A stretch of 64,000 nt of DNA from positions 80,228,001-80,292,000 of the forward strand of contig NC_091474.1 of NCBI RefSeq assembly GCF_036971445.1. The letters run 5' to 3'. This document shows positions 1-64,000 of the stretch, in pieces; the stretch's first letter is position 1, and each line of letters opens with the position of its first letter. The stretch is from Narcine bancroftii. Lineage: Eukaryota. The notes under the pieces are model-generated. The model worked only from the letters and a program-made list of their open reading frames with translations. It ran no database searches and was not told the DNA's origin. Made by a program: the position numbers and the translations under genes.

Positions 1-330
1 TGTATCAATACCACTTCAAGATCTTCTCTTCCTCCAAGCTGTCCTCTATCCAAAGGGGCAGTTTTTTCCAGACTTGCATGTCACACTTATGCCTTCGTAA
101 TCATAATTGGGCATACCGTTTAACATGCAGAATCTCCCCTTGCAACCTACAACTTGAAATTATAAATCCTAAACGGATTTTCCCAAAGAAATTTTTACCA
201 TGGCTATTAATCAATAAATAGCTGGGATAAGACGGATCATCAGTGGTGGCTAAAAGTTCCTTGGACCGTTTAATCAAAATCCGACTGCATCGCTAACAGA
301 GGTTTTATGGGTCTCCAAAGACACACTCAC

Positions 331-425
331 TTTTTCATGATTTGAATCTCTTGACACCACCTCTTTTTGCTTCTTGCACTCAACTCCAAACGGCAGGCTT
401 TAACTGCAATCCTTTCTCCAGTGTT
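331..425 (-). CDS. CHUK: IKK-alpha (CHUK) second coding exon, kinase N-lobe
   Basis: 95-bp exon bounded by a ttccag acceptor and a gtgagt donor on the minus strand. It translates to [31 protein letters not shown](K), matching IKK-alpha (human [28 protein letters not shown]). The catalytic Lys falls at residue 44. The gene continues off the left edge. Confidence 0.95.
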
Positions 426-1594
426 CTGGAACAGAAGTGTGGATTTATTGGGTTATAACGTACAATATTAAAAGTTCATTAGTTAAAATCGCTGACTAAA
501 ATACTGATGGATCACAAATCTCAAATAAGGTAGCTGTGTTCAGTTTACTTAGTGCACATGAAATCTGACTTGCAAACCATTCTATCGGATGGCGGATAAA
601 CTTCTGATTAAATTGCAAATGATGAAGAATATTCAGTACACTGCAGAGTTGGCATCCTTAAAGATGGCTACCAAATCCAATCACTTTATTGATAAACATC
701 CTCAATCACAGCAGAAATAAGAACCCCCTTCTATGTGTTGAACACATTGTAGAAATGCATGAACCATACCAGTGCCATTCAAATACAACGAAACAAATTT
801 CAAGTTGCACTTGTGACTTTTTTTTAACCATTGTTTTTTTTACCCCGATGTCTTTTTGAGAAGATTCCAAGATATCAAAAAAACCCCAAAAATCTGGGTT
901 TTTGTGTGAATTCAAGGTCTTGATCATAATGTTGATGATTAAGGGCATGAGTGCCTGTAACAGGCTGGAGAATGGTAATGATAAAAGAGAATGAGGGATG
1001 CAGATTAGGCCACAAGTAGAGAAATCAAATGACTTAGAAAAGTCCAAGGAAGAGAGAATTTATAGATTATGGGAAGGCCACAGCATACAAGGATTTGAAT
1101 AGGAGAAATCAAGTTTTAAAACAGGATCTTTCAAAGATTTGAAGTCAACACAAGTTAATAAGAACAAATGGCAGGTGATGGGGACTTAGAAAAGATTAAA
1201 AAAAAAGCAGAATTTAGAGATGTGAAAAAGTTAATTGGTGGCCAGTAACCTTTGGTGCCGCTCAGTTTAACAGTGATAATGCAAACTGAGTTTTGGCAGC
1301 ATTCCACGAGTACTGCGTGTGAACAAAAGTCTTCATGGCCAGGCACCATCTATTATTCATCTATCATTCACAAACAACATGGAATCAGGAGAAATCCTCA
1401 CTTATTTTTCTTGACATTGGTAAATACCGGAGCACACAGGTTGTGGAGAAAATCTATGACCTGGCATCATCCAAGACTCGTGTTAATATTATATCAATTC
1501 TTCGAGCTAAGGAAAATTAGTTACAATTTTGGTTCAATCATGAAGAAAACTGCCTGGGAATATTATGCCCACGAAGGGAAAGATCAAAATAATT

Positions 1595-1965
1595 AAACTA
1601 AGGTACTGGACACTCTCCAATCAGAAGGCATTAACATCGACTTCTCCAGCTCCCTTAAACTCCTTCCCCGCCTACCCGTTTCCTTTTGTCAAGTCCAACT
1701 CACTCCCTCCCTCTCCATTCTGAGACCAATAACTCCCCATCATTTCTCAGTGTTTTTCTCTTTTACCCTGTCGTCTCTGACCTCTTGCCTATTAGCCTGT
1801 GCTCCCCCCACCCTTCCTCCCTCCTGACCTCCCCCCACCCCAATTTTATTCAGGCACTTGCCTGCTTTTTGCTCATGAAGGTATCAGGCCTGAAACTTTG
1901 GTTATATCCCATTGATGCTGCGAGACCTGCGGAGTTTTTGCAGTATCTTTGTTTATTGCAAACTA
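1595..1965 (+). mobile_element. Penelope-like element 3' remnant
   Basis: Translates to a TLQSEGINIDFS-like C-terminus, followed by a pyrimidine-rich tract and a degenerate gctcatgaagg...cctgaaac motif shared with other copies in the window. Confidence 0.55.
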
Positions 1966-2571
1966 ATTATCACTCATTCATCTAACTCTCAATTACACGG
2001 TGTCAAGTGGCACCAAATTCCCAATCATCAAAAACTTAAGAGTAGATGGTTTCCCCTTGACATCAAGACACCAAATGTAAAATTGAAGTCATGGGAATCA
2101 AACAGAAAAATAGTGTCATTCTTTGTTCACAGAAGATCAACACCTCCCATTCAGAAAATCCCTATTATTCCCAAACCTGGGGCATCTAATTTTTCCCTTC
2201 ACCGAAATAACTTCCAATTATCCTTGCTTTGCAACTACTCAGAACAGCTGATAACTGGAAGAATCGAATCACAACATTCAAATAATTACAAATGTTCCTG
2301 ACATGAAGATATTAGTTTGAAGAAGAAACAACACAAAATGGAATGATAAAAATGCAGGGAATTTTAAACTTTTCTCATGTCAAACATGTAAAGTCGAACA
2401 AAATAATGGGTGATAGGAAATTAGTCCCTTTAAATTGTTCATCACCAAAGAAATAGCAAGAATGAAATTTCTGTCATTCTTTTAAATCTTTCAGTCTTGT
2501 GTGTTTTGTTTCATCTTTACAGCCCTAAAATGCACAACAAATGTCAATCTCCATCAATGCATAAAATTTAC

Positions 2572-2676
2572 CTTATGTTCGTACATATAGACATGTCCAA
2601 AGCCTCCTGCTCCAAGACGTTCCTTTAGATCCCAGGGTCCACATGTCTGAACCTGCTTGAATGGGGGTTTCTCCAT
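2572..2676 (-). CDS. CHUK: IKK-alpha (CHUK) first coding exon
   Basis: ATG at 2676-2674 and 105 coding nt giving MEKPPFKQVQTCGPWDLKERLGAGGFGHVYMYEHK (Gly-rich loop). Donor AAG|gtaaat. An acceptor ttacag lies 21 nt upstream of the ATG, so the exon spans 2572-2697. It joins 331-425 in phase 0. Confidence 0.95.
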
Positions 2677-3699
2677 TCTCAAGCAGAATCGTTAACCCTG
2701 TAATTACAAAACAGTAACTCTATTAAAGGCGTGCTCAGAAACTCAATCAAACTGAGAACAACCATCAAAGTAACATGGTCAACACTGAAGTATGCACAAT
2801 AAAGTTTTTACTTTCATCTTTCTTTCAAACCTGCATTGCAAAAGTGAACGACAAAGATTAATGGAGTTGAAATTTAATTCATGAATCAGAAGAAAAGTGA
2901 AATTCTGATCCTTAGAATGGAGATCCTCAAATTCCCCATGTTGTCTGTTTTCTCTTCCCCCCACCCCCCACAACCCTCCCCTGCACCCTGCCCCCACTAC
3001 CCCACAAACAGGACATTTTATTCCAAGTCAAATGAAAGAGAAAGCTTTAGTGGCTTGCTTTTCGAAAAAATGTTTAGCTGAAGAGCAATTTTGTGGGAGG
3101 AACCAGGTAGGGGCTCCAAAGAATTATCTTTCCATAAATAATTTTCATAAGTTCACACGTTATCAAAAACATATGATACTCCAGGAAATAACCAACCATG
3201 ATTTTGCTCAGCAGAATTTAGCAGGAAAACTACATCCTTGTGATCCCATCCTCCTGGATGTATCATTGCAGTAAATCACATTGCACATTCCAATCAAAAT
3301 AACCTTGCCAATTATATTTATGTATTCTCATTCATTTTGCCCCTTCACAGCAGCTACCAAGGTTTTTATCCAGTGCTTTGCTTCCTTTCCCCCCCCACTC
3401 ACCCTTACACTTATTACACCTTTGTTCATTACTGACAAAATTTCAACCACAATCTCCTCTGTAATGACAAGTAAATGCAATTTTAGAAAAAAAATAAACT
3501 TGTGAAATGCATTAAGAAACTAATAATCTTTCCCTGGGTTTCAGTCAGTCTAAAGTCAGCTGTGTTGCTTCTAAGATAATAAAAAGAAGACCCAACACCT
3601 CACAATAACACAAAAACACTTCCATATGGGGGGTCCCGCGGGCGGAGGCGAGGGGAACGGGGGAGGTGGGGGGAAAGAGGGGAGATGGTGGGAAATGGG

Positions 3700-6600
3700 G
3701 GGACCGCACGCGGCAGGGACCGAGGGGGGGGGCGGGACCGCACGCGGCAGGGACCGTGGGGGGGGGCGGGACCGCACGCGGCAGGGACCGTGGGGGGGGC
3801 GGGACCGCACACAGCAGGGACCGTGGGGGGACGGGACCGCACGTGGCTGGGACCGTGGGGGTCAGGACCGCACGCGGCAGGGACCGTGGGGGGCAGGACC
3901 GCACGCGGCAGGGACCGTGGGGGGCAGGACCGCACGCGGCAGGGACCGTGGGGGGCAGGACCGCACGCGGCAGGGACCGTGGGGGGCAGGACCGCACGCG
4001 GCAGGGACCGTGGGGGGCAGGACCGCACGCGGCAGGGACCGTGGGGGGCAGGACCGCACGCGGCAGGGACCGTGGGGGGCAGGACCGCACGCGGCAGGGA
4101 CCGTGGGGGGCAGGACCGCACGCGGCAGGGACCGTGGGGGGCAGGACCGCACGCGGCAGGGACCGTGGGGGGCAGGACCGCACGCGGCAGGGACCGTGGG
4201 GGGCAGGACCGCACGCGGCAGGGACCGTGGGGGGGCAGGACCGCACGCGGCAGGGACCGTGGGGGGCAGGACCGCACGCGGCAGGGACCGTGGGGGGCAG
4301 GACCGCACGCGGCAGGGACCGTGGGGGGCAGGACCGCACGCGGCAGGGACCGTGGGGGGCAGGACCGCACGCGGCAGGGACCGTGGGGGGCAGGACCGCA
4401 CGCGGCAGGGACCGTGGGGGGCAGGACCGCACGCGGCAGGGACCGTGGGGCGGGGGGCGTGACTGCACGCGGCAGGGAACGTGGGGGGGGGGCGGGACTG
4501 TACGCGGCAGGGTCCGTGGGGGGGGGGTGGGATCGCACGTGGCAGGGACCTTGGGGTGGGCGGGATCGCACGCGGCAGGGACCGTGAGGGGGCGGGATCG
4601 CACGCGGCAGGGACCATGGGGGGGCTGGACCGCACGCTGCTGGGACCGTAGGGGGGCTGGACCGCACGCGGCTGGGACCGTGGGGGGCAGGACCGCAAGC
4701 GGCAGGGACCGTGGGGATTGGGCGGGACCGTACGCGGCTGGGACCGTGGGGTGGGGGGGAGACCCCTGCAGCAGGGACAGTGGGGGGGAGAATACCCCCG
4801 TGGCAGGGACCGTTGGGGGGCAGGACCGCACGCGGCAGGGACCGTGGGGGGCAGGACCGCACGCGGCAGGGACCGTGGGGGGCAGGACCGCACGCGGCAG
4901 GGACCGTGGGTGCAGGACCGCACGCGGCAGGGACCGTGGGTGCAGGACCGCACGCGGCAGGGACCGTGGGGGGCAGGACCGCACGCGGCAGGGACCGTGG
5001 GGGGGGGGGGGGGGGGCGTGACTGCACGCGGCAGGGAACGTGGGGGGGGGCGGGACTGTACGCGGCAGGGTCCGTGGGGGGGGTGGGATCGCACGCGGCA
5101 GGGACCGTGGGGGGCAGGACCGCACGCGGCAGGGACCGTGGGGGGCAGGACCGCACGCGGCAGGGACCGTGGGTGCAGGACCGCACGCGGCAGGGACCGT
5201 GGGGATTGGGCGGGACCGTACGCGGCTGGGACCGTGGGGTGGGGGGGAGACCCCTGCAGCAGGGACAGTGGGGGGGAGAATACCCCTGTGGCAGGGACCG
5301 TTGGGGGGCGGGACCGCACGCGGCAGAGACCGTGGGGAGGGGGGGGTGTGACTGCACACGGCAGGGACCGTGGGGGTGCGGGACCGCACGCGGCAGGGAC
5401 CGTGGGGGTGCGGGACCGCACGCGGCAGGGACCGTGGGGGTGCGGGACCGCACGCGGCAGGGACCGTGGGGGTGCGGGACCGCACGCGGCAGGGACCGTG
5501 GGGGTGCGGGACCGCACGCGGCAGGGACCGTGGGGGTGCGGGACCGCACGCGGCAGGGACCGTGGGGGTGCGGGACCGCACGCGGCAGGGACCGTGGGGG
5601 TGCGGGACCGCACGCGGCAGGGACCGTGGGGGTGCGGGACCGCACGCGGCAGGGACCGTGGGGGTGCGGGACCGCACGCGGCAGGGACCGTGGGGGTGCG
5701 GGACCGCACGCGGCAGGGACCGTGGGGGTGCGGGACCGCACGCGGCAGGGACCGTGGGGGTGCGGGACCGCACGCGGCAGGGACCGTGGGGGTGCGGGAC
5801 CGCACGCGGCAGGGACCGTGGGGGTGCGGGACCGCACGCGGCAGGGACCGTGGGGGTGCGGGACCGCACGCGGCAGGGACCGTGGGGGTGCGGGACCGCA
5901 CGCGGCAGGGACCGTGGGGGTGCGGGACCGCACGCGGCAGGGACCGTGGGGGTGCGGGACCGCACGCGGCAGGGACCGTGGGGGTGCGGGACCGCACGCG
6001 GCAGGGACCGTGGGGGTGCGGGACCGCACGCGGCAGGGACCGTGGGGGGGTGCCTGACCCCACGCAGCAGGGACCGTGGAGGGGGGCCTGACCCCACGCG
6101 GCAGTGGGGGTGCGGGACCGCACGCGGCAGGGACCGTGGGGGTGCGGGACCGCACGCGGCAGGGACCGTGGGGGTGCGGGACCGCACGCGGCAGGGACCG
6201 TGGGGGGGGGGGCGGTACCGCACGCGGCAGGGACCGTGGGGGGGGGGCGGGACCCCACGCGGCAGGGACCGTGGGGGGGGGGCGGGACCCCACGCGGCAG
6301 GGACCGTGGGGGGGTGCCTGACCCCACGCAGCAGGGACCGTGGAGGGGGGCCTGACCCCACGCGGCAGTGGGGGGTGCGGGACCCCACGCGGCAGGGACC
6401 GTTGGGGGCGGGGCCGCACGCGGGAGGGACAGCGGGGGGCGGGGCCGCAAGGGGGAGGGACAGTAAGGGGCGGGGCCTTGCGCGGGAGGGACAGTGGGGG
6501 GCGTGGCCGCGCACGGGAGGGACAGTGGGGGGCGGGGCCTTGCGCGGGAGGGACAGTGGGGGGCGGAGCCTTGCGCGGGAGGGACAGTGGGGGCGGGGCC

Positions 6601-6720
6601 TTGCGCGGGAGGGACAGTGGGGGGCGGGGCCTTGCGCGGGAGGGACAATGGGGGCGGGGCCGCGCGCTGGAGGGACGGGGGCGGGGCCGCAAGCGGGACG
6701 GACAGTGGGGGGCGGGACTG
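3700..6720. repeat. G-rich/CpG-rich minisatellite (31- and 32-bp units) in the CHUK leader intron
   Basis: Homogeneous blocks of GGACCGCACGCGGCAGGGACCGTGGGGGGCA (31 bp, ~3860-4445) and GGACCGCACGCGGCAGGGACCGTGGGGGTGCG (32 bp, ~5365-6045), with degenerate blocks between and GC-box-bearing variants at ~6410-6720. Confidence 0.97.
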
Positions 6721-6958
6721 GAAGCTGGCGGGACGGGGCGGGGAAGGGGGAAATGGAGAGGGGGTGGAGAGCTGGAGAAAAGACAGGGGTCGAGGAAGGA
6801 CGAGAGGATGAACTCGCGGAGACCGGAGAAGTCGATGCTTGGGCCCGTCAGGCTGCGCTCGGGCCTCTCCTGCTCCGCCGCAGGCTCATCTCATTTGCCA
6901 CCCGTTCTCCCCCCCCCCCCACCCTCCACCCTCTCTCTCTCTCTCTCACTCTCCTTAC

Positions 6959-7070
6959 CTTGGCTCAGTGCCCTCAGCGATCCTCCTCCGGCGCCGACAT
7001 TGGAGGGGGCGAACAGGAGCCGGCTACCGTCCTTTCTCCTCCCTCTCGCCGCATCCCGGACAGGAACCGC
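6959..7070 (-). other. CHUK: Probable non-coding first (leader) exon of CHUK
   Basis: Consensus donor AAG|gtaagg on the minus strand at 6959/6958 within CpG-rich unique sequence, just downstream of promoter motifs. The first coding exon has an acceptor that needs an upstream exon. The 5' boundary is estimated. Confidence 0.7.
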
Positions 7071-7130
7071 GTGATGTCATCCGCCCCCGCCGGCTTGGAC
7101 TGGGGCATGCTGGGAAATGTAGTGCGACGT
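7060..7130 (-). promoter_or_regulatory. CpG-island promoter of CHUK with ZNF143/THAP11-type motif, GC box and CRE-like site
   Basis: Minus strand 7123-7105 reads ACTACATTTCCCAGCATGC (the ACTACAnnTCCCA SBS motif). GC box CCGCCCCC at 7081-7088 and TGATGTCA at 7072-7079. Confidence 0.85.
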
Positions 7131-8499
7131 CCTGCAGTGACAACTTGGGCCCTCTCTCCTAAAAAAGAGGCATTGGTTAAATCAAACAGTCCAAATCTTA
7201 GATGAAAATGCTCATCTCAGGTGCATGCTGATGGAGTGCAGCATCATTTCCTTCACACTGCAAAGGTAATGCTGAGGAATTTGAAACCAACAAGAAAATT
7301 TAAACAAAGTTATTGTCGATCAAAGAAAAGGAAATTGTGATTCACAGCCAAGGGATTTCTCTCAGAGATACAAGTGGTGGAACAGAGAAAGGGAGACCAA
7401 TTAATGTTCTGCACATCAAGTTTATTGTCATTTGATTGTCCAAGCTCCCTCACCCCAAAGCCAAGGAGAATGGACAATTAATTGGTCATTGTAAGGTGCC
7501 CTCTCCCCGTGTACAGGGGGGAAGTTAAGTAAAGTTTACTGTCATCTGAGTGTACTAGCACCACACGACAAAACAGCTGTGACAGATTATGTTGTGTTTT
7601 ATATTGCATATAGATATGTTTTAAAGGAGATAAATTGTGGCAGGTTTTTTTTAGTATAGCTCTCACTTCAAAACAAATCTCCCTCTGAAAACCAACAAGA
7701 ACCTTTTGGAGTGTGAACCATTTACCTTTCAAGCACCAAAGCCTCGTGAGATTCATAAATATTACATTTTGTGCACAGAATAAGAATTGCCTGATACAGG
7801 TGAACTTTGAGAAGTGAGATTGGACTGTAAATCAAAGAACTTTGCTGAACTTACACATTACATATATGTGCATTTAGAATTAGAAGGGGATTAAGTTAAT
7901 AGTAAAGTTTGATCCTGTTTTCATGTTTAAAGATAATTAAAAGCAACTTTTGTTTCAGTGACCATTTGTCTCGGTGAATTTCTGTTGCTGGGTTATGAAC
8001 ACAGTGTTCTCGAGTCTTCGGTGCAAAATGTAGACATACAACCAGACATAACTCACATGAAGACAAACAAATACCTTGTACCAATTATGTCCAACATTAA
8101 AAAGTCAGTATGCATAATTAATGTTTGTGATGGTGGGTAATGTATTGGCATGGATTGAAAAAAATTCCTTTAATCGTGAATTTATTCATTTTTCAGTTGA
8201 GTTCAAGTGCATTATCATCAATTGTACAAGTGCAACCCAACGAAAGAACTGGTGCAAAAACATGCGAACACACATCTAGACAAAACACGCATGCATACAA
8301 ACAAGACATATGCATATTTAAAAGTAAATAAATGTTGTTAATAAATAATAGTTATGGAGGGTTTGTTTCAGCAGTTCATCGGGCATTCAACGTTCTCACT
8401 GCCTGTAGAAAGAAACTGTTTCTCAGCCTAGTGGTTCTGGTACTGGTTCTGATACTCCTGATGGGAGTAGCTGAAAAATGCTGTGTGCGGCCACCTGCC

Positions 8500-8655
8500 C
8501 ACATTTTTCTATACCTTGATGAAGGACTCAAGTCTGAAAGATTGAATATGTATTTTTATCTTTACTACATGAAATACACTGTTTGACCAGCTGAGTTTCT
8601 CCAGCATTATATTTTTTTATTCAACCATGGTGTCTGCAGACGTTCGTGTTTTACT
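8500..8655 (+). mobile_element. Penelope-like terminal repeat fragment
   Basis: ccttgatgaaggactcaagtctgaaa...gaccagctgagtttctccagcat motif shared with copies at ~10405, ~12088 and ~53916. Confidence 0.5.
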
Positions 8656-10099
8656 CTTGCCCCATGAGGAGTCTGCTTGAACCTGATTGGACACAGCCAG
8701 AGGTCCATTTGGCATTAGGGGTGGTCCTTCCGAGTGTATAAAAGAGAGGACTGACATAAGCCTTTGAGTCAACCAGTTTGCAGTCTGTGACATTGGAGTC
8801 AACGAGGCTGCTCGGAGCTGGGATGACAGGGCACATTTCATCACTGCCGATGTGGAAGGAGCACTGGCTTTGCTGGGGATCCATGCAACTGCTACATTGC
8901 TATGGGCTTCATGGGGGAACCATGCTACCGGAATTCAGCTGCTCTGGTCCCATTCGGGGCCAGCGAGCTTCCCCCTGACCAGGCTCTAAAGATGTCGAAT
9001 TGTCCAACATCCACAGTGGCAAGAAACCTTCCCTCAGTCCAACCAAGGCTCTTAGATCCACCAAAAAGCTGTGATGTTTTATTCCTCTTTCCATTTACAA
9101 TGACTGGATTCTTTATTACTTACAAAAGGCACGGGTGGTGAAAGTGGATGCAATCAAACGAGGATTTGTTCTTTGTAGCAGTGAAGTGACTCACTCAGAA
9201 ATGCTTTGAAATTCTTGTTTGTTGCAGGTGAACAAATACTTGGTGGGAAAAAGGACACTAAATAATGACTAGAAGTGTTAAACCTTTAAATGGGGAAAAT
9301 AACTGAAATTAAAATGACCATAATTGTCAAACTTTTAATAAAGAAAAGTCAATAAATTAAAATAAAGTTTTGAAAAGTTGTGCAACACACAAATGTGGTG
9401 GAAAGCTCAGTAAGCCATGCACCATCTATTGAAAGTTAAAGGTGACCAACGTTTGGGCTGTGGGTCCTTTGGGAATTTTTAAAAAATGCAGATGGACACT
9501 TCATCTAAAAATGGTAATGAGAGTCTTCCAGAGAAAGGAGTAAGGGATTACAGGGGTAAGGGATAACAGGGGTAAGAAGAACAACTCTTTGATGGAAGGA
9601 TAAAAGTTGTGGAACTGGTGGAATGGAGACAGATATGCTTTTTACACAGCCACTGCATTCCAAGAAATTATTGCCATTTTCCTAGAATGCAGTGTGTGTA
9701 AAAAGATGGGAATGGGAATAAGGAGTCATTCCCGTTCTGATATTTTACTTCCTCAATCCCAAGTAAGTTTCTCAGGACGCTGGCAGTCTAAAGTTAACTG
9801 CAGGCATTCCTTGAACAACGAGCTAATGAATAGCACGTATCGATGACGCACGTTTTACATCGCACTCGACATCACTGCAGTGGCACCATACATCCCAAGT
9901 ACATCAAACATCGAAGTCGACATCGCTGCAGAAGCAATGCAAGTCCTGCCTCTTGAATTACCACACTTCCGGTATTCTGTCTAAATGCGTGGTGTGATGC
10001 GGACATTGGAGTTTTGGTAATTCCTTTGTGAATGGCCACTCCCGGAAGGTAGGGAAATCCTTCAGAATGAAACAAAATCACAAGAGAATAAGATGACAA

Positions 10100-10505
10100 A
10101 GGCTGGGGGTGGGGGAGTTGACGGAAATTGGAGAAATCAATGTTCATGTTGCAGATTACGTTTGAGTATTGCACCTGACCCACCTGCCAATCTCGCAGCG
10201 TCCATAGGAGGTAAAAATATATTACTGCCTTTTCATGCCTGAGCTCTTCTTCAAGGTAAAAGCACAAAGCAGAAAAATCCAAAATAATTTCTAACCTTTA
10301 CTCTTATCGTATTCAATTAACACCTTTTGTCTGTTGGTCTGCACTCCTTTCCCTCCCTTTCTCTCCAGTCTTTATTCAGATGCCTGCCTGCTGTTTGCTT
10401 ATATCTTGAAGAAAGGGTCATGCCCAAAACTTCAGTAATATATCTTTTCCTCCTTCTGATGCTGCGAGACCAGCTGAGTTTCTCCATCATTTCTGTGTGT
10501 TTTAA
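10100..10505. mobile_element. Penelope-like remnant with inverted terminal copies
   Basis: Minus-strand MNIDFSNF C-terminus (~10125-10148). The ttgaagaa...aaa motif occurs on the minus strand (~10229-10256) and the plus strand (~10405-10432). Confidence 0.5.
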
Positions 10506-10654
10506 TTAAAATATCTTGGCCAAGGTCATTGCTGATCAAGTCCAGTCGATTCTGAAATGCATAATTTTCTTAGACCAGGTGGATCCATTTCATCGAAAGT
10601 AACACTGATTTGATCTGGGTAACTGCTGTAAATTTAAATTTATTTAAAAAAAAA

Positions 10655-10890
10655 ATTAAACATACAGCACGGTAACAGGCCATTTTGGCCCACGAATCTA
10701 TGCCACCCAATTACACTGCATTAACCTACAACCCCAGTATGTTTCAAATGGTGGGAGGAAACCCAAAAACCCATGAAGACATGGGGAGAACATATGCACT
10801 CCTTACAGACAACACGGGATAATGAATCTTGGTCCTGGTCGCTGGCACTCTAAATGTGTTGCACTAACTGCTGTGCCAACCGTGCCACAC
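10655..10890 (-). mobile_element. HE1/V-SINE-like tRNA-derived SINE
   Basis: Shares the central ttctccccatgtct...gggtttcctccca domain and the 3' aggcc...ggcccacga...cccaattaca tail with several other copies in the window. Confidence 0.75.
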
Positions 10891-11539
10891 TGCTACGATT
10901 AATTAGCAGAGAAAAAGAAGCTGCTGTCAGATGCATATTTGAGCAATATTTTACTGATCAATAATCTCTGCTTTCAACTATTTTGTCAGGAACACTGGTC
11001 CCAGAGCTTATCACATCCATGGTGCAGACGTGGGTCATACTGTTGAATTGGTGAAGTGAATGACTGCCCTCGGATTTTGTCAGCATTTGTGAGACAGCAA
11101 GGAACATAATGAAATCAGTGGGGATCAAAGGAAAAGAGCTCTCGCGGCTGGAATCATTGCTGCACAATATAGATTTTGTGTTGGGGGCTTCAGTCATTGC
11201 AGAGCAGGCATTGATTTCCTGTTGATTTGGAAGGGGATTTGTTTTCCATTTTCTGAGCCCATGTGTATTCAGCCGCTTAACAAAAACATGAATCATGGGT
11301 CAGAAGTAAGGACAAGTAAAATTGTCAGCCAATGTGCCTGAGCTGCCATCACATGAGACATTTTTCTCAGCCGTGCATGTCTTAGACCAATTATTAATCA
11401 TCATTTAGCAGGTATAAAATAAGAACTTCCCAAGGTTAAGGTAATTGTTCATCCAAAGTTCACATTTGGGCAGCTCAATATTTGAGTGCTTCTCCTTTAA
11501 ACCTACAACACTGGACAATGAAGATTTTTCTTCCTGAAC

Positions 11540-11990
11540 ACCTTTGGGTGTATTTTATGAATTTTGGGATACTCATCATGAAAATCACCTTAAAACTTTC
11601 TCATCATGTACGGTTTTTATTTATAACTTATTTTTGTGATATTCTAAGTCTACTTAAAGGATACAAAACCATAAAGTGCCACATGTCATTGAAAATTCAT
11701 TTTCAGCATTCGCACTTGGACGTCTTCCCTGCTGATCTTGGTGCAGTCAGTGATGAACATGGTGAAAGGTTTCCCCAGGACATTGTGACCATGAAAAAGC
11801 AGTATCAGGGCAACGGGAATCCATCTGTTGTTGGGCACTGACACGAGAAGCATCAAATGTTGAGTACAAACAAAAATCAGCTGCAAAACATTTTTAGGTC
11901 CATTGAACGAATGCAATGTGCCCACATCATTATGCGATTAAACCTGCTAAACTCAATAAAAGTTCATTTAAAATTTCTTCAACTTCCAAC
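11540..11990 (+). pseudogene. DNA-transposon transposase C-terminal relic, probably Chapaev3/CMC type
   Basis: CHMSLKIHFQHSHLDVFPADLGAVSDEHGERFPQDIVTMKKQYQG resembles the recalled transposase motif MSLKxHFLHSHLDFFPxNLGAVSDExGERFHQDI. The superfamily assignment is from memory. Confidence 0.65.
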
Positions 11991-12011
11991 AGCAAATCTG
12001 AAGTTATCTTT

Positions 12012-12190
12012 GTGTAAAACACAAAAGTCTGCAGATTCCATCGTCAAAGTAAAATCACAGTGCTGGAGAAACTCATCAGGACAAACTTTGATGAAGGACT
12101 CAACCCCGAAACTTTGGTTATGTAATTTTATCTTTGTTATATGAAGACCACTGTTTGACCTGCTGAATTCTCCAGCTTCATGTTTTGACT
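12012..12190. mobile_element. Short Penelope-like fold-back repeat
   Basis: gctggagaaactca(t)cagg ... cctgctgaattctccagc inverted arms enclosing ttgatgaaggactcaaccccgaaac. Confidence 0.55.
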
Positions 12191-12405
12191 GAAATAATCT
12201 TTGTCTTCAGCTTGTTCATAATCCCCAATTTGTTTTCAGGAGACAAACCTTTTGGAAAAAAAAATTGTTGTCCAATGTAAGGTAGTGTTCATTTTGGAAG
12301 GGGGAATGGGACAGACTGAAGTTCCAATGCATAAAATTTTGCATTCTAATGGACAGTTCAATTTACACTATTGTTGAATTGATCTGAAAATAACTTTTTT
12401 CAATT

Positions 12406-12424
12406 TGTCACTAGATGGCGCCAG
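12406..12424 (+). promoter_or_regulatory. Candidate CTCF site
   Basis: TGTCACTAGATGGCGCCAG closely matches the CTCF core CCASYAGRKGGCRS and sits in AT-rich unique sequence. Confidence 0.6.
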
Positions 12425-12675
12425 AGTCTCAAGGCAAGAAATCTATCATTGATGTTCACTGTCATTGCCACAGGTCTCAGTGTGTTTATTAATCTTCTGA
12501 TAATCTCAGTAGAACACAAAGGTATCCAGGACAGGAATTGAGATCAAAAGTACAACGTGCTTTGTGTCAAGCAAATATGCACACGCTGGGATTTGAGAGA
12601 GGATCTCATTTAAAGGTATTGATAGTCTTTATTTTTCAGATGACCTCTCTCGAAATGTCAAGAAGTGGTTGAGTG

Positions 12676-15600
12676 GGGAGGAGTCACGTGATGGAGTAGT
12701 GGCCGGTCGGGTAAAACCAGCCCTCTCCAGAAAAAAAGAAAAAAAGTCAAGAAAAGACAAAGTTCAACAAATATAAAATATAAGAAATAAAAGGTAAAGT
12801 TGCAGAGAAGAGAAAGAAGATGGCACCCAAGAAGGAAAAAGTAAAAACAACAGGAAAAAAAAGTTACCGGAAAAGAAAGAAGAAGGCCTTACCTGCACAA
12901 GGGAACAGGGAGCTGTGGTGGCGAAGAATGCCTGTTCTCCGAGGTTGGTGTCGGCCCTGCGGAGTCGCGACCCCCCCCCCCCACCGGTAGACTGCAAAAA
13001 TGGCTCTCTGAGCCAAACAGGAGTCGCGCACGAACAGTGCGCAATCTAAGTTAAAAGAAAACACCGATGGGAGGGGGGCTCAGCCGAGGAGCGGGCGACC
13101 AGCTGAGGGACGACCGACACCAGGGCGTTAAAAAAAGTTTGGAAGAGAATAACCATCACTGTGAAATCAGTTGACGCTTGCAAACAGGATTGGAATCCAA
13201 ATGGAAAGGGGAGTTGTGGTTGCCTTGCAAGGGTTAAAGGGCCAAATTTATGGTTAAATCAATGCAGGAAATGGAAATTTGGGAATCATATATGGATATA
13301 TGGAGGAGGCAGCACCCAAGAGAGAAGGAATATACATATTATTTGAGTAGGCATAAAACATACTCAAGGATTGATATGTTTTTGTTGTCAGCCCATATTC
13401 AAGGGAGAGTTAGGAAAACTGAGTATAAAGCTAGACCACTATCAGATCATTCACCCCTGTTATTAGCAATAGAACTGGAGGACATCCCACCAAGAACATA
13501 TAGATGGAGGTTAAACTCCATGCTACTTAAAAGGCAGGAATTTAGAGAGTTTATTGAATGCCAAATTTTGAAATAAACACAGAATCAGTGAAAGACAAAT
13601 TTATATTATGGGATGCAATGAAAGCCTTCATTAGAGGGCAGATAATAAGTTATGTAAATAAGATGAAAAAGGACTACAATCGGGAAATAAAGCAGTTGGA
13701 AAGGGAGATAGTAAGTACAGAAAAGGGATGATATAACAAAAAGGAGAGAATTGGTGAACAAAAAAATAAAATACGAAACATTACAAATGTACAAAGTGGA
13801 GAAGAACATAATGAAAATAAAGCAAAAGTATTATGAACTGGGAGAAAAAGCACATAAAATATTAGACTGGTAACTTAAAACAGAACAAGCTAAAAAACAC
13901 TGTATTAGCATCAAGGAAAAAGGACAAAAAAATTACATATAACTCAATAGAGATTAATGAGAACTTTAAGGATTTTTATGAATAATTATACCAGAATAGA
14001 AGAATTTTTAGCTAAAATTGAACTACCTAAATTGCAAGAAGAGGAACAAAACAAACTAATAAAACCATTTGAAATAGAGGAAGTACAGGATATATTAAAA
14101 AAGCTGCCAAACAATAAAATGCCAGGAGAGGATGGATTCCCAATAGAATTCTATAAAACATTTAAAGAGTTATTAATTCCTCCTCTCCTGGAGGTAATGA
14201 ACCTGATAGAAGAAACACAAAACTTGTCAGATTCATGTAAGACAGCAATAATAAGACAGCAGTAAAACAAGATCAAACTGGATTTATTAATAAAAGATGA
14301 ACAGCGGACAATGTCTGTAAACTTATTAATTTAATTCATGCAGTTCAAGAAAATAAGATGCCAACAGTGGCTATAGCTTTAGACACAGAAGATGCCTTTG
14401 ACAGAGTAGAATGGAACTATTTATTTAAAGTATTACAGAGGTTCAATCTACCAGAAAAATACATTAATTGGATTAAAGCATTATATAATGGACTATTGGC
14501 GAAGGTAACAGTAAATGGATATGTATCGAGTCACTTTAAATTAAGTAGGCCAACTAGACAGGGATGTCCACTATCCCCCTCATTGTTCGCCTTAGCAATA
14601 GAACCATTAGCAGAACTGATAAGAACAGAAAATAAAATAAAAGGGATAAAAATAAAGGAGCAGGAGTATAAAATCATCTTATTTGCAGATGACATCATAG
14701 TATACCATACAGAACCAGAGAAATATCGGGGTACAAGATCAACGCAAATAAAAGTGAAGTGATGCCAATGAGTAACGCGGATTATACAGAATTTAAAAAA
14801 GAATCGCCATTTAAATGGCAAACACAAGCAATCCGATACCTAGGTATTAGGTTAGATAATAACTTAAGCAACCTGTACAAACTAAATTATCAGCCACTAA
14901 TAAAGAAATTGCAGGAAGACTTAGAACATTGGAAAGAATTACTGCTAACGTTGATAGGGAGGGTAAATTGCATTAAAATAAATGTCTTCCCAAGGATACA
15001 ATACTTATTTCAATAGTTGCCAATTCCCTTAACAGAGAAATTCTTTAATGAACTAAAGAGAATAATAAGGAAATTCTTGTGGAAAGGGGGGAAACCGAGG
15101 GTAGCGTTAGATAAATATAACCAAGGTGGTTTGCAGTTACCAAACTTTAAAAATTATTATAGAGCCGCACAATTAAGGTATTTATCAGATTTTTACCAGA
15201 CAAGGGAAAAACCAGACTGGACTAAGATAGAACTAGATAAAATAGAGGAGAAGGTACCGGAACATATACTTTATAAGTGGGATGAAAAGATGGTGCAATA
15301 TAAAAGCTCACCAGTATTGCATAATTTACTTAATATATGGAAGAAGATCCACTTAGAAAGGAAAAAAAATGAATTAACAAATACCAAAATTGTTATTGAC
15401 ACAAAACCCACTAATCACTTTTACAATAGATAATGTTTCCTTTAGAGAATGGGAGAGAAAAGGAATCAAAAGAATAGAAAATTGTTTTTTAGGAAATAAT
15501 TTATTAACATTTGAACAGTTGAAGTACAAATATGGAATAACTCATGGTACAATGTTTGCATATCATCAACTGAAAGCTTATTTAAAGGATAAATTGGGAA

Positions 15601-16609
15601 ACAAATTGAGATTACCAGAAGGAAGTAGCTTTGAATATGTGATTACAGACAGAATGATAATTAAAAGATTTATAATGAACATGCACATTAAGCTGAAGAT
15701 AAGGAAAATGATGAAATAAGCTATAAACCTAAACAAAAGTGGGTAAAGTATTTAAACATAAAGATAAAAAATGAAGCATGGGAAAAGTTATGTTCTGGAA
15801 CTATGGAGAATACAATAAACACAAGGTTACACATGATACAGTATAATTGGTTACACAGATTATATATCATGCCTCAAAAGTTAAAAGAATGGGATCCAAC
15901 ATTATCAGATAGATGTTTTTGCTGTAAGAAAGAAATGGGAACAACATTACATACAATTTGGGCATGTACAAAAGTGAAAATGTTTTGGGAAGATCTAAAT
16001 CAGATATTAAATAAAATCACAAAAAATAACACCAAAAAATCCAGAGATCTTTCTTCTAAGTAACATAAGAAGTAAGGAATTAGGCCTCAAATTGGATAAA
16101 GCGCAAAAAAGATTTATTATGATAGCCTTAGCAGTAGCAAAGAAATGTATAATGTCAACTTGGAAAATGGAAGAGAGACTGAGAATACAACAATGGTACA
16201 TGGAAATGAATAAATGTATTCCATTGGAAAAAATAACATATAATTTAAAAAATAAAGTCACATTATGAACAAATTTGGGAATCATACATGGAGCATAACA
16301 GAGAGAGCTTGCCTCAGACCTCCACCCATAAAATGATAAGAAGACAAAATGACTTGATCCAGTGTGTATAAGTAGATGACACATTTTTCTTGTTTATTTT
16401 TCATTGTGTGAAGACATTGTTTAATGGTTTTATTGTGTTGTATATGTTGAATATTTATTGGTTTTGGAGTGGGTGGGAAGGGGGGAGGGAGGGTAGGCAG
16501 AAAAAAAAGGGAGAAAATGCCACTGTGTATATTTAATGAGAAACGTTTGTATATATTTTGGTTGATATGGTTCACAGTGTGAAAAATAAAAAAATTATTT
16601 GAAAAAAAT
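12676..16609 (+). mobile_element. L1-clade LINE with both ends present, internally deleted, ORF2 pseudogenised
   Basis: 13-bp TSD AAGTGGTTGAGTG (12663-12675 and 16610-16622). The 5' end matches the L1 at 62434. Frameshifted fragments of the endonuclease (YSRIDMFLLS, LSDHSPL), RT (RQGCPLSPSLF, LFADDII) and C-terminal Cys/His region (CFCC...LHTIWAC) are present, with an A-rich tail. Most of ORF1 and the endonuclease N-terminus are missing near 13130-13200. Confidence 0.93.
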
Positions 16610-16984
16610 AAGTGGTTGAGTGTGCACTCTCCTCAGTGGTACCCCATAGCTATGGTAGCACAGCACCAACAAGAGCTGTCAATTTAGAGCTCTGTACTTA
16701 GGAACACCTGCAGATCAGTGGCCATTTTGTCCCAGGTGATTTTTGTTTCCAAAATGCAAAGGAAAAGTTGTCCAGTTGGTTCTTTAACCAGTCTCCATAG
16801 TCATCTTCTGTACCTGCAGCATCAATGTGTGATGTGAGTGAAAATTTAGACAAAGAAATGCACACGGTGGATAGCTAAAACAAAGACAAAATGATGGAAA
16901 TACAGCAGGTCAGGAACCATCAGTGGGGAAAGAAATGATCAGTGTTTCAGGGCAATCAGTGTTAATTTAAAATTTTAATTTAAT

Positions 16985-17355
16985 TAAATTTTACAGCACG
17001 GTAACAGACCCTTTCATCACACGAGCTGGTGCTGCCCAATTACACCCGAATGACCTACAACCCCAGTACGTTTTGAAGGGTAGGAGGAAACCAGAGTACC
17101 CGGAGGAAACCCACACAGACACCAGGAGATCGTACAAACTCCTGCCAGACAGCATGGGTTTCGAACCCCTGTCCAGATCGCAGGCGATGTAATAGCTTTG
17201 TGCCAGAGGTGCAGTGCAAACTTTTTAAAGTGCTGGAGCTCATCAAAAACGGCAACAAGGACGTTCTAGAGCCGCCCCATGAGGTGCCGGAGCTGCGCTC
17301 CGGTGAGGTCTGGCAACACTGCACCCCTGAATTGCACTAACCACTACGCTACCCA
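16985..17355 (-). mobile_element. HE1/V-SINE-like SINE interrupted by a MITE
   Basis: Well-preserved central domain (ggaggaaaccagagtacccggaggaaacccacacagacac on the plus strand). Confidence 0.8.
17204..17329. mobile_element. 126-bp hAT-like MITE nested in a SINE
   Basis: TIRs CAGAGGTGCAGTG and CACTGCACCCCTG. The 8-bp flanks ctttgtgc and aattgcac are compatible with a decayed TSD. Confidence 0.6.
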
Positions 17356-18627
17356 CCCTAAATAAAAACTAATCCTATTGGCTGTGATAGCAATGAAAAG
17401 TGGAAAAAATGGGAAGATGAGAAAGGCAGAGCATGGATGAGAACAGGGTGATTACCTGTGAAAGGCTGCATGCGAGAACTGTATTAGTGACTATCAGAGT
17501 TACGTTGAATACTATCCAGAAATATGCTGACAATGACCAATGAATGAAGCTTAAGACAAAGGTTAGGACGGTGGTGATAGGAAGCATTAAAGCAACTCGA
17601 GACTGCTCATGGTGGTCCTTGCAGATGAAACGGATGCTTTATAAAGTGGTTACTGCCACATCCTGAATATTGAATGTAGTACGTTAAATTGGAAGAAATA
17701 TAAGTGAATTGCTGCTTCAACTGGAAGGATAGTTTGGCTCCATGAATGGTTTCAAGATGAAAGGTAAAATGGCATGTACTGACTGGGAAAGTGCCCTGAA
17801 ATGTTGAGTGGTAATGGAATTTGGTCTGGAAGTCGTGAAAGAATCAATCCTTTCAGATGCATCCGGTGATGGGATCGCATTGATGGGCGCGAAAATTAAA
17901 TAGGATGTTCGACGAAATGTAACAGCCTGGTGGTATGGAAGTTAAGGTCAAGAAGAAACACTTGTTTGAAGGAAGCCACATTTAATGGGGGGTAAAAAAA
18001 AAAACATCTTGAGGGTGCTAATGTGGAAGGGTTCAACATAAGGTATGATAGAGTATGACAAACAGAATGGTCTGGAATATTTGCAAGGCAGGAGGAAGGG
18101 TATTTAAAACAGTTATTGGAAGCTAACCTGTCACGGAGATGGCAAGTGAAGGGAATGGACCCTATGAAAATTTGAATAGGGTGGAATTTTGTAATAAAAG
18201 TAAATTTAAATTTAAAGGTAACAGGTCCTTTCAGCCCATGAGCCTTTGCTGCCCCAATTACACCAATTGACCGACAACCCCCTATACATTTTGAACTTTG
18301 TCGCAAAACTTTTGATTTCTATTTGTGTAGGAGCGGCTCTATAATTAATGTAATTGGAGAGATGTTGAGGGAAAGATGATGATATGACTGAAATTGGGAC
18401 AGTTCCAAATATTCACTCTACAGGCACAGGTTTGGCCATAGAAGTTCCTATAACTATATCTTTTGTAAACAGAGAGGAAAGCTGCTGGGGATCAGACTGG
18501 CTGCTTTTTGGCAAAGCATACTGGGTATAGATCAATCTATACAGAGAAAATAATTTCCTAAAATCTGGTTCATACAGATCTGCTCTCAATACTGTAAGAA
18601 CTTGGGGGAAGAAAAGTAATCCCAGAG

Positions 18628-18865
18628 GGTGGCAAAGTTAGCGAAGCACAATGCTGTTACAGCACCAGTGGCCAGTGTTCAAAACTGGGGCTATCTGTAA
18701 GGACTTTGTTCGTTCTCTCCATGTCTGCATAGGTGTCTTCCAGGTGCTCTGGTTTCCTCCCTCCCTTGAAAACATACCGGGGTTGTAAGTCAGTTGGATG
18801 TAATTAGGCGGTACGGGTTTATGGGCTGAAAGGCCCTTTTAGCGTACTGTATATCAAATATTTAA
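18628..18865 (+). mobile_element. HE1/V-SINE-like SINE
   Basis: Degenerate tRNA-like head, central gttctctccatgtctgc...ggtttcctccc domain and AT-rich tail. Confidence 0.7.
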
Positions 18866-19432
18866 AATCTGTGCATGGTCAGATTCAGGGGCCTTTTGGC
18901 AGGTTGTATCTGATGTTTCACAAGAGCAAGAGATATCTGAATTGATGTTTATAAATTATCAATCTCTGTTTAAGGATGTTTTGTGTAGATTTTATCAAGT
19001 TCTCAGTAAATGGTATGTGTGCCTTTCTGGATCCATTTTCCCTGAGATTTTCAATGTCCAGAAGAACACATTAATGAAACAGGAAGTTCCATCCTGATTT
19101 AGCAGTTGCTTCAGATTTAGGATTGTCTCATCAAATTTCAACTGGAAGGTAATGAGAAGGGTAAGATCATACATCCAGGTTCATTCAATCACTGCATCAT
19201 TCAACGACTTCAATAACATTAGTTTTCTCCACCATTCTTTGTTATTATTCCATGGATATGGCCAACTGAAGGGTTTTCTGAAATCCCTTGTGTCTTCCAA
19301 GAGGGTATTGCCCAGTCATGGGATTCTTTGAAATATAAACAAAGTATTGGAGTACAAAGAAGAATTATTACGAAGGATAGGTGTCTTTTGAAAAATATCT
19401 CAGTAATCAGACAAAGATTCATGGATCCTGCC

Positions 19433-19597
19433 TCATATTGTTCCCTCCAACAGGATGTTGGTAACACGCTTCATCCTCCAGATCACTAGAGCAGCAGTTG
19501 GCAGCACCATCATGCAGCTCATTATTAATATGGTTGCCAGGATCACCAGGACAATGGTCCAGACTTCCAAGACGTATGTTGGAATCATTTGCTCCAT
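19433..19597 (-). CDS. SMIM3/NID67-family small integral membrane protein (54 aa)
   Basis: MEQMIPTYVLEVWTIVLVILATILIMSCMMVLPTAALVIWRMKRVTNILLEGTI* aligns almost gap-free with recalled human SMIM3 ([48 protein letters not shown]). Kozak context is aagATGG, and an acceptor ttttgtattttccag lies 37 nt upstream of the ATG (exon starts at 19634). The symbol is left blank because orthology versus paralogy is unresolved. Confidence 0.88.
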   Translation of the reverse strand: MEQMIPTYVLEVWTIVLVILATILIMSCMMVLPTAALVIWRMKRVTNILLEGTI

Positions 19598-19939
19598 CTT
19601 TCCCTTCACTGGGACAATGCTATGTTAGTAACACCTGGAAAATACAAAATAGATTTAGATGAAGGAAATAATTTGATCCATCATGGTAGAATATTATTGT
19701 TGTTTAGCCAACTATTCCTGGATTAAATAATCATTTTTATTTAATAAATTTAATTAATAGTTAACTGATTTGTCTATTTTGTTCATTAAACATTTCCAAT
19801 TTACTCAAATACAACATTTTTGGATATGCATTGAGCTACATTTGTTTATTTTTTATTTGAATTTAAAAAAAATTTGATTCAGGCAAATTCCAATAATTAA
19901 TCAATGAAAATCTATTAAATTTGTTTTGACAAGTTAAAC

Positions 19940-20825
19940 AGAATCAGGTTTATTGTCATGAACATGTCATGAAATCTGTTTCTTTGTGGCAGCATCACAG
20001 ATGTATTTATTGCTATAAATTACATTAAAAAATACTTTAGTGCAAAAAGAAGATAAAGTGAGGTAATGTCTGGTACATTGCCCGTTCAGAAATCTGCTGG
20101 TGGAGTTGTACCATTGGGTGTTCATCTCCAGGGTCCTGGTCCTCCTTCCTGATGGTAGCAGTGTGAAGAGGGAATAGACTTGAGGATAGAGCCTGCTTTC
20201 TTGAGACATTGCCTCTTGTAGATATCCTTGGTGGAGTGTAGACTGATGCCCAAGATGCTGCTGTGTCAGTTCACAGCTCTCATCTTTTCCTGTCCTGTGC
20301 ATTGGCATCTGCATACCAGACAGTGATGCAATCAGTCAGAATGTTCTCCATGGTATATCTGTAGAAATTTGCAAGAATCTTTGGTGACAGACCAAATCTC
20401 CTTAAAGTTTTCATGAAATATAACGAATGGGGAACCTTCTTCCTGATTGTATCGACATGGAGGCCCGAATGATAAATCTTCAGAGATGTTGAGACCCAAT
20501 TTAAAGTTCTTAACCCTTTTCACTATAGACTCCTTGATGAGGACTGGTTTGTGTTCTCCTGATGTATCCACCCCCCCCCCCCCCCCCCCGAAGTCCACAA
20601 TCAGCTCCTTAGTTTTGCTAACGTTGAATGCAAGGTTGTTGTTGTGACACCGTTCAACAAGCTGATCTATCTCCTTCCTGTAATCTTCCTCATTGCCGCT
20701 GTGATTCTGCCAACAACCATGGTGTCATTAGCAAATTTGCAGATGGCATGAGCCACGCGGTCATGGATGTAGAACAAGTAGAGCAGTGAGCTAAGCATGC
20801 ATCCTTGAGGTGCATCTGTGTTGAT
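19940..20825 (-). mobile_element. Rex1/Babar-type LINE 3' fragment
   Basis: Degenerate VKRVKNFKLGLNISEDL and LFTLLPSGRR motifs, plus a tail with aataaa. Confidence 0.75.
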
Positions 20826-20897
20826 TAAATGCTATAGCTAATTAATTAGCATTTATCGGTCCAAAACAATAACATAGCCAAGAGTGCAGCTGCTATA

Positions 20898-21209
20898 CAG
20901 GTGCTCCTCGACTTCCGGTGGCTCGACACAATTTTTCCAAGTTACGATGGTGGTGTTGGTGTGACCATCGTTTTTTGTTATCGCTCAACAGCTGATGGAT
21001 TGTTTGGCTGGTGCTATATTTTATGATTAAAAATTGTTTTTTTTTCAGTGTGGAATAAAACATTTAATTATAAAATAGGCTACAGTTTACCCAGCTGAGT
21101 GGTCTGAGCACATTTAAGGAAGGGTAGGCTCAGTATTCTTTGTCGATTTACGATTTTTCCACTTAGGATGGGTTTATCGAATGCCCCACAATAAGTAGAT
21201 GAGCTCCTG
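20898..21209. mobile_element. Tc1/mariner (Tigger/pogo-like) MITE
   Basis: TA on both flanks, with imperfect TIRs CAGGTGCTCCTCGACTT and AAGTAGATGAGCTCCTG. Confidence 0.7.
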
Positions 21210-22266
21210 TATGGATTTCTTTGAAGTCCCCCTGTGTTCCAATAATAAAACCTGCTAAAATAAGATCATTCAAAAGATAATGATCACAGAGCAGAGAATT
21301 TTATGCCCTAGGTGGATTTATTTAGATTAGATTCAGGATGAGAGAGGGGCTGAAGTTAGACAATCGTTTAGCCTTTAACAAACAAATTCAAAGTAAATCC
21401 ATTTTAAAAGTTTTTTTAAAAACATGTTTACTGATATACAATGTGGAATTTCGATTTGCCAAACAGAGCTCACAAAACAAATCTCCATACTCTGGCACCA
21501 TTTTGGATCCACAAAAAGAAAAGCCACTCTAATTAAAAAAGTTTTAATTCCTTGTTCTGGTTTTTCCCCACAGAGCAGATTTGTAGGAAATCTTTAAACC
21601 TGTATATGCTATTCTCTTTGTTTCCATGTGTGTGCTCATATTTAAAAGGAGAATCATGTGTGTGGCTCCCTTGTGTAATATAATGTTCACGTTTACTGTT
21701 ACAGGTACTAAGTTGCAGGGATAAAGTTTGTTTTGAGTGTAGTCCATTGTGTCATGTGGCATCCATCGGAGGTGAAGATATATTACTGATGTTTCCAGTC
21801 TGAGCCCTTCTTCACCAACCCTGAAATGTCGGTTATATCACTGCCTTTGGACACGGCGAGACCAGCTGAGTTCCTCCAGCATTTCTGTATTTTTACTACA
21901 ATCACAGCATCTGCAGATTTTTGTGTTTCACTCCCCTCTACAGAGGGAGATCAGTTGATACAGAGCAATAGCAACATAATTTTACAATTGAGAGGTTCAT
22001 TCAGGAGTCTGATAATGACAGGAAATAAACTGTCTTAGAATCTGGTAGTGTGCGTGACAGACATTGGTTTACACTCACAGATTAAAGACCCAGAATGTGT
22101 ATATTTTGTGTGCTGCCTTGTAAATAAACTAGTATCCTTTGATATATCCATATTAACAATGAATCTTTACCTTATCAACCTCATCTTAAAGATTTACAGT
22201 TACATCTGTCCTTCAGCTATTCGATGGAAGAAATACAATGCACTCTTTGCAACCTGTCTTTATAAG

Positions 22267-22492
22267 GGCAACACAGTTAGCGTAGCGGTTAGTGCAATGC
22301 TGTAACAGCCCTGTCTGTAAGGAGTTTGTACGTTCTCCCCATGTCTGTGTGGGTTTCCTCTGGGTGCTCTGTTTTCCTCAAACACTTCAAAAAAATACTA
22401 GGGGTCGTTGGACAATTGGGTTTAATTGGGTAGAATGGGTTCGTGGGCCAAAATGGCCTGTAACTGTGCTGAATGTCTAAATTTAAAAAAAA
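22267..22492 (+). mobile_element. HE1/V-SINE-like SINE
   Basis: ggagtttgtacgttctccccatgtctgtgtgggtttcctc central domain and A-rich tail. Confidence 0.8.
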
Positions 22493-23832
22493 AGCATTAT
22501 GTTCAAGGGGAGATAAAGAACATGATATGGGAAGAGTTGTGGGCATTGACTCCTCAACTCCCTGCTATTCAATAAGAGCATACTGATCTGATTTTGGACG
22601 GAGCTCGATTTGGACAGAGCTTGACTCCCATAACTGTTGGCTCCCTTGTATGCCTCAACCTTGAATATAATTCTTCACAGTTCTGAGGGGGAGAAAATTC
22701 TAAACATTCACCAAATGCTGGCAAATAGGATGAGCCCAGAACACTGTACTGGTTGGCATGGGACTAATTGGGCCAAGGACCTATTCTGTGTCTCTCTGAA
22801 TGGGTTGATGGATTCTGAAGGCAATTTAAATATTAAAAAAAAAGGCTATTAATTTTAGAATCAGTAACCTGAACCGGCAATATGGAATTGAGTGCTCAAC
22901 CCCTCCAACATTCTTTCATTTCTTTCAAATAACATTAAACACCAGCTTTATCACATAATTTTTGGCCTCTTTAGGGAATGTCATGCTTTCTTCCCTTCCT
23001 GTTGAGTTTTACCCTTCCCAGATTGACTCTGCTATAGCCCAATGTTGGCTGAGCAGAACTTTGATCTTTGATTGCTAATACTTAACCAAGAAGCGTATTC
23101 GTTTTCAGTAAATTCAAATATGGTAGGGATGAGAAACTGAGTAGTTCATCCTGGAGTGTTCGCAGCCATTAACTTCATCTCAACCTGACCTGGGGGGAGG
23201 GACCAGGCAGTGGCAAGCAGTGGGCTTGCACCATTCTGAGTCAGAAAGGCACCATGGCCTTTTTTTGAGTATATTATGGGCACTAATTATAACAAGAGGT
23301 TTAACAAAAGAGTTCATTGGAAATATGTTGGACCTAATCAGGAGAAATTCCATCTCGTTATTTAAAGCAGATTTAAGGTGGGAACTGCATAAGAATTTTG
23401 AAATTGGCCAAAGATTTCCCATCTATTGAAAAGATGTGTTGAGAGAAAAACAAGTTGCAGAAAGATCAAGAAAGTGCAACAAAATGCAGAGCTCCACAAA
23501 GATGCTGGCATCAACATGATCAAACAACCTTTCATTATGATGTATCATGCCATTAAGTCCAAATCAATTCCTTTTTCTTGGTATGATTTGCATTTATCAG
23601 GCACCATCCCCACCCCCAGAAAAGAGGGGAAATTGGATCATTGTTATTCAATAAGATTAGGCCATTTTACACAAAGCATCAACCACTCCAAACAGAACAC
23701 AAATAGAGCACAAGGATGTGACTGTGTACCTCTGCTGTGAGAAGAGTGGGCTGATTTTTCCTTGCAGAGTTTTTTTTTCAAAGCGGTATGTCAGAATAGC
23801 ATGAAAAATGTTTCAACCATTATCAACTTAAC

Positions 23833-23972
23833 CAGTGGTTCTCAACCTTTTCCTTTCCACTCACACACCACCTTAAGTAATCCCTTACAAGCCACAGAGC
23901 ACCTATGGCTATGGCTTAGTAAGGGATTACTTAAGGTGGTATGTGTGGAAAAGGAAAGGTTGAGATCCACTG
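23833..23972. mobile_element. Solo 140-bp hAT (Charlie-like) MITE
   Basis: TIRs CAGTGGTTCTCAACCT and AGGTTGAGATCCACTG. The element is near-palindromic throughout, with 8-bp flanks aacttaac and aactaagc. Confidence 0.85.
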
Positions 23973-24099
23973 AACTAAGCAGAGAGCAGGTTGAAGTTTT
24001 ATAAACCAACTGCTCCGTTTGCAGCAGAAAGCCAATCAAACAAAAGCAACAATATTTTGGAATTTTTATTCCTGGTTAAATGAATGACTGAAGCATCAG

Positions 24100-24560
24100 A
24101 ATTAGATTTTATTGTCATGAACAAGTCTTGAGATTCAGCATTTTGTGGCAGCGACATAGAGCAAACATTCATATTATAATCCTCTTACAACATTACTAAA
24201 AAAAAAATTAAAATAACTGCACAAAAGTAAAGCAGTGTCTTTGGTTCATTGATTATTCAGGAATCTGATGGCAGCGGGGAAGAAGCTGTCCTTGTGCCGC
24301 TGAGTGCTCGTCTTCAGGCTCCTGTATCTTTTTCCCCGATGGTAGCAGAGTGAAGAGGGCATGGCATGGGTGGAGGGGGTCTGTGAGGACAGAGGCTGCT
24401 TTCTTAAGACATCGCCTCATGCACATGTCCTCACTGGAGTGAAGTCCGGTGCCCGTGATGTCGCAGGCCGAGTTAGCAACCCTCTGGAGTTTATTCTTGT
24501 CCTGAGAATTGGCACCTCTATACCAGGCAGTAATGCAACTGGCCAGCATATTCCAGAACA
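24100..24560 (-). mobile_element. Rex1/Babar-type LINE 3' fragment
   Basis: Translates to CITAWYRGA...LQRVANSACDITG...HPCHALFTLLPSGK. Related fragments lie at ~25910-26245, ~26715-26990, ~27045-27560, ~44880-45190 and ~56365-56712. Confidence 0.8.
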
Positions 24561-24716
24561 TTAATTTTGACGATTAGTGGAACAGGAAAGTACCTTGCAG
24601 GAAAATATGAAAACGAAACTCCACCAAATAAAGGCAATGATAAGATAAGTTGACATTTCAAAGGGATGCTATCAGAAAAATCTAAAACCGTTAAACTCAC
24701 GAAATGTCTGCATATT

Positions 24717-25024
24717 CTTATGCCATCAGTGTTCTGTGATTAGTAAGAGATTGCTTAAGGTGGTATGTGGGTGGAAAGAAAAAGTTTGAAAACCACTGTT
24801 TTAATCATCCCTAATTGACTTGTTATGTGTACAGTTTCTAACTCGAAAAGAAATAGGCCAATGACAATTTTTCTCAACCAAAATTGGGTCTGGAGCAGTG
24901 ATTCTCAACCTATTTTCCCCACTCACCTACCACCTTAAGTAATCCCTTACTAATCACAGAGCACCTTTGCATAGAGATCACTTAAAGTGGTAAGTGAGTG
25001 GAAGAAAAAGTTTGAAAACCATTG
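24717..25024 (-). mobile_element. Compound hAT MITE (truncated unit + spacer + unit)
   Basis: Two copies of the 23833 unit, separated by the reverse complement of the spacer seen at ~51092-51204 and ~59476-59588. Confidence 0.75.
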
Positions 25025-28000
25025 TTTGAGATGAACGTCAGTGTGAGCTGGGTGGGGGGTCACGAGGAATGTTTCCCAGAAAACTGCTGAAACATTGCTG
25101 CTTCTCTCAGTGCAAGTTTGGAGTACAACCTTAGAAGAGCTGGCTGGACATTGAGGGAAGGGGGTGCATATAGGTGGCTACTGGTGGAGATGCAGGGAGG
25201 GGGGTGGGGACGGGAATCAAGAGGCATGGGACGAGTGGAAATCAAGAAAGAATGTGCTCTGAAATGTCCTCGAGAACAGGAGGCAGAGAGGTGTGAGAAA
25301 TAAAGTAAAAGATAGCTCACCAAACTGTTGACAGAAGCATTTTTATATTTGAAATCCTTTGAAGGAATATTTTTGCAGACAGGAGACTTGAAGAATAGAG
25401 TAGTACTGTTGTCAAAGCTGTAACTCCATCCTCCAGTCTGAGTGCAGTCCTCTTCTTTCTGCTGCGATATTACTGGATCTTCACCAAAACGTTGACTTCC
25501 CTTCCACGGATGCTACCTGACCCAGTGAGATCCTCTGACACTTTGTTTCTTTTTGGCTTCAGATTGCAGTCTCATGTCTCCTGGTCTCTCAGCTCAACAT
25601 CACAGAGTTACCCTTATACAGCAATTTGTACGGAATTTGTCAGTTGATGTGGGCAGTGCCAAGGAATATGTATGCATAATTCTCATGGAAACTCCCTGAG
25701 CATGCTCTGATTGCCAGCTTAACCTCCCACACACACTAACATTATTTTGTGCTGAGATACATTTTATCAGAAACTATTTACATCAGATAGAACCTTTACC
25801 ACTGCTAGGATCAGGTTTCCTGCCTGCACTTCCTGCTCTAAGTGAATCAAAAAGAAAATTTGTGTAAAGTTGCTTTGGGTTAAATGCAACTTTAAAGGGG
25901 CTCTGACTTCAGAATTAGAATTTTTATCATGAACATGTCACAAAATTTGTTGTTTTACATGCAAACATTGATATGAACCACCTTACAAAATAAATAAAAA
26001 TAGTGTAAGGAAAAGTCAAAGTTAAATTAAGGCAGTGTCTGTGGTTCATTGTTCATTCAGTAATCTGATGGCAAAGGGGAAGAAATTGTCCTTGTGTTGC
26101 TGAGGGCTCGTTTTCAGGCACCTGGACCTTTTACTAGATGGTAGCAGAGTGAAGAGGACATGGCCTGGGTTGTTGGGGGTCTTTGAGGATAGAGGCTGCT
26201 TTCTTAAGACATCGCCTCATACACATGTCCTCAATGGAGTGAAGGTACCCAGGGCCCTTCTCATATCCAACTCATTGGAAAGATAAATGAAATACTTTAA
26301 CCAATGCCTAAAGAGGTATTGTCATTTTTTTGGGTATTATTGAGTATGGTGTTTGTGATCTTGCTGTGGATAAATTGGCCAGCACATGTTCTTCTTTAAA
26401 ACAGTGACTGCATATTCAAAGTGCTTCAATGGCTCAGAATTTCATTCATTTATCCAGCTGATGTTTAGCCAGTGATTGAGAAAACTTTTTAGTTCTGCCA
26501 CTTGCACGGGTCTCGAGGAATAATGATTTAAATAGGGATGCCAGCAGGATCTAGGGATCTTGCTTCAGCGTCATCCTGCTTCTCAGCAAACTCATGACAC
26601 CCGAGTTAAAAATCTAGCCTCACAATGTTTGCAATTGACTTCACTTTGTCACATTTTTGTCATGCTTTACCAGAGATGTTTGAAGCAAGGAGGAAACCAG
26701 GAGAACACAAACCAGTTCTCATTGAGGGGTCAGCAATGGAGAGGGTTAGGAACTTCAAATTCCTGGGTGTCAACATCTCTGAGCCTCCACGTTGATGCAA
26801 TCACGAAGAAGGCTCACCAGTGAGGAGTTTGAGGAGATTTGGTGTGTCACCAAAGACTGGTGTACCATTCAGAGTATTCTGGCTGGTTGCATCAATGTCT
26901 GGTTCAGAGGTGCCAAAGATCAGGAGAAGAAAACCTCCAGAGGGTTGTTAACTCAGCCTGCGGCATCACGGACAACTGTCTTCACTCCAACCTAAAGATC
27001 AACTCTCCATCATTCTCGTGTGGGTTTATGGTGTGGCTATTGATTTCAGATTTATTATCTGAGTACATACATGACATAACGTACAACCCCGAGATTCTTA
27101 TACCTGTGGGCGAGGCAGAATTACCACTTAATGGTCATGAAAATAAACTGCACAATGTAAACATGTACCGTAAATATTCTTGTAAAATGCAAAAAAATTT
27201 ATCCCCTTTTTCCCCTCAGCGATAGTCGGCAGCGCGACTTGGGCAGGTGAGTGGAGGGGGGGTCGCGTTAGTTGCATTATACATGAATATTTATGGTAAA
27301 CAAATAAAGAAATTTAAACAAACTAACTGTGCGATACAGAGGAAAAAAAATGAAGTGCACAATTAAGAGTCCTTAAATGAGTCCCTGATTGAGTTTGTCA
27401 TTGAGGAGTCTGATGGTGGAGGGGGAGCAGCTGTTCCTGAACCTGGTGGTGCGAGTCTTGTGACACCCACACCTCTTTCCTGATGGTAGCAGTGAGAACA
27501 AAGAGTGTGCTGGGTGATGTGGATCCTTGATGATTGCTGTTGCTCCCCGTAGGTGTTCTTGATGGTATACTCCAGCCTGAGACGTGCACTGCCTCTGTAG
27601 GCAGAGAATTGGCCTCTCCTCTGGCCTCTGTCCTCTGAGATATTACCTTTATTTTACTGGAACAGTGCAGATCAATAAAAATGAGACAAATATTATTATC
27701 TTGACAGAGATGTCCGCATCCTGTACATAAATTGTACACTGAGATCTTTTCTCCCTGTTTGAGAAATATAAGTGTTAACTCTGAGTGAAGGGCCAGCCCA
27801 GCTCTCATCACCATGAACACAAGACATTTGAATTTCATTCACTGCGACTCTGACCATGATGTCAGCTCCGCCTGCAGTCATGGGAAAGCAGAACAGGTTG
27901 CTGTCCTGCAAGGCTTCCAGAGAATGAGAAACTCAGAATGCATGGTTTCTTTTCCCAGTTCTTTCGGATTATGAGCAAAATCCTTGGACTTGAGGTTAAC

Positions 28001-28238
28001 AGATCATTCTATTCTTCATCTGTCATTGGTATCGTGTCATTTGAATCTGAATTAATTTAATAACTTGTCTAGTCATGCATGTGAGGGTCATTTGGTCTCT
28101 GGAATGTTTCTGATAAAATCAAGCATGGTTCCAAGGTAGTAATGATTGGATAAATGGCTGCCTTTGAACCATTAATCTCAGATGTATCTTTTCTATGAAT
28201 TAAGAGTTAAAATTGTGCTCTTTCATAATTATAATGAT

Positions 28239-28671
28239 NNNNNNNNNNNNNNNNNNNNNNNNNNNNNNNNNNNNNNNNNNNNNNNNNNNNNNNNNNNNNN
28301 NNNNNNNNNNNNNNNNNNNNNNNNNNNNNNNNNNNNNNNNNNNNNNNNNNNNNNNNNNNNNNNNNNNNNNNNNNNNNNNNNNNNNNNNNNNNNNNNNNNN
28401 NNNNNNNNNNNNNNNNNNNNNNNNNNNNNNNNNNNNNNNNNNNNNNNNNNNNNNNNNNNNNNNNNNNNNNNNNNNNNNNNNNNNNNNNNNNNNNNNNNNN
28501 NNNNNNNNNNNNNNNNNNNNNNNNNNNNNNNNNNNNNNNNNNNNNNNNNNNNNNNNNNNNNNNNNNNNNNNNNNNNNNNNNNNNNNNNNNNNNNNNNNNN
28601 NNNNNNNNNNNNNNNNNNNNNNNNNNNNNNNNNNNNNNNNNNNNNNNNNNNNNNNNNNNNNNNNNNNNNNN
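28239..28671. other. Assembly gap (433 N)
   Basis: Run of n characters. Confidence 1.
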
Positions 28672-30915
28672 TAACCTACTGACTTCCTGCAGTGACTTGC
28701 TCATTGCCTTCTCTTTCCCAGAAGGATCTACAGAAAAAACAAATGTGCCAAATACCCCACAATTAACAAAATGGTCCATTTACATCGGAACAGAGGCCTT
28801 ATCTTCAACCTCAGGTGGCCTTAATGTTCTTTATATGTAAAACAATTTTTAAATTAAGGTGACAACCCAATCCCCTTCCTGTCATGAAAATTTGAGGTTT
28901 TATTTACACGCACAGTGACTGCCTCTGATATTTCAGATACGATTTTCCCCTCAAGTTCAATCTTTTGTTTCTTTAATGAGTCCAGACACATCTTTTGCAT
29001 TATTCTATCATTTTTTTTTGTTCTTTAATCTCTTGCCTTGCAATTGAATGATTTCCTCACTTCTCCCTTTGCCCTTCCTCTGCAGTTGATGAAGTCGACT
29101 TTAATGAACACCCGTTGATCTTGTAATTTCTCCACAGATGCTGGCTGATCTGGTGAGTGATGTTATGTATTCAATTATTAAATATTTCTCTGCGAATGAC
29201 TGCCTCGCAGTAGGGCCACAAGGGAAACTATTGTATATCAAATGCACTTAGAGTATATCTGGCATCGAAGGAGATTGGTGATGTGGACAAGTGTATTTTC
29301 TGCTTGCTTGAGACTGACTCTTACACTAAGAGTATAAACAGTTTAAAAAATAAGACAAAATGCAAAACTGTACCCTAAACAAACTTTACTTGCATGAATA
29401 TATAAACCTTAACATTTTTTGAAAACATTTATCTGCTGCTCCATAGACAGGCTCTTCCCTCTCCTCGGAGCCGCCCGAAAGACGAACAATAACATGATAG
29501 ATAATTAACCCCCTCTTCCCCCAAGTTTACACATAAAGCCTGTGACCTGGGGTGACTCTTACTGAGAAGGGATAAGGAGACACCTTAAGAGAAGTATCAA
29601 CCAACTCTTCATCCTGGGTGATGCCATTGCTGTTTCACACAACTTTATTCAAAGAAATGTAAACAAACTGATTGTGCAATACAGAGAGGAAAAAAAACAA
29701 TAAATTGTAAAAGTAAGAGCTTTAACTGAGTCCCTGATTGAGCTTGTTGTTGAAGTTTGATGGTAGAGGGGTAACGGTTGTTCCTGATCCAGGTGGTGCA
29801 TGCTAGGAGAAATGAGTCCATGTGGATTATGCTGATGGTCTGGACAAAAGTTCTGCACTGAATAGGGATCTAGGGTCGGCCTTTATTAACTGATTCATTC
29901 ATGGCAGTGGTGTTACTAGAAATGATTGTATTTACTCCCTCTCCCTTATTGTCTCTTAAACTCAGAGACATGTTATGTAATTTCTCAGTGTCGACCATAT
30001 TGGTGGGCGTGGAGTCATGTGGCCACACTTCCCAGGACTCTAGGTTTCATTCTCTGAAAGACATGGTGGGTTGTCGAGACAAACTGATGGTTTTACGGTC
30101 ACAATGCTAAAGTTATTTCTGAACATACACTCACAATGCTACACCACCGACCAGCTAAGGATGATAGATATCGTTTGTAAACTCCAGGAAATTGACAATG
30201 ATCAGGTCATTTCATGAGCACTTTCTAATTCCAGAATGATTTAGTCAATTTATCAGTCTGCATTTTAAAATCTTATCCTATCGTGGTGGCTGGGGACATT
30301 AAATTAATTCATGAACAAATGGGGTAAAAAGTAAATATTTTAGGGAATGGTCTTAAAGTAAAGCAACTGGTGGATCCAATATCCATCTGGGCAGGACACT
30401 TGATTTCCCTGGCCAATCTAGGAATATATGACCCTTTCCTGCTTTCCTTTTCCCTTTTCAATACATTTCACCAAATTTGATTTATTGGCTCTGATAACAT
30501 CACTGTTTGTGGATGCTTTCTGGGTACAAAGTCATAGTTTCCAACACTGAAACTGTGGGTGCACAATAATTTGCCATTGTCTATGAAGGTGCAACAGAAC
30601 TAACTGCAAGCCTGCTTTCCATTTTCACGAGGTGTATTTTGAGAGCTCTCGCACAGGAATGGCAGTACTAATACTGCAAGCTAACTGCAGAGGGTGCTGC
30701 TGGGTTTGTCCAAGCTTTTGAGTGATTTTGGTGTATTTTCAATTTCTGAGATGAATGCAGTTTATTTAATCTGTTCGCTTTTGGCTGACGAATGAGTTTT
30801 TAAAAAATGATTTTAAAAAAATATTTACTTTAATAAAGTTTGATTAAATCCATCTAAAAGTTAAAAGGCTGTTGGGGAGCAAAGTAGTTATGATAAATTC
30901 TCAACCCATCACTGA

Positions 30916-30917
<2 letters not shown>

Positions 30918-30958
<41 letters not shown>
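30918..30958. repeat. (GT)n microsatellite
   Basis: About 20 perfect GT units followed by degenerate GT/AT sequence. Confidence 0.95.
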
Positions 30959-30959
<1 letters not shown>

Positions 30960-31714
30960 CTACATGTGTATATATGTGCGTTTTGTGTCATATGTGTGTG
31001 TAGGTGTATGTTCTGTGTGTATGTGTGTGTAGCTCACACTCGACTGGAGGGAGAACAAATGCTTTTATTAGCTTACAACACAGGTAGAGTTCACGAACAA
31101 GTTTCAGAGGGTTTCAGGGTTTAGGCGAGAAACCAAGGGGAAGAGCCAGTAGGCAGGACCAGTCATCAGTACAGCACACATCTAGTGTATGTATGTGTGT
31201 GCATGTTGTTTTTGTGTGTATATATTTCACTATTACATTATTAACTGTTTTGTGTTTTGTGTGATGAGAGTTATGGGAACAATAAGTGGACATCCTGTCT
31301 GTACTATTCCGTTTAACTTTCTATGATGTAATATCAAATTGCAGAGAAAATAATGAGATAATTTAGTGCGAGATTGCTGTTGGTGCACCAAGTTTTCAAT
31401 CTCCTTCCGCCCTTTGTTATTGCTACCCACCACTGTGGTATTGAAAGCAAATTCAGACCACCAGTTCCGGTAACATTCTGGTGAATCTTTCATTTCAGTA
31501 ATGTTCTTATCTCTCCAGAAGTCACCTCTTATTCTTCTAAATTTGAAAGAATAGAGGACTCGTCACAAAGTCTGTCTTCATAAAGTAGACCTGCAATCCC
31601 AGGTGCCAATCTGCTTAATCATCAGTGCTCGTCCCATCACAAGTATATAATTTTTAAAATTGGGACAAAGATATCACCAATAACAGTCTCGCACTAAATT
31701 TCACCAAAGCCAAG

Positions 31715-32630
31715 AGCTGATTATTGACTTCAGGAAGGGAAAAACAGAGAAAAACCAGATCCAGTGATCATTGGGGATTAGAGGTGGAGCAAATTTAAGT
31801 AATTCGGAGTCACTATCTTGCAGTTTTTTCCTGGACCCAACAAACATTGTGAAGAAAACACGTTAGCACCTCTACTTCCTCAGGAGGTTGCGGAGGATTG
31901 GTATGGCTCTGGAAACCTTGGCAGATTTCTACAGATGTGTGGTGGAAAGTGTGCTGACCGGCTGCATCATGGTCTGGTCTGGGGACACCAATACTCCTGA
32001 GTGAAAAGCCCTGGAATAGGTCATCGGAGAGCAGCAGCAATAATCAAGGATCCACACCACCCAGCAAACGCTGTATACTCACTGCTACCATGAAGAATAC
32101 CACCTGTCGTGATACGTCACTGTGTACTGTTACTTGGTTACTGGCACTGTATATATGTGTGGTCCATATGTATGGCTGGCCTGCCTTCCCTCAGGGACTC
32201 CACCCCCCTGGAATCCCCTAATAAAGGCAGTTACACCAAGCTCCTCCCTGGGATCAGGCCAGAACTGGAGCATGGTCCAAAGCCTATCGTCCTGCATCTC
32301 CAGGGTTTTAGTATTATTGATAGTGTATCACCCCCAGGTTTAGGAACAGCTGCTGCCCCTCCACCATCAGACTCGTCAACAACAAATTCAATCAAAAAAA
32401 TCAATTAAGTGCAAGAGTCCTGATGCATTTTTTTCTCTCTTTCTCTGTACTGTAGTCAGTTTGTTTACCTGCCTTTATTTGTTTACATGTACAGTAAATA
32501 CATTTTCTTAAGTAAAGTTTTTTGCACGATCAATAAATGGTAATTCTGCCTTGCCCACAGGAAAAAGAAACTCAGGTTGGACGCGATGTCATCTATGTAC
32601 TCTGACAATAAATCTGAACTTTGAACTTTA
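31715..32630 (+). mobile_element. Rex1/Babar-type LINE 3' fragment interrupted by a solo LTR
   Basis: LYFLRRLRRIG...RFLQMCGGKCADRLHHGLVW-type degenerate frames and a ctctgacaataaatctgaactttgaac tail. Confidence 0.75.
32105..32330 (+). mobile_element. Solo LTR
   Basis: TG...CA termini, 5-bp flanks ccacc and ccccc splitting the LINE sequence accacc|aggtt, and an internal aataaa. Confidence 0.65.
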
Positions 32631-33229
32631 GATTCCCCTACCTTGCCATAAAGACTGGCTCTTTATCAGCCTCTATTTGGTTCCTCCTCAGCTCCAATGA
32701 TCCTAGAAGAAAAGTCCCAGCCTATCCATCCTCTTCTTATAATTCAAATCCCCCCCCCCCCCTTGAGCCCCTCCAACATTCATTGTGACACTTTTTTTTG
32801 CACTCTTTCCAGGTTAATGATGCCTTGCCTGCAACCGGGTGACCGAAACTGCAAACAGTTCTCCAAGAGTGGCCCTGCCAATGTCCTGCACTGTTGCGTC
32901 ATGATCTTCCTGCTCCTCTACTCAGTGCCATGACCAATGAAGGCAAGTGTCCCAAACACCTACAATGCACCTTTACACCAGCACCTCCCCCACCAAGTCT
33001 CTTTGTTCTGCGACACTCACCATGGCCCTACTATTCACTGTGATAATCCTTCTTGGTGGTGCGTGGACACTTGTTTGGAAGGAGTTGATGTGGGAGTCTC
33101 CTGGGTGAGTTACTGCAGTGCATTATATAGCCTGTACACATTCCAACCACTGGAATTAACATGGAACATTACAGCTCGATGTGGGTGCTGACTTATATAT
33201 TCTGATCAAAAAAAAGAAACGGTTTCAGC

Positions 33230-33625
33230 CCCATAACTCTCTATTTTCCTTTCGTCCATGTGCCTGTCCAAGAATCTTTAAAATGTTCCTAATATTTCAG
33301 CCTCCACCTCCACCTCTGGCAAGGCATTCCAGGCACCCATAACACTCTGATTAAAAATCGTACTCCTGATGTCTCCCTTCACTTTGGACAGAATCCTCTG
33401 GTGTTTGCGACTTCCGCCCTGGGAAAAAGGTATCTATGCCTCTCAGACTTTTGTAGACCTCTATTAAGTCTCCTCTCATCCTTCTTCACTCCAGAGAGAA
33501 AAGCCAGCTCTGCTAATCTTCTCTCATAACACTTATTTTCCAATCCAAGCAACATTCTCATGAATCTCCTCTGTACCCTCTCCATAGCTTCCACAACCTT
33601 CCTATCATGAGGTGAGGAGAACTAC
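33230..33625 (-). mobile_element. CR1 LINE 3' fragment
   Basis: Translates to MERVQRRFMRMLLGLENKCYERRLAEL, typical of the CR1 ORF2 C-terminus. Confidence 0.85.
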
Positions 33626-34227
33626 ATGTTTATTGCGGTGGATGGGGTGCACATTAAGGGGTTGTCCTGAGGGTGAAGGGCTTCTTTCAGATAAGTATCC
33701 ACATTCAGACAAGTGGCAAATATGCCCTCACGCTCCTGGCATGCTTTGTAGATGGTAGAAAGACCTTGGGGAGTGAGGAACTGAGGTATTTTCCACTAAG
33801 CCCCGTCCTTCTTGCAGTTTCAAGTGACATTACGTGAGGTTAAGTTCCCTTCCAGAATAGTCGTGAGGTCTGGGCTCTGAGCAAGTGTCTCAGACCTGAA
33901 ACTTTAACTCTTTTTCTCTTTCTGCATGGGCTTTCTCGCCTGCTGGGTTTTTCCTTCATCTCCTGTCTCGGTAACATGGAGTGATCCCTGGGATGCGTGC
34001 ACGTGGAACTTGACCAGTCATGTGAGTGACAGAGCGGGCCAGGAGGGAACATCACACAGGGCATCGCTGTGAGTGACTTCCTCCAAAACCCCTGTGGTTC
34101 ATTGTTTGGGGAGGCTCCTTGATGAAATTGGCATGATTTGACCTTGAATATTGGCGATGAGGAGGTTATTGTGCTGAATGTTTCAGTACACAGCTGCTGT
34201 GGCAGCTCCAATTTTACAATTTATCTA

Positions 34228-34490
34228 ATTTAGACATACTGCACAGTAACAGGCCCTTCTGGCCCACAAACCCATGCTGCCCAATTACACCCAATTGATC
34301 TACAACCCCCGGTATGTTTTGAACAGTGGGAGGAAACTGAAGGCCCAGGAGAAAACCCACACAGACACGGGGAGAACGTACAAGCACGGGGAGAATGTAC
34401 AACCTCCTTACAGACAGTACGGGATTTGAACCCTCGTCGCTGGCGCTGCATCTGCATTGCGTTAACTGCTATGCTAACTATGCCACCCGT
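34228..34490 (-). mobile_element. HE1/V-SINE-like SINE
   Basis: Near full-length copy with a small internal tandem duplication (cacggggagaa(c/t)gtacaa twice). Confidence 0.8.
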
Positions 34491-34527
34491 TTGGACTTGA
34501 GTCTGTGTGGCCTCAGAGGCTGCAGAA

Positions 34528-34713
34528 TCACTGGAGGGGAACCCACGGACACTCAGTGAGTCTGTAGGGAACTCTCTTTTGCTTTGACTTTATGAGGTAC
34601 CTCAGATAATTCTGCCGATAGCGAAAATCTCTGTCTTTATGGCAGACGAAAGCAAATTCTGTGCAATATTGCACTGTTTTTATTACAGGACAATAAAGGA
34701 ATCTTGAATCTTG
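34528..34713 (+). mobile_element. Unclassified retroposon 3' end (three copies in the window)
   Basis: Ends in caataaaggaatcttgaatcttga. Reverse-complement relatives with agagaaagaRaagcaaa...ccagagtYacYgag lie at ~46240-46980 and ~58845-59170. Confidence 0.5.
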
Positions 34714-37700
34714 ATTTTTTTTTTCCCCAAACTCATCAGAGATCAGTTTTCTCTGGGGTCTTGTGGTCCTTACAGCCTTCAATATGATGCCATTAATTGC
34801 CTCTTCTCAGTGGGTTAGCCTCAGCTCTGTGGTTGTGTCCTGGAGTGACTGCCTTTTGTCTGCATGTTATTTTCCAGACTGCTAAATTAACTGTGCATTT
34901 CATTGCTGGGGCTGACAGGCTGGAATATAATTGAAATCAGGAGAGGGTTGGGGAGGAGAGGGTGGTTGGTGGGAGAGACAGATCACGTGCGGTGAGGCTT
35001 GTCTTCAGAGATTCCCTGCGGACTGTCGGTAATTCACACTGCTAGTCAAGAAGCTGGCTTCTGGTAAACAGCAGTGAGGGACCTCCCGGCAGATGCTGCA
35101 CCGAGGAGAGGGAATCTCTCTCTCTCTCTTTCTCTGTCTCTCTCTGTCTCCCTCCCTCTCTCTCTGCACGGCACCTGGAGTTAAAATGCAGGGTGGGTGG
35201 GGAATCTGAAGCAAGCTGGGTTCATCCAGCATTGGAGTGCTGTTGCAGGGAGCTGTTCAAAGGATGCACGAGCATCCATATGGATTTAGAGAGTGCCTGT
35301 GTTTTTGCTTCGATTCTCGTTAACCAAGAAAGCTGCTATTGTTCCTGACAAGTAGGTACTGTTATCAGTCCTTCATTCTGTTGTGAATCAGAAAATAAGC
35401 TTTATTTTACTTCTGTATCCTGTTAACCTTCTCATTACATCAGACCTATTGATTTGATCAAATTTACTTTCTGGATTGGTAGATTGTATTGCTGGGACAT
35501 GGCATATGTTTTGGACTGAAGTTTAAAGGAATGAGGGATGTTCATTGAAACATCACTGAGGTGGATGTTTCCTCCGTCCAGACCAAGAGGGGCGGCCAGT
35601 TATTTTAAACTGATATGTAGTGAAATTCTTCACTCAGGGGGTAATAAATCTTGGGACTTCACCCAGAGAGCTCATTAGATGTTTGTTCACAGCAGGGATC
35701 AAATATATTCTTGAACCCAAAGGAATCAATTACTCTGGTGATCAGAAAGCAAAGAGCTTTTATAAACTCAGTATTGCAGAATTAATGTTTTGGAACAGCA
35801 GGGGGGTCTTATACTTCGTGGCATCAGTAGCAGTAAATAATACCAGCATTAAAACTGAGGAAGTGGGTTCTTCACAGGAGATATTTTTGTTAGAAAAGAG
35901 CAATAAATTTAATTTCTCAGTGATTGTGCATTGATTCATAAAGTGATGTGGGTATTCTGGGTAAATTTGGCTCCCCACTTGCCTTTGGGCAAGGAGGTTG
36001 TGTTCCAGCTATGAGTCAAGCCCTGAGGCGCGAAGTGCAATACTGAGTCAGTGCTGCACTGTTGGTGGAGCGGGTAGCCCATGCCTGTTGTTTCAGTGAG
36101 CTGATCATCTGCACACGGGCACTCTTCTCAGAAAGATTTCTGAATAGTTTGCTTAACTTTCCTCTCAGCCAGCACCACAAATTAATCCTCAACTTTGGGT
36201 TAGTGCTGCATTGTTACATCCCGGGTTCATATTCGGCACTGTCTTTAAGGAGTTTGTACATTCTCCACGTGTCTGTTAACAACCACCAGAATTGTAATTA
36301 TATAGCAGTCTGTCAATGCCAAGGGAAAGATCTGTCTTGGTTCAAGGCTTGATTTCAGTAACAGACAACAAAACTGAATGAAAGCAAAATGACACAGGCT
36401 TGAAGAAGATTGCAATTACTTTCCAAGTCCCCTTCAAACATCCTAAAATGATATATAGCTCATACTAAAACATACGGGTGTTGTAGGTCAATTGGGTGTA
36501 ATTGGTCAGCATGGGCTCGTGGGCCAGAAGGGCCTGATACTGTGCTATGTGTCTAAATTTAAAAAAAAAATTGGATCTGCATATTATTCATATTCTTGTT
36601 GTGGATAATATGATCAGCCAAGTACCAATTGTATTACGTCAAATAATTAACTCAATGGGAAATGATGGGTGATAAAATTATGTATTACTTTCCAAATGCT
36701 TATATGAGAGAAAAAAATCAATAGAAAGTCAACTCAGGGAAAGAAGAAAATGTGTAGATGCTGGGATCTGTGATATATGTGATATATAACTTCCTCCAGC
36801 ATTTTGAGTACTGCTGAAAATGTGGGCAGCTTTTTATCAGATTTCTTAATGTGCCTCAAAGAAATCAGTGGATGGAGTCTGGCTTGAACTAAATGCATCT
36901 CTGACAATTTCTGCTCTGCTCTCTTATTGTGGTTGTTTGCTGGAGGGGACTGGTTAATGATAATGAGAGTTTATTGTCATATACACGAGTACAATTTACA
37001 GATGCCATGGGACTCTTGCTTGCTGCAGCGACATGGGTGTATAAAACACACTAGCAATCAAAAAGTAATAATTAACACAAAGCAACAAATGAGATAAATA
37101 TATAAAAGGATAGAGAAATATTCAGAGCGAATATGGGCCTGTGCTGGGTCTTTTCTCTTTCATCTCGATCCCCAAAAAGCATGGTTCCCTGTTGAGAGGA
37201 GTGCAACATGAAAATCCACAGACCCTGTGATTGTAATAAAAACACAGAAATGCTGGAGGAACTCAGCTGGTCCTGCAGCATCCATAGAACCATAGAACAT
37301 TACTGCACAGAAACAGGCTCTTTGGTCAATCCAGTCTATGCCGACCCATTTTTCTGTCTAGTCCCACTGGCCTGCCACCCAGTCCATAGCCCTCCGTACC
37401 CCTCCCATCCACGTGCCTGTCCAATTCTCCTTAAATGTTAAAAGTGAGCCCGCATTCACCACCTCAGCTGGCAGCTCGTTCCACACTCCCACAACTCTCT
37501 GTGTGAAGAAATTTCTCCTCATGTTCCCCCTTTCACCCTTAACCCATGTCCTCTGGTTTGTATCTCACCAACTCTCAGTAGAAAAAGCTTCAGTGAGGGA
37601 AGGTAGCAGAAGAGGAATGAAAGGGAGGGAGGACAGAGAAACAGAGTTGGGGTTGGAAATGGGGAGAAATGGAAGAGGAAAAGAATCAGAATTTATTGTT

Positions 37701-38257
37701 GTGACATGTCACAAATTACATTGTTTTTTGGCAGCATTTCAGGTGAAAAAATTGCTCTAAATTATATTTCTAAAAATAAATAAAGAATCTATATGAGTGG
37801 GAAACTGAGAGAAAGGAAGGGGAAATGATGGAGGGTATTCAGGTCTAAATTTGCCAAGTGGATGATTACAGGCCATGTGTGTGGAACTAACTTTCCTCTT
37901 TTGGGGCTCACAATGATGTGGCCATGATACCTCTAATTGACCCTAAGCTCCAAACAGGTATCATTCACGGAGATAACCACTCTCTGGGTCAGTTGCAGAT
38001 TTGTTGGCCCATGTTTCAAAGTGAGAGGATTGTGTAATTAAGCTGCTAAGTCAGAACCAGGGGGCAGCTCATTCACTGCACTGCCTTTACTAAAAACCTG
38101 TCATTCAGATACCTCTGACCTCTTGTTCAATTTGCAATGATTGATTCAAGTTTCATGTGCACCTTTATTCAGCAGTGCTATTACTCGTTAGAGTGATTTG
38201 AGTTCTATTTGGCGGCGAGTCATGGAACTGTACCAAGTTTACGTAGTTATAACAACG

Positions 38258-38510
38258 TCAGCAGCCTCCTTTGAAGAAGACCGCAGAGCCTACCTCACTG
38301 ACAAAAGGCAAAGGAGGAAAAACCCAACACCCAACGCCAACCAACCAATTTTCCCTTGCAACCGCTGCAATCGTGTCTGCCTGTCCCGCATCGGACTGGT
38401 CAGCCACAAACGAGCCTGCAGCTGACGTGGACTTTTTACCCCCTCCATAAATCTTCGTCCGCGAAGCCAAGCCAAAGAAGAAGAAGAAGAAGAAAGAAAA
38501 GAAAGAAGAA
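38258..38510 (+). mobile_element. RTE (BovB-like) LINE, 5'-truncated
   Basis: Encodes FEEDRRAYLTDKRQRRK...FPCNRCNRVCLSRIGLVSHKRAC* (C-terminal zinc knuckle), with a short 3' UTR and a (GAA)n tail. Confidence 0.85.
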
Positions 38511-39129
38511 TGTAGTCATATAAAGTTGAAATAAAACAGTGTATGGGAGGAATGGGGAAAATGCTGTATTGGTGAGATCTATCACCAAATCAAATATCTC
38601 CACTTTACCAATGCTTCACTAATTGTTAACCGCAGAATTACTTTACAGTACACACTCTTGACTGAAAAACTTATTTGTAGTTAATTGTCTTACATGGTTC
38701 CTTTCTTCTTGTGGTTGAAACATTAATTCATTTACACCTTTGCTGGCAAGGCTGACATTTCTTGTGATGGGAAGGTGTGGTGGACATCTTCACTAGAATG
38801 TGGCAGAGGTGTTTCCACAGCGTCGCATTAACAACCATGGCCTTACTTCTGAGACATGACTTGTGACTTGGAGAGAGACCAACCGGAATGGAACGCAGTT
38901 CCCATTCACCTGTTCCCTTTGTCCTTCCAGGTGGAACAGGTCATGGATTTAGAAGCTGCCATTGAAAAATTTCTTGTTTTTCAGAGGGAAATTTCAAATA
39001 TATTGAGGTTAAAGGGTAAAAGTTCAGCCTTGAATGGTGCAACAGGTGGCAGGGGCTCCATGGTCTCCTTCTGCTTCTGTTATAGAAGAGATGATTTTCC
39101 AAGTTTCTCAATGGCTATGATAGGCAGAG

Positions 39130-40100
39130 GTTCAGCTCCTTCACATTCAGCCGATCAAGTCTGCCTCTGCCATTCAGTTATTTATTTTCCCATTCAGCTC
39201 CACTGCCTGGCCTTCTCCCCATAATCTTTGATGCCCTGTCTAATCAAAAAATATTAATCACTGCCTTAAATTCACCAAATGACCCTGCCTCCCGCCTGTG
39301 ACAACAAATTCCACAGATTTACCACCTCTGGCTGAAGAAATTCCTACACGTCTCTGTTCTAAGCAGATGCCATTCAATCCTGAAGTTGTGCACTTTTGTC
39401 TGAAACTCTCCCACCAACAACTTCTACTCTGTCCACACCTTTCAATTTCAAAATGCTTCCATTAGATCACCCCCCTCAATTCTCTTAAATTTCATCAAAT
39501 ACAGGCTAACGCTCCTCATGTGATTAACATTTCACATCCTAGTGAATCTCCTCTGAACCCTCTCCAGTTTTGGAACCATTTTTCTTGAATGAGGAGCCCA
39601 AAACTGCTCACAAAACTCCAAGGAAAACTCCAACATCACATCCCTGCTCTTATCTTCTATTCCTCTTGAAATGAATGCCAGCATTACATTTGCCTTCTTC
39701 ACCACCAACTCAATGTGTAAGTTTACCTTCAGGCTTTCCTGCACAAGGTCTCCTTTGCATCTGGGAATTTTCATTTTTCTCCCCATTTAAAAAAGAGTAA
39801 GCCATTTATTTTTTTGACCAGAGTGTATGACCATACACTTTCCAACATCATATTTCATTGTATTCCACTTCTCTGACCATTCTGTTGAAGTCCTTCTGCA
39901 GCCTCTGCATTTCCTCTACACCACCTATTCCTCCATCTTCCTTCATATAATTTGCACACTTGGCCACAAAGCTATTCATTCCACAATCCAAATCATTATT
40001 GTACAATATAAAAAGAATCAGCCCCAACACTGACCTCAGTGGAACACCACTAGCAACCAGGAGCCAATCAGAACCTGATCATTGGATTCTCTGCTTCCTC
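39130..40100 (-). mobile_element. CR1 LINE fragment
   Basis: Translates to LFILYNNDLD...VAKCANYMK (a degenerate FADD region), VKKANVMLAFISRGI and LERVQRRFTRM. Confidence 0.85.
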
Positions 40101-41240
40101 CAATCTGTCTTCTTCAGCTTACAGTGGTCACAACCTTTTATTGAACAAGCTTGAAACTAATTTTGTAGATTCAATTATACCCTTCAAAAGAAATGTAGTT
40201 GAAGAGAGATATTTGCCAGGCTATGTGGGTGGGGGGGGGGGGGGGGGGGGGGCAGGGAACTGAATTAATCAGCTAACCTTTTCCAAGATCTGGCACAGGC
40301 ATGAGAAGGTGAATGGTCTCTAGTGTTGCATGATAGTCTCATTCCCTGCTAACATGGACCAAGATAGAAAAAAAATTAGAGAAACAGTATATGTTCTTCT
40401 TTACAATCCAGCCCATGAAACCCATGCTGTCCAATTAACCAACCAACCCCATCTGTTTTGGGAGGGTGGGAAGAAATGGAGCACTCAGAGAAAATCCATG
40501 CAGGTAATGGGGAGAACGTAAACTCCTTCCAGATAGTGCCTGACTCAAACCCAGGACACTAGCATTGTAATAGTTGGGGTGTGGGATGAGGAAACAGAGA
40601 GTGATAGGAATATGGAAACTGTCTTGCCCCTGAGAGTAGCTGAGCACTTAAAGAGAAACTGGATTATATATCAATGAGGGAGACAAGAATAGGGCCAGAC
40701 TCCAGTGAGATAGGGAAGGCTTATGTAGAGCATAAACACAAGTTGGGACCAGTTGTGAAGAATGGCCTGTCTCTGTGCCATTCATACTGCATACTGCAGT
40801 ACAGTTAGTGGCACCCTCCCCCCAAATGAACCCCCACAGACCAAGAAGTCTGACATTTGCACGAGTCAAAGGGCAGAGAGCAAAACTCCATGGCGAAATG
40901 AACAAGTGTTTCCTCAGATGCAACAACTTCGATTCAGAATGTGCCAAAAGACAAAGTGCACAAGAGTGAAATGTGAGAAAGTTTGGCATCGGCTGAAAGA
41001 AAGAAAGTTAGAGCAGTGAACAAATGTGGATGTTAAAAGAGAAACAAAGAGGTTCAGGCAGAGAATTCATAGATCCGAGTGAGAATGGGAGATAAGCAGA
41101 TGGATAGAGTTTGCTCTACTTTTCCATTCACAGTTTGTTTGTTGAGGGTAATGTGAGGGTTTATTTCTAAAGAGCATTTTGTTTCATAAGTGTAACCGAT
41201 GAAACCTTAGACAGATAATAGTGTAGTGGGTGACATGAAG

Positions 41241-41689
41241 CAGTGGTGTAGCTCGAGGGGGATTAGGGGGAGCAACTGCTCCCCAAACCACATTCTTCAA
41301 AGGTGGCAGCTTCCCCCCACCCCACCCCACCCCACCCCACCCCACCCCGCCACCAGTCCACTGCTGCCACCAGTCCACTGCTGCCACCACCACCCTGGTC
41401 TGACGATGAAGCCACCCCTGCCCCCCAGTCCAACACTGCCACCACCCCTCCCCTCTGGTCCAATGTCACCGTCACCTCTCCCCACCCCCCCATCTGACAC
41501 TGTTGCCACCTCCCTCCCCAGAAAAATCATTGCAGCCTGCCATTCAACCACTGACTCACCATCTGGCCCACGCATGGTAAAAGGTTGCTTTAAAAATGTA
41601 TGATGAATTTTAAATTATTTGGTATGCGTCTTGGCACCTTTTTTACTGTGCTTTGCTCCCCCTAACTTTAGAACCTGGCTATGCCCCTG
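41241..41689. mobile_element. Non-autonomous hAT element
   Basis: Perfect 8-bp TSD ACATGAAG (41233-41240 and 41690-41697), TIRs CAGTGGTGTAGC and GCTATGCCCCTG, and an internal (CCCCA)n tract. Confidence 0.85.
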
Positions 41690-43020
41690 ACATGAAGGTG
41701 TTGCAATGTACTCCCTTGCAGACTTGTATGACTACAGTTTCATAATGCGGTCCCACTGACTCCATGTGACAGCAGAAAACTAATACTGTTTATAGCAAGT
41801 CTCTTGGGCCGAGCAGCTTCTAAATGTGAATTGTGCCTGGTGTATCAGGATTGAGGGGGATTTTAGTCCCTGCAGTTGATCAGAGTTGAATCCTCTCTTA
41901 ATGGGAAAAAGTCTCAAGCATGCAAGACAGGGTTCCCTGCAGTCAAATGGCTATTAAGTTCTGTCCTGCTACCCTTGCTCTGTACTGTTGCCATCTTTTT
42001 CTTTCTACTTTGTAATTGTCCTCTTATTCTTGTACTTTATATGTCTGGGTGAATGTGAGTGTTGAAATGTTAGAGTGCTCACAGAAGAGGCCTTCTACCA
42101 GATATAATGTGACAAATTATATTAAAAATTTCTGAAATGTAGTCATTGCTGGACTGGAGAAAACAAGGTAGCCATTTTGTTCACAGCAAGATCCCAGAAA
42201 TTGGATGTTGAACTGACTGATCCTTTAACAGTTGAACTGATAAGGGGGTTTATCAGCCAGTTCAACATCCCTACTCTTCTTCTGTGCACTCAAAGGAACT
42301 CTGAGAGCCAGTGAGGTTTGACCATCACATCGGATGTGACAGTGCTGCACTCCCCCGTTGGATGAGACATTTGTGTGCAAGATTCCAAAGTGGGAGTTGA
42401 ACCCTCAACCTCCTGCCTCACTGAGCCACAGCTGCCGGGAGATCAGCTCATGCATACGAGTCTGAGCCCATCCCCCAACCCAATGCCCCCTCTGGAGAGG
42501 TAGGTTTGCAGCTGATACTGGTTAGTGGGAAGGTTGCTTACTAAGTGAATTGTGTGCTGGCCAAAGTTTCCACATGCAGCATTTTATCATTAATTAACAC
42601 ATTTCTTGCATTGAATGGAGGCCGTTAAGTGTTGAGCCAGCTGTGGATGACACAGATTGCCTTTACTGCAAAGCTGATTAATGTTTTTCTGCTGAAAAGT
42701 CTGTAAAAACGACAACGTGAGCAGACTACCAAGGGACTGTAATGTGTGATTTACTTCTCCCTTGTCCATGTGCTCCTTCCACCTCATTTCTGTTGAAGGT
42801 CATTTCCATATTAAAAATCCTCTGTGAACTGAAATATGTATCAATGGAAAACAAAAATATAAATGTACCAGAAACTGTACAATCATATAAGACATTTTTC
42901 TCTCAGGCAGCTGGCTTTCAAGAAGAAAAGGCAGGGTAATATTCCAGCTTGAAACCTCTAGTTTAATTTTATAGTTTGATGACACCCTACATGCTTCTCC
43001 AATGAGTTCACAAGATATAT

Positions 43021-44657
43021 CTTTGACTTGGCTTCGCGGACGAAGATTTATGGAGGGGTATGTCTGCTGCAGGCTCGTTGGTGACTGACAAGTCCAATGC
43101 GGGACAGGCAGGCACGGTTGCAGCGATTGCAATGGAAAATTGGTGGGTTGGGGTTGGGTGTTTCCTCCTTTGTCTTTTGTCAGTGAGGTGGGCTCTGCGG
43201 TCTTCTTCAAAGGAGGTTGCTGCCCGCCGAAGTGAGGCACCAAGATGCACGGTTGGAGGCGAGATCAGCCCACTGGCGGTGGTCAATGGGGCAGGCACCA
43301 AGAGATTTCTTTAAGCAGTCCTTGTACCTCTTCTTTGGTGTACCTCTGTCTCAGTGGCCAGTGGAGAGCTCGCCATAGAACATGATCTTGGGAAGGCAAT
43401 GGTCCTCCCTTCTGGAGACGTGACACACCCAGCACAGTTGGGTCTTCAGCAGCATGGATTCGATGCTGTCGGACTCTGCCAGCTCGAGTACTTCGATATT
43501 GGTGATGAAGTCATTCCAATGAATGTTGAGGATGGAGCGGAGACAGCGCTGATGGAAGAGTTCTAGGAGCTGTAGGTGATGCCGGTAGAGGACCCATGAT
43601 TCGGAGCCGAACAGGAGCGTGGGTATGACAACGGCTCTGTACACGCTGATCTTTGTGTGTTTCTTCAGCCTGAAGACTACCTGGATGCATCCCCGATCCA
43701 AACACTGGCATCTCCTGGACTACGTTCTGGTGCGAGGAAGAGACAAACGAGATGTACTCCACACCAGGGTCATGCCCAGCGCGGAATGCCACACTGACCA
43801 CCGGCTTGTTCGCTGCAAGCTCAACCTTCACTTCAAGCCAAAGTTCAAGAACAGTGGAGCCCCTAGAAAGAGGTTCAATGTTGGAAACTTACAGTCAGAC
43901 ATAGTGAGAGGAAACTTCCAGGCAAACCTCCAAGCAAAGCTCGACGATGCAAACTGCCTCACGGACACGTCTCCTGAAACCCTCTGGGATCAGCTGAAAA
44001 TGGCCATACTGCAATCCACTGAAGAGGTACTGGGCTTCTCCTCCAGGAAAAACAAGGACTGGTTTGACGAAAACAACCAGGAAATCCAGGATCTGCTGGC
44101 AAAGAAGCGATCTGCCCACCAGGCTCACCTTGCAAAGCCTTCCTGGCCAGAGAGAAAACGAGCCTTCTGTCTCGCATGCAGCCACCTTCAGCGCAAACTC
44201 TGGGAGATCCAAAATGAGTGGTGGACTAGCCTCGCCAAGCGAACCCAGCTCAGCGCGGACATTGGCGACTTTAGGGGTTTCTACGAGGCTCTAAAGGCGG
44301 TGTACGGCCCCTCACCCCAAGTCCAAAGCCCTCTGCGCAGCTCAGACGGCAAAGTCCTCCTCAGCGACAAGATCTCCATCCTCAATCGATGGTCAGAACA
44401 CTTCCAATCCCTTTTCAGTGCCAACCACTCAGTCCAAGAATCCGCCCTGCTCCAGCTCCCTCAACAACCCTTGAGGCTAGAGCTGGATGAGGTCCTTACC
44501 CAGGAAGAGACATATAAGGCAATTGAACAACTGAAAAGTGGCAAAGCAGCAGGTATGGATGGAATCCACCCCCCAGAGGTCTGGAAGGCTGGCGGCAAAG
44601 CTCTGCGTACCAAACAGCATGAGTTTTTCATGCTCTGCTGGGACCAAGGAAAGCTGC
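43021..44657. mobile_element. RTE (BovB-like) LINE with 5' inversion
   Basis: 43021-~43668 is the RTE 3' end on the minus strand (KISVYRAVVIPTLLFGSESW, zinc knuckle). ~43670-44657 is an open endonuclease-end/linker frame on the plus strand (TTWMHPRSKHWHLLDYVLVR...TDHRLV...KSGKAAGMDGI). Confidence 0.9.
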
Positions 44658-45544
44658 AAGAGGACGAGCTGCAACTTAACTCTTCTCCTTCCACAAGATT
44701 TGTGCTTGAACCTTCAAACTCTCCAGTCCCCAGCTCTGGCATTCCATCCTGCGATCTCCACCTTTATCTTCCCTTTCAAACTAATCTTTAACCAAGCTTT
44801 CGGTTGCTTCCTGTAATAGTTTCTGCTGAGATGTATATCTGCCGTTGTGAATAGGTTGTATTGTGAATAATGGAATCAATGTTTCTGGGAGTCCACTGAA
44901 CTAGTGACCTATCATGGGCACACAACATCTCCTTACTTGTCAGGAAGGCACAACAGTGACTGCACTTCCTGAGAAGACTGAAATGAGAAAGGCTAGCAGG
45001 CACCTTCATGTCAACCTTCTGAAGGAGCTCGATTGAGACCGTCCTGGATAGCTGCATCACAGTGTGGTGTCGAGAATTGGGGTCAATCCACAGGACCACA
45101 AGAAAGGGCAGAGAGGATCACTGGGGTCTCTCTCCCCCCCCCCCCTCATCAATGTGATCTACTGGGTTCGTTGTCTGAAGAGGACACACAAAATCATTTG
45201 AGCACGCCTTACACAAATGAGACAATTTTAGTTTAAACGTATATGCTCTATGGACCACTTTAAATTGCAGGAGACAATGTTGTGCACAAGAGATGTAGTG
45301 TTAATCAGTTTAAAAATAGAATTCCAAACCTCATTGGACAGTTAAAGGTTCAAATCCTGCTTCCAGGCGTTCTTGATTTTATTTAACAGGGCCTGTCTTA
45401 AATCAGTCAATTTGTCATAAATAAGACATGTTAAGCCTTTATAGGGAGGTTGTGTTTCAAAAAAATGAATCAAGAATATTCACCTTGGGAGTCCCTGGAA
45501 AATCAGAAATCTGAAATTGAACAAAATATCTAATTTATAACTAT

Positions 45545-45940
45545 CCAAAAAAAAAAAGACCTTTAGGTAAGTTAAATTTTACCACTAATTGTTCAAATGA
45601 TGCAAAATTGTTGTCAATAGGAAGGTCTTGAAAACATTTAATACCCAATCTGTGCCAATCCTTGAAGGCAGAGTTCTTGCAAAGAAGGTTGAAAGAGGTG
45701 AGGGTGTTAATGGTCTTTTTAATGCCCACCCATGGGCTATGTCTTGATAGAGTTGAAAGACAAAATAATGAACATGTAAATGGTATTCCCTGTTGGTTGT
45801 TTGAAATGGATGGGATAACATTTGTGGAGAACCTAGATGTTTCCTGGGTAATTTTTTTCAAAAATGCTTGTGATTCTGGAAACAAGAAGACTGAGCAAAC
45901 TTTGAAGATAAAAACGCGAAGAACCTGCATAACTTTTCCG
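45545..45940 (-). mobile_element. L1-clade ORF2 fragment
   Basis: Translates to SAFKDWHRLGIKCFQDL..DNNFASFEQLVVKFNLPK, typical of the post-RT region of fish L1/Tx1 elements. Confidence 0.65.
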
Positions 45941-45959
45941 GTCCCGATAGTTTTACGTT

Positions 45960-46170
45960 TGGACAGACAGAACGGTAACAGGCCCTTTTGGCCCACAAGC
46001 CCATGTCACCCAATTACATCTAATTGAGCGACAACCACAGGTACATTTTGAAGGGTGGGAGAAAACTGGAGCCCTTGGGGAAAACCCACGCAGAGGATTC
46101 GAACCCTGATCCTGATTACTGGCACTGTAACAGGAGTGTGCTAACCATTACTCTAACCGTGCTGTCCTAA
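45960..46170 (-). mobile_element. HE1/V-SINE-like SINE
   Basis: Same head and tail as the other SINE copies. Confidence 0.75.
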
Positions 46171-48059
46171 ATTTCTTCAAGGTTACACAGAAACATGTTT
46201 GTGATGGAATTGTGGTGTTGAAAAGGTTGATGAAAACTATTTCAAGTATCTTTTATCGTCATGTAATAGAACAGAAAATGTTATATTACACAAAATTTCC
46301 TTTAGTCTCCCATCAGGTGAACAAAGATTTGCATCAGCAGAAATTGCCAGGCACCCCTTACAGTCAGAGAAAGAGAAGCAAAAGAGGGTTCTCCCAGAGT
46401 TACTGAGCATCCATGGATTTGCCACAGGCGCACAGCCTTCAGTCAAAACCGTCAATAACCAGAGCTCAAGATCTAAACCTCCAATATGATCAGGAAGCCT
46501 CCAGCACCCTCGTCACCCTCTTACATCCCTGTTCCAATACCTGGCACCCCTTTGGCTGGTCTCGACCCAGTCTCACGCAAACTGCAGCCAGCTGAGAGCC
46601 CCTTTACTACAGTCAGCAGGAGTCCACAGCCTGCATAGATTCTTCGCCTCGAGCTACTAACAGCCTGTCGCTTCTGTGTCCTTTGGTCTCAGAGCCCCTC
46701 ACTGGTCCGTAGTCACGATCGCTGTCCCGTGGGCCATCTCCTCTGTTTCTTCTTCTCAAACAGGGGTGCTCCCCCCCCTTTTCTGGTCCCCTGCGCCAGT
46801 CCTTGCTTCCTCGGAGACCCCACGATTGCAGGATTTTAAAATCAAACAAACCATTTTTGGGACCTTTAACAGGCCATTTTAAGCCGACGGCAGTTGGACC
46901 CTAAGCGGGAGCGCTGTGTCTCTGCTCTGCACCAGCGGCATTGCTGCTGTTGCAGCAGCTCCGGCAGTGCCACCATTTTTGAATTATGGCCTTGGTTATC
47001 TCATGGAGCTGTGCAGCCCATAGTTACCCCACACCTCCACTTTTTGAGCTGGGTGCTTGAAGAAAGCTTGACGTCACGTCAAACAAAATCTCCATTTTCC
47101 CTTGTGCCCTTTTCTCTACATCGGTGGGAGGTTTTATTTGATGTGCTCACATCTGTTGGAGGTTTTGTTCGCATAATGAGAGCATTGTTCATCTCTGAAT
47201 CAATGTCTTAGAGCAAGACATCAATCAACGGTTCTCAAGGTTGCGGGATGACGGGGAGATTTATTCCAGAGTTGTGGGATGTGGCAGGAGCAGGGGAACA
47301 ATCTCTCCAAACAATTGACCTAAGTTGGCTTGGAGGTTTTCTTTTTGGGTGCCCCCATGTGAATGGGAGGTCAAACTTTCTCATCTGCAGCTGGGAATCT
47401 GGAATCAAATCTCACCTCTTTATAATTAACTTGAGAGTTGGAGTTGCAGTCTCCCAGTGCTGCCTTCAAGACATTTTATTTCTTTGTGAGCAAATTCACT
47501 GAGGCATTCCCCAAGAAAACATGCTTTTAAAACAAATAACCTCATTCAAACACTTTAATTTTGGTTGTAGGTGAGACTTTGATGTAAACTTTCAGGAATT
47601 TCTCTCCAGAGTTGGTAAACTGACTCAATTTCGTAAATTTCAAAGCACAAATGTGCAGTGGATTTTTTCATGTAATCTTATTTTATATTTCAACTGTAAT
47701 TAGACCTGCATCTTTAAAAGCAGTTGATATGCCATGAAGTACAAAATTATATCCAGACATAAACTCTTCCACACTCATACCTCATTTCCTTTGATTGCTT
47801 CAACAATGTGCATTCATCAGTTTCTGGAGAAAAATCTGTCCAGACAACCTGATGTTAATTGAGCACACATCTTGATGCTGGAGATATCTCCTCTTCTTCT
47901 TTGAAATGTCGTTATGAGAGTTGGTGAGCAGGGTCAAATTCAAGTCTGAAATAACTGAAGATAATATCTTGGTTTTTGTAGCTTTTCCAATGTTTTATGC
48001 TTATCTAGCCCTCAACAGTCATGAGCTAAATATTTGGGTCTGAAGGTAAAATGAAAGGC

Positions 48060-48170
48060 GCACGCACGCACATTGGCTCCTTTAATCACCTGTCCTATTT
48101 TGGGTAAACCTAGGCCAGCCTCACTGACCAAAAGGGAGGTATATAGCCCAACACGAGGAGCAGCTGGGTT
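48060..48170 (+). promoter_or_regulatory. Candidate TATA promoter with CArG box and E-boxes
   Basis: ATTGG at 48072-48076, CACCTG at 48087-48092, perfect CArG CCTATTTTGG at 48094-48103, TATATAG at 48140-48146 and CAGCTG at 48161-48166. No downstream coding exon was identified. Confidence 0.45.
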
Positions 48171-48529
48171 TCTTCTCCCCGAGGAACGAACCTGAGCTCC
48201 ACTCCAGGTCACAAGCAGGAGCCGACACTGGAGAATCGATATCAAAGTGTGTGCCAGTAATGGGTGCGGAGTTTTTGTGGTGCACATGAATGAACCAACT
48301 TTTTAACATGTTTCTTCTTAATTAATCTTAGTGCCACACCTACATCTGGTCAAGGGGTGGCAGGTACAGTTGTTGCATCTTTCCTCTACACAATATGTAT
48401 ATTTAGCACATTTTGTAGTCATTACCTTTTTAGTTGGGTCCAATGAAGCTGCTGCATGTAACCTTGTGTGAATGTGTGACTGAGTGTGATTCCCTGTGGT
48501 GAGTTTCACCTGGGGCAAATAAAGTCAAA

Positions 48530-49300
48530 TTATTGTAATCTGATTGCAAAAGTACAACCTGACGAAACAGTGTTCTCCGGTCCTCAGTGAAAAACATGCA
48601 AACTCAACCAGACATAACAGACATACAGACTAGCAATACGTATGCAGGACAAGTATTTAATCTATACAAATAAATAAATTTTTTTTTTTACATATTAGAG
48701 TCTTGGAGGGTTAGTGTGAGCAGTTGCTTTGGTCGTTCAGCATTCTCACTGCCCGTGGGAAGACGCTGTTCCTCAGCCTGGTGGTTTTGGCTCCGAAACT
48801 CCTGTATCTCTTTCCCGACGGGAGCAGCTGAAAAATGCTGTGTGCAGGGTGGAAGGGGTCCTCAATGATTTTGCGCGTCCTCTTCAGACAATGATCCCGG
48901 TAGATCACATCGATGGGGGGAGGGAGACTCTGTGATCCTCTTTCCCACTCTGATCCTGTGGATTGACCTCTGATCCATTTCTCTGAAGCAACCATACTGC
49001 ATGGTGATGCAGCTCTCAAGAGAGCATAATGGTGGCCGGTAGCTTTGCCTGCTTCAGAGTTCTCAGGAACTGCAGTCATTGTTCTGCCTTCCTGACAAGT
49101 GAGAAGATGTTGTGTGTCCACAATAGGTCATTAGTTAAGTGAACTCCAAGGAATTTGGTGCTTTTTACTCTCTCCACTACAGAGTTATTGATGTGTAGTG
49201 GAGAGTGTTCACTCCTGACCCTCCTGAAATCCATGATCATCTCCTTTGCATTGTCCATGTTGAGACTGTTACTCTCACACCATTTCATGAGATTTTCCAC
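48530..49300 (-). mobile_element. Rex1/Babar-type LINE 3' fragment
   Basis: Translates to KEMIMDFRR...VERVKSTKFLGVHL and HPAHSIFQLLPSGKRYRS...TTRLRNSVFPRAVRMLN. Confidence 0.85.
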
Positions 49301-50385
49301 CTTTTGCTACAACTAATCCACGTCCAGACTCATTGCTTCTAGTACCCATTGAACTTGTTCTTTACACAACATCTCTGTTCCAGAAGTGAGTCATCCCATT
49401 CGGGGGAATGTGATGGGAGTATGGGGAGATTAAAATAGGACTGTTGCAAATAGGTGCTTGATAATCAGTGCAGAATCATTGGGCCAAGGGTATTTTTTTC
49501 CTTGTTGCATGACCCAATATGTTCATGAGGATAAATCAATTAAATGGCTGTATAATTAAATCCCCTGAGAAACATTTTTCCTCCCTTTGTCATTGTTTCT
49601 TGTAGTTGTACCAGGTTGATTCACGTGGGAATTTCCATAGCTAGATTAGTCCGGAAATGCTATTTAGAGTGGATCATTTGGAATCGTCTTCTGTTGAGAG
49701 GTAAGATGAGTCCCTCCGTTATCTCAGATCAGAAACTTGAGTGCAGGCATATTTTTAAAAAAATTTAAACAATCCTTTGAAGATTTTATATTTTCCAGAA
49801 CATCTGGTTGAGCTCCTGAATTTAATTTTGTTCAATTCAGTTCTGTCTGGTGTCGTTGTCACACCTGTACTTCATAGGTTCAGCAGATGTGTGTCTACGT
49901 TGGTTGTTCTTGCCTTTCTTCAGAAGTTTTATAACCTGTTGCTGCACCTCGAACGTCTCAGCTTTTTCCCCCTCAAGTTGTTTAGCTGACACATGATTTC
50001 AGCTTTAAATGCTTCGACTTAGAACCAGACTGGGGTGGATTTAATCATCAGACCCCGAGAACGGTCCCCAAAGCCAATCGCATATTTGGAGAAACTTCGA
50101 ATTTCACGTTGGGATAAATCCGCAGGTCAGCACTGAACCTGGGTTTCTGGATCTGAGAAGCAGATTTAGTGAGACTCTCTTTTCCAACCAACCATCACTC
50201 TAAATGTAAACCTTCAGAGGATGTTCAGTGGATGGCTGGGTCCCTCCAATATTCTGCATTCACCTTTTAATGATTAAATCCTTTGAGTATGAATGTGTAC
50301 TTATTTGAGGATTACGTGAAATCTTGCCCTATGATAAGGTAATCATGTGTGAAGACTGAGAAAACCCATCTATGGTTGTCTAATG

Positions 50386-50731
50386 CAGCCATTCTCAATG
50401 GGCAAACTACTGCCTTCCTGTGGGGCCACAGTACATTTAAGTAAATGACCCAATGTGTCTATGAGGATAAATCAATTAAAGGCTGGACTTTAAAATCCCC
50501 TGAGAAACATCTGTCCTGGTTCAATGGAGGGTCTCCCAAAACTATCCACCAGCATTGTGTTTTCCTTTCACCTCATGTAACAAAATATTTAAAAAATTTT
50601 CTTAGATGTAGTCAGTAGGAGAGAAGTAGGGAAGAAACCAAAACTTGACTGTTTCACAGGGAAGGAGGCCCATAAACTCTAAGCAGAATCCGAGGAGGGG
50701 CATAGCCAAAAAAAAAGGTTGAGAATGGCTG
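50386..50731. mobile_element. Non-autonomous hAT element carrying a copy of nearby sequence
   Basis: Perfect 13-bp TIRs CAGCCATTCTCAA and TTGAGAATGGCTG, with TSD gtctaatg/gcctaatg (7 of 8 match). Confidence 0.85.
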
Positions 50732-50961
50732 GCCTAATGTGCATGGTTAATGAATAAGACTCCTTGACAGAAAATGAGTTTCTTTTCTATTTAGGCTACA
50801 TATCTTCCAGCCAGGCAGAGCAGAGAAGTTCTGTAATTACCCTGTTCAATCAAACCCTATCACCACACTGTTGTGAGTGCGATTGATTTGAAACACATAA
50901 TTTTGATGTGACTCTACTCCACTCACTACACTTTTCTGTGGAAATTACCCTTCTGTTATTT

Positions 50962-51388
50962 CAGTGGTTTTCAAACTTTTTTTTCCACTCACCTACCACC
51001 TTAAGTAATCCCTATCCCATATGTACTCTGTGATTAGTAAGGGATTGATTAAGATGGTATATGAGTGGGAAGGGAAGGTTGAGAATCACTGCTCTAGACC
51101 CAATTGTTTCTGAAATATTTTGCTGGAGAAAAATTGCCATTTGGCCCATTTCCTTTGGAGTATGGAACCATGCACATTATGAATCAATTAGGTACAATTA
51201 AAACAGTGGTATTCAAACTTTTTCTTCCTAGTCACATTACCACCTTAAGCGATCCCTTACTAATCACAGAATACCTATGGGATAGGGATTACTTAAGGTG
51301 GTAGGTGAGTGGAAAAAAAAGAGCCCCGATGACATAGGGCATACTTAAAGTGGGATGTGAGGGGAAAGGAAAAGGTTAAGAACCATTG
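50962..51388 (+). mobile_element. Compound hAT MITE (unit + spacer + unit + extra half unit)
   Basis: Two units of the 23833 family around a ~113-bp spacer. Outer flanks are tgttattt and tgtttttg (6 of 8 match). Confidence 0.8.
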
Positions 51389-51454
51389 TGTTTTTGGGAG
51401 ATATTACTGCAATTCTTCTCTGCCAACAGACTGTTTTTGTTTTTTTTTCCAAAA

Positions 51455-52330
51455 TGTATTTATTGAACATCAAAACAACTTGTTTCAGATGTGCGTGGTT
51501 CCTCACCACCCCCCCCCTTTTTTTAACTGCAAAACCAACACACATATACATAGATGTTCACATGCACCCTCAGAGACACACCTCCCACCACGACCATCTC
51601 GACACCTTTTCTGACAGTATCATTGCTATGTTACCGATAATTCTTGTGCGTGCATCACACAGTAAGACATTTACTTCGTAAGCATTTGTAAGTCAGAGAA
51701 ATAACACATAAAGGGTTACCATTTACAAAAAAAATTCCAATGGACCCCTTTTAATGTGTATTTCATTTTCTCTAGTCTAATTGAGAAAGTGATTTCCTTC
51801 ATCCTTTGTGTAGTAGAGGGATCCCTATCTGACTTCCCCTGTAACAAGACAAGATGCTTGGCTGATAGAGACGTAAATGCTATCACCTCTTTCTGCAGGG
51901 AATTTGGGGAGATGTCAGAGATTCCAAGTATTGCTGTCAATGGGCAGGGTTGCAAATGACCTTTAAATATTTCAGATAGCTGAGCCCTTGTATTTTGGGG
52001 CTTTGATAAAACAAGGTGAGCCATGACACCGATTGTATTTGTCCTCTACTACTGGAATAAATGCTGACTGTTTGGATTTAGAAAAGGGAGCCTGATGCAG
52101 CACCTTGAACTGAATGAGTCCCAAGCCAGTGAAGAAAGTGGCCGAGCGAATTCTCTCAACAGTCTCTTCCCACAGATTCTCCTCAATTTCCATTTTTATT
52201 TCTCACTCCCATTCTGTCTTTATTTTGGAAAGTGAATGTCTTTTGATTGAATGAATAGAGCTATACATTATTGAAATTGTCTCTCTCACTCCCACATTGA
52301 ACTTGGTGTGTTCAATAAAAATTCTAATAT
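51455..52330 (-). mobile_element. L1-clade ORF2 3' fragment
   Basis: Translates to EENLWEETVERI...LIQFKVLH...RCHGSP and PCPLTAILG...IRLEKMKYTLKG...KW, with an aataaa tail. Confidence 0.8.
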
Positions 52331-53739
52331 TTTAATCCTGACTCACTCTACTTCATGTCAATGACCCAGTAGGCTGTTTTTACCTGGGATGGTGCCCAGG
52401 AAGATTAACGCAATGATGGTGGATAGTTTTGGGAGACCCTCCATTGAACCAGGACTATAGCTGGGCCATAACTGGGCAGTGGCATCCATCATTACATTGG
52501 TGAACAACCTGCGGATAAATGGGCAGTGGGTAAATCTATCATGAGTCAATGGTTGCCCAGACCATCTGTGCTCAAGGGTATGTCTAATTGAAAATGCCAA
52601 CCCACCCTCAGAAAGTGGCCAGATCTTTATCTGCAGGCTTTCCTACTGTTAAAGAAGTGTCTATCAATGTCTGGGAGGCACCAGAAAACAGTGATGAAAA
52701 AATAATCACATGATTAAAATAATTAACAATATTAGACCTCTCAGAAAATAATTACAAAGCTTAAAAACACCAAGGGCCAATTAAACATTTAAATTAACTC
52801 GTAAAATAATGAAAAAAGTCAATGATCTGAAATTTGCAGTTGTCCTTCTCCACTGACAGAACCTTTACCTGATGTGGATTTAAAGAGCAGATATCTCAGC
52901 ATGCCTGCAAGGGAGAGGCAGGGGTCTAGTCCTCTGTCGCAGGGCTGAGGAGCCCACTGTTGAAGGAGGTGCAGAAGGACTGCAATGAGGACACCCAGGG
53001 TGTTTGGATTTCCACCTTTGGATGAGCAGTCACAGGAAGCTGCACAGTCAGTATGTTTAAATCTCTATTTCTTTACATGTGTAGGTTGAGTACAGTTTTT
53101 TGCACCATAAATAAGTGGTAATTCTGCCTCGCCTGCAGGAGAAAGTATCTCAGGGTTGTATGTGGTGTCATGAATGTACTCTGACAATACATCTGAAGTG
53201 ATTCAATGTCATTGAAAGGCTGGGCACTGATTTGGGATACTGTAATGCCATTGGAAAGGTCCAAATATGATGCACAGAGTGGAGAATAGCCCACATCCAG
53301 AGATGGAAGGAAAGTTTTCTGGTATAAATACCAATATAGATTATTTTACTTCTTCACTATCAAGTTGATATACAATTCTGACCAGAAAGAAGATAAATGT
53401 AATGAGTAACCTTCTGGAAGCATTTTACTGATTTCTTCTCATGAGATTAATTTGACAATGTAGCAATAGCAGTGAGACACGACAGGACCCAAGGTTAAAT
53501 TCAGTACTCAGCAAGCTGTGTGACATTTGATACGTTGAACAAGCTGGGATCCAGATTCGAAATGTGTGCCCATTAGTCAATTAAATCTGTCATAAATGCT
53601 GAAAGGGACAATTCGTATTGTAGTTGGTTTCTCCTCCACATTTTTTAAGAAATAGGCTATTCAGCCCATCGAGCTTGCCCTGCCATTTCATCATGAGCTG
53701 AGTGAAACCTGATAGGCCGCAGACGCTGTGATTATAGTA

Positions 53740-54011
53740 AACACACCGAAATGCTGGAGGAACTCAGCTGGTCTTTTCAGCATCTCAAGGAGACAAAGAT
53801 ATATTGTTGATGTATCACATCCAATTAACACCTTTGTTGGTCTGGATTCCTCCCTCATTGTTTGAATTCTGAGACTTTCTGATATCTCCTGGTTCTGCCT
53901 TTTCTGATTTTTCCCTTGAAGAAGGGCTCAGGCCTGAAACATTGGCGATATATCTTTGTCTCCACAGATACTGAAAAGACCAGCTGAGTTCCTCCAGCAT
54001 GTTGGTGTGTT
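53740..54011. mobile_element. Penelope-like fold-back element nested in a CR1 tail
   Basis: ~65-bp inverted arms (aaatgctggaggaactcagctggtcttttcag...agacaaagatata and its reverse complement) enclosing ttgaagaagggctcaggcctgaaac. tcatgagctga occurs on both sides (~53691 and ~54015). Confidence 0.65.
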
Positions 54012-54230
54012 AATCATGAGCTGATCCATTTTCCCACTCAGCCTGGTCTTCTCCATACAACCTTTGATGCCCTGGCTAATCAAGAATATCAATCTCTGCC
54101 TTAAATACACCCAATATCCTGGCCTCTACAACTACCTATGCCAACAAATTGTTCAGATTTACCACCCTCTCTCTTCTCAGCAGATACCCTTCAAGACTGA
54201 AGTCGTGGTTCTTCATCAAAATACTGGGCT

Positions 54231-54420
54231 TGTAGCAGAGTCATTCTGGTTCAGAAGAAGACTCACACACCAAGGGAATATAATCGGCACTAGCTTTATT
54301 GGGCTGCAGCTCTGCCTTTTATAGGCAACCAGCTGCATCACCACTGGGGCGTGGCCTGAGTGGAGCTGGCTGCTGATTGGCTGTCCCGGATTGGACCATA
54401 ACTGCATGTGGAATCACCAA
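54231..54420 (-). mobile_element. Probable solo LTR
   Basis: On the minus strand the order is CCAAT twice, a GC-rich box, TATAAAA, AATAAA and an ...ACA end. Confidence 0.5.
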
Positions 54421-56194
54421 ACAAATTCTGGGAGAAGGTTCCCAAATGCAAACCCAAGATTATTTGCAGGATATTATCCATTTTAGCCTCAGGTATATAG
54501 AAATGATTAATGATTTTGTTCACAAGCTATCAGCCCATTATAGGCCCATCAAGTCTGCTCCAAAAGAAAACACCAAAATCAAATATTTTTACCTCATTGT
54601 TCCAATTTGCCAATGCTCCATGTTTGAACTGGAAGCACCAACTCATGTTCAAGGATGGTTCAGCAAGAAAAGTAATTTTCTTGATTGGATAACAATATCA
54701 TGCAATTCCAGCAGCCAATCAACCATGTAATGAGTTCATTCCAATTAGAACATAGGGCCCACAAGGAGGCCAATGAGCTGTTGCAGGCAGCAAGTCATGG
54801 GATGAAGCCTTCAGCGATAAATGCTCCCATTGGAGGAGAGTGTTATTGAACCCTTTGTTCATTTGGCACTCTTCAATGGCTGGTGTTCATGCTGCTTATA
54901 AAATCTTCTCCTATTCCAAATATTTCTGCCATTATCCTGTTAAAAGCATTTTCTGTAACTACATCTTGTGCAGGGAAGTTACACATTTGAGCCATTGCCT
55001 AATAGAAGTAATCTCTCTTAATTTCTAAGCACCTCCTGATCTCTGGTGAGTCAATATCTTATTGTGGGTCTTCATGGGGAGGTGGAGGTGTTTTGTTAAG
55101 AGAGGTTGTGTGTGGAGCATTAAAACTTTCTGACCATGCTGAGGACTCTCAGTGATTAATGATAATAGTTAACCATGCAAAAGTGTTGAAATATTGATGA
55201 GCCTTGAGGGAGATGGCCTATTTACCTAACCCATTTATAAATGAATTAATGTGGTAAAAGCAATGGAGACTTTTCCCATACCACCACCTCCCCTCTACGA
55301 TTCTTACTTCTGTTTAATATCAACCCTCTTGGAGGTAAATTCAATATGACGTGGACTGAATTCTATAAAAATTGACATGACTTCAAAATCTGTGACATTA
55401 ATTGGAAGCTAAGATTTAAACTACTTAATATTTCAATACCATGGTTTTAGATAAGATTGCAACCACTCACTGTCAAAGTTTAAGTGAATCTTTTCCTTTA
55501 ATTAAAAAAATTTTTTTCTCTAAATACTACTATCTGGAGCGCTGAATTTTGGATGTTCAATGACATCTGTAAAGCCATTGCACTTTGTATCCTGTGTCAA
55601 TACTTTGTGAGTAGTGTGGGTGTATACAATGTGATGAGCAGCTGAACAACAGAAGCTTCCATCTCAATTTCGACAACGTGGGAGTTGCTTTTGGTGTCCA
55701 TTGTCAGTTACCAAGAATAACTAAGTGGTTGCTAGGTTATGAGGAAAGAAGAAAGAAAAGATAGAAATAAAGGAAGATCTACTTGTACAAATAGACTTTT
55801 GACAACTCCAAAAAATCCCAAGCGGTCTTGAGTCAATGATATGTTATTGAAGTACAGTTGGCATTGTGCTGTTGGGAATATGAAACTATTTTCCAGATAG
55901 ATAAATGAATAGCTGAAGAATTCTAACAATAAACTCTTCAAGCTTTCTCTGACAAATTCTGGAGAAGGTTCCCAAATGATGTTTATTTGCAGGATAGGAT
56001 CTAGCTTTGACTCAGGTACAAATGTGAATTGATTGAAAACTTTTGTTCTGAAAAGAGAAGATTTATACTGGGTTTCAAAACACTTGATTAAATGTAATGG
56101 CTCCTGACAATAATATGCATTTTTCCCACATCATGTGATTCTTTAAACCATTATGGTTCATCTTTTCAGAAGATGTAGGTTGAGCAAAATGACA

Positions 56195-58838
56195 TGCATA
56201 CTAGAAGTCCCTCCTCCTGGTATTGGGCTAACAGATCTATAATATCCACCTGGAACATGAACTAGAAGTAGGAGTTACACCATTCAGCCCATCGATCCTT
56301 CTGTGCCATTCATTGTGATCATGGCTGATTTGTTGATAGTCTTGTCTCCACCTACCTGCCTTTTGGTGGTGCACAGGCACCAGTCCTCACTCCCATCAAG
56401 GACATCTACAAGAGGCAGTGTCTTTTAAAAATAGAAGCAGCCTCTATCCTCAAAGACCCCCACCACCCAGGCCTTGCCCTCTTCACTCTGCTACCAGCAG
56501 GAAAAAGTTACAGCAGCTTAAAGATGAGCACTCAGCTGCACAAGGACAGCTTCTTCCCCACTGTCATCAATTCCTGAATGGTCAATGAACCAGGGACACT
56601 GCCTCACTTTTCAAGTATTTTTAAAGTTTATTTTTGCCAGGTGGTTGATATGAATGTTTGTACCGTGATACAGCAAACCACTGAATGCCATGGCTTGTTC
56701 ATGACAATAAATACTGATTCCTTTCCCTGTATTCCTTGATTCTCTGACTATCTTTAAAAAAAAATTGATCCAACCTTGTCTTAAATATATTTACTGAGGT
56801 CACCTCCACTGCTTCAATGGGCAGCGAATTCCACAGATACACCAGCGTCTGGGAAAAGCAGTTCTTCCTCCTCTCCATCCTAAATCTACTCCCCTGAATC
56901 TTGAGGCTATGTACCCAAGTTCTCGTCTCCCCCACCAAATGGAAACAAATTGCCATCCTCTATCTTATCTATGCCTTTCAAAATTTTATACGTTTCTCTA
57001 AGATCCAGTTTTGGATCTATTGTTAAGAGTACATACTGATGTAAAGGTGAATTTTTTTTTATATATAAGATGTGGGCCCCATTCATGGAATGTTACCATC
57101 ATTTTTTTTTAAATTAGTGTGTTTGGTCACTCCTGAGGAGATTGTCTGGTTTCCCAATGTCATCTTTGGTTTCCAATTACATTAGATGTGCAAGTTTGCC
57201 TTGATTAGAGGGAGGAGTTTGATTAATAGGGTTTTTTTCTGTTTTTCTTTTTAAGTGTTGCTGTACCATCAATAATCACAAAAGACTGTAGTTGTGAAAA
57301 TGACAGGCTTTTATTAATGATAGACTGGAACAGCTATCAACCAAGGTAGAGTGAAAGGGCTATGGGTAGGATCAGTCTCGGGAGGCTTGTCAAACCAGCG
57401 GCAGCCAATCATAGCATGACAATGGTTTACCACATGTTTTGGAAAAAGGTTTGTTTTAATGGGTTTGTAAAATTAAGGGTATATAAAATTTATACCATAT
57501 ATGCTGAAAGTATTATTAGAGTAGTGCAAATTATCTGCTTTTTCATGTATTTAATTCCATTTATTGGATTAATATGTTTGTTTTATACATTACATGCAGC
57601 CCTGGATCCATTTTCATGTAGGTTCATTCTTCTCCTCTCTTGTCCTTCTAAATTCCAGGGAGTCGAGTCCTAGATGACTCGATCTCTCCTCAGAGGCTAA
57701 CCCCCTCATCTCTGGAATCAACCTCCTCTGCACCACTTCCAAATCCAGTACCTCCTTCCTCAAGAAAGGAGACCAGAACAGAGATCCTTAACATCTCATG
57801 CAAGGGACCATGTTGCAGCACTCCTGAATTAACGTGCAGAATTACAAACAAGCTTTGAACAAAATCAGGTTGATTGGGCTAAAGACTTCTACACAGCTGA
57901 TCTTCATTCCAAAAAAATCCTCCCAAATTACAAATGTTTTTGTAACATCTGTTGAAGATCAGTCTGGCAGTGGATAAGACCATGGACAGGCATGTTGGCA
58001 AGAGAATGGAGGTAGGCAATTGAAATGGGTGGTCAGAGGGAGATCCACTGAGAGAAATAAATCCCATTGGTCTATTAGTATTGGATTGATGACATCTGAT
58101 GTTCCTTTCAAGGGCTTTTTGCCTGAGCCTTGAAATTCTTTGCTCTTCAACTCTATTTTTGACTTCTTTTCCAAGAAGTTTCTGACCTTCTTGGTCTTGT
58201 CCTCACCTGCATCCTGTACATTACACTTCATTCCACTCAGCTTGCCAACCTGCTCAGTCTCGTGTCTCCCTGCACTGAGCTGCAGCATTTCCCTGTTTTA
58301 GTTCCTCTCTCGAGTTTGGTATCATCGACAAATTTGGATACTCATTCCTACACTTGTAACCGTGATCCAGATTCTGGAATGCTGTTTTTTTTTCCTTTTT
58401 TTTCCTCCGATCTGAGTAACCTTTTCTTACCATCACTTGGGGCTGTTTGTTTCATTTGGGCCTAATTTGACAACTATTCCATCATTATGTTAGATTCCAC
58501 AGACTTTTACTTTGGGCAGAACATGGTGGTATCTTCTCACAGGTCATGTGAGGCCCATTGTCAACTGTATATTGTAGGTCTGGAGTTGTTTTTGGGCCAG
58601 ACCAGGGAAGTTTATTTCCTCTCCTGAAGGTCACTGGAGAACAAACTTTTTTTTATACGACAATCTAAGTGCCTCTGAGCACGATTACTCAGCCTATCAA
58701 CAAATCAGCCATGATCACAATGAATGGCACAGAAGGATCAATGGGCTGAATGGTCTAACTCCTACTTCTATTTCATGTTCCAGGTGGATATTATAGATCT
58801 GTTAGCCCAATACCAGGAGGAGGGACTTCTAGTATGCA
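56195..58838. repeat. 145-bp inverted repeat pair (56195-56339 and 58694-58838)
   Basis: The arms are reverse complements with only a few mismatches. Confidence 0.9.
57259..57434 (-). mobile_element. Probable solo LTR
   Basis: TG...CA ends and a minus-strand AATAAA. The terminus tgctgtaccatcaataat resembles the reverse complement of the 32330 LTR end. Confidence 0.5.
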
Positions 58839-59345
58839 GTTTTATCAAGGTTCAAGATTCCTTTATTGTCATTTAAGATAAAGAGAATTTCCTTTTGGCT
58901 GCTGTCAGGCAGACAGATCCATTATCAGCAATGAAGCGCCTCTCACAGTCAGAGAAAGAAAAGCAAAGGAGAGTCCCCTCCAGAGTCACCGAGTGACCGT
59001 GGATTCAAATCCAGCTCTGCTGCAGCCCTGATCCAAACCATCGGCCTCCTGAACTCCAGGTTTGAACCTCTGACGGAATCCGGAAACCTTCAGTGCCCAC
59101 GGTCCCCTCTCGCGTTCTGGTTCCAATAGTCTTCAGCCAGTCTCCAGCAGTTTGCAGCCTGGTGTGAATTCCTCAACCTCATTGTGAATTTGAAGGATGA
59201 GTTTAAATCTCACAGCTGCTGTGGTAAGATTTGATTTGTTGTTGGACCAGGTGTCTAGGTTGTGAGTCCAGTAATTTAACAGCTGTACCTCCGCAAGAGG
59301 AATCATTCAGCTGTCTGCTACTTGAACCGAGCTGTACTTTTAACC

Positions 59346-59718
59346 CAGTGGCTTTCAAAAATTTTCCCCACTCACATACCACCTTGAGTAATTCCTATGT
59401 CGTAGTGCTCTGTGATTAGCAAGGGTTTACTTAAAATGGTATGTGAGTGGAGGAGAAAAAGGTTGAGAACCACTGCTCGAGACCCAATTGTTACTGAACT
59501 ATTTTGCTTCAGAAAAATTGTTATTGGCCCATTTCCTTTGGCGTTATGAAACCGTGCACATAACGAGTCATTTAGGTATGATTTAAAACAGTGGTTTTCA
59601 AACATTTCTTTCCATTCACATACCACTTTAAGTGACCCCTTGCTAATCACAGAGCTCTTATGGCATGGGGATTACTTAAGGTGGTATGTGAGTGGAAGAA
59701 AAAAGTTTGAAAACCACT
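59346..59718 (+). mobile_element. Compound hAT MITE (unit + spacer + unit)
   Basis: Same two-unit layout and homologous spacer as the copy at 50962. Confidence 0.8.
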
Positions 59719-60790
59719 CATTTCACCTAAAGTGTCTCCCGAAGCTTCTGAGTGCAACGACACCGACTCGTGCGTAAAGCAGAAGAGGAAATTATTTGTA
59801 ACATTCGTACCTATCTCTTTACAAACTGTTATTGGGTCCAGACACCTGCTCCTGACTGTGAATGTTCGGTCCAACACTGGATTTTTGAGTCCAAATAAAA
59901 GACTCATTGTGGTGATTCTGAGGCTCTGATAATGAAGGGGTTTAGTAGCTGTTACCAAGCAGTCAGTGAAGCAGCAGAAATCTCTTTCATTTTCCACTGC
60001 ATCGACATCCAGATTCCTTTCAAGAGACCATTGCATCTGGCCTTCAAGTGGTGAGATCTGGCACAAACCCAGGTATTTGAGAATCAATCTGGCATGACTC
60101 CTTTGAATTAAGAATTCAGTTATTTGCTCCTTGTATGTTGGGCATTAATTGAGAATTAATGAGGAAATTTGCCTAAGTATTTTCTCAACTTATTTTCATG
60201 TGAACTGAACTGGAGCCTGTTGGAAGTATATGAATAAGACAAGGAGAAAGAATGGAAATGCAGTAAGGCAGCAAACGCCAGTATGTCAATAAATCATTCA
60301 ATGGTAGAACACAGAGAGAGACCATTCTACCCATTGTGGCTGTGGTGACTCTCTGAAAAAACCTTCCTTTACCCTTGATGTGGTGAATAGATGAGATTGC
60401 CTGGAAATAACAACATATTGCTAGAGAAACTCTGCAGTTCAAACAGTAAACTTTTGTTGCAAAGATAAAGATACATCACCAGCATTTCGGGCTTTATCCT
60501 TTCATCAAGGTATGGAAAAATGTAGGCAAGCACCCAAACAAAATGTTGGTGGGGGAGGGGCTGGGGGGGGTCATAAAGCTTGTGTGCAGCAGGGATTACA
60601 GATGGGGAGCAGTGAGGAGAACTTCTTCAGGATCAGCATCCCTCAGAGATTTCAAAGTTTTAAGGTAACAAGGAGTAAAACGTGAAGGTCTGCAGATACA
60701 GTTGATTGATGGAGAGCAAAGGAGAACTTCAGGGTTGGCACCCTCTCTTTTAGCCTGGCAATCCAGGGTAGTAGATTTAGGACAGAGATA

Positions 60791-61625
60791 GAGGGTGGTG
60801 AGGCTCGCGGAGGGTGGTGAGGCTCGCGGAGGGTGGTGAGGCTCGCGGAGGGTGGTGAGGCTCGCGGAGGGTGGTGAGGCTCGCGGAGGGTGGTGAGGCT
60901 CGCGGAGGGTGGTGAGGCTCGCGGAGGGTGGTGAGGCTCGCGGAGGGTGGTGAGGCTCGCGGAGGGTGGTGAGGCTCGCGGAGGGTGGTGAGGCTCGCGG
61001 AGGGTGGTGAGGCTCGCGGAGGGTGGTGAGGCTCGCGGAGGGTGGTGAGGCTCGCGGAGGGTGGTGAGGCTCGCGGAGGGTGGTGAGGCTCGCGGAGGGT
61101 GGTGAGGCTCGCGGAGGGTGGTGAGGCTCGCGGAGGGTGGTGAGGCTCGCGGAGGGTGGTGAGGCTCGCGGAGGGTGGTGAGGCTCGCGGAGGGTGGTGA
61201 GGCTCGCGGAGGGTGGTGAGGCTCGCGGAGGGTGGTGAGGCTCGCGGAGGGTGGTGAGGCTCGCGGAGGGTGGTGAGGCTCGCGGAGGGTGGTGAGGCTC
61301 GCGGAGGGTGGTGAGGCTCGCGGAGGGTGGTGAGGCTCGCGGAGGGTGGTGAGGCTCGCGGAGGGTGGTGAGGCTCGCGGAGGGTGGTGAGGCTCGCGGA
61401 GGGTGGTGAGGCTCGCGGAGGGTGGTGAGGCTCGCGGAGGGTGGTGAGGCTCGCGGAGGGTGGTGAGGCTCGCGGAGGGTGGTGAGGCTCGCGGAGGGTG
61501 GTGAGGCTCGCGGAGGGTGGTGAGGCTCGCGGAGGGTGGTGAGGCTCGCGGAGGGTGGTGAGGCTCGCGGAGGGTGGTGAGGCTCGCGGAGGGTGGTGAG
61601 GCTCGCGGAGGGTGGTGAGGCTCGC
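60791..61625. repeat. Perfect 19-bp minisatellite (GAGGGTGGTGAGGCTCGCG)n, ~44 copies, inside a CR1 3' fragment (~60740-61855)
   Basis: Exact period of 19. The flanks gtagatttaggac and gcccaatgaagcactggaggtgacttcagtaaat match the CR1 copy at ~56713-56960. Confidence 0.97.
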
Positions 61626-62433
61626 TAATTTGTTGCCCAATGAAGCACTGGAGGTGACTTCAGTAAATGTATTTAAGACAAGGTTGGATACATTTTTACA
61701 TAGTTGTGGAATTAAGGGATATTGAAGGGGTGGGGGTGTGCAAAGGTAGGTGGAGATGAGCCTATCATCAGATCAGCCATGATCTCATTGAATTGCAGAT
61801 CAAGCTTGATGGGCTGGATGGCCAACTCCTGCTCAGATTTTTTTTAATGTTCTAACATATTGTTTTTTTTTTAAACTTTATTTAAAGATTTTATCACATG
61901 AATAAAACAAAAAAAATTACATTTAAATAAAAATAAAAATAAAGTAATTTTTACAACACAGCATTAATGACCTAACTTAAATCAGTCTAACCCCCCTATA
62001 TATACGGACACAAAAAAATCTATATATATAACAAAAAAACCCACCCTTCCCCCCCCCCAAAATAAAGTGAAGAATTAATAAAGTTAATAATATTATATAT
62101 AAAAAAACACTCACAAACAAAAAAAATAACAAGTAAAAATACTAAAAAAAAGTTATCAAATCTAAAATATCACACATAAAACATATTTTAGTCAAACTTA
62201 ATTGCATGTACTTAACAAATGGAGTCCATGTTCTAACAATTTGTTGACTGGAGTCATCTCAGATGGATTGTGTTAAAGAAAAGGCAGCAAATTAGAAAAA
62301 GCCATGTTTCATCGTGAAATTTTAACATTAGTTTGAAGGCTATAATGACAGCCCACCAACAAATAGACAGGACCAGAGTTCCTTTCATCATCTGCGCTTT
62401 GTTATCTGGTGCACTTGAAATGATCCTTTGGTT

Positions 62434-64000
62434 GGAGGAGTCACGTGATGGAGTAGTGGCCGGACGGTGAACTCCAGCCCTCTCCAGAAAAGTCGGGAAA
62501 AACAAGAGAAAACACAAAGGCACAGAAATAAAAGTTACAGAAAAGTGAGTATAAAGGTGGAAAGAAGATGGCGACAAAAAAAGAAAAGTCGAAAGCAACG
62601 GTAAGAAGAGAGGAAGAGAAGACAAAGGAGGAAAAAGGTGAAGGCCTTACCTGTCCGAAGAGGCCCGCTGCGGAGAGAGAAACCCGCTCCCTCAGGTCGG
62701 TAAATAATGGACTACAAAAATGGCTCGCAGAGCCGAACAAAAGTGCGCAACCGCGCATGCGCGAAGTTTCGCGCATGCGCGATGCGAATGAAAAAAAACA
62801 CACCGACGGGAGGGGGGACCAGCTGGGGAGTCGATCTCCACAGCCGGCAACGACAGCTGCAGAACACCTGCAGCAAGAAGAGACCACAGAAGACAATAGA
62901 AACAAGATAGAAGAGGAGGAAAGGGCAACAAAGAAACAACAGATGGTCAACCCAGAGGAAGAAGAAGAGGAAGAGTATGGTGAAATAGAAGAAGAAAAGA
63001 GAGGCAAGGTAAAGGATATACTTGCTCTTATTAGAGGATACATGGAATCATTTAAAGAATGGCAAACACAGGAATTTAAGGATTTAAGAAAAAGAATAAA
63101 CAACACAGAGGAGAAAATAATTAAAATGGAGATGACCTTAACAGAAATGGGAAAAAAAATGGACAAGATGGAAGAGCGGGCAGTAGCAGCAGAAATGGAG
63201 GTAGAAGACTTAAAAAAGAAATTGGAGAAATCTAATAAAAAAACTAAAGAGACACAAGAACTACTAGCTCAAAAAATAGATACAATGGAAAACCATAACA
63301 GAAGAAATAACATAAAGATAGTGGGCCTTAAGGAAGATGAAGAAGGCAAGAATATGAGGGAGTTTATAAAAGAGTGGATCCCTAAGACCCTAGGATGTCC
63401 AGAACTACAGCATGAAATGGAAATAGAAAGGGCACATAGAGTATTGGCCTCTAAACCACAACCACAACAAAAACCAAGATCTATTGTAGTAAAATTCCTA
63501 AGATATACTACAAGAGAAAAGGTACTGGAGAAGACAATGGAAAAAGTAAGAGAGGGCAACAAACCACTGGAGTATAAAGGGCAAAAAATCTTCATTTATC
63601 CAGATATAAGTTTTGAACTCCTAAAGAAGAGAAAAGAGTTCAATACAGCAAAGGCGATTTTATGGAAGAAAGGGTATAAATTTATACTAAAGCATCCAGC
63701 GGTATTGAAAATATTTATTCCAGGACAGCAAAACAGACTATTCTCGGATCCAGAAGAAGCACGAAAATTTGCAGAACAATTACAAAAATAGACTGAGGGA
63801 GGAAGACGGGTAATGAGAGTTAAAATGATCACGACTGATATGTATGTGGGTAAAGACAAAAATAGACTGAGGGATGAAGACGGGTAATGAGAGTAAAAAT
63901 GATCACGATTGATATGTATGCAGGTAAAGAGGTATAAGAGTGAATAGAGACAATGAGCATACATGAATGTATCTGTACTTAGAGGAAAATATAGATAGTA
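62434..64000 (+). mobile_element. Young L1-clade LINE, 5' part (runs off the window)
   Basis: The 5' end ggaggagtcacgtgatggagtagtggccgg is identical to the start of the 12676 element, and ORF1 is intact. Confidence 0.92.
62568..63791 (+). CDS. L1 ORF1 protein (coiled coil, RRM, CTD)
   Basis: Uninterrupted 407-aa ORF with ENHNRRNNIKIVGLKE, IERAHR, PRSIVVKF and IFIYPDIS...KRKEF motifs. Confidence 0.92.
   Translation: MATKKEKSKATVRREEEKTKEEKGEGLTCPKRPAAERETRSLRSVNNGLQKWLAEPNKSAQPRMREVSRMRDANEKKHTDGRGDQLGSRSPQPATTAAEHLQQEETTEDNRNKIEEEERATKKQQMVNPEEEEEEEYGEIEEEKRGKVKDILALIRGYMESFKEWQTQEFKDLRKRINNTEEKIIKMEMTLTEMGKKMDKMEERAVAAEMEVEDLKKKLEKSNKKTKETQELLAQKIDTMENHNRRNNIKIVGLKEDEEGKNMREFIKEWIPKTLGCPELQHEMEIERAHRVLASKPQPQQKPRSIVVKFLRYTTREKVLEKTMEKVREGNKPLEYKGQKIFIYPDISFELLKKRKEFNTAKAILWKKGYKFILKHPAVLKIFIPGQQNRLFSDPEEARKFAEQLQK

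Follow-up and report, generated by a model that had tools for sequence, protein, structure and literature searches.

The coding exon of a membrane microprotein beside CHUK

The window analyzed here, a stretch of 64,000 nucleotides of the Narcine bancroftii genome (contig C15:80228001-80292000), contains on its minus strand, at 19433-19597, the gene of a 54-amino-acid (aa) membrane microprotein, which we call SMIM3B. It lies 16.8 kb upstream of CHUK. The features at the locus are the following.

19433..19597, minus strand: SMIM3B coding sequence, 54 aa plus TGA in a single coding exon (ORF translation, Pfam, clade placement)
19598..19634, minus strand: 5′ untranslated part of the coding exon, 37 nt, no upstream ATG (sequence)
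19635..19652, minus strand: splice acceptor, pyrimidine tract plus CAG (sequence, and the match of X1 record 8 ending here)
19478..19561, minus strand: hydrophobic segment, residues 13-40, predicted transmembrane helix kinked at Pro33 (hydropathy, conservation)
19436..19477, minus strand: basic stop-transfer RMKR and clade-specific tail I-x-L-x-G-x-[VIL]-COOH (comparison of 41 clade-B proteins)
17850..19432, minus strand: likely long 3′ UTR (X1 contigs, one run, depth about 5)
333..2676, minus strand: first two coding exons of CHUK, 2676-2572 and about 425-333, the remainder lying left of the window (exon matches)

An earlier note on this DNA had described an intact ORF with a good Kozak context, a splice acceptor of its own at 19634, and a long hydrophobic segment followed by RMKR, and all of these were found. 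The ORF at 19597..19433 encodes a protein identical to the peptide quoted there and starts in the context aagATGG, with A at -3 and G at +4, while an in-frame TAA is located 30 nt 5′ of the ATG. The exon is opened at 19634 by the acceptor ...tttgtattttccag|, with pyrimidines at 12 of 15 nt, which is one of only four such acceptors on the minus strand between 17850 and 19950. Residues 13-40 form a run of 28 hydrophobic residues, none of them charged, with Pro33 inside, and RMKR follows directly. With a value of 2.82 for its best 19-residue segment, the ORF ranks first in hydropathy among the window's 196 ATG-initiated ORFs of 40-80 aa; judged by hydropathy only, the protein has one long hydrophobic segment with basic residues after it. 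The proposed SMIM3-family membership was confirmed by Pfam, in which Smim3 (PF17307; curated cut-off 25 bits) matched the 54-aa protein with 47.3 bits (E 1.5e-12). The surrounding DNA, 18872-19933, showed no repeat match among the DNA compared, and a 57-aa plus-strand ORF overlapping SMIM3B had no Pfam match.

Transcript evidence came from the contigs of run X1. Letters 91-427 of record 8, a 427-nt contig, are equal to window 19635-19299 with 0 differences, while its first 90 nt map elsewhere than the adjoining genome sequence, and the X1 depth is zero from 19696 on. Given that a DNA contig would continue into the intron, we read this record as a probable spliced mRNA; a contig break would fall so close (1 nt or less) to a strong acceptor in this stretch with a chance of about 0.6%. 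This supports a SMIM3B transcript spliced at the predicted acceptor, in one of three runs of one study, at a depth of 5.3 and with the label ‘RNA? (a guess)’. In this stretch, runs X2 and X3 cover nothing but repeats, and none of the listed sequence sets is recorded as RNA; they speak neither for nor against expression. The expected junction into 19634 is thus seen as one contig whose match ends at the acceptor, but in a single run of guessed RNA status. Downstream of the stop codon, X1 contigs cover 19299-19432, 18253-18585 and 17850-17947, with unbridged gaps, and the latter two hint at a long 3′ UTR.

CHUK had been named as the neighbour, and this assignment holds. Further CHUK exons are located at C15:80.19-80.21 Mb on the same strand as SMIM3B, and two of them favour IKK-alpha over IKK-beta (65.6 vs 56 bits and 61.3 vs 49.6 bits); the short first coding exon alone scored higher with IKK-beta, and the other IKK gene is on contig C5. 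A likely non-coding first exon of CHUK, predicted from sequence, lies at 7000-6958 (minus strand, donor AAG|GTAAGG at 6958) and holds an 8-codon upstream ORF at 7000-6974 (minus strand). Between this likely leader and the first coding exon is a GC-rich 3-kb tandem array (3700-6718, 32-nt unit, about 95 copies), which yields spurious ORFs of about 1000 aa.

About 85 kb to the right of SMIM3B, the plus strand has exons that match Sec7 and PH_9, which we take to be a PSD/EFA6-type gene. An exon-like 28-codon stretch at 38931-39014 (plus strand), bearing an acceptor and a donor, is located in non-repeated DNA and lacks a Pfam match; it could be an early exon of this gene or of another one. A provirus-like element (L027:7890 to L028:2400, minus strand; C15 about 80.410-80.414 Mb) with an integrase core match and gag/pol/env-like pieces is located in an intron of the PSD-type gene. 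The CWF19L family was rejected as the right-hand neighbour, with matches only on C16 (169.8 Mb) and C27 (28.4 Mb) and none on C15; in human, CWF19L1 adjoins CHUK, and the local gene order differs.

A Pfam scan of 17 stretches of the window returned a reverse transcriptase (RT) match only. The LINE-like remnants are a broken RT element (RVT_1) at 13200-16100 and a second RT-like fragment at 43300-44800, both on the plus strand, and a LINE-like, ORF1-like open frame of 419 codons with no Pfam match is present at 62532-63791 (plus strand). A perfect 19-nt tandem array at 60791-61625 (43.9 copies, 100% matches) reflects either recent expansion or an effect of the assembly.

Canonical SMIM3 and the paralogous blocks

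When the Smim3 profile was run over the genome, two of the 26 candidates scored exceeded the cut-off: the locus at C21:3.687 Mb with 57.4 bits and the window copy with 48.3 bits. The C21 copy (C21:3687358, plus strand) encodes 51 aa, is identical to a sawfish protein at 40 of 46 residues, and falls in one group with proteins of sharks and chimaera, a further sign of a cartilaginous-fish genome. An exon of Dynactin p62 (DCTN4) lies 26 kb away from it and runs in the opposite direction; MYOZ is at a distance of about 90 kb and NDST at 0.46 Mb. A passage of PMC3504201 places Dctn4 and Ndst1 in the mouse Cd74-Nid67 interval. Given this linkage and the content of the mouse interval, the C21 copy is the canonical SMIM3 orthologue. 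The window copy is without the DCTN4/MYOZ3/NDST1 linkage, and it is the C21 copy that holds that position. The possibility raised in the earlier note, that the window might hold the only SMIM3 of this genome, is contradicted by the two loci above the Pfam cut-off, one of which is the second SMIM3 next to DCTN4.

The two copies are identical at 17 of 38 aligned residues. In the C21 paralogue, a candidate acceptor lies 38 nt before the ATG, compared with 37 nt in the window copy. The identities by codon position are 19, 33 and 17 of 37, a pattern that fits coding constraint and is confounded by hydrophobic codons. As candidates for a third or fourth paralogue, six matches below the cut-off, among the best candidates scored, were rejected. 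The best of them, on C29 (22.3-22.8 bits), is a 72-aa frame without an ATG before the hydrophobic stretch, and the match on L003 has a stop inside. The weak Smim3-like stretch on C29 (L006:1471-1689, minus strand) may be a chance match or else a very old remnant.

Three loci each were found for MYOZ and NDST, on C21, C15 and C8. On C15, NDST lies at 73.5 Mb, the window SMIM3 copy at 80.25 Mb and MYOZ at 86.3 Mb; the probability of a random landing this near to the C15 NDST and MYOZ is about 0.004 (a post hoc figure), and that of the same contig alone is 18%. PSD-family exons were found on C15, C21, C5 and C8. The presence of MYOZ, NDST and PSD paralogues on both C15 and C21 agrees with the paralogon location that had been claimed, and the C15/C21/C8/C5 arrangement matches, at block level only, the 4/5/8/10 paralogon described in a passage of PMC2453138. 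Because the paralogous markers are 6-7 Mb away, this is block synteny and not microsynteny.

A second SMIM3 clade and its origin

Word-based homologue searches with single SMIM3 proteins gave no matches, which reflects a sensitivity limit, since profile searches gave 52 and 37 matches. A profile of both Narcine copies retrieved 52 representatives that split into two groups, clade A with canonical SMIM3 and clade B with the window copy. The clade-B profile found 37 proteins among 8000 candidates scored, 23 organism-named and 14 unnamed. The named proteins belong to 17 birds, alligator, snake, Xenopus tropicalis, koala, Tasmanian devil and platypus; placental mammals, ray-finned fish and other cartilaginous fish account for 0 of these 23. 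The named ray-finned matches (Amia, Conger, Polyodon, Scleropages) were all in clade A. Only 30 proteins had their names looked up, and the mammal-like clade-A rows lie outside that set. Among the named matches, there was no invertebrate or jawless-fish homologue, and the trees are unrooted. Xenopus tropicalis carries both clades.

The split between the clades was supported at 100/99 in a 54-row tree and at 100/98 in a tree of 27 hand-picked rows, with alignments of only 51-54 columns and a long branch (0.67) for the window copy. The 54-row tree omits P0001, P0003, P0046, P0048, P0052, P0054 and P0060. P0052 (929 aa, repetitive) was discarded as noise, and the long proteins P0060, P0103 and P0107 look mis-clustered, the first by its sequence and the others by name and length, and were set aside. 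In the 27-row unrooted tree, the window copy is the first branch within clade B. An AU test rejected its grouping with cartilaginous-fish SMIM3 (p=0.018), a grouping specified once the first tree had been seen, and leave-one-out profiles scored the window protein at 72.3 bits for clade B and 54.8 bits for clade A.

The gene tree therefore places the window copy with tetrapod proteins and not with canonical SMIM3, and two proposals of the earlier note have to be given up. A paralogue retained in cartilaginous fish is at odds with orthologue-like proteins in Xenopus, snakes, alligator and many birds, and absence from mammals is at odds with those in platypus, koala and Tasmanian devil. With members in tetrapods including a monotreme and marsupials, SMIM3B is not fish-specific. 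The gene had also been called hidden; this is only partly true, as NCBI and UniRef contain its relatives under the labels ‘uncharacterized’ or ‘SMIM3-like’. These unnamed tetrapod proteins (kakapo LOC115607976, koala LOC110201596, sparrow XP_026655488, Xenopus A0A6I8RYF3, platypus A0A6I8NFJ6) form one clade with SMIM3B, at 43-61% identity and with an equal distance from Trp13 to the stop. They are 54 aa long in many birds, are known as database predictions only, and an ESM Atlas cluster of 54 aa carries the ‘SMIM3-like’ name. SMIM3B is an example of a conserved gene that is annotated unevenly because of its shortness. In a literature search outside subscription journals and supplements, we found no paper treating clade B as a distinct SMIM3 paralogue. 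The microproteins matched in the relevant passages of PMC6886504 are SMIM31/36/38/39, with no second SMIM3 clade there. Thus the SMIM3 family is already known and clade-B members are already predicted, and the clade as a distinct paralogue is unnamed in the literature searched.

SMIM3B resembles SMIM3/NID67 (PF17307) in its family score, its small size and the core W-x-I-x-L-x-I...M...P...R, and differs in belonging to a separate clade on a separate contig. W13, I15, L17, I19 and M26 are invariant across 41 clade-B and 27 clade-A sequences, and P33 and R41 are mostly kept in both clades. His8 and Tyr40, present in 27/27 clade-A proteins, are both missing from SMIM3B, which has instead Leu32, Trp40 and the I-x-L-x-G-x-[VIL] end, two residues longer than in clade A. 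In every one of the 41 clade-B proteins, the stretch from Trp13 to the C-terminus measures 42 residues and has the G-x-[VIL] end.

Since both clades occur in the Narcine genome and in Xenopus tropicalis, the duplication is older than the divergence of cartilaginous from bony fish, and it is highly probable that the window gene is an ancient paralogue of SMIM3. We hold with good confidence that it is an intact gene with a single coding exon, likely derived from an early vertebrate genome duplication and predicted to encode a one-helix membrane subunit. With rather less assurance, we favour the fuller reading that SMIM3B is a sister of SMIM3 produced by genome doubling, whose length has stayed fixed in cartilaginous fish, birds, platypus and marsupials, and which was lost in placentals and perhaps, separately, in ray-finned fish. 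What survives of the proposed absence is a negative search result, no clade-B protein of a placental mammal or a ray-finned fish having been found among the named matches. The position of the window copy between NDST and MYOZ paralogues agrees with a whole-genome-duplication origin. It argues, together with the paralogues of both the CHUK and PSD neighbours on other contigs of the quartet, against an ancient small-scale duplicate, segmental or transposed, that would likewise predate the cartilaginous/bony fish split. That origin would account for two copies being found rather than four, and for the lack of a SMIM3-neighbour paralogue directly beside the window copy, where CHUK and a PSD gene are located; nevertheless, the candidate acceptor 37/38 nt before the ATG in both copies fits DNA-level duplication, and we regard a small-scale event as improbable.

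A little less probable still is that clade B is real in tetrapods while the Narcine copy is decaying into a pseudogene. The branch is long, and the copy departs from the tetrapod clade-B consensus at Y8, T34, T46 and L49. The database sequences closest to parts of the window protein, the unnamed Logan proteins P0048 (25/33) and P0054 (22/31), each match one half with >70% identity and then leave the frame; they may represent SMIM3B pseudogenes of related fish or errors in the contigs. As these two close relatives look frameshifted, SMIM3B may be decaying in related lineages, and an intact named clade-B protein from another cartilaginous fish was not among the profile matches. The Narcine frame itself is intact, however, with its start, length and stop in register with the 54-aa bird proteins and no indels, a strong start context and a spliced X1 contig, and it keeps every position invariant in tetrapod clade B (W13, I15, L17, I19, M26, L32, L50 and G52). 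The least probable reading, largely refuted, is that the window copy is canonical SMIM3 translocated, or a duplicate of it specific to the lineage. The clade-A-like residues P6, E11, L20 and T22 would point there, but the canonical gene is present beside DCTN4, the AU test rejects a grouping with cartilaginous-fish SMIM3, the profile scores prefer clade B, and the window copy has the clade-B length and tail.

Under the favoured reading of an ancient SMIM3 sister, the SMIM3 family, which is poorly understood, comprises two branches of ancient origin. If the placental loss is true, SMIM3B would be one more microprotein among the genes lost at that transition, and a candidate membrane-regulatory function would have been dropped at the origin of placentals.

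Predicted membrane topology and possible role

SMIM3B does not represent a new type of system. The human SMIM3 gene at 5q33.1 encodes a single-pass protein of 60 aa, for which a passage of PMC9783723 suggests an unproven role in channel regulation and draws a likeness to minK, the Na,K-ATPase gamma subunit and phospholamban. By the same analogy, SMIM3B shares its size and one-helix design with KCNE/minK, FXYD and phospholamban; none of these is among its Pfam matches, and the analogy is hypothetical even for SMIM3.

The protein is predicted to have no signal peptide, and its flanks carry net charges of -2 on the N-terminal and +2 on the C-terminal side, which predicts a reverse signal-anchor with a cytosolic C-terminus; the acidic N-flank would then lie outside and the RMKR side in the cytosol. 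The 28-residue helix would span the membrane with a kink at Pro33. On it, the conserved positions 15/19/26/33 share one face and 13/17/24 the opposite face. Two invariant faces exceed the needs of bilayer contact, so the helix likely packs both against partner helices. A fixed hydrophobic C-terminal end is a candidate export or PDZ-type signal, and the constant G-x-[VIL] terminus might be read by a sorting or scaffold protein. Tentatively, and by analogy, we suggest that SMIM3B could be an accessory subunit whose helix tunes the activity of a larger channel, pump or transporter.

The main rival to this mechanism, with the same identity of the gene, is that the protein forms a small self-assembled oligomer or a Pro-broken hairpin that shapes membranes. 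The conserved stripe with 3-4 spacing at 15, 19, 22, 26, 29 and 33 would suit it, as would the 28 hydrophobic residues, more than one bilayer span, and a language-model look-alike to the coronavirus E protein (0.86), which is a lead only. We consider it unlikely, since the second conserved face and the fixed-length tail suggest a specific partner, and the segment is without charged residues. Comparing the two branches isolates W13, I15, L17, I19, M26 and, mostly, P33 and R41 as mutagenesis targets in the search for the SMIM3 partner.
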